From Octopus sinensis (taxonomy: Eukaryota): 64,000 bases of DNA. The position numbers were made by a program, and so were the translations under genes. Positions 1 through 64,000 of this stretch are shown here, in pieces. The stretch covers positions 39,122,001-39,186,000 of the forward strand of contig NC_043002.1 in the NCBI RefSeq assembly GCF_006345805.1. Reading direction: 5' to 3'. The notes beneath the pieces are model-generated. The model saw only the letters and a list, made by a program, of their open reading frames with translations, ran no database searches and was not told the origin of the DNA. Within the stretch, counting starts at the first letter, position 1. Each line of letters starts with the position of its first letter.

Positions 1-770
1 CGTAGTTCTTGTTTATACTTCAATATGTCCTAGCACCTACACAGCTAGTAACTTAATTATTTCTTTATTAATTGCATTACTTTAGACTGCTTCAGATCCA
101 TCCTTTTATGCTATGCCATTACCACCTATTCACGTGACCATCATCATCACCATCATCGTCACCATCATCACCACTTTCACCATCATTCATTGCAACCGTC
201 ACCTCCACCACCTTGATTAAGTTAGCTTCTGGCTATCAAACGTTTCACTGTATAAGTTTTACCAATCATGCAGACATTGGAACAATTTAACCCATTAAAG
301 ACCATGATTTAACTACAGATTTTTACATTTTCTTGGTTCCTAAGAAATCTTTGATTATATCTATTCTATACATGCTTAATTTTAATTGTGTACTTAAAGA
401 ATACTGTAAATATGAAATAAATAACAGAAAAAAACACAAAAGTCTTGTTATATTTTTATCACATGGTCACGTGATCGACAAGATTGTTACACATCGCTGG
501 TCACAATGCACTTTGCATCGTTTTAACCTTCGAATAACGCCACCCTGCAAGATAGACTGGCAGACCCAAATCCTCCTCTGATCAAAAGGCAGACTGAAAT
601 GAAGTGTTTTGCTCAAGAACACAACGCCTCACTCTGGTCTGGAAATCGAACCCACGATCTAGAGATCATGAGTGCAACAGTGCTGTATGAACATTTGGCT
701 GCTAAAATCTTGTTTAACACGTTTATATGCGCGCGTACGCACACACACACGCGCGCGCGCACGCACACAC

Positions 771-815
<45 letters not shown>

Positions 816-901
816 AAGTTTTAATCGGCAAAAAAGAGACAATGAGTCGCAGACGACTCGGCCTTATCAAAAAAAATAACTATAAAATTATATAGGAGAA
901 C

Positions 902-943
902 GTAGTAGTAGTAGTAGTGGTGGTGGTGGTGGTGGTGGTGGTG

Positions 944-978
<35 letters not shown>

Positions 979-1024
979 TGTAGTAGTAGTGGTGGTGGTG
1001 GTGGTGGTGGTGGTAGTGGTCGTG

Positions 1025-1065
<41 letters not shown>

Positions 1066-1167
1066 TGTAGTAGTAGTAGTGGTGGTGGTGGTGGTGGTGG
1101 TGGTGGTGGTGGAGGTGATGGTTGTGGTGGTGGTGGTTTTGGTAGTTTTGGTGGTGGTGGTGGTGGT
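902..1167. repeat. (GTA)n/(GTG)n trinucleotide array
   Basis: Direct reading; source of the poly-V and poly-P ORFs. Confidence 0.95.
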
Positions 1168-1455
1168 TCGCCGGTCATCCGATGACTTCGTGGAAAGTAA
1201 AAGGGTAATATCCTGATTCTTGTCATAAATATACGGAGAAAAGTGGAGGCAGACGAAATTTGCTATTCTGTTCTTCTTCTATTAAAGAATATTTATTTAT
1301 TCTACCACACCCAGCCTGCTCCGCTGATTCCGGTGCAGCCAGTTTTTCGTAGCTCGCCACATTTGCAGCTCAGCAACTTATGAAATGTTTATAATAACAA
1401 CAGATAACAAAAAGAGGATGGGCATGTCAGTTTATTTTAAACCGAAAACTTATAA

Positions 1456-1504
<49 letters not shown>

Positions 1505-1506
<2 letters not shown>

Positions 1507-1727
1507 GGAGAATTCACAAAAAAAACAAAAGACGAAGACAGGTGGTGTAGAAAACAAACAGATGTATTAGTATAACGCCCAGGAATTTTTTAAAAAGTCG
1601 TTAATATTTCGAGCCTACGCTCTTCCACAGAAAGGAACACAGAAAGAGACAAGGAGAGAACAGGAAAGAAAAAAATGTGTGTAGTGGCTACCGATCTATC
1701 AAGGCGAATGCCGGACAGAAGGGTTCA
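1505..1727 (-). mobile_element. Microsatellite-flanked element with hammerhead-like fold, family H1 copy 1
   Basis: Reverse complement of the copies at 9830 and 18200. CCUUU-CUGUGGAA-GAGC(GUAG)GCUC-GAAA-UAUU at 1635-1600. Flanked by (TG)n and (CA)n/(TA)n. Confidence 0.55.
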
Positions 1728-1760
1728 CACACACACACATATATGTATAATATATATATA

Positions 1761-1815
<55 letters not shown>

Positions 1816-2039
1816 TATATAAAGAAGCCACCATCGCATGACAACTGATGTTGGTGTGTTTACATCCCCGTACTTAGCTGTTCGGAAAAAAAACGATAAA
1901 ATAAGCACTAGGCTTACAAAGAATAAGTCCTGGGGTGGATTCATTCAAGTAAAGGCAGTGCTGCAGCATGGTCGCAGTCAAATGACTGAAACAAGTAACA
2001 GAATAAAAGAATATATATATATTATATATATATATATAT

Positions 2040-2312
2040 TCTTTTATTCTGTTACTTGTTTCAGTCATATATATATATATATATATATATATTCTTTTAT
2101 TCTGTTACTTACTTGTTCAGTCATTTGACTGCGACCATGCTGCAGCACTGCCTTTACTTGAATGAATCCACCCCAGGACTTATTCTTTGTAAGCCTAGTG
2201 CTTATTTTATCGGTCTTTTTTCCGAACAGCTAAGTTACGGGGATGTAAACACACCAACATCAGTTGTCATGCGATGGTGGCTCTTTATATATAATATATA
2301 TATATATATATC

Positions 2313-2343
<31 letters not shown>

Positions 2344-2599
2344 CATATATTGTGTGCGTGTGAAACCCTTCTGTCCGGCATTCGCCTGATAGATCGGTAT
2401 ATATATATATATATTCTTTTATTCTGTTACTTGTTTCAGTCATTTGACTGCGACCATGCTGCAGCACTGCCTTTACTTGAATGAATCACCCAGGACTTAT
2501 TCTTTGTAAGCCTAGTGCTTATTTTATCGGTCTTTTTTCCGAACAGCTAAGTTACGGGGATGTAAAACACCAACATCAGTTGTCATGCGATGGTGGCTT

Positions 2600-2663
<64 letters not shown>

Positions 2664-2917
2664 TGTGTGTGTGTGTGAAACCCTTCTGTCCGGCATCGCC
2701 TTGATAGATCGGTATATATATATAATAATTCTTTTATTCTGTTACTTGTTTCAGTCATTTGACTGCGACCATGCTGCAGCACTGCCTTTACTTGAATGAA
2801 TCCACCCCAGGACTTATTCTTTGTAAGCCTAGTGCTTATTTTATCGGTCTTTTTTCCGAACAGCTAAGTTACGGGGATGTAAACACACCAACATCAGTTG
2901 TCATTCGATGGTGGCTT

Positions 2918-2958
<41 letters not shown>

Positions 2959-3505
2959 TGTGTGTGTGTGTGAAACCCTTCTGTCCGGCATTCGCCTTGA
3001 TAGATCGGTATATATATATATATATTCTTTTATTCTGTTACTTGTTTCAGTCATTTGACTGCGACCATGCTGCAGCACTGCCTTTACTTGAATGAATCCA
3101 CCCCAGGACTTATTCTTTGTAGCTAGTGCTTATTTTATCGGTCTTTTTTCCGAACAGACTAAGTTACGGGGATGTAAACACACCAACATCAGTTGTCATT
3201 CGATGGTGGCTTCTTAATATATTATATATATATATTATATATATACATATATGTGTGTGTGTGTGAAACCCTTGTCCGGCATTCGCCTTGATAGATCGGT
3301 ATAATATATATATATTCTTTTATTCTGTTACTTGTTTCAGTCATTTGACTGCGACCATGCTGCAGCACTGCCTTTACTTGAATGAATCCACCCCAGGACT
3401 TATTCTTTGTAAGCCTAGTGCTTATTTTATCGGTCTTTTTTCCGAACAGCTAAGTTACGGGGATGTAAACACACCAACATCAGTTGTCATGCGATGGTGG
3501 CTTCT
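2040..3505 (-). repeat. Tandem array of five ~300-bp units, inverted relative to 1691-2011
   Basis: Unit = SINE 3' half + (TA)n(TG)n + GAAACCCTTCTGTCCGGCATTCGCCTTGATAGATCGGTA. Units start near 2093, 2414, 2729, 3024 and 3315; the last runs on into the SINE head (to 3658). Confidence 0.9.
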
Positions 3506-3843
3506 TTCAGTTTCCGTCTACCAAATCCAATCACATGGCTTTGGTCGGCCCGAGACTATAGTAGAAGACATTTGCGCAAGGTGCTACACAGTGGGACTGA
3601 AGCCGGAGGCATGTGGTTAGGAACCAAGCTTCTTACCACACGGCCACGCCTGCGCCTATGGAATTTTGGGTGGGAGGACTTATATGCTAACATCTTTGTT
3701 CAACAGAAATACGATATTTTCTTTCTTCGTTTCATGAAATTTTAGCCAAAACGCAAATATGTATTAATTATTAATAGGGCATAAATCAAAAGATTAAACG
3801 CATTGTATCTAGGTATGAACGATTAAACACGTGTGCGTGTGTG

Positions 3844-3886
<43 letters not shown>

Positions 3887-4108
3887 TGTTGAAAACGTAA
3901 AAATTATAAGATTTCAATGTTCGATATGAGTTAAAAAGAGAACTACTAAGTAGTGACAATAATGATCAGAATGAAACAGAAGTAAAGCTCAAAAAGTGTC
4001 AGAATTACCTAAACAACAAAAGGGAAAATTTAAGCAAGGCTTGAAGCAGAAGTATTAAGAATTACAAACTCCATCAATTTTTACGTGAACAATGTTTTCA
4101 TATATATA

Positions 4109-4326
4109 CGAAGAGGTGGTGAAAAGTTTTTGGCTTTGGGTAAAAGGAAATATAGGAGGATCGGTTAATTACGATTTAATTCAACTTATTTCCATCTCAG
4201 ATTCACACACTTATTGCCACGGTCCTTCAGTTTTTTCTAAGCCCTGTAAAAGAACTCTGAAGGTTGGGTCTCCAGCCAGGCCTTTTGTGATACCCTTAAA
4301 GCCAGGGACTTTTCAGCAACCCCTCG
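4109..4326. mobile_element. Mariner-type MITE
   Basis: Imperfect TIRs CGAAGAGGTGGTGAAAAGTTTTTGGCTTT / AAAGCCAGGGACTTTTCAGCAACCCCTCG, with TA on the left side. Confidence 0.6.
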
Positions 4327-4333
4327 TGTGTAT

Positions 4334-4395
<62 letters not shown>

Positions 4396-4800
4396 GATAG
4401 AACTCGAGGTAGATAATGCAATAAATAATACTGTGATAAACTCCATGGGATAAAAGTCCTTGAGTGCTTATAGGGATTGAACGTATATCTTTCTTAAGCA
4501 TGACAGAATTTCTACCACTGAACCAAAGCAATCCTTCAAATTTCTCTATCCATTCTACATGGTCTGTTTTTACCAGCGAAAATTACATGTTGCATACGTC
4601 ATAACAATTTAGAAACTTCGAGCGAACGTAAAATAATTCGTTTTTAAGGGTGGGACTCAAAACAGATAAAGTTGTGAATAATAGACTGTAAACATTGTGC
4701 TCGGAAACCTTTTGTTAAGAAAAAGTTGAAAGCTATTCGCGGGATTCAAACCCACATCTATAAATGTAAAAGAGTTCTAATATTAAACCAAAGCAATGTA

Positions 4801-5414
4801 CGTGGTCTGATCAATAAGTATCCGGATTATTGCCATAGTAACGAAGTTACAGCAGTGCTTTGAAGGAAGGTGTGTAGCGTATGATCGTCGCATTGGCATG
4901 ACAGAGAAAGTTGAGTTGAGAATCTGCATCAAATTTTGCCAAAACCTTGGCTCAGAAGCCTACACAAAGTTTTCAGAAGGTTTTCATCGTTCTCGACACA
5001 ATCATTGAGATCTTGTGCAACTGAAACCCGATTGTCTTTTTGATCAGTTGAAAGCAGTTTTGGCAAAAACCTGGTAGACACGTGTCTCATACCCAAATTT
5101 TAAGTGATAATAGACTGAATTGAACCGTAAATAATCTGCACATCCTCTGATAACCCACGGATAGTGATTCGACGATTTCTCCTCACAACTGCACATACAT
5201 CTTCGCTGTTTTTCTCAGTTCTGCTGGCTGCAACACGCATGCTACACACCTTCATTCCAAGCATTACTGCAAATAGCAGAAGTGAGCTAAAACGTTAAAA
5301 CTTAGTGCGCATGCACAGCAAAGTTCAAGGTCAATCTTTGCCAAGCAGCTTCACTCTGTGTGCTGTAGCTTCGTAACTATGGCAACAGTCCGGATACTTA
5401 TTGGTCAGACCTCA
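4801..5414. mobile_element. Non-autonomous mariner derivative
   Basis: ~54-bp TIRs (CGTGGTCTGATCAATAAGTATCCGGA.../...TCCGGATACTTATTGGTCAGACCTCA) with TA TSD. Transposase remnants: MTEKVELRICIKFCQNLG (+, from ~4898) and RRITIRGLSEDVQIIYGSIQSIIT*NLGMRHVSTRFLPKLLSTDQK (-, ~5175-5035). Confidence 0.85.
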
Positions 5415-5598
5415 TATATTATATAAACCTGGCGCCTGCAGACACAAGCGTTTGTCTGTACAATACACGTATAATAGTATATATTTCTCCCTCTGTGTTT
5501 AGCCCCTTGTGGGTAGTAAAGAAATATATATTTCATTGTTTCTATCTCTCTCTTTCTAACTCTGTCCCTCTCTTTCTTACACTCTTTCTCTCTCTCTC

Positions 5599-5629
<31 letters not shown>

Positions 5630-5955
5630 TACTCTCTTTCTTTCTTTCTCACTCCCTTTCTCTCTCTACTCTGTCATTTTCTACATCATTCACCCATTCG
5701 CTATAGGTTATCTGAGAATATTTGAGATATAATTATTTCAATTTTAACAGAAATGAGTTACGAAAGGAGATTATAAAAATATTTACATTATTTGATAACA
5801 AATCAAGAACATTTAAAAGCGCACCAGAAAAAAAAATATCTTGTCTGCTATTTTGTGTACTGCGAGTTTAATTCCGTGCAGTGTCGTTTTTAATTTTCTT
5901 TCATCTGTAATTATGGTAGATTATGATTAATTACGTAGCAGTATTTATACTACGT

Positions 5956-6211
5956 GGAGGCGCAATGGCCCAGTGGTTAGGGTAGCGGACTCGCGGTCGG
6001 AGGATCGCGGTTTCGATTCCCAGACTGGGCATTGTGTGTGTTTGAGCGAAAACACCTAAAAGCTCCACGAGGCTCCGGCACTATTTCACCACAACTTTCT
6101 CTCACTCTCTCTTCCTGTTTCTTGAGTAACGCTGCGATGGACTGGCGTCCCGTCCAGCTGGGAGAAACACATACGCCACAGAAACCGGGAAACCGAGCCC
6201 ATGAGCCTGGC
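5956..6211 (+). mobile_element. tRNA-derived SINE, family B
   Basis: Head GGAGGCGCAATGGCCCAGTGGTTAGG (A box) ... GGTTTCGATTCCC (B box), shared with 13568, 42757 and 62602. Confidence 0.8.
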
Positions 6212-6399
6212 TTTTATCGTTTTTTTAATTTATACTACTTGTGAAGGGCGTAGATTAGATGTTAGAGTGTTGCATTCACGCTCGCAAGTTCATGGTTTCG
6301 AATCCAGGATTTGGCGGTGCATTCTTAAGCAGGACGCTTCATTTCATGTTGCTCCAGTTTACTCAGCTGTAAATGTAAAGTGAGAAAAATTACCTTCTC

Positions 6400-6632
6400 G
6401 AGTTATGTCGACTCATAAGGGCCGGTTTCTCGGTTTCCATGGCGTTAAAATCTCTACCTTTACGGAATGCCGGTCCGTCGCAAGATTACTCATTTTTGCC
6501 AGCTGAATGGACTCCAGCAACGTGAAATGAAGTGTTTTGCTGAAGAGCACAACGAGTCACCTGGTCTACGAATCGAAATCACAATCTTACGATTATGAGT
6601 CCAACACCTTAATCACTAAGCCACGCGCCTCT
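6400..6632 (-). mobile_element. tRNA-derived SINE, family D
   Basis: GGCGCGTGGCTTAGTG head and CACTTCATTTCACGTTGCT body. Related copies at ~460-680(-), 24490-24755(-), 27695-27925(-) and 33965-34205(+). Confidence 0.8.
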
Positions 6633-7249
6633 ACATTTGTAAATGGGCAACCCTGTGAGAGAATGCTGTTCAACTTAGTGGGGATGGCCTGCATGCCTTC
6701 ATGCCTGCCTAACCAGCGGAGCGGCATCCTTCGAAAACTACAACAATGTGAAGAAGCGCATTGTGACCAGCGGTGTATAGCAACATCCGATAATCTGGTT
6801 GAAACAGTCAGTGATATATACTCTTTACCTCTTATACCAGCGTTTTGTGCTGGTTTGTATAGTTGTTATTATCTCCAGATCATTTCTATAAATTCATATT
6901 TTAGCACAAGGCCAGCGATTTTGAGTGACGGTATAAATCGATTATATCGAACCCAGTGATCAATAGGTACTTACTTTATGGATCCCGAAAGAATAAATGC
7001 TAAAGTCTACCTCGGCGGATCCCATTTCCAATATACAATTTATCTGTGACAATATTTTTTCTTTATTCTTCGAAAGACAGAGTATACCTTGGATAAAAGA
7101 AGCGGTTTCTAGTTCTAACAGAAATAGCAACCATGTAAACGTTCTCCCGTTGGGTCATATTTTACCCAGAAATACTGGGTGCCAATTTCAGACACTCCAC
7201 TTTCAATTTGTGGCAACGCCGGAGATTTCTATTAAATTCCAGCATGTCA

Positions 7250-7289
7250 AAGAAAGAAAGACAGACAGACAGACAGACAGACAGACAGC

Positions 7290-7328
<39 letters not shown>

Positions 7329-7329
7329 G

Positions 7330-7422
<93 letters not shown>
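7250..7422. repeat. (GACA)n(GATA)n compound microsatellite
   Basis: Direct reading. The same pair occurs at 9135-9270 and, in reverse order, at 20318-20420. Confidence 0.95.
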
Positions 7423-7423
<1 letters not shown>

Positions 7424-8857
7424 GTATTGAATTGTATGACTTTATTATTACCAAAAAATTATTATTGTTGTTGTTTATATTGATATGTGCCTGAGAGAGA
7501 GTGTTAAACCTTTGTCTGAATATAAGTATTTGTCATATACAAAGCTGGCGGACAGTACATATATGACTATGTGTGTGTATGTGTGTGTGTATACATACAC
7601 ACGTATATATACATATATACATACACATAATGTGCACCGTTACCGAGTGCACAAATGTATATATGTACGCGTTTATGTATGATTGTATGCATGTACAAAC
7701 ATACAGTGTAAACAGATACTAACTCAAGACTTATAAATCTTGTAATAACTCGGGAGCCATCGCCACATCTGTTAACTGTTCCCACAATGTATGTACTTTT
7801 GCCATCTGCTTTGTTAAGCTAATGTTTGCAACCTGCACAGCTGCCGTTTATATGAAAATGTCGAAATCTTATATGTTATTCTCCATATTTGGAGGAGAAA
7901 TGTCAAGTGGTTCAATTCTGACCTATGGTAGCATTTTTATATTTTTATTTTACTTTTTATTGCTTCCGTGAAGTTTCGGCCAGTTGCTGTTGTTTAAAGG
8001 TTTGCCATGATCGAATAGATTTATTACCATAAACCATTCCTCACTTTTAGTATATCTACGACTTCATTGTCCAATGTGACCTTCCTCTTTCTCAGACAAC
8101 ATATGATCACGTGGTGGTGGGGGGGGCGATTTAACAGCTCTGTCTAGCAGGTTAAGCGACTGCGTAAGAGTTTTCTCACTTTTGTTTACTGTGATACACT
8201 TTGGGTCTTTTCGTGTGTGTGTGCGTGTGCGCGCGTCTTTGACCTAGGTTAGATATGATCAAGCAAGCATACGAGAGAAATCCCAGCTGTGGCTCTCTCG
8301 TCTTTTAAGGGGAGTTTAGGCCAACTAATTTACATAATGCACCCTTTTCTTATTTAAAATGGTTTCGTTGTGATTTGAGGGAGACTTGACCGCTATTTCT
8401 AACAAGGTGAATGACTACGTACAGGCTCTCTAATTGTCCCGCCACTCGAACAATTTTTCGGGCATTTGCCAATATTGACATCCTTTTGCCTAAATATAAG
8501 GCTCATGGACCAATGTAAAGAAAGAACACAGTTAGCTGCAACCTTCCCTCGTGAATTTTATCGACAACTACCGAGGTATAAGTGATATATAAAACGTTAT
8601 GGGTTCAAATTGATGTCTCGTTTTGAACTTTCGGGGAAGAAAATTGCCGAATTATCCGATTTCGATAATAAAAATCAGTTTTTCATTTTCTAATCTTTTA
8701 TTAGCTCTAGAGGGCTTTGACCTGCGGCTTTGCCACGTCAACGCTTTCTGGTATTTATTCTGTCCGTTTCTTTTGCTGAACCATTAATTTAAAGGGACAT
8801 GAACAAACTAATACTGGTTGCCAAGCGATGGTGGGACACAAACACGCACACGCACAT

Positions 8858-8904
<47 letters not shown>

Positions 8905-9134
8905 ATATAATATATATGTACATAACAAATGCGAAAGCTAATTTCTGTGTGTCACAATTTGACCCCGCTCTGTCACTATTCAATAACACTTCTACTACTC
9001 TTCGTGGTGGGGTGAGAGTAATAGTAGGCATAGAGACGGTGAGGGCAGTGGCGAAGACAGAGAAAGAGAAAGACAAAGAAAGAAAGAAAGAAAGAAAGAA
9101 AAGAGAGGGAGAGAAAGGACACTTACGCACACGC

Positions 9135-9260
<126 letters not shown>

Positions 9261-9789
9261 ACAGATAGATACCACAAACAACGCGTTTCTAGAGAGTCTA
9301 CGTCCACCAAATCCATTCACATGGTATTGGTCGGTACAGGAATATAGAAGAATATACAAAACTATAAAAAAAAACACTTGCGTTGTAACCCAATCCCAGA
9401 TTACTTGCCGAGTAGATACGTATGTTTAATGTTATCACTAAAGAAGACATCGATACTTTTAAAATCAACATGAGGATAAACCTTCTCTAGTACACACTGG
9501 ATGTTATTCTAGCAAATACATACTCGGTTGCTCATACAGAATTTCTACTGTAATCTAACCTAATTCTAATGTGTAACATAGCAAAATATTCCATCTTGAT
9601 TGGATGATATCACTAGGACGATTAATTTGACCATATGGTTAAGGTTTGTAAGTTTGCAATTTAAACAAAAAATGTGTAATTCCTGATGGTCCCCTCGGAG
9701 TTACCATGAGATTCAGCCTTAATTATAACTCGTGCATTTTCTCCTTACATCCTATTTTCTTATGCACTTCATGTGAATATATATATGTG

Positions 9790-9829
<40 letters not shown>

Positions 9830-9831
<2 letters not shown>

Positions 9832-10010
9832 TAGATCGCTAGCCACTACACACATTTTTTTCTCTCCTTGTTTATTTCCGTGTTCCTTTCTGTGGAAGAG
9901 CGTAGGCTCGAAACGTTAAAGACTTTTTCAATTCCCGAGCCTTATACTAAAACATCTGTTTGTTTTCTACACCACCTGCCTTCGTCTTTTATTTTTTGTG
10001 AATTCACCCT
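9830..10010 (+). mobile_element. Family H1 copy 2
   Basis: CCUUU-CUGUGGAA-GAGC(GUAG)GCUC-GAAA-CGUU-AAAGA at 9885-9922, between (TG)n and (TA)n. Confidence 0.55.
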
Positions 10011-10178
10011 ATATATATATATGTGTGTGTGTGTGTATACACATCTATATGTATATATGTATGTAGTATACGTACATATGTTTGTATATGTATAAATATA
10101 TACATATATACATGCATACGCATATATACATATACTACATACATATATACACACACACATATCTATATACACACATGC

Positions 10179-10230
<52 letters not shown>

Positions 10231-11351
10231 ATTCTTTCAAATCACATTAGAATATTATCATGTAGTTGTTAATTTTACAATCGTTCTAAGTATCATGAGG
10301 GTCCCATTTGTAAAAATATCGACGTATACACGGTTTTGATATCAATTCCTCAATTATTGAAGAAAGTACAGCCGACATAAATTGAACCTGATTTTACCAA
10401 TTATGCATGGCAGAAAAATAATATATAATGGGAAAAGGAACAGATTCTTGTAACAGAGGAGCCGAGAGGGTGAAACTGCTGTCAGAGAAATTCTATTTGG
10501 CAACCTAAATCAGCGAAATAAAACCTGATTGATCTGTATCAACGAGAAGTGTCCAACAAGCCTTCTTGCAGCAGCAAATGTTAGCAATATTTCTGCTTAC
10601 ATTTTAAATATTTCTTCGTTGATATATCATCTATTGATTGCTTCTTCGACAAGAAACTTGAAGTAATGGAAAAGTAGTCAATTTTAACTATTATATGATC
10701 ATTTATGTATACATACATATGTATATTTCAGTGTGACCTAGATACATTATATGAAGACGAAATCTTCAAATAGTTATGAGTTTACCTATGTTATGAGTTT
10801 ACGATTTATGAAACTGTTACATACGCATGCATTTGTATACTGTGATACCTGAATATTTAAGTGCATGTATGTATACACGCATACATGGCTATAAATGTTT
10901 ATGAGGTTATTTATTTTTATGTGTGTGACTGTACACCTAAACGGCTCGATGTCTCTTTTTGCCAAACAACAATAAGAAAGTGAATGCAGCCTAATGAAAT
11001 ATAAGTTCCCATTGCATTGTATCGAATCCTGGACCAATACACCATCAATCTTTGTATAGGTTAAATGTCATATTCTGTTATTTGAAGAAGAAAATCAAAT
11101 ATTTCAGAATTTCTCTGTGATTTCGTAGACATTCTCCAAATTTGTTTGAAGTATTTAAGGCTTGTCTTAAATCACCGGAAATCTGAACGCTTGGTCGTCT
11201 TTAGAGAGATTGTCACTTAGTTATCTCACTTAATATTCTTCTGTTTGCATTGCTTTGTTGAAGTTTTATTAACGATTGCTTACTTTGTAACGAATAATTG
11301 TAAAGATTCATTCGTTTGTGTGTAGTGGTAATAGTAGTAGTGTTTCTAGTG

Positions 11352-11387
<36 letters not shown>

Positions 11388-12206
11388 GTATGAGAGTGTA
11401 TACGTATGTGTGTGTATATCTATGTATGTATGTATGTATGTATGTATGTATCTATCTATCTATCTATCTATATATGCATGTTTGCATATATGTACGCTTC
11501 GACGTTGCCTATTATCCTTCTGAGAGCGAGAAATACTGAAAATTAAGCACTTATATCATTACATATTTGATGTATTAACGTTAAAAGTACATTTGATAAA
11601 TGAAGATATTTGGTTAAAATAGGACACAAAAAGTATGTGCTATAACGAACCCATTGCGCATTGTGAAATGAGTTCTCTTAAAATTCTTCGTGACAAAGCA
11701 ATCAATTATTAACATGTTGAGAAAAGAATCCAAATAATTTTAAACAACTTAAATGTGCTGCAGTTCTTTTCTTTTGCCTTCTTTTGCCTTCTTTTCTCTT
11801 TATGTTCGTATGGCACTTGTTAATAATGGTTTCTAATTTAGGCACAAGGCCAGAAATACTTGACTGCTACTTTATTTTATCTGCCTGGGAATGAATGACA
11901 AGTAAAGTCGTCCTTGGTGAGATTTGAAATTAGAACGTAGAGAAACGGAAAACAACTGTTAAGAATAATATTGATTGTTTTTTTTGGGGGGGGGTTCTTT
12001 TTAATAAAGGTACAAGGCTTAAAATTTTGAACGAGTGCATAGATCGATTACATTGACTCCTGTGATCAACGGAAAATTATTATATCGGCCCCGAAAGGAT
12101 AAAACCAAAGTTGTCCTGGGCAAATAATAATAATAATAATAATAATAATAATCATAATCATAATAATAACAACAATAATAATAATAATAATAATAACAAC
12201 AATAAC

Positions 12207-12245
<39 letters not shown>

Positions 12246-12379
12246 TTCAATATCATTTAGCTTTGAGATAAAATTCTAATATTTAACAGCTGAAAGTCTT
12301 CGAAATATTTTGGCACAAGAACCGAGAATGCTAACATAGTCATACGTAAATTATACCTCTTACAAAGCAGGGAAATATC

Positions 12380-12650
12380 TATTCCACTATCACCACAGTT
12401 TGCTCGGTACATGTAAACTTATTTGAATCTACTACACTATATAAATCCCGTTTCCCTTTATACCTTGTTATTCTATTCAATTTCCCCTCCTTCCTATATT
12501 CATGACCTCTAAATATATTATTAACCTTTGATATTTCTTTAACCTTAAAAACAAAACCTTTATCTTCCTTAGGCATTTAAAACAACACTCTATTGTTCAT
12601 TCATTTCGACTGCACCTGTATCCTAGTACGAAGTCTAACGCTCTTGCAAC
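12380..12650 (-). mobile_element. Possible old CR1-like LINE 3' remnant
   Basis: FRGHEYRK...RDLYSVVDSNK weakly resembles the RGH..KL...R.FFS.RVV..WN motif. Confidence 0.3.
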
Positions 12651-13041
12651 ATTCAGTGGGCAATTAACTTCAAATTGACTACTACAAAGAAGACAGCCGT
12701 GTTAAGCCTTTATTTAATTTTAATGAAAACCGACATAAACAGTTGTTTTAATGGTTTAATAGTTTAATGTTAGCAATTCTACTAATGAAAAAAATAATAT
12801 TTCCAGAGCTTCAAGGCTTTTGAAATTTGCTTGCTATCCTTAACATCTTGAGTTCAAATTCAACTAAAGCGTTGCTTTATATATCGCCTGATTGATTTTT
12901 AAAAGCTTCCCATTCAGTTATTTCCACTATAAATGCGTTGCTCTAAAGGAAAATCTCATTGTAATTATTATAATAAACAAATAATTTAATAAAGATTAAT
13001 TCATTATATCCTTTTTCATATTTTCATTATTTTCATGTTTA

Positions 13042-13560
13042 AGGCGGTGAACTGGCAGGGCAAAATACTTAGTGACACTTAGTCCGTCTCTAGGTTTTGA
13101 GTTCAAATTCCGCCGAGGTCGACTTTGCCTTTCATCCTTTTGGGGGTCGATAAATTAAGTACCAGTTACTCACTGGGGTCGATGTAATCGACTTAATCCC
13201 TTTGTCTGTCTTTGTTTGTCCCCTCTATGTTTAACCCCTTGTGAGCAATAAAGAAATAATATAAATACCAGTTGCGCACGTAAGTCGCTGTAATCGAGTA
13301 GCCCCTCTCCTGAAATTTCAGGCCTTGTGCCTACAGTAGAAATGACTATTTTGAACATGTTTGAACATGGCGAACTGGCAGAATCATAAGCACACCGGAG
13401 AAAATACTTAGCAGCATTTTGTCCGCCTTTACGTTCTGGGGTTGATTTTTGTCTTTCATCCTTTTGGGATCGATGAAATTAATACCAGTTGAGCACTGGA
13501 TTTATATAATCGACATGCCCCATTCCCTGAAAATTTCAGAACTTGTACCTATAGTAGAAA
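13042..13560 (+). mobile_element. Cluster of family C SINEs
   Basis: Two to three nested or adjacent copies of the GAGTTCAAATTCCGCCGAGGTCGACTTTGCCTTTCATCC motif. Confidence 0.8.
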
Positions 13561-13567
13561 TAATTGT

Positions 13568-13949
13568 GGAGGCGCAATGGCCCAGTGGTTAGGGCAGCGG
13601 ACTCACGGTCGTAGGATCGCGGTTTCGATTCCCAGACCGGACGTTGTGAGTGTTTATTGAGCGAAAACACCTAAAGCTCCACGAGACTCCGGCAGGGATG
13701 GTGGTGATCCCTGCTGTACTCTTTCACCACAACTTTCTCTCACTCTTACTTCCTGTTTCAGTTGTACCTGTATTTCAAAGGGCCGGCCTTGTCACTCTCT
13801 GTATCACGCTGAATATCCCCGAGAACTACGTTAAGGGTACACGTGTCTGTGGAGTGCTCAGCCACTTACACGTTAATTTCACGAGCAGGCTGTTCCGTTG
13901 ATTCGGATCAACCGGAACCCTCGTCGTCGTAACCGACGGAGTACTTCCC
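13568..13949 (+). mobile_element. tRNA-derived SINE, family B, with TSD
   Basis: A/B boxes; 15-bp TSD AGTAGAAATAATT(G/A)T at 13553-13567 and 13950-13964. Confidence 0.9.
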
Positions 13950-14427
13950 AGTAGAAATAATTATTTTAAATATGTTTGCTGGAGATTGCCGTCTCCTTGT
14001 GCCTCTTTTCCTCCATCACCTCTCGGATAACTATTCAGCCTCGTTGCAGATCTGCATAGTTTGAAACATGAGTGACAGATGAATGTTATAATTTGCTGTG
14101 CACCTCCAACTGGTTAGATATGCACACGTCGCTACTCTTCTATTGCCATAGTACTTTCAGTAGTCAGGATGACAAATGAGGTTACTATAAAGAAACATTT
14201 GTATATCATTAGTTTACGATGATAAATGCATGCACAACACGAGCACCACTCTCTTAGTTTCCGTGAATAGTACCCAGCAACAGGCCGAAGAGAGATGACC
14301 AATAATCATACGAGACCACAAGTTTTACATTAGAGTGTCCCTCTTCTACAGGGATGCTGTGACAACAGTTAGGGGTTAGCTAGCATATGTTATATATAAA
14401 TTTCATATATGCTAGTTAATCCCGTGT

Positions 14428-14506
<79 letters not shown>

Positions 14507-14876
14507 AGAGACATGTATGGAATTTTTTAGTGGAAATTCTTTAGACGGAGAATTATTTTTTATTTCTCTGTTTGAAAAGTTTCTGATAGGAAATTCCTTA
14601 AATGTCTACCTAACATGTAAATCTTTGTAATTCCTATCAGCAAATGAAACACGTGTAATGGTGAATAAATAATACCCCCAAAAAATTTCTAATTTCCTGT
14701 TTTGTTGTACACTATTTCCGTAAATAATATTTTCCATAATTTTCAATTTTAATATGTATTTTGACTAACTTATAGCAGCAACAGTGGCCGCATATTGGAT
14801 TGTATTAATGGATATAAGCAGATGTGCTTCAAGAGGAAACAGCTGGCATTAACCCCTGCTACCTGTATATATATAC

Positions 14877-14908
<32 letters not shown>

Positions 14909-14986
14909 ATACATATACATATATATATACATATACATATATATACATATACATATACATACATATACATATATATATATACATAT

Positions 14987-15018
<32 letters not shown>

Positions 15019-17067
15019 CACTGTGTTGTCACGTGACAACCAATGATTAACACATTTGACTCGTTTATTGCAATGTAATGTTATATCACGGTGTGCGAAT
15101 GTGTGTGAGTGTGTATAAAGGTGTGTTTACTTCCTCTCTAGGAACGCATGCATGCAGAGAAATGCAGACAATATTGAAGCTAAAAAATGGTAAGAAGGAA
15201 TGAAAGAAAGAAGTAAATGAGTGAATGAATTAATTAGTTACACCGTTATAGGCACACTTTTTTGCCCTAAGTATCTCTTTTTGTGTGTTTTTATTCTCAT
15301 CCAGAAATACAACGCTCCAATAATTTTCCTTTTGATAAGATTGATTTCTTGAAAGAGTTTTACCATAGATAAGAAAGAATGTGATTGAATGAAAACAAAA
15401 GACTGAATCTTGCTTTGCTAGAATGCAGCCAATTTTCCGCCATTTAAAGATATAAAATTTATACTCGATATGATTTTATTTGAACTAAAGTGTTTATTAG
15501 AACTAGTGTGCATATTAGCAAATGTGTGATGAAGCCTCCCATAATGAATTATTGTTAGTGGTAGTGATGGAAGTGGAAAATATTTTACCCAGCTTCAGGT
15601 CAGCCTTCACTGCGCAGGCAGACAAAGGACCGTATTCTGAGACTAACCCGTCTTCCTTTATTCATTTATTCATTTATTATTTATTTATTTCATTTTGTAG
15701 ACATAATGTATCTAGAAAAATATAATTCAATTTGACTTTCTTCTTACAAGGCGACGAGGTGTTATTTGAGAAAAATTTGACAAGCACAGAATCCAAGCAA
15801 CCTTGTGTTACGAAAATCTGTAGCATAAAGTCTTAGACGTTGAATGGAATTCAATGTTTTAAACTGTTACTTTAGCATCTACCATTTTTGTTTGTTTGTT
15901 GTTTTTTTTTCGTTTATTTTAATTTTTAATTTTTTTTTTAACTTTTGGGGTTTTTTTTCTTGCAGGTACGTTGTGGCTAGGAATACATTTTTCAATGTTC
16001 CTTTCTTTTCATAAAACGACAGAGTGTGATTTGAGAAAGATTTGCGTAAATAACGCTCCAGTGTCTTCGCGTTACGACAGTGTTGCGTTTCTGAAAATCT
16101 TGTTATAAATTGGAATTTCGTAGCACTATTTTCCCATTGTTCCCATTATTTTCCTGTATATTTATAGCGCTATTTTCCGATTGAACACAAAATTTCCGTA
16201 ATTACCTGTATTTCGATCCAGTCGAATGGTCGCATAGAGGCTTTCTCTTGGTCTCATGCCCTTTCAGTGATTTATTGTACTATCCTAAACATGAAATGTT
16301 AAAGCTATATCTATTTGCAAGTCTATTTTAACAAGATCTACGTTTTCCCGGTCATAGTTGAGGTCAGTCAAATAGTATTCTTTAGAATATCTGGACAATG
16401 TTAAGAATCTGCTTTACAACCATGTGGCTTCAGGTTCAATCCCACTACGTAGTATCTTGGACAAGTTCCTTTTACTATAGCCCAGGCGCCAACCAACGCC
16501 CTGTCAGTGAATCTGATCGACGGAAACGTATGTGTGTCTTTGTGTTTTCTCTTTACCATCCGATTAACAACGTAGCAGTTCGGTAAAAAAGAACGATAGA
16601 ATAAGTAGTCAATTTGTTCGACTAAACCCTTCAAGAGAGTGCCCCAGCATGGCCGTAATCCTATGACTGAAACAAGTAAAAAAAAAGCTAGACGATAACC
16701 ATCGCACTAAATTATTCCTTAAAATTATTTTAGAAAACAATCTTCCGAAACTATGTTGAGCTTAAAACTTGAATCTAACTTCAAGCATTGAGTATTATAA
16801 CTTGTATGAATTCACAGTTAACTTGGAAAATATAGAAAAGAAATATATACTGTGTGGAGTTATGAATTTTGACTAAATTGCTTCCATGTACTCAAATAGT
16901 GTAATCATTAAAATTGTATATCATTTTTTTTTACCTAATAATCATATACAATAAATTAGCATACGTATGTCAGAAATAACTATACGTTACAGTAAAGGTG
17001 TTCTTATGCAACATCACAAAATCAAAAGACAACAGACTATATATATGCGTGTACCTGCATGTAAGTT

Positions 17068-17121
<54 letters not shown>

Positions 17122-18199
17122 AATATTAATGTATTTACCTAAGTATGTATGTATGCATGCATGTGTTTATATAGCATAGCATACATTAAAGGAAAGCAAT
17201 TCACATTTTCTGCAGCTAATCTCATTACTATTCGGTTCTGGTGACGTTCGATAAAGCCTTTCCTTGGTTAGAAAATGGACGTCTCTCTTATTGAATATAC
17301 TTAGTACAGAATTGTGTAGATACAAAAGACATTATGAAAAGAATGAAACATTGTTAACATTGGATCAATGCTAATGGCATTCGGCATACTTTAAAATGTT
17401 TATACTTCCTAGCAATATCTCTGTCCAACAATATCTGTTTGTCTATGATTATCACTGACAAAAGTGCTAATCCTGCAGATGGCGCGACAGACTAATGTCT
17501 TTAAATAAAATAAAACACACACATACACGCACACACGCACACACATACATACACACACACACAGTGAATAGCAATAACTGATTTCAGACGCTAACTACAG
17601 GTTTTTTTATAATATTGTAATATTCCGTTTATCCTTATAATTAGCACGTCGTTTTACAAATAGCGACAGTGGGAATATATGATGTAAAAGATAAACAATC
17701 TTTGTTATAAGTAGTCAATGAGAACAAAAAAATTATTGAATTTCGGCTTATGGAAACTGACAACGTCTGAAGTTTGGTCAGTTGAGGATTAATGTTGATA
17801 TTTTATGAACATTTCCCACAATACAGTTTTGCATTACTTTTAATACGATTTTTTGCCATTGCTGCATAATAAAAAAAAAAATACTATTTCTGTATATGTG
17901 TATATCTGTATATGCTCTTACATATGCATATACACACAAACTATGTGTGTATGTGTGTATTGGCGGCGTTTACAGCGTGAATGCAAACCACGCAAAGTAT
18001 GCTTAAGCTATATAAAACAAATGCAAATAAAGCAGATTTTAATATCAGTCGTCTTTCATTTTTATGGGAGACAGCTGGGAAAAGGTTACATACATATTAC
18101 ATGTAACTCATTTAAATGGTATGTTTTTTAGGTTTCAAAATTGCATGATCTGGTTGAAGTGCCAGGAGCTGGCCATATATATATATATATATATATATC

Positions 18200-18387
18200 A
18201 TTCGCCATGATAAATCGCTGGCCACTACACATTCTTTTATTTTCTCTCCTTGTTTTTCTTTCTGTAGAAGAGCGTTGGCTCGAAACGTTAAAGATCTTTT
18301 CACTTCCCGAGCGTTATACTAATACATCTGTTTGTTGTCTACACCACCTGTCTTCATCTTTTGTTTTTTCTTTTGTGAATTCTCCCA

Positions 18388-18388
<1 letters not shown>
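18200..18388 (+). mobile_element. Family H1 copy 3
   Basis: UCUUU-CUGUAGAA-GAGC(GUUG)GCUC-GAAA-CGUU-AAAGA at 18257-18294, with a perfect 5-bp stem I. (TA)n on both sides. Confidence 0.55.
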
Positions 18389-18463
<75 letters not shown>

Positions 18464-18559
18464 TTTTGTGTGTGTGTGCGTTTGTGTGTGTGTGTGTGTG
18501 TACTATTTGATTTTATATCTAGTTATAATAAAAATAATTTAATAATAAACTAAAGGATT

Positions 18560-18693
18560 ACATCGAAGTCCCGATGGAAGCTAAGCAGACTATTCTTGTT
18601 AAACAAGAATAAATATGGACTCTAAAAATAGAGTCCATATTTATTCTTGTTTAACAAGAATAGTCTGCTTAGCTTCCATCGGGACTTCGATGT
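18560..18693. repeat. Perfect 65-bp inverted repeat with 4-nt loop
   Basis: 18560-18624 is the exact reverse complement of 18629-18693; the loop is AAAA. Confidence 0.95.
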
Positions 18694-19252
18694 TTCGGTC
18701 TACTTAGCTTTCATCGGACTGATGAATTCATCTTGGATTTAGACAGTCTCTGGTACGTTTAATATTTCTAGGATAAGTGGAACTTTGTTGGATGAGGATT
18801 ATTTGTAGGATATAAACGATGTAGCTAGGGTTGAAATCCAAGTTACGTCTTCTTAAAGCACATCTGCTTATTCTAGTATTCCTATTCTGCATGTAGAGTT
18901 GAAAATTCTGGAAATATTGTTTTTAGAGTAACTATGTATCAAAACAGAAGTTGGAAAAATATTTTCGTATTATTTATTCACCATTGCATATGTAAAGAAA
19001 ATATATGCAAGTAAACTATATGTTTATGTATGTAAGTAAATATATGTAAGTAAAATATATGTAAGTAAAAATTGATGGATATTTTAAAAGACATATCCTG
19101 AATTACTAAAATCGCATTGGAAGCACCTTCATCTCTTATAAAGATTGAGGCTGAAAGTACAAAATTCTACGAGAGATTCAGAAATATCAAATCTCTTGTA
19201 TCTTTTGTAAAGTTCTGTAACATATTGAAAGCTCTTTTGTATTTCAACTAAC

Positions 19253-19562
19253 CATGAATGACCATGGGACTGCAGCTAGAAAGTTCCCCTCCGAGGCACA
19301 AGTCTGGGCATGGTTGTTTGCGGAAGACTAGCAGTCGCCCATGCATACCAGCCTTCCCTATCCACGCCACCGATGTTATCCGAGAGAAAGGCAAAGGCCG
19401 ATACAGCTTGGCACCTGTGATGTCGCAACTCATTTCTACGGCTGGAGCAATGTGAAATAAAGTGTCTTACTCAAGAACACAACACATAGACAGGTCCGGG
19501 AATCGAACTCACCACCTCATGATTGTGAGCCCGATCCTCTAACCATTAAGCCATATGCTTTC
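19253..19562 (-). mobile_element. SINE family D variant
   Basis: GAGTTCGATTCC B box; full-length homology to 37800-38123. Confidence 0.8.
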
Positions 19563-19602
19563 AAGCATTACATATGTATTACATTGATATATGTGCGTAA
19601 TT

Positions 19603-19820
19603 ATGGCGGTGAGCTAGCAGAAACTTTAGCACGCCGGACGAAGCGCTTAGCGGTATTTCGCCCGTTGCTACGTTCTGAGTTCAAATTCCGCTGAGGTCGG
19701 CTTTGTCTTTTATCCTTTGGGGGGTCGATAAATTAAGTTCCAGTTGCGTAATGGGATCGATCAAATCGACTGACTCCCTCTCCCAAAAGATTTCAGGCCT
19801 TGTACCTATAGTAGAAAGGA
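19603..19820 (+). mobile_element. SINE family C
   Basis: Same head and central domain. Further decayed copies near 6900, 11830, 12010, 20010, 38270, 38450, 42560, 45095, 54110 and 54950. Confidence 0.8.
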
Positions 19821-20317
19821 TATATGTACGTATATGTATATACACGTATTTCTCTCTCTCCTTTCTGGTCTACCAAATTTGTTTTTCATTCTCTCCCAGC
19901 TGCCTGATTAGTAACTAACCATATAAAATGCTTCATCCAAAAGTAAATTTTGTATTACTTGATTCTCTATACGGCGACAAGCGAGCAGGATCTTTACCGC
20001 ACCGATCAAAATGCTTTGGGGCATTTCGTCCGTCTTTATGTTCCGCCGGGATCGACTTTGCTTCTTATGCTTTCGTGGGTCGATAAAATCTGTGGTCGAA
20101 GCAATCGACTCACTCCTTCCCTGAAATTGCTGATATTGTGCTATAACTTGGAACCATCATTTTATTTTCTATCTCAAGAATTTCCAATAGAAATTTATCC
20201 TACAAGTACAGGTTTGTATTCTTCATTAATAAATGAAATACGTGTAATGGTGAATAAATAATACCAAGAAGTTTGTTCTAAAGTCCTATTTTGATTGACT
20301 GATTGATTGATTTATAA

Positions 20318-20418
<101 letters not shown>

Positions 20419-20442
20419 TACATACATACACACATACATACA

Positions 20443-20830
20443 GATTACAAGTTCAGGTTTATACCTGTAATTATTGGGGCACTAGGATTTGTAACACACT
20501 ACCGAAATATCAATCTTGAGAAATCAGACTTTTTAAAACCAGAAAGGACAAAACTGCTTCAAAGTCAATAGATTCAAGTTATCATTGGAACTGTAAAAGT
20601 CTGTAAAACTTTCCAGAAGTTTATCATTTAAGTATATACGAGCGTGTCTAGATAAGCAGCAATATGCATGAAAATACATACATAAAACAAAACATACAAA
20701 TCTGCACATGTACATACATACAAAAATACTCTGTTGCTGTTCTTGAAATTCCAATGGTGGAGCCTTGGTTCTAGGTTAAAAACTGGTTCTTTCTCTGTTA
20801 GCAAGAAATTTCGAAATAAAACTGAATAAT
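20443..20830 (+). mobile_element. R4/Dong-like non-LTR retrotransposon 3' end (restriction-like endonuclease C-terminus)
   Basis: DYKFRFIPVIIGALGFVT..NLEKSDF..*IQVIIGTVKVCKTFQKFII* (20443-20631) matches the P.IIGALG...GT.K..K.F ending of R4-clade ORFs. Embedded in (ACAT)/(AC) microsatellite. Confidence 0.7.
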
Positions 20831-20849
20831 TACATACACACACACACAC

Positions 20850-20887
<38 letters not shown>

Positions 20888-20916
20888 TACATACATACAT
20901 ACATACATACATACAT

Positions 20917-20947
<31 letters not shown>

Positions 20948-23900
20948 TACATACATACACACATACATATATACATACATAAGCATACATGCGCATACAC
21001 AAAACAACGTTTGAATCTTCGGTGGCAGGAAATTCTATCACCCGAATTATACAAAATGGAGACATCACAAAAATATATAAGATCACCCTACACCCACCTC
21101 CACACGCATGCTCACACACACACACACACTCCTGCATACGTCACACGCTTAGTTGATCGGGCGGTTTCAATATGTAAGGCTGCAAGAACATATCTGCTTT
21201 CATTAACAGGTTATTCAGCTCACGTGACGAATGTTATATCCTCCATATTAATAATCCTACATCTGCTGGCTTCTTACCATTGGTCGAACAGATTTTGTTA
21301 TTTCTGCTATTCATGCTCGAGATATATATGTGTGTGTGTGCTATATATATATATATATATAAAAGAAACATTGTTAGCAAGTGGAATTATTGAATTATGA
21401 TACTTAACATACTAAACCTGATACCTTTCTATCTACCTATCTATTTATCCAGTTATTTATGTAATTATCAAATTACCTATTTATTTATTTATCTATCTAA
21501 CTAGCTAGCTTTTAATTTATTTATCTATCTACCTAGCAATTATTTATCTATCTATCTATCTACTTATCTACCTATTTATCTAACTATCTGCCCATTCATA
21601 TTGCTGTCTATCTATCCGGCAATCTAACTATGTATTCAGTAATACATCTATCTGTCTACAATATCTATTTGAGTGTCAACAAGATGCTATTTCAAAACTT
21701 TGCATCTATTTTTGTTTCTATGCCTATAAATATGTATTTATCTATATATTGCCCAATTTTTATCACTGAAACAGCTTGTGAAGTTTTATCACTGAAACAG
21801 CTTGTAAAAAGGAAACCTTGTGAAGTTAGTTGAAATACAAAAGAGCTTTCAATTTGTTACAGAACTTTACAAAGGACACAAGAGCTTTGATATTTCTAAA
21901 TCTCTCGCAGAATTTTGTACTTTCAGCCTCAATCCTTATAAGAGATGAAGGTGCATCCAATGTGATTTTTAGTAATTCAGTATATGTCTTTTAAAATATC
22001 CATCATATAGGTAAATACAAATTGTTCTGAAAGTCTGTCGACTTTTTGTCGTGTTTAGAAACATTAAGTTGCAACAGAATCTTTGTAATTCCTTATTACG
22101 AAAATATTATTAAGAAAATAAAGATCTTTTGTACTCAATATGTAGCTAAGGTGGCATTTAGAAATATTGACGGAATGAAGTAGGAATTTGACTGTTGATT
22201 GAACATACTTCAAATATTTAGAGTTAAATATACTATTAGGTATTTTCCAGTAGTCAGCTTCTCTCGCTCTCACACACACAAACACATATATATATGTAGT
22301 AGTAGTAGTAGTAGTAGTAGTAGTTCGCTTGGGCATAGCAATACTAATAACCCGGTGTTAGAATTCAATATGCATATGCTTCGGAAAAAGCCTCAATAGC
22401 TGACAGCAGAAACAGCTGTAAGCTAATGTACTTATCCAGCTGTCTTTCGTAAAAATGAAAGATTCGTATTAAAATCTGTTTTGTTATTTGCATTCCTTTA
22501 TTAGCTTAGGCCATAATTTGCGTGATTTGCCTTCACGCAGGAAACGCTGATGTAGTAGAATTTATCTTGTTAACAAACCGTAAGCGATGATCCCTTGGCA
22601 AAAACCCCGCAGACCTATTTTTATTTCCATTTGGAACGACTTATCTTACATCTTTAGTGACCTGGAGAAAAGGTATGAATATCACAACCCTGCACTTCAA
22701 TTTCGAAATCTACATACGAAAAAGTTCTTGCGATGTCGGTTCTTTGACCGAGGGGCCGATAGTAATTCTTAATCGTTTAATATCTAGAGCAGTCATAGCT
22801 CGCCTAACGAAATATTACCCTGAAATTTTTGTAGTAGAGTGATTCGCCTAATGATGAATCATGTCTCATGAGTCCTCGTCTTAAAAATGGTTACCCATAC
22901 CTAATCTAGAAAGTTATAAGATCTACTTCTAAATTTCCATTGTTCTGGTTGCTTCTCGATTTTGTGATGAATACTCCCCTCCTCAAAACCACCAAACATA
23001 TCCCTTCTCTCCCTTATTTAATACGGAACGAATCACAATAAATGAATTAATGAATTTCCCTTTCTCAGAGCGTCTTGAATATTATGCTTAATCATAGAAT
23101 AAAATTAATTAACTGGAGTTAACTGCAATATCTAAATTCGTAAACAACTGCATATAAATTGAGCAGGTTCGAAATTCTGGATCATGGATTTTGCATTGTG
23201 TTTTTATTTTCTATTCTTCAGATCGTAGAGAAAGTAAGAGATAGGGACAGAGACATGGAAAGTGGCAGGAACACAGAGAAACACAAGGAAAGTGAAACAA
23301 AATTAGCAAGAAGTACTGAATAAAGGATGGAGAGATGACGGTTAAAACAATTCGAAAGAAATAAGGTATACAGCTTTGTTAGAGGCTTAAGGCCGCCATC
23401 TTCAGGCAAGTTGAAGAAACACAACTTATGACTTAGAAAGTAGAAAAAAATATATTCTACGTATTGAAAATAAAATTGACAAAGTTTTAAATATCTTGTA
23501 TACTTTAACACCAAAATATATATATACAAAAATACCCTCTAGTAAAATACGTAACATTTTTTCTTTTACAAAAGCGGTAGAGATTACAATGTGTCAGAGT
23601 ACTAATAAAGAAAATAAGGTTTCACAGTAATGATTATTTTTCTTCTATTCTCAGATGCACTTTTATCTAAAGTTAGGTTACGTTCTCGTTTGGAGATCTC
23701 TAAAGATAACAGTACACGGAGGATATCAAATAAAGAAGACTGCATGTCTCAGTGAGTGGGAGGAAAATAAAATTATTTCTAATATCTCATTGTTTTATTT
23801 TTTATATATATTTGTTTATTTATTGAAGAGCTAGTATAGGTGAGGGAAAGAGAGAAAGCGTGTATAGGCTAAAGAGGGATAGAGAGTAAGAGAGAGAAAT

Positions 23901-24444
23901 AGAGAGAGAGTAAGCGATTGACATTTTGGCTGTTTTGTTTCGTTTCATTACGTTGTGAGTTCAACTTTGCTCCTCCATCTTTCCAATGTGGTTACTATTG
24001 TTCAAACAGAACTGTATCGAAAGCATTCCCTCTGTGACCAACCTGTCTTTTAATGATGTCTAAATGTACGTTACATAATTTGTCCTTTTCTGGGGTGTTT
24101 TTTGTTTTTTGTTTTTTTCTATTAAACCAATATTATTTGATGGACATTTGGTTGTTATTTCTCGAGAAAACGAGCCTCTTTGACCCGACGTCATCGGAGT
24201 CAAATGTCTTTCCTTTCTTAAACACGACAGTGCGTGATATGAGAGAGGTTTTTCGGCCATTTCTAATTGGTGGAGCGATCGTTTAAAGATTTCAGCGATG
24301 ACTCCAACAAATAAAAGTGCTTTTACACACAGTGAAATTAATTATAAATAATTACTTGCATTTATTCGTGCTTCTACCCACCTCTTTCTTTTGAATTCTT
24401 GTATTCACTTTCCCTCCATATCTTTCTGTCTCTATCTTGAGATA

Positions 24445-24478
<34 letters not shown>

Positions 24479-26069
24479 GTGGACTTTCCCGTTGAAGACG
24501 ACGTATAAGCGGTCAGCCTTTGCACAAATGATTTGTTGATAGTGATTAAATGTATGTGTCGTACATTAGCTCACTCTCTCCATCAAATCGACATTGCCTG
24601 AACAGGTACACAGTGTACCACGCGTCAGGTGTCGAAGTGATCGCAGAGCAACGTGAGAGGAAGTGTTTCTCCCCCAAGAATACAAGGCACCACTCGGTCT
24701 AGGAATTGAAACACCGATCGATCTCGCGATCGTAAGTGCAACACCCTAGCCACTATGTATATATATATATATATTCACACACACACTAAAATGAAATTAT
24801 CCAGTAAACTTGTTGAAATCAATGAATGAACTGGTCTCGGAATGTCGTCACCAAAACAAGTTTATTTTATAAGACTTTATCCTATGTACAGGTTCAATAC
24901 ACACGGCTTTCGCATATGTAGAATATTTTTAATACTTCTGGAATTCCTCCGTACCTTTAGGACGCCCCATCACAATTTGATGATAAAGACTGTTCCAAAG
25001 TCTTTTGACTTTGTATCAACAAAATGACTTTTTCATGTCCCCCTGAATCACCAAACTATGGAAACATTTCCCCCTTCACCTTAATTTAATTTCCAATTTA
25101 TTTTCCTAATATATTTCATTTATTTTTCTAATGCATTTATTGGATATACTTAGTTTTAGCGAAATTTTTCTCCCCTCCTCTTCATAACAAATATCTGTTC
25201 TTACCTAAACCCTTAACTTTTCATGCGCTTTAGTCTCCGTCGTTTTAACCTTCCTACTAATCTCTTCTCTCTTTCTCTCTCTCTCTCTCTCTCCTCTTCT
25301 CTCTCCTCATGTAACCTAAGATTTTATGCAAGATCTATTGAATACCACTCCTTTCGCAAGATAAGACAGCCTTGCACTCATCATTACGGACACTCTTTCG
25401 TTTTGCCTCCAATCCTCTCCTATTTCTTCCCTAACAGTTCTCTCTTTCCCTCTCTATTTTAAGCAAATTTTACTGTTGCACTCTTTCTCCTTTTTCCTCC
25501 CTATAAAAATATTTCCCTTTGGGATATCACGGTAAATAAAAACGTCGCATTTCTCACCGACTCTTTTCCTTATCTTTCATTCATTTTCCTTCCTTTCTAC
25601 ACTTCTCACCATCTCTCTCATATACATTTCTTTATATTAATATTCCCTTACTTTTTAATATATCCCCATTATCCATTTCTTCTCCCTATCCATTTCGCTT
25701 CCATATTCCTTTCTCTCGCTTTTCCTAGTGCACTTGAACTCAATATTTCACTTACATGGAATCTAGGTTTATAGGTATAACATCATATCTCGTGAATAGA
25801 ATATTTCTTTTATAGAAAGCCAACTTTCCAACAAAAGGCATCAACTTTGAAATAAGACCAGACTAAGTCTTTAGAAAAGAATATTAGGCATTTCTATTTT
25901 TGTTACTACAATGAAGTCTAGGTTTTAAGAAAATCTTTCTTACGTTTGCATAAACACACACAAATGCACAAAGGCGCACACGTATACATCTGTCCCTCTC
26001 CATTCTTATTCTCTCTCTATATATATACATGTGTGTATTTGTATGGGAGTATATATATATGTATATATA

Positions 26070-26445
26070 TATATGTAGATTGCTTACCAGCCACATGGTT
26101 CTGGGTTCAGTCCCACTGCGTGTCGCCTTGGGCGAGTGTCTTCTAATATAGCCTCGGGCCGACCAAAGCCTTGTGAGTGGATTTGGTAGACGGAAACTGA
26201 AAGAAGCCCGTCGTATATATGTATATGTATGTATGTGTGTGTATATGTTTGTGTGTTTGTGTTTGTCCCCCCAACATCGCTTGACAACCGATGCTGGTGT
26301 GTTTACGTCCCCGTAACTTAGCGGTTTGGCAAAAGAGACTAGGCTTACAATGAATAAGTCCAGGGGTCAATTTGCTCGACTAAAGGCGGTGCTCCAGCAT
26401 GGCCACAGTCAAATGACTGAAACAAGTAAAAGAGTAAAAGAGAGA
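26070..26445 (+). mobile_element. tRNA-derived SINE, family A, with internal microsatellite
   Basis: GGTTCAGTCCCACTGCG B box; GGCCGACCAAAGCCTTGTGAGTGGATTTGGTAGACGGAAACTG body; CAGCATGGCCACAGTCAAATGACTGAAACAAGT tail. Confidence 0.85.
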
Positions 26446-26523
26446 GAGTATATATATATATATATATATAATATAATTATATATATATATATATATAATA
26501 TTATACTGATATTTATACATATA

Positions 26524-26555
<32 letters not shown>

Positions 26556-26639
26556 ATATATATATATATATATATTATAATATATACTGATATCTTTATA
26601 CATATAGAATAAGTGCTAGGCTTACAACGACCTCGAACC

Positions 26640-26860
26640 CACAAGAGTAAACAAGAGAGATAGAGACAGGCAGAAACAAGGAAAATGCCACTTGTATTTG
26701 AACACTATGCAAATATTCTTTTTAAAAAATTTCTTTTAATTTTTACAAAATTTAATTGTTTTCCATACTTACAGTTGAAAAAAGTCTCAATGACTGAAAC
26801 CGGTGCTGAAATGTTTTTTATAAAATCATTTTCGCATTTTCTATCTTAACTGTTTTTTCA
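26640..26860 (+). mobile_element. Family H2 element with hammerhead-like fold, ending in (TA)n
   Basis: CAG-UUGAAAAA-AGUC(UCAAU)GACU-GAAA-CCG-GUG-CUG at 26772-26808. Homologous to the minus-strand copy at 30324-30432. Confidence 0.45.
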
Positions 26861-26876
26861 TATATAATATATATAT

Positions 26877-26939
<63 letters not shown>

Positions 26940-27096
26940 TGGAAAAAAAAGTTATAATGTATATATATATATATATTATAATGTATACTGATATATATAT
27001 ATATATAATGTATACTGATATATATATATATATTATAATGTATACTGATATCTATATATATATATATATATACATATATATATACATATATATGTA

Positions 27097-27262
27097 GGCG
27101 CAGGAGTGGTTTGTGGTAAGTAGCTTACTCACCAAGCACAAGGTGCCGGGTTCAGTCCCACTGCGTGGCAACTTGGGCTAGTGTCTTCTACTATAGCCTC
27201 GGGCCGACCAAAGCCTTGTGAGTGGATTTGGTAGACGGAAACTGGAAGAAGCCCGTCGTATA
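27097..27262 (+). mobile_element. SINE family A, 5' half
   Basis: GGCGCAGGAGTGG head through GAAGCCCGTCGTAT. Confidence 0.85.
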
Positions 27263-27400
27263 TGTATGTATATATATGCATTGAATTTAAGTTTCAAATA
27301 TCATAAGGATGTTTTGGAACCTAGCTGTTCTCTCTAGCGTGAGGAATATCATGAGTAGATTCCTTTTAAGTTTAAATGTACACTGTATTTTATATAGTAT

Positions 27401-27456
<56 letters not shown>

Positions 27457-27944
27457 TATAGGCGCAAGAGAGTGGCTGTGTGGTAAGTGTATGATAATTT
27501 ATTTGGGTTGGTCAAGTATCCTTTTTCTCGGGAGTCTCCAAGTGTATCTGATTTCTGAGGCAAGAGAAGCATGAGTCCATAATTTTTTTCTCTAGAAGTG
27601 GGCAGTAAGGACTGCCTTCGAGTTGAATAAACTCTGGGATAAACAAAAAAATGTATCCGTTGAAAAAGGTCAAAAAGTAGCTTCCATTTTGACTCATGCC
27701 GACTCGTAAGGGCCGGTTTTCCGGCTTCATGGTGTATACAAATCCCCACTTGAATGGAATGCCGGTCCGTCACGGGGTTACTCTTTTATGCCAGGTGAGT
27801 GGACTGGAGCAACGTGAAATGAAGTTTTTTGCTCAAGAACACATTTCGTCACTACGTCCAGGATTCAAAACCACATTCTTACGATCATGAGTCCAACACG
27901 CTAACCACTAAGCTGCGCACCTCCACATCCGTAGAAATGAATCG

Positions 27945-28010
<66 letters not shown>

Positions 28011-43069: not shown

Positions 43070-46000
43070 TATCCGATATGTAATTTCTTTTAAATAAAAC
43101 TACCTGGTCCAGGCGCAGTCTACTTAACTGTAAATAGATACATTTCACTGTTGCAAGTAACATTCCGTCGTACATCGTCAAAATAATCCTCCTTTTCATC
43201 ATCCAGAGCAGTGTAAAAATTGGCGATTGTTTTGTTATGTATAACTGGCAACCCTGTGTTTAAATTCGTTCCGCGAATATAGCTTGTAATGGAATGGGTT
43301 CCGTCAAGCTGACTCATTCTAGATCATTAGATGAAGATGAAGTTTTCGGCAGTTCTGCTTCAAACTAACATTTTATAGAACCCATTACCATCACCGTTAT
43401 ATGCATATATGTTCACTCACTTCAGGAGAAGATGAAACCATGTAGTTAAGATACTTCATATACTTCACCACGCCAATAATATTGTGTTTCGTACTTGAAA
43501 ATTCCGCTCACCTAGCTACTATCCAGTTATTATTTTATATGATCACTAGTGCGTGGATGGTGCGAGGAAAAATGGTATGCGTGTTCTAGAGAATGCTAAA
43601 TGTGCATTTTATTGGTACCAAAAATAAATCCAAGTAGATATATATTCGCTGTCATTGCAATTTTAATCAAGATAATATGGCCGATTATAACATAATGCTG
43701 TATGACATCATATAATATCTATGGTGTGATATTACTCTTGTCTAGAATAGATATATCTGGTGTACTTTTATCTAATCTAGTTGTACTGTAGTGTATTATA
43801 AGTATTATTGTTATCATTATTGATACTAATCATGCTGAAGATAGTGAATGTGGTTAGGCATGATATGGGCCGGGACTAAATGCCTTACAACAATTACTTA
43901 AGTCCTTCTAAGATTGTTCAAATCTCGTCAGAGTTGTCTTCGCTTTTCCCATTTCAGAAGTCGTTTAAACAAGTACCAGTTATAAATCTACTAATGCAGT
44001 AAATTATCAAAATTGGTGACCTTTTAACTTTTTTTTTTTACTTCTTTTTTTACCAATTCACCATCTTTTCTTTCAGTCGTTGGACAGCAGCCTTGGAGAG
44101 GTTAGTCGAACAAACTGACTCAAGTATTTAGTTTTTTTGCTTTTAAGTTTGGTATATATTGTATCAGACTCTTTTGCCGAACAGTTACGCTAGGTAAACG
44201 TAAGCAAACCAACACCAGTTGTCAAACGGTGAGGAGGAGACAAACGCGCGCGCACACACACACACACGTGTGTGTATGCAACGTGCCTCCACACCGTTTC
44301 CGCCAAACAAATTTATTCACAGGGCATTCTTCGGCCCAGAGAACTACAGTAGAGGACACTTTTTCAATGTACCGCGCAATGGAACTGAACCTGAGATCAG
44401 GTAGCTGCAAAACGAGCTTCTTAATCATACAACCGTATTTGCATCCAATTTTTGAAAAATAATTAAGTACAATGGAGTAAAAGGGCAAAAATCCATAGAA
44501 CACCGCCAATAATTGTTTCCCTAATTTCTGAGTTCAAATCCCGTATGAATCGGCTTTACATTCTACCGAAAGGCAGGATTGTGCGATTGCTCCTCTTCCC
44601 TTCAAAAGTGTAGTCAACCTCAAAAAAATATTTTTAATTAGTGTAGTAGTGAGGTGAAGTGATGGCAGAAATGCCTTGCCATATATTTAATTTTTAATCT
44701 CTTCAATATATTTGTTTCAATTCCACTGAGCTTTCCTTAAGGAGGTCAAGGAAATAACTACTTATTATATATAGCTTTAACATGTCAGTCTTGGTTGAGT
44801 GTACCTATGATCAAAGGCATTTCGACCAAGGCCATAACATCGTTTTTATGTATCTAGTACTAAACAAGCTAAAGTAGCCTAGCCATTTTAAAAGAGTATA
44901 GTATGATTTGAGAAATATAGCTGCTGTTTTGAGCAGCCACGTACAGATTGACTCGTTAGCTCAGAAAATAATCATTTATTATTCTATGAAGTAGATTAAC
45001 TTGACCGTATCTCTCTCCTTCAAACCAGTGGCTTCATCAAAGATATTTCGGAGAGCAATAAAGAAATAATTATCATCATGATTAAGACAGCAAGCTGGCA
45101 GAAGCGTCGGTGCAGCAGACAAAATGCATAACAGCATTTCTTCCAACTCTTTACGTTCAGAGTTCAAATACTGCCGAGGTCAACTTGCCTTTCTTTATTT
45201 CGGAGTCGATAAAATGAGTACCGGTAGAGCTGTAGAATTGATGTAACCGACTGCTCTGATACCTTCAAATTATTGGCTTTGAGACAAAATTAGAAACAAA
45301 AATATGTAAACATCGACCTAATATATGACTATAACTTTATTTTATTGAATTCGGATGGGTGAAAGGCAAAGCTGACTTCAACAGAACTTGAGCTCTGAAC
45401 GTTAAGGATCATTGCTCTGTTAGAACTCTTTTTTTGTTTAGAAGATTTCCAGTGGGACAGTACCTGTAAAAGTAACCTAATCACAGCACTTTCTAATAAA
45501 TAAATATAATAATAATAGCGATTATACACCGATACGTATACATTTCGTTAATACATATATATATACATATGTATACCCGAAAAAAAAAGCATCCCTTCCT
45601 ATTACTCTCCCTAGCTAAGTTCAAACTCACACTGCCTCTAAATGGCAGCTACTTTGCGTAAGTAATGAAACAAATTAGCCTGTTAGTTCAGCGACCTACT
45701 TTGAAGATATGTAATTATACGTGTGTGTTTGTCTTAGAGAGAGGGGTGGGGATTATACATCAGCAATTTTGTTCAATAAAGACCTGACACATTCTCTCTC
45801 ACTCCGGCTGAGAATAGTAACTAAAGCTATATTGAACAACAAAGTTCCTGATACACAAGCAACTGAGTTGCCATGACTGAAATATCTTTTTACCATAGTT
45901 ATGTTGAAGTACGAGTAATCTGACAATGCACAGCATTGACAAAGTTTACTTTGAGCCAGAGAGAGAAGACCACTGCACAAGCATTTAACTTACAACACAT

Positions 46001-46170
46001 AACAGCAAACAGTTCGGTAAAAATCTTGGGGAAGGAAACATAGGAAGAAACATGCATAGAACAACACCAATTTCCTTGGAGTCTGATCGTATATGTGTGT
46101 GTGTGCATGTATATGTATGTATATGCACATATATATATGAATGTATATACACGTAAAATCATATATATAT

Positions 46171-46466
46171 GTTAGTTAGTTAGTTAGTTAATTTGGCTCA
46201 AAAGCAAATAGCAAGGCCATGTAGGGGGACATGGAGTTAAGTACAGGGTGGTGTTCATGTAAAGAGTTCAGGCCACTTGAGGTCAAGGGAGGCTTTGAAC
46301 AAAGCGGTCGTCGGCATCTTCACCATCTCGTCTGGCAGCTTGTTCCACGGATCCGCAACCCGGACGGAGAAAGCTCCTCTCCTTCGATTGAGATGAAATC
46401 GTCGCAGGTAGAGCTTTTCGGAATGACCCCGCAGCCGACGCTCTGGAGCAGGAGTGAAGAACAGCT
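46171..46466 (-). mobile_element. CR1-clade LINE 3' end, apparently young
   Basis: Uninterrupted LFFTPAPERRLRGHSEKLYLRRFHLNRRRGAFSVRVADPWNKLPDEMVKMPTTALFKASLD, stop at 46257-46255, short 3' UTR and (TAAC)n tail. Confidence 0.88.
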
Positions 46467-47541
46467 ATTATATATTATATACAATATATATTATAATTTT
46501 GCTTAGCCATAGCAATATTAAAAATTAGCTGTTAGAGCTCAATATACTTATACTTTAGAGAAAAGCACTATGAGAGTACACAGAATAATATCAATTAATG
46601 AATAACAGAAGAACAGGAGTTACGTAATCGCTTTCATTAGTTTTACAGCTGTTTCTGGTACAAGAATCAATGTCCTCAAAGCTGAATACTTGTGCAACAT
46701 CATATACCTTCCTCGGAGCCATTAAAATGAAATATACATTTATTTTGAAAGCAGTTAAATATACATATGTGGATAGGCAGGTAGGTAGGTAGGTAGGTAG
46801 GTACATATCCCCGCAGGATAGCATTTCTTTTGGTATGTAAAACAAATCATTTGGTCTTGTGCAGTTTTGTAGAGCAAAGTATAATGTGAAAATATATTAC
46901 GATAACGCGATGCTTTGTGTGAGTTAATATGATATTCTCATAAGTAGAGTTGTGATGCTACTCCTTAACATTTTAATATAAGGTAACAGCGTATAGTTTG
47001 GCATCATATGATCTACTCTACTGTGTTGTTATGTTATTTCGCAATGCTAAATATATATTTAGATGAGATTTACACGTAGATGCTGTGTGTCATTTAAAGT
47101 CTACGGTTACTGAGACGTTTTGACATAGTACAAATGAATACATGTTGTACTGTTGTGCTCTGCTATTTTGTAATGTATGGCATGTAATGTATGGCATTGT
47201 TTTGTGTTGCGTGGTAAAATGTGACACAGTGATTAATAAAATAATTAATTATGTAAGTAGTGTTTGTATAAGAAGACTGAACCGCCGAAACCAACGACGT
47301 CGTTTCGAGTTCAGTTCTACTACACATCATGTTGAGCAAGTACCTTCTCCGTATCTTCTGTTCTTATCCCTGACCGACCGAATGCCCTGTGAGTGGATTT
47401 GGCGGACGGAAATTATGCGCAAGCCCATCGTATAAGGTGCCTGGTGTTAAAAGACCCGAAACGCCCTGGGACCCCAGAAACATCACTGACGATGTATCCC
47501 AGAGCATTCGCGAGATGTACCTTAAAACATGCAAATATCTG

Positions 47542-47599
<58 letters not shown>

Positions 47600-47614
47600 T
47601 TTTTATACAAAACC

Positions 47615-47669
47615 ATCACAAAAACTGTTACTCAGAATTTCACGTCTCCGTTCGTCCGACAGTTGTGAT
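47615..47669 (-). ncRNA. Type I hammerhead-like motif (U4G core variant)
   Basis: AUCACAACUGU-CGGACGA-ACG(GAGA)CGU-GAAA-UUCUGA-GUA^ACAGUUUUUGUGAU. Long stem I and GNRA-capped stem II, next to a (TA)n tract inside a SINE. Confidence 0.6.
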
Positions 47670-49037
47670 CAAGACTGGGTAACAATTTCTGCGATGTTGT
47701 TGTAACTTTAATTAAAAAAAAGCATATTACTCTACCCTCGGTATTCGAGCACTATTTCCACCCACCTTCTTTTGCATTTATGTGCATACTCGTGTGTATA
47801 TGTGTGTGTTTGTGTGTATGCGTGAGCCTATCTTTCTGATTGTTTTTGTTACCCTCCCAGATGTTTGACAATCGGTACTGGTTCGTTTATGTCCCTGTAA
47901 CTTAGCGGTTCAGTAAAAGAGACCGAATAGAATAAGTGCTGGCCTTAAAAAAAAAAACAGAAGTACTGGGGCCGACTTGTTCGATTAAAACCCTTCAAGA
48001 CGTTGCCCCAGCATGGCTGCGGTCCAATGACTAAAGTAAGTAAAAAAAAAATAAAAGACTTCAAAATATACCGACATGCTATGCAATGCAGGAGAGCATT
48101 GTTTGTTAGGGTCTTTTATAATGTTCTTCGTTAAGTAGTTTAGGACATTGCTAATAAAACAAGTAAAAGGATTAGATAATAAAGGACTACTTTAGATAAT
48201 AAGTTGCTACTATTAGCCATGTTCACCCGGCTACCACCAACACCTTATCATTGAGTAGCTTCAGCGAAGTATACTTTATTCAATGTTGCAATCATGCAGG
48301 TCACATCTCCAGTCGGGATATACCATCCCCTCCTTTCTTCTCACTTATCAGTCCCGGAGATCTAGAAAAAAGTATCACGTACACTGCACAGAAAATTATA
48401 TACTGTTCTGGATAGTGTATCACGTAATACAACACTAAGTAAAAGTGATCAGTTAATTAAACAAGGGACCGTTTACATGGACACTCAGTGTGCTTAAAAT
48501 AGCAGCCAAAACTCTGTCAAATTACGTCCTGCCATCTTAAACAAAAATCAAACATGGATAATATGGTCATTGGATATATTAGATGTGATGAAAGATGGGA
48601 TGGACACAGTTGGAAGCTGGGGGCATTTGACTATAGGTTTTGAGAATCAAAATTGATATGGGTTGATCAAAACAACAGCTGACCAGTTTTTCAATATCGC
48701 ATGAAACATGCTTATATATATAATATGTAACATTATAACATGTCCATAACTTACTTTTGCAATTTGAAAAATTGTTATAATTTATTGGAAAACATAAGCA
48801 AACAAATAGCGTTTTTTTATAAGAAACAGGAGAATGTGTGCTCCATTGATTGCATGCAACCTGCTGAGTTAACCTTTTTTCCTAATTTTTTTTTTCCGGA
48901 TTGTAAAAGTAAGTTATTGACAGCCTGTGTGTGTATACATATACACATACACACACAACTATAAATTTATGCGTAGATAACATATTTACCGATAGATAGA
49001 TAAAAACTCATATAATCGTATATGCATGCAGATATAG

Positions 49038-49102
<65 letters not shown>

Positions 49103-49878
49103 TGCATATATAAAATTACACACACACATATACATGTTTGTACGCACACACTAACACTAGACACAGACTCTGTGTTTGTATGTGTGTGGAATGATATTCT
49201 AAAGATAGTATTTGACTTGACATCAATATGGCATCCGGTCGGCGGGCCTGGTCTGTTTGCCACACTTACAGACGATCAGATAAAACTATTTAAGTTGAAC
49301 AATGCCAGCCAACAACACACAGCTGGTCTGTAATGTTGTTAGTAAACAAAGCTACGTATGGAATAAAAACTCTCTCACTCAACTCTTTTTAAAAACATCC
49401 CTGATTTTGGCATGTATGGCTAGCAGAAACGATAGTTATATTAGTACCAAGATATGCTTGTAGGTAAGAAAGATAGGTAGGTAGGTATGTAGGTAGCTAG
49501 CTACGTAGCTAGGTTGGTAGGTCATTACTTTTTTTTCCTTTTGGTTTTCTTTTCCTTAGTTGGTTCCAACCCTTGTGGAACAATTTCTGTCCTGGAAAAC
49601 CGCCATGTTTCAGAAACATTCGTAGGAAAATACGCAAATAGATAGAGAGAGGAAGAAAGAGAGACACACAGATGTAGACAGATTTCATTGATTTAATATG
49701 TATACACGTGTAACACAAGATATAGACATGAACATACATAGATACGCATGTGTGTGTATGTGCATTTGTGCTTATACATACATATGCATGCATACATATG
49801 TCTATATAATATACGCATATATATATACGCAGATGTTTATATATATATATGTATGCATGTATATATATATATGCATAT

Positions 49879-49909
<31 letters not shown>

Positions 49910-49915
49910 GCATAT

Positions 49916-49965
<50 letters not shown>

Positions 49966-49997
49966 TTATCACACACACACACACAGGTGTTTATATA

Positions 49998-50046
<49 letters not shown>

Positions 50047-50149
50047 CTGTACGATACCTCTGTTTGTGCATTTGTGTTTATGTGTGTGGATGCATACGCA
50101 TATTTATTTGTTATATGCAAGTGTATTGCATGTGTATACTCATTATTAT

Positions 50150-50192
<43 letters not shown>

Positions 50193-50219
50193 CGAAACAA
50201 TAGCGAAATATCAACGTAC

Positions 50220-50318
50220 CTTGAGAACTTGCAATGGGTTGGGACCACCTCCTTGTAGCCTGAAGCCCCATGGTGCTCCGCCGTCAAGGGTGACGGTTAA
50301 AATCCCAGTACTGATCAT
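50220..50318 (-). CDS. Coding exon for the N-terminal part of a PDZ domain (synaptopodin-2/Shroom/PDLIM-type protein)
   Basis: Minus strand reads [33 protein letters not shown], then a phase-0 donor AAG|[23 protein letters not shown] is the carboxylate-binding-loop signature at the N-terminus of SYNPO2/Shroom/PDLIM PDZ domains. The frame stays open upstream to a TGA at 50426-50424. Not in the ORF track. Confidence 0.88.
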
Positions 50319-51665
50319 GATCCTGTCAAGTTCCAAAAATCTAGTAGCCAAAGAGTACTTGGATTCTCTATCTTCGAATAGATTGAACTGTTCCGATAAA
50401 TCCCTCTTTTCCTCTCGGCGCTGTCAAGTTATCAAAACTATAATTGCTTCCTGGGGAACAAAATATGGTTTTAATCTAAACTCAATTCGCCTGTTTCCTT
50501 TGCAAATATTTATTGTTAATATTATTGTAAATGCAACTAATTAGTCATGCTAAATTGCAAGAAATTTATTGATTAATTATTTGCTAATTAATTACATATT
50601 AAAATTTTCTAGGAAGTTTCTTCTGTCTTGTTATTTTTTTTTTCAATGCACCCCCCCAAATGGAACAAATTGGAGAAACTTTGTTAATCGAATAACAAAG
50701 TGTGCTATATATATATTTAGGGGGTTATTTTGTTGTTCACAGTCGCCTTTTTTTCCGTTTTTTGGTATTTGTTATTTCTGTTTTTGAGTTGTTTTTCTTT
50801 ACTTTTGTTACTAGATTTTTGGGGTGGGGATCGCGAAAAAATTGATATTAAAAAAAAATTTATCAGCTGAGGCCGGCTAATGGTGGTAAGAGTATGGCGT
50901 CGGCGGCTTGAAAGAGATCTTGTTCAAGAAGAAGAAGAAATATTCTAGGGGGTGGCAGTGTTGACTACCTTCCACGCAAAGTAACGTCATTCCATCTTGA
51001 TGTTGGGTAGCAGGAATGGATTTTCTGTGGCTGCTGTGCTTTCTCACTATCTGCTATGCTACCTACTCTGGGCTTTTTGCTTCTCTACAGGTAACAGAAA
51101 CCTCGGTTCAGCACTGTAGAGTGGGGTGGTGTTGGAGGGTAACGGCGTGTTAGTGCTGACTGCGGTGTTGGTAGTTGTGGGTGTTTGGTAGTGCCGATAA
51201 GGATGGCGGTGGTGAGGGTAGAGTGTACTGCAAGCGATGGTGGCGGTAGTGGCGGTGGTGGCTGAAGGCAGGGTGTAGTGCAAGTGCTGGTATTGCTGTC
51301 GATTGAGGGTGCTGGCGGCGGTGGTGGTAGCAGAGAATGCTTAAGCAGAAGAAATCGTCAGCCAACTGCTAATAGAACTTTTTACTCCCTTTTGGAAGAT
51401 AGGGTAGGGTGGGTGAATGTGTGAAGCAGTGTTAGTAAAGAACGGTGATAAAGAAATAAAAGTTTTTTTTTTTTTTATGATGATAAGGTTGAAGACACTA
51501 AGTTCGAAGTAAGGTGGAGTCCTACAGGGAGAGACGTGGAGACGGCAGAGACAGCAGCAATACTAGCAGCAACGACAGCAACAACAGCCACAACAGCGTC
51601 AGCAGCAGCAGCGAGAGTAACTGTTATAAAATGGTAGTTCCACAGACGGAAAACACCAACCGGCT
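50319..51665 (-). other. Probable long 5' UTR portion of the PDZ-gene exon
   Basis: Strong minus-strand acceptor TTTTTCTTCATATTTCTTTTACAG|AGCCGG at 51666/51665. The transposon-free, locally GC-richer sequence with GCT/CCA runs leads to the ATG at 50318. A weaker acceptor TTGACAG| lies at 50421. Confidence 0.45.
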
Positions 51666-52217
51666 CTGTAAAAGAAATATGAAGAAAAAGTGAAAATACA
51701 CACAGACAGGGAATGGAAATTTATTAGTATCGAAGTTTTGGTCTGTAACTTGCTAAAAGCAAAAACTAGGATAAGACTTTAGAATTGAACAGAGCAGAAG
51801 CAGAGTCGAAAAGTTCTCGAGTGTTTATTTACTTAAGATTAGCAAACCTGGAAATTTCATCAAAATTGAAATTATAGGAGTTGTTAGTGTAACTCTTATA
51901 GCATAATCTAATATTAAATGCATTCACTTCACTTGCCAATTCTTCTGCTCTTTGGTGTCATGGTGCAGCGATAAATTTTGGGCGAATTACGACTTCATTT
52001 CAATTTCCAGTTGAGATTGCATACAATTTTGCTTATGTCTTTAGGGGGAAAAAACTGCATAATTTTATATCATCGCAGAACATTTTCTTTTTAGATCTAA
52101 GATAAGGCAAAGCTTTACAGTGTAAGAAATCAATATTACGTATACCGTCTAGACAAACACTTTATTTGAAACTATACAACAACTACAGCAACAACGTTAT
52201 TAGTACTGTTGGAAATA

Positions 52218-52815
52218 TGGCAAACTTGCAGAACCGTTATCTCGCCGGACAAAATGCTTAGCAGCATGTCGTCCGTCTGAGCTCAAATTCCGCCGAATTA
52301 GCCTTTCATCCTTTCAAGATCGTTAAAATAAGTACCAGTTAAGTACTGGCGATCGATGTAATCGTCTTACCACACCCCCTTGCGCCAAAATTTTAAGCCA
52401 ATATTATTATTATTGTTGGAACGATAACGAGCAGGCAGAAACGGTAACTCGAAGGACAAAATGCTTAACGGCATTTCGTCCGTCTTTACGTTCTGAACTC
52501 AAATTCCGCCGAGGTCGATTTTTGCCTTTCGGGGTCGATTAAATAAGTACCAGTTACGCACTGGGGTCGATATAATCGACTTAATCCGTTTGTCTGTCCT
52601 TGTTTGTCCGCTCTGTGTTTAGCCCTTTGTGGGTAGTAAAGAAATAGGCATTTCGTCCGTCTTTACGTCCTGGACTCAAATTCCGCCGAGGTCGATTTTG
52701 CCTTTCATCCTTTCGGGGTCGACAGAATAAACACCTATCAAGTACTGGGTTTGATGTAATCGAATTCACCCTCCCACCAAAATCTGTCGGTCCTGTGCCA
52801 CAAATTGAAACTATT
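52218..52815 (+). mobile_element. Cluster of family C SINEs
   Basis: Three partial or nested copies of the same motif set. Confidence 0.8.
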
Positions 52816-54228
52816 ATTGGTACTTTTACAGGTTTTACAGACCGATGGTAAGCTCTAGGCGAACCAAAGCAGAGACTCTGTTGTGATTCACAACTGGCGT
52901 TTGAATCACTCACATCACATGAAGGCATGCATGATACAATAACCCACTTTAGGTATAGCTGTGGTGCAAGAAATTCGCTTCCCAGCAACGAGATTTCCAG
53001 TTTAATTCCACTGCACAGTGCTTAGGCAAGTGTTTTCTGTTAGCTACAGGTTGAACAATGCCGTGTGAAGAAAATTTCATCTACAGAAGCTGTATGGAAG
53101 ACTGACGTGTGGAGGTAAGGGAGAAAGCCATACTCGATGGCGAGAAATCGCCCATAAATTGGTGCGTCGAACAAAATATACTGTGTGATATTCACTTCGC
53201 CTAAGTTTCACTCGTTCGAAACTTGTAACCAACTCTGCTGTTGTTCATAAAATGTATGGTATAAAATAAAAACAGAAATATAAGCGACATGACAGAGCGT
53301 AAACAAGTAGGAATTTAAATTGGGATGCAAATATAATACCTGCGGAGCTCAGTTATGAGGTGCGATGTTTGAGAAAAATGTGTTCCCTGATAGTGCATGC
53401 TAACTTGGAGTCTAGAGTGGGTTGCTGTGCAGGGTGGACTGTGTGCCTTTCCTCGGAGTACTTTTTATATTCTATCTTTTATCTGTTTCAGCCATGGGAT
53501 TGCAGCCTTTCTGGGACACCGCCTTGAAGGAGTCTTTTTTTTTTCTGTCGAATATATCGTCCCCAGTACTTATGCTATTTTTAAAAGGCTGGTACTTACT
53601 CTATCGGTGTCTTTTGCAGAAGGCTTTGCTACGAGGGACGTAAACAAACCAACACCAGTTGTCAATCTGTTAGAAGCGTGATAATCATACACACACACAC
53701 CCACACGTTTCCACACAGTTTCCCTCAACCAAATTCACTCACAAGACATCAGCCGGCCCTGGGTTTATTATACTAAGAAGACATTTCCCCCAGAGTGCCA
53801 CGCTGTGGGATTGAACCTGAAACCATGTAGTTTGCAAGTAAGGTTAATGAAAGTGAAACTGCTTCAATCAGAAATTTGATACTCAGTCGTGGAACTAACA
53901 GAATGGGAGACTACCACTTTACATAGCTACTCACTACTCTCTGCTGACGAAACACTACGTAGTTGTTTGATCTGCTAAGAATAATTCAAACCAAATCTCA
54001 CTCAAATTGCACACGTGAATGTCTTTAACAAATGAAAGTCATATTAGATACACCATGTCTGAAATTATATAGTCAGGGTGATCATGGCTTGTATATCTTA
54101 TTGTTCATAAGGCGGCGAACTGGAAGAAACGTTAGCACGCCGGGCGAAATGCGTAGCGGTATTCCGCCTGTCTTTACGTTCTAAGTTCAAATTCTGCCGA
54201 GGTCGACTTTGCCTTTATCCTTTCGAGG

Positions 54229-54301
54229 ATATGTTGCATGGACCCCCAAAAAATTTATATGGAGCCCCAGTGGCCATATGGACCCTGGTTGAGAACCACT
54301 G
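54229..54301. mobile_element. hAT-Charlie-like transposon end
   Basis: Ends in GGTTGAGAACCACTG, the complement of the CAGTGGTTCTCAACC terminal repeat typical of Charlie-group elements. No partner end seen. Confidence 0.5.
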
Positions 54302-55612
54302 CCTTAGAGAAATGGAAAGCAAAAATCAATCTGCCATGGGGTTTGAATTCAGAACTTATATGAAGACATATTAACACCATAAAGTATCCAACAGTTTCTG
54401 CTCCAGCATCCCCCTCAACACAACAGCTTATAATTGCAATAATGGAAAAATTAGGATCACTTTATGCGATTGCAAGTCGAAGTGACCGTCGCCTGATATC
54501 TATTATGCATCATGGAGTTTTAGTTCAATTCTGCGGCAAGAAATATGCTCACACGATATACTTAAGGTGCAAATGATGTGTAGTTTCTCTGCGCGTCATA
54601 TATCGTAGCACTTTGAACCGTTCTAAATGCTGCTGAGGAAAATACTAGTGGCCTCATTTTTGTCTCTCAATTTCCAAATATATTATAATAGTGCTACAGC
54701 GATTAATGAAGAGCTTTTGTGCTGGTGCAGGTGATATCTGAAGGCGTAATCTATTAGCATTACATATCTTGTTTGTGTATAAGGTTGCTATAGACACCAG
54801 TACGGTATATAATAGTTTTCACTATTTGCTTTTCAGCTTTAAAAAAACTATATCTTTCGTAACATTCCAGCTCTGCAGATTTGCTATCTTTAATTGGCAG
54901 CTAATTGGAGGGGTAAGGTGGTTAATTGATAGAGTTTTTAAAGCGTCAGGCTGAATGCTTTGCAGTATTTTTCTAACACTCTGCGCTCTGAGATCAAATT
55001 CCACTGTTCTCAACTTTGTCTTTCATCCTTTGGGGGTCGATAAATTAGATACTAATCTGAGGCAGTAGATTGGTGAAATTGTCAGAGAGATCGACAGGAT
55101 GCCTTGTGGTACTTGTCCTGTATTTTGTACGTTCTAGATTCAAGTCTTGCCCCCTGTTATCGGAAAGCAGAAAAAAAAACGATGATACTACTGTTAAGAG
55201 TTATGACTGAACATATAGTATCAAAAATAGAAAAACTCGGTACGATCGGGAGATCGGCTGCCATCAGCATCAGCATCACCATCGCCACAACCATCACCAT
55301 CATCACCACCACCATCACCACAGATGTCAGATACCTTCGAGCTACGCATGCTTGTAATATGTTTGCATTGTAGATTTCAGTTACACAAGAACACTTGACA
55401 CGTTTTTCATGCAGCTGAAGGACATTTATACAAACCAACGTATACACACAAATACATATATATATGAATACACACATTCACATTCACGCATAGGCACACA
55501 CACACACACTCGTATCAATATCATATGAGCGCCGTAAAGGTGATGTTACAAGAGCAAATTATAAGTAATGTGAGTTTTTATACAGTTTTGTAAAACAATA
55601 GAATAACATACA

Positions 55613-55843
55613 TATTTCTTTATTGCCCACAGGGGGCTAAATACAGAGGGGACAAACAAGGACAGACAAAGGGATTAAGTCGATTACATCGACCCCAGTG
55701 CGAAACTGGTACTTTATCTATCGACCCCGAAAGGATGAAAGGCAAAGTTGACCTCGGAGAATTTGAACTCAGAACGTAACGACAGACGAAATACCGCTAA
55801 GCATTTCGCCCGGCGCGCTAACGTGTCTGCCAGCTCGCGGCCT
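55613..55843 (-). mobile_element. SINE family C with TSD
   Basis: GAGTTCAAATTC B box and GCCTTTCATCCTTTCGGGGTCGAT central domain; 15-bp TSD ATAGAATAACATACA at 55598-55612 and 55844-55858. Confidence 0.9.
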
Positions 55844-56157
55844 ATAGAATAACATACAATCAAACGAAATGGTTACAATAAGAACAGTCAGGAGACCCTT
55901 ACAGATCCCAGTTTAGCCTGACGATCAAGGGCAAGTCGTCACATCCAATGTGATCGACAGCTGCCTGTTTTTGAGTGGCGCCCGCCTCATCGAAACATGT
56001 GGAACGATTAAAACAAAGACGAATGTGACGATTGGATTCGAACTCGTAGCTTAAACGGACGTAACTAAATACTGCCAGACGTTTTTATCCGTCGCTCTGC
56101 TCTTACTCTCACAATCCACGCCTGTACTAATCTTCACTTATAATGCTAGTAAAGACA

Positions 56158-56860
<703 letters not shown>

Positions 56861-57037
56861 TTGCACATTTTGTACGTTAAATTTTTAATGTAAAATGGTG
56901 CAAGTCCAAAAGCAACAAATACATAAACACTCACACCTCATCATACATATTCAAGCCTACACAAGCAGATGCCAGCTTAGTGTATCACACATGATAACAT
57001 ACATTTGCAGTGGTGCTCACACGCAAGTAAATACCTC

Positions 57038-57072
<35 letters not shown>

Positions 57073-57353
57073 GCACACATACACACATACATACATACAT
57101 ACTACATACATACATACATACTACATACATACATACATACATACATACATACACTCGCAGAGAAACACACAGACATTGAGTCATTCGTACTTATATAAAA
57201 GATGTGTTCTTTTTTGTGGCCGTTCGACCTGCTAGAAATAGCAGCAAACGCTTTTGTCAGATCACACTTTAGCCATTTTAAAAACAAATCGGAAGGTTAT
57301 ATCAAGTAATATAGTCCTATACATATTTTGATATATGCTTGTTTGCATGTGTG

Positions 57354-57455
<102 letters not shown>

Positions 57456-57698
57456 AGCAAAAATTTAGATTCAAATGAATATGGTACTTAATTTAGATGC
57501 ACCAGAATTCTGTAAGGTGTTATCCATAAAAATCCGTGGGGTGATTATAATCAAAATAAACAACAAGAATGACTCCGGTAATTTGGTATGTATGTATGTA
57601 TTTATGTATGTATGTATGTATGTATGTATGCATGAATTACGGAGATGTACTTACATAGTAAGTGGCTTGATCTGAGTTCGCGTGCTGAAACAAAAAAA

Positions 57699-57977
57699 AA
57701 TTGCAGCGTGGAAGATGTTTATAAGCCATTTAAAAACACAAAATTAAAACCATTAGATTCACTTCAACATCTAAATTTTATTTGTGTCAAAATATTTTCG
57801 TCGCTTTGAAACTGCGACACATTCACTGACAAAAGTTAATGCAGCACGAAATTTTGTCAGTGAACAGGTCGCGGTTTCAAAGCGACGGAAATATTTTGAC
57901 ACAAATTGAATTTAAATGTTGAAGTGGATCTAATGGTTTTATTTTTGTGTTTTTTAAATAGCTTCCACGCTGCAATT
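57699..57977. repeat. Imperfect palindrome (~130-bp arms) with mirror-image (TATG)n/(CATA)n tracts outside it
   Basis: Arms at 57699-57834 and 57852-57977 are reverse complements. Each contains GUCAG-(7 nt)-GUCGC..GCGAC-GAAA(or GGAA)-AUAUU-UUGAC. Confidence 0.8.
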
Positions 57978-58457
57978 GTAGATACATACATACATACATA
58001 CATACATACATACATACATACATACATACATACATACACACATACATACATACATTGATTGATTGATTGATTATGCGGATAAACAAATTAGAATTGAAAT
58101 ATAACAGTTTGAGCTTGATATACAAAATATATATATAAACGTGTGTGTGTGGGTGTGTATGTGTGTGTGTGTGTGGTGTGTGTGTGTGTGTACACGCAAA
58201 CAGGAAGAAAGCAAAGATTGGAGATGAATATTTATGTATAAATATAGAGATAAATACGCATCAATAGATCAGACTAACACAGAATACAAACGACAGAGAA
58301 AATTAAAAGTGAGGAAGAAAGGTGTTATAAGTCCAACTGGTGTTTCTGGAGGCTCGGAGACCCATCATAATGTTGGTCGATATAGTTCACCAAAATATGC
58401 AGCCAGTAATGGAAGCAAATAAACATTGGTTAAATAGAGCCTCCGTACGTGTGTATA

Positions 58458-59893
<1,436 letters not shown>

Positions 59894-59974
59894 AAGTAAC
59901 AACAAAAGAATGACACCTTGATAGCAGAAAGAGGATTATTTATATATGTTATGATTTAGAACAAACAGTAAAAG

Positions 59975-60048
59975 GTTGTCATTATAGTACTCGGAGTTTC
60001 GAATGTCGAAACGAAGGCCTTACATTCTCATCGGCTATTAATGGCAAC
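59975..60048 (-). ncRNA. Type I hammerhead-like motif (U4C core variant)
   Basis: GUUGCCAUUAAUAG-CCGAUGA-GAAUGU..ACAUUC-GAAA-CUCCGA-GUA^CUAUAAUGACAAC. Stem I is ~13 positions with one bulge and one mismatch; stem II is 6 bp. Confidence 0.65.
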
Positions 60049-60214
60049 AGATGCTATAAAAATTAACGTCGAATAAAAGAGAAGTTACTCTAATAGGTAG
60101 AAAAAAAAGAAAAAGATTAAAAAAATACACGCAACCATATTCACACAATACATAGACATAAACCTCCTGCGTTCATAACCTCTACATACGTACACACTCA
60201 CACAAACATATATC

Positions 60215-60530
60215 TCTCGTGGAAACGGCATCCAACTAAAGTACAAATATATGGGAAACTACCACCTGTATCATCTCTTGTGCAAGGTAGAAGAGTCCAG
60301 TTTGGTGGGCATTGTTGTAGAGCTGAAAACGAGGTAATTTCTACTCTTCTCCTCTGGAAGCCATCTGCTCGCGATACCAGAGGGCACACACTCTCCTACC
60401 CTAATGTAATCTTCAAGGATACAGGCATCCAGCAACAGGACCTCCGTAATGCTATGATGGACCGTGAAGTCTGGCGTAACATAGTAAATTCCATTGTCTC
60501 GACCACGGTCGAACAATGATGATGGTGATA
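60215..60530 (+). mobile_element. RTE-clade LINE 3' end
   Basis: IYGKLPPVSSLVQGRRVQFGGHCCRAENEVISTLLLWKP..DTGIQQQDLRNAMMDREVWR..*, followed by a (TGA)n tail. Confidence 0.85.
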
Positions 60531-60724
60531 TATATATATATTTGAGTAGAAAAATGAAATATCTTTTTATGGATAATTCGTTTAACCGATACCTGGGTAG
60601 CAAATTCACATCAGAAATAATACGGTTGAAGTTACGTGCCTAGGGCAGAGACTACGTGTTTTCGTGTGGAAATTTGTGCGTATTTTTATAAAATTTATGA
60701 ATAAATGAAAGAATGACAAATTAA

Positions 60725-60835
60725 CAAATTTCCTTTATTTTCGACATATGTTTCGAAGGCTGCATATTCCTAATTGTGAAGGAATAAGGAGTACATTATG
60801 CCGCTTTCTCATCAGGAAAAACAAGGAATTTATGT
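60725..60835 (-). ncRNA. Type I hammerhead ribozyme with canonical core, inside a (TA)n-flanked element (~60541-60890)
   Basis: Minus strand: UUCCUUGUUUUUC-CUGAUGA-GAAAGCGGCAUA...UAUGCAGCCUUC-GAAA-CAUAU-GUC^GAAAAUAAAGGAA. Stem I, extended stem II, palindromic stem III (ACAUAUGU) and a GUC triplet are all present. Predicted cleavage is between 60743 and 60742. Confidence 0.8.
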
Positions 60836-60902
60836 CAACATCAAGATTCACAAAAACTTTTAGATGACTGCTCTCACGGAGCGCATAGCGATATATATAT
60901 AT

Positions 60903-60974
<72 letters not shown>

Positions 60975-61729
60975 AGAAGTATTGAGGGTGATATATATAT
61001 ATATATATATATTATAACACAACCCACACACAATCTCACAGAATCACCACCAGACGTTAAAATACGAAAGATAGCTTAGGCAGCACATACGAACCACAAA
61101 CACCGGCGAACAAGAGAACTCGCGTTACACATATCGTGCCCCGATAAAATAAACAGATGCAGTACTCAAAAGAAACGTATGTAACAATGAAACAAACTTT
61201 ACAACAACGTAAAAGAAAAGAAGAAATTCTTTCTTTTTACCCTGCCAAAGCATAATTATAAATACATGCGCACGTGAACACACGGACGCACACATGCATG
61301 CAGACACACACACATATACATGCACACGCACATATATCTATATATACAAACACTCATGCATCTCGAGAGCCCACATGTGCATCTGGTAATGCAGTCGTCA
61401 CTGACATGAAACTTGAAAACACAATGTTACTGCTGATTATGATGATGATGATAATGATGATGATAACGGAGTTGACGATGATAATGATGATGATGATGAC
61501 GTCAACAACGATGACTACGACGACGACGAAATGGCGGGAAGAGGAGCAGGAAGAGAAGTCGAGGAGGAGGAGAAGGAGGATCACTATGACTACGATGATG
61601 ATGATGATGATGATGACGACGACAACGATGACGACGATGATGATGATGATGATGATTGATGGTTGTAGTTGTGGTGATATTGGTGGTGGTGGTGGTAGGT
61701 AGGTAGGGTGAGGTTCCATACTTTGGCAC

Positions 61730-62485
61730 AAGACCATAGTTTGCAAGTGGAACGTCGATGTCAATGGAATCGACACCAGAATTTAGTGGCTACTTTGATA
61801 CTTATATATTTGACTTCGATAGGATAAAATGTCGTGTTCAAATACCGGTAATATTTGAAATGGAAACGAAAGATGATAAAAAGCAAACAACCTTGTCGAA
61901 TATGTCTGGCATTTTGGTGCTTCTGCCAAACAGCCACCAAGACAAACAGAATCTCTTTTCTACTCCAGGCACAAGGCCCGAAATTTTGGAGGAGGGAGCC
62001 AAAAGTCGACCTTGGCAGAATTTGAACTCAAAACGTAAAGACAGACGAAATACCGCTAAGCATTTCGCCGGGCGTGCTAACATTTCTGCCAGCTCGTCGC
62101 CTTTAAATATTCTCTTCTACTCTAGGCACAAGGCCCGAAATTTTGAGGGAGGGGGCCAGCCGTTTAGATCGATCCCAGTACGAAAATAGTACTTGATTTA
62201 TTGACCCCGAAGGGATGAAAGACAAAGTCGACCACGTCGGAATTTGAACTCAAAACGTAAAGACAAACGAAATACCTATTTCTTTACTACCCACAAGGGG
62301 CTAAACACAGAGAGGACAAACAAGGACAGACAAACGGATTAAGTCGATTATATCGACCACAGTGCGTAACTGGTACTTAATTTATCGATCCCGAAGGGAT
62401 GAAAGGAAAAGTCGACCACGGCGGAATTTGAACTCAAAACGTAAAGACAGACGAAATACCTATTTCTTTACTATCCACAAGGGAA
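61730..62485 (-). mobile_element. Cluster of family C SINEs
   Basis: Four or so partial copies, including a tandem GAATTTGAACTCAAAACGTAAAGACA unit. Confidence 0.8.
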
Positions 62486-62601
62486 CCATTTATCAGTATG
62501 TCTAAATCCTAGATTTCTACAAAGCTCCTAGTGGATTGCTCTCCCTAGATTGTCATGTCTTTTCTTGTATTCTTTCTGTGACAGCATGCTACATTCACTT
62601 A

Positions 62602-62849
62602 GTGGAGGCCCATGGCCTAGTGGTTAGAGCAGTGGACTCGCGGTCGAGGTAGTGCGGGTTCGAATCTCAGACCGGGCGATGTGTGTGTTTATGAGCGAAA
62701 CACCTAAGCTCCACGCTGCTCCGGCAGAAGGTAATGGCGAACTTCTGCTGACTCTTTCGCCGGCGTCCCGTCCAGGTGGGGAACCTATACGCCAAGGAAA
62801 CCGGGAAACCGGCCCTATGAGCCAGGCGTGAGTCGAGAAAGAACAAACA
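62602..62849 (+). mobile_element. tRNA-derived SINE, family B variant, with TSD
   Basis: TGGCCTAGTGG and GGTTCGAATCT boxes; 16-bp TSD ATGCTACATTCACTTA at 62586-62601 and 62850-62865. Confidence 0.9.
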
Positions 62850-62914
62850 ATGCTACATTCACTTACTGTATGAGTAACGCTTTCCTGTTTTGATTGGGGT
62901 CTTTAAAATAAGTA

Positions 62915-63452
62915 CTATTATTATTGAGTGAGAGAGCAGTGCATGCCAACATAGTGACACTGGGGTAAAATATACAAAGCCCAGTATACCCATCATGACT
63001 ACCCGTCTGATAAGGGTACATCGGGCACATGCACCACAACCATATGTGCGCGACATGATGATCTCATATCAAAATATACAGCGCATAACCTTGCAGATGG
63101 GACCCAGTTAGAATTTTTTTTCAGGTCGTGTAGCCCATCACGCTCAAAAGGTGCCTGAATAAGAGATGTTTAAGGGTTTTGAACGAAATACCCATGTTTC
63201 CCGAGGTGAATTATTCAAACTCCAAAGAATTCCTCTAAACACATGACTATGATGCTCCCCCACTACTTCAGCTCATGATCAGCCACTAAGGTACATGCTC
63301 AACTGGTTACGGTCAAGCAACTGATAAGCAAATCTGTGGTATTGAGCAGAATATTTGCTGTAGCCCATCTTTTATACCAAGACAAAATAATGAACGTGAT
63401 AGCACTTCCAATCAGTTAAGATCAGAAGTCATGAAAGCTACTGTCTGGTACT
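62915..63452. repeat. Probable interspersed repeat near (TAA)n tracts, class unresolved
   Basis: Compositionally distinct, more GC-balanced block starting at a short (ATT)n run. No convincing ORF and no second copy in the window. Confidence 0.3.
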
Positions 63453-63535
63453 ACCATTCGGTTCCATACAACTTAAATTTTCTGCAATATGCCTTCGAAA
63501 CTTTAAATCGCATGGAGCCGAATTAAACTGTTTTA

Positions 63536-63620
<85 letters not shown>

Positions 63621-63789
63621 TAACTCCTACAAAATGTGTTAAGTGACTCTTCCGATTCTCTAATCAACCAACCGTGCCTATCAGTCAGGAGAAAGGGGTT
63701 GTACCCCTGTGTTCGTGGGCCTTCTATGTATAGAACAATCCATGCACTTTCTACGATTTTACACAGTTGTTTGAATTCGTCGTTGATGT

Positions 63790-64000
63790 TTAGCCCTGGG
63801 CCAAACCTGATCAGACAGATCTAAGATCAAAAGTATTTCAGACATGACCATCCGCTTTATTTTTTTTCTAATTTTCCTCCTAAGTGCAAAGAACCCAAGA
63901 TTACATAATTAATGTGATTCTCCTCCAAGACTATGAAATGTGATTTGTGGGATATTTGGCTGCTATCTCAAGCAAATCGGCGACCACGTAAAGACACTTT
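63790..64000 (+). repeat. Old dispersed repeat family (unclassified)
   Basis: TGTGATTTG.GGGA.ATTTGGCTGCTAT.TC.AGCA motif recurs degenerately near 8100, 8370, 15760, 16025, 24235, 44900, 48500(-), 53970(-) and 57230(-). Confidence 0.6.

Follow-up and report, generated by a model that had tools for sequence, protein, structure and literature searches.

The Hydra clade of Penelope-like elements has been defined, in the available text of PMC8557442, by the motifs DKT, RWK, CxxC and CxH together with a CxCx5C linker, by (TA)n targets and by canonical hammerheads; one of the Hydra families listed there by Craig et al. 2021, Hydra-1_Obim, comes from Octopus bimaculoides. Penelope hammerheads have been reported to act as dimers and with low activity (accessible parts of PMC4209133 and of the review PMC6765202), and those tested as single motifs gave no cleavage according to the same portion of PMC4209133. 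In the case of an Anolis element, the hammerhead is described as needing the element's protein and as not being required for insertion in vitro (PMC11167929, available sections).

The locus described here belongs to a 64,000-nucleotide stretch of the Octopus sinensis genome (hereafter the window) and carries two hammerheads, A and B, which are real motifs of a known kind and incidental neighbours. They are very probably the pseudo-LTR ribozymes of separate 5'-truncated Penelope-like copies that likely belong to Hydra, that were likely inserted independently at the same TA-rich spot, that are predicted to act as homodimers only and that are likely near-silent passengers. In common with the metazoan Penelope-like hammerheads of PMC4209133, as far as its available text goes, they are of type I, have a G10.1-C11.1 pair and a palindromic 15.2-16.2 region, occur mostly as lone motifs in truncated elements with predicted dimer action, and are also found as inverted pairs a few hundred bases apart. 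They differ from that set in their longer stem I and stem II extensions and in having no unpaired base after A9; moreover, one family here has a U4C core, whereas the core variant given in the accessible part of PMC4209133 is U3-A8.

Hammerhead motifs of the window

The two motifs and their parts are as follows.

60725..60835, minus strand: type I hammerhead A, with core CUGAUGA at 60815-60809 and C3 at 60815
60808-60755, minus strand: stem II domain of hammerhead A, 54 nt
60754-60752, minus strand: GAA of hammerhead A (GAAA present)
60751-60744, minus strand: palindromic stem III of hammerhead A, ACAUAUGU, a perfect 8-nt palindrome
60743/60742, minus strand: predicted cleavage site of hammerhead A, GUC with C17 at 60743
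59975..60048, minus strand: type I hammerhead B, with core CCGAUGA (U4C) at 60034-60028 and C3 at 60034
60027-60001, minus strand: stem II domain of hammerhead B, 27 nt
60000-59998, minus strand: GAA of hammerhead B
59997-59989, minus strand: palindromic stem III of hammerhead B, ACUCCGAGU
59988, minus strand: predicted cleavage site of hammerhead B, after A17 (GUA)

A type I descriptor run over the 64-kb window returned two matches, A and B only, against a mean of 0.01 and a maximum of 1 over 100 block-wise dinucleotide shuffles. The same two window matches were obtained with a looser descriptor, for which shuffled neighbouring DNA gave 0.125 matches per 100 kb, and the neighbouring 120 kb held two more descriptor matches. 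An Rfam scan of the window at the gathering threshold gave no match. Motif A has all the features of the type I core (C3-U4-G5-A6-N7-G8-A9, G12-A13-A14, A15.1-U16.1, H17 and an open stem I), and motif B has all of them except U4, which is replaced by C4. In stem II of A, three pairs are followed by an A-C mismatch, a position at which 3 of 29 distinct copies have G-C; as a monomer, stem III has 2 bp only.

These data partly bear out what the first-pass annotation had proposed. For 60725-60835, which it had read as a hammerhead with a complete core, a GUC and a palindromic stem III, descriptor and coordinates agree, and the cut that it placed at 60743/60742 falls as claimed, with C17 at 60743. 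The second minus-strand motif, at 60048-59975, is likewise matched by the descriptor, with its U4C core, and the claimed spacing of about 750 bp in the same orientation corresponds to predicted cut sites 755 nt apart, both on the minus strand. What did not stand is the view of B as a partner of A: the motifs come from separate truncated Penelope-like copies, with a LINE fragment between them.

Repeats carrying the motifs and their probable order of insertion

Repeat searches were run against the window's own genome (2.72 Gb) and resolved the region into the following segments.

60541..60893, minus strand: family A, a young Penelope-like retrotransposon, represented by its 5'-truncated 3' end (pseudo-LTR region)
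60214..60527, plus strand: LINE 3' end, in opposite orientation, between the Penelope fragments
59894..60213, minus strand: family B, a different and older Penelope-like retrotransposon, of which the 3' end is present after 5' truncation
59783..59893, no strand: (TA)n and (TAT)n microsatellite at the 3' end of family B
60528..60540, no strand: short (TA)n tract from the LINE 3' end to the family A 3' end, a likely insertion target
60891..61016, no strand: (AT)n microsatellite at the 5' truncation point of family A

Positions 60528-60893 recur in the genome at 92-99% identity and positions 59894-60213 (family B) at 81-87%. A 25-mer of motif A has 800 exact genome matches, against none for the reversed control, and an 18-mer of the motif B core has 97. 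For the LINE piece, 39 other copies were scored at 95-96% among 2323 first-look candidates, and longer copies run on into a LINE C-terminal ORF; by its motifs, this LINE is probably RTE-like. The window copy of family A has a 10-bp deletion just 3' of stem I that occurs in none of the other fetched copies, 40 of which are intact at this point. Microsatellites border all three repeats.

We infer three independent insertions of different age, B being the oldest and A the youngest, because the window motif A equals the family majority at 121 of 121 columns, whereas motif B departs from its own at 10 of 93, none of these being an invariant core base. Judged from divergence, B would have been inserted first, the LINE next and A last. 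A recurring A+B cassette was considered and rejected, since family B was seen at none of 29 further A loci, nor family A at any of 29 further B loci. A more sensitive search brought out a single case, at L057, in which a diverged and partly inverted relative of A lies 1.5 kb from a copy of B; this older family A relative (L057:2973-3176) has 82% identity and an inversion inside stem II.

The proximity of A and B is ordinary, because an unrelated hammerhead in the same orientation occurs beside 4 of 58 other loci. In all, an unrelated hammerhead was present within the 1.5-kb flanks of 7 of these 58 loci (about eight of which are overlapping or duplicated), in one case only 561 nt away. Further unrelated type I hammerhead-like motifs were noticed in the flanks of L004, L028, L033, L037, L045, L055, L066, L070, L072 and L088; several of these have a long, AT-rich stem II and some form inverted pairs.

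Two other features of the window were recorded. Broken plus-strand open frames at 58521-59558 resemble a Tc1/mariner-type transposase remnant, and a tandem array of ca. 4 units of roughly 296 bp occupies 2076-3507.

Coding elements behind the two families

Two family A loci contain a GIY-YIG-type ORF ca. 520 nt upstream of the truncation point and on the ribozyme strand. When 10 of 41 family A endonuclease matches were fetched, by endonuclease alone, 8 of the 10 loci proved to have hammerhead A on the same strand, 540-620 nt farther downstream. Reverse transcriptase (RT), GIY-YIG endonuclease and hammerhead follow each other in that order in L064, L065 and L070, and L070 has two tandem full family A units 3.45 kb apart. 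In L064, direct repeats of the element's 3' end stand on either side of the ORF, one copy directly preceding it; such a direct repeat ahead of the ORF is seen in both L064 and L065, and many inverted pairs occur in the family. For family B, 10 of 43 endonuclease matches were fetched: hammerhead B lies downstream on the same strand in 5 of these 10, an RT piece lies upstream in 7, and RT, GIY-YIG and hammerhead are ordered on one strand in 3. Here, the pseudo-LTR-type arrangement is represented by inverted copies only.

RT followed by GIY-YIG in a single ORF was found for A in L064, L065, L069 and L070 and for B in L072-L074 and L076-L079. All the copies of this ORF that were seen have frameshifts or stops, and the window copies have no ORF. 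Pfam matches on the ORFs were weak and below the curated cut-offs (RVT_1, E 1.2e-4; GIY-YIG, E 0.015). The RTs of A and B share 38% identity over 179 aa, and no significant DNA similarity was detected between the two elements. Judged by these ORFs, the families of motif A and motif B are EN+ Penelope-like elements.

In the family A ORF of L064 (L064:7900-8960), a long Asn/Ser/Ile-rich stretch occupies the place where the cysteine linker is expected. A relative, P0001, bears the public-database label myb-like protein and is probably a mis-named retrotransposon piece. An RT found beside a family A copy at L022:2038-2720 was set aside as that of a different Penelope family, as no match to it was found among the 120 relatives listed for the A RT.

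Probable affiliation with the Hydra clade

Both families resemble the Hydra clade, as characterized in the accessible sections of PMC8557442, in having RT then GIY-YIG in one ORF, (TA)n targets, CxxC and, in A, CxH around conserved E and N residues, and, close to the 3' end, a type I hammerhead whose stem III is short and palindromic, to which are added DKT and RW in A and CxCx5C in B. Family A displays SDKT and RWL (L064), CxxC and CxH; it has no CxCx5C linker, an Asn-rich stretch standing instead, and measures ca. 3.7 kb rather than less than 3 kb. In family B, the CxCx5C linker was found in L038, L071 and L073, and CxxC in L073. Of the 120 relatives listed for the family A RT in the database, 68 have at least 660 residues, and DK[T/S] occurs in 67 of these 68, CxCx5-6C in 63 and DKG in none. 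The 3' ends of family A are followed by TATATATA or TATACATA in 18 of 23 cases (some loci overlap), and those of family B adjoin (TTA)n or (TA)n in most aligned copies. Family B is likely a member of the Hydra clade, and family A appears Hydra-like rather than a full member because the cysteine linker is missing. The Naiad clade, first suggested by the endonuclease, was rejected on the grounds that the endonuclease is C-terminal, not N-terminal, and that a hammerhead is present.

Further comparison with the parts of PMC8557442 available to us indicates that stem III of B is letter-identical to that of Hydra-1_aJap and Hydra-2_aJap and that, by eye, 42 positions match between Hydra-1_Obim and family B in a 61-residue RT stretch. 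The hammerhead given there for Hydra-1_Obim differs from both A and B, and stem II is much longer here (54 nt in A, 27 nt in the window copy of B) than in the Hydra clade. Finally, family B has C4, in contrast to U4 in all 26 rows of the Hydra table and to the core string cuganga stated in that source.

The U4C core and its occurrence

C4 is found in 30 of 37 distinct family B copies, which leads to rejecting U4C as a decay of the window B copy: it is the majority state. T4 occurs in 5 and A5 in 9 of the copies, a pattern that is the one expected from decay of the C4-G5 CpG. Genome-wide, the 18-nt context of the B core gave 97 exact matches with C4 (one N7 state) versus 43 with U4 (two N7 states). 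A third, unrelated hammerhead family present in the flanks gave 6,031 exact matches with C4, 2,642 with U4 and 204 with G5A, and judging from these counts its C4 and U4 sublineages both appear to have been amplified. This family (L015:308, L089:3668, L092:7240 and L105-L108:1502) corresponds to a short element that ends in (TA)n and has a minimal stem III.

The same substitution has been reported for a viroid, in which the U4C variant was much slower in vitro and sufficient in vivo (cited in Perreault et al. 2011, PMC3088659, available text); in family B, most copies of a retrotransposon family carry it. In the partial texts reached, our literature search for U4C returned this viroid variant only, and Lunse et al. 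2017 may already cover U4C in Penelope elements. That Penelope-like lineages have been amplified here with a U4C core, family B from a C4 master and the third family with both C4 and U4, is a tentative proposal that we regard as somewhat doubtful.

Within each family, stem pairs are mostly kept, with almost no compensatory covariation: the stem columns show one A-C/G-C switch and few double changes, the A copies being too alike and B decaying neutrally. At non-CpG sites, variability is 0.014 in core versus 0.031 in other columns for A, and 0.046 versus 0.074 for B. Hammerhead conservation within families A and B reflects, as far as these alignments indicate, descent rather than demonstrable selection, because there is little covariation and variability at core columns is just slightly below that of the others.

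Predicted dimer formation and alternative explanations

For neither motif is the hammerhead the unconstrained minimum-energy fold, and its predicted share among monomers is 0.28% for A and 0.10% for B, in a model that, here and for the energies below, ignores tertiary contacts. Predicted stem III duplex energies are -7.0 kcal/mol for A-A, -7.8 for B-B and +0.9 for A-B, and double-hammerhead homodimers are predicted to lie 6.2 kcal/mol below two free monomers for A and B alike. In an A-B heterodimer, the swapped stem I cannot form and cis A-B pairing has a predicted probability below 1e-8, which upholds the doubt already expressed by the first-pass annotation about hetero-dimer activation. Each palindromic stem III is predicted to favour the homodimer, with cutting likely to take place only with a copy of its own kind; these energies agree with the reports of dimer action (available parts of PMC4209133 and PMC6765202). 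No second family A or B hammerhead was found in the window, in the 100 kb to its right or in the 20 kb to its left. Within an active tandem element, pairing of stems III would join two identical hammerheads, which would then cut the precursor RNA, perhaps with the aid of the element's protein as reported for the Anolis element (PMC11167929, accessible text), and reverse transcription from the 3' end into a (TA)n nick, if it stopped early, would leave tails such as those of A and B.

That motif A instead works as an efficient monomeric ribozyme, by a tertiary contact between the stem II extension and a bulged stem I, is unlikely. Its complete core and GUC site, together with a constrained fold predicted to lie only 2.8 kcal/mol above the free minimum, are consistent with such activity, and most invertebrate retrozymes, according to the available part of PMC7229834, cleave efficiently as monomers with a stem III of 2 bp and a tetraloop. 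However, the perfect 8-nt palindrome is typical of dimer-type Penelope hammerheads and the single motifs mentioned above showed no cleavage (PMC4209133, same portion), stem II of A has the A-C mismatch, and the Anolis hammerhead needed the element's protein (PMC11167929, as above). Another view would hold the short copies to be non-autonomous retrozymes, protein-free and copied via circular RNA. They do share with metazoan non-LTR retrozymes a type I hammerhead in a 300-400-nt animal-genome repeat (PMC7229834 and bioRxiv 10.64898/2026.07.22.740005, both in their available text), most of the best-matching copies are short with many in inverted pairs, and retrozymes reportedly derive from Penelope pseudo-LTRs (same preprint, accessible part). 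Yet, unlike those retrozymes as described there, the present families are without tandem short units and consist of ragged 3' ends left by coding elements: short units arranged head to tail were not seen, the window copies are single, and the 5' ends are ragged and run on into an endonuclease and RT ORF, which largely refutes this view for the window copies. The tandems that were seen are either full coding units or a dead 1.94-kb satellite in which GAAA is lost, and a retrozyme origin is highly improbable. The satellite, the sole tandem array found to carry a family B fragment and present in L099 and L100 (G000:C14:33277000-33286999; C9000:55000-64999) as a 1.94-kb tandem array with units 97-98% alike and a B fragment, was also rejected as an active family B element on account of its dead core.

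Recruitment by the host was weighed in relation to the neighbouring PDZ-domain gene, whose first coding exon lies in the window.

50220..51449, minus strand: first coding exon (ATG 50318; coding 50318-50220) and long 5' UTR, the latter reaching at least 51449

A contig from a probable RNA run splices from this gene to an exon ca. 101 kb to the left, in which Pfam gives a PDZ match (E 4.5e-05), and both motifs are on the strand of the gene as had been claimed, its minus-strand position being given by the coding exon and the splice. The gene has a 5' UTR of more than 1.1 kb and an intron of ca. 101 kb after the first coding exon. The motifs might lie in a 5' intron of a distal-promoter isoform, where they would cut nascent RNA and lower output: both are on the gene strand ca. 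10 kb upstream of the ATG, the core of motif A is complete, an acceptor-like splice site occurs near 51664 (minus strand), and contig depth continues to ca. 51770, beyond which it drops, with short pieces of depth 2-5 scattered to 55256 in two runs. On the other hand, the deepest contig, of depth 724 and with a spliced loose end, covers 50215-51036 and the longest covers 50215-51449, both from runs presumed to be RNA and of a kind that cannot show a transcription start; RNA contigs end ca. 8-9 kb short of the motifs, and the low-depth pieces may be DNA. Motif A equals its young family's majority and motif B has drifted like its siblings, so that there is no conservation specific to this locus, no in-cis homodimer partner is nearby, and in a 1-kb context the predicted probability of the A15.1-U16.1 pair is 0.013 for A and 0.0008 for B. 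A minor upstream start of the PDZ gene is possible, with the motifs possibly included in its pre-mRNA; co-option of the ribozymes, for its part, is extremely improbable. The favoured reading is that of tails of two separate Penelope-like copies.

Significance

The importance of A and B at the level of this locus is little. The locus shows that a neat co-oriented pair of ribozymes near a gene can arise from independent insertions at one microsatellite-rich spot. Families A and B add octopus examples with a long stem II to the Hydra clade, one of them without the cysteine linker. If the amplification of U4C lineages is true, retrotransposition would select a hammerhead-shaped RNA and yet tolerate a slowed core, a tolerance that is expected if cleavage is assisted by dimer formation or by protein. 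The U4C families would then offer natural paired alleles for asking what the Penelope ribozyme does.
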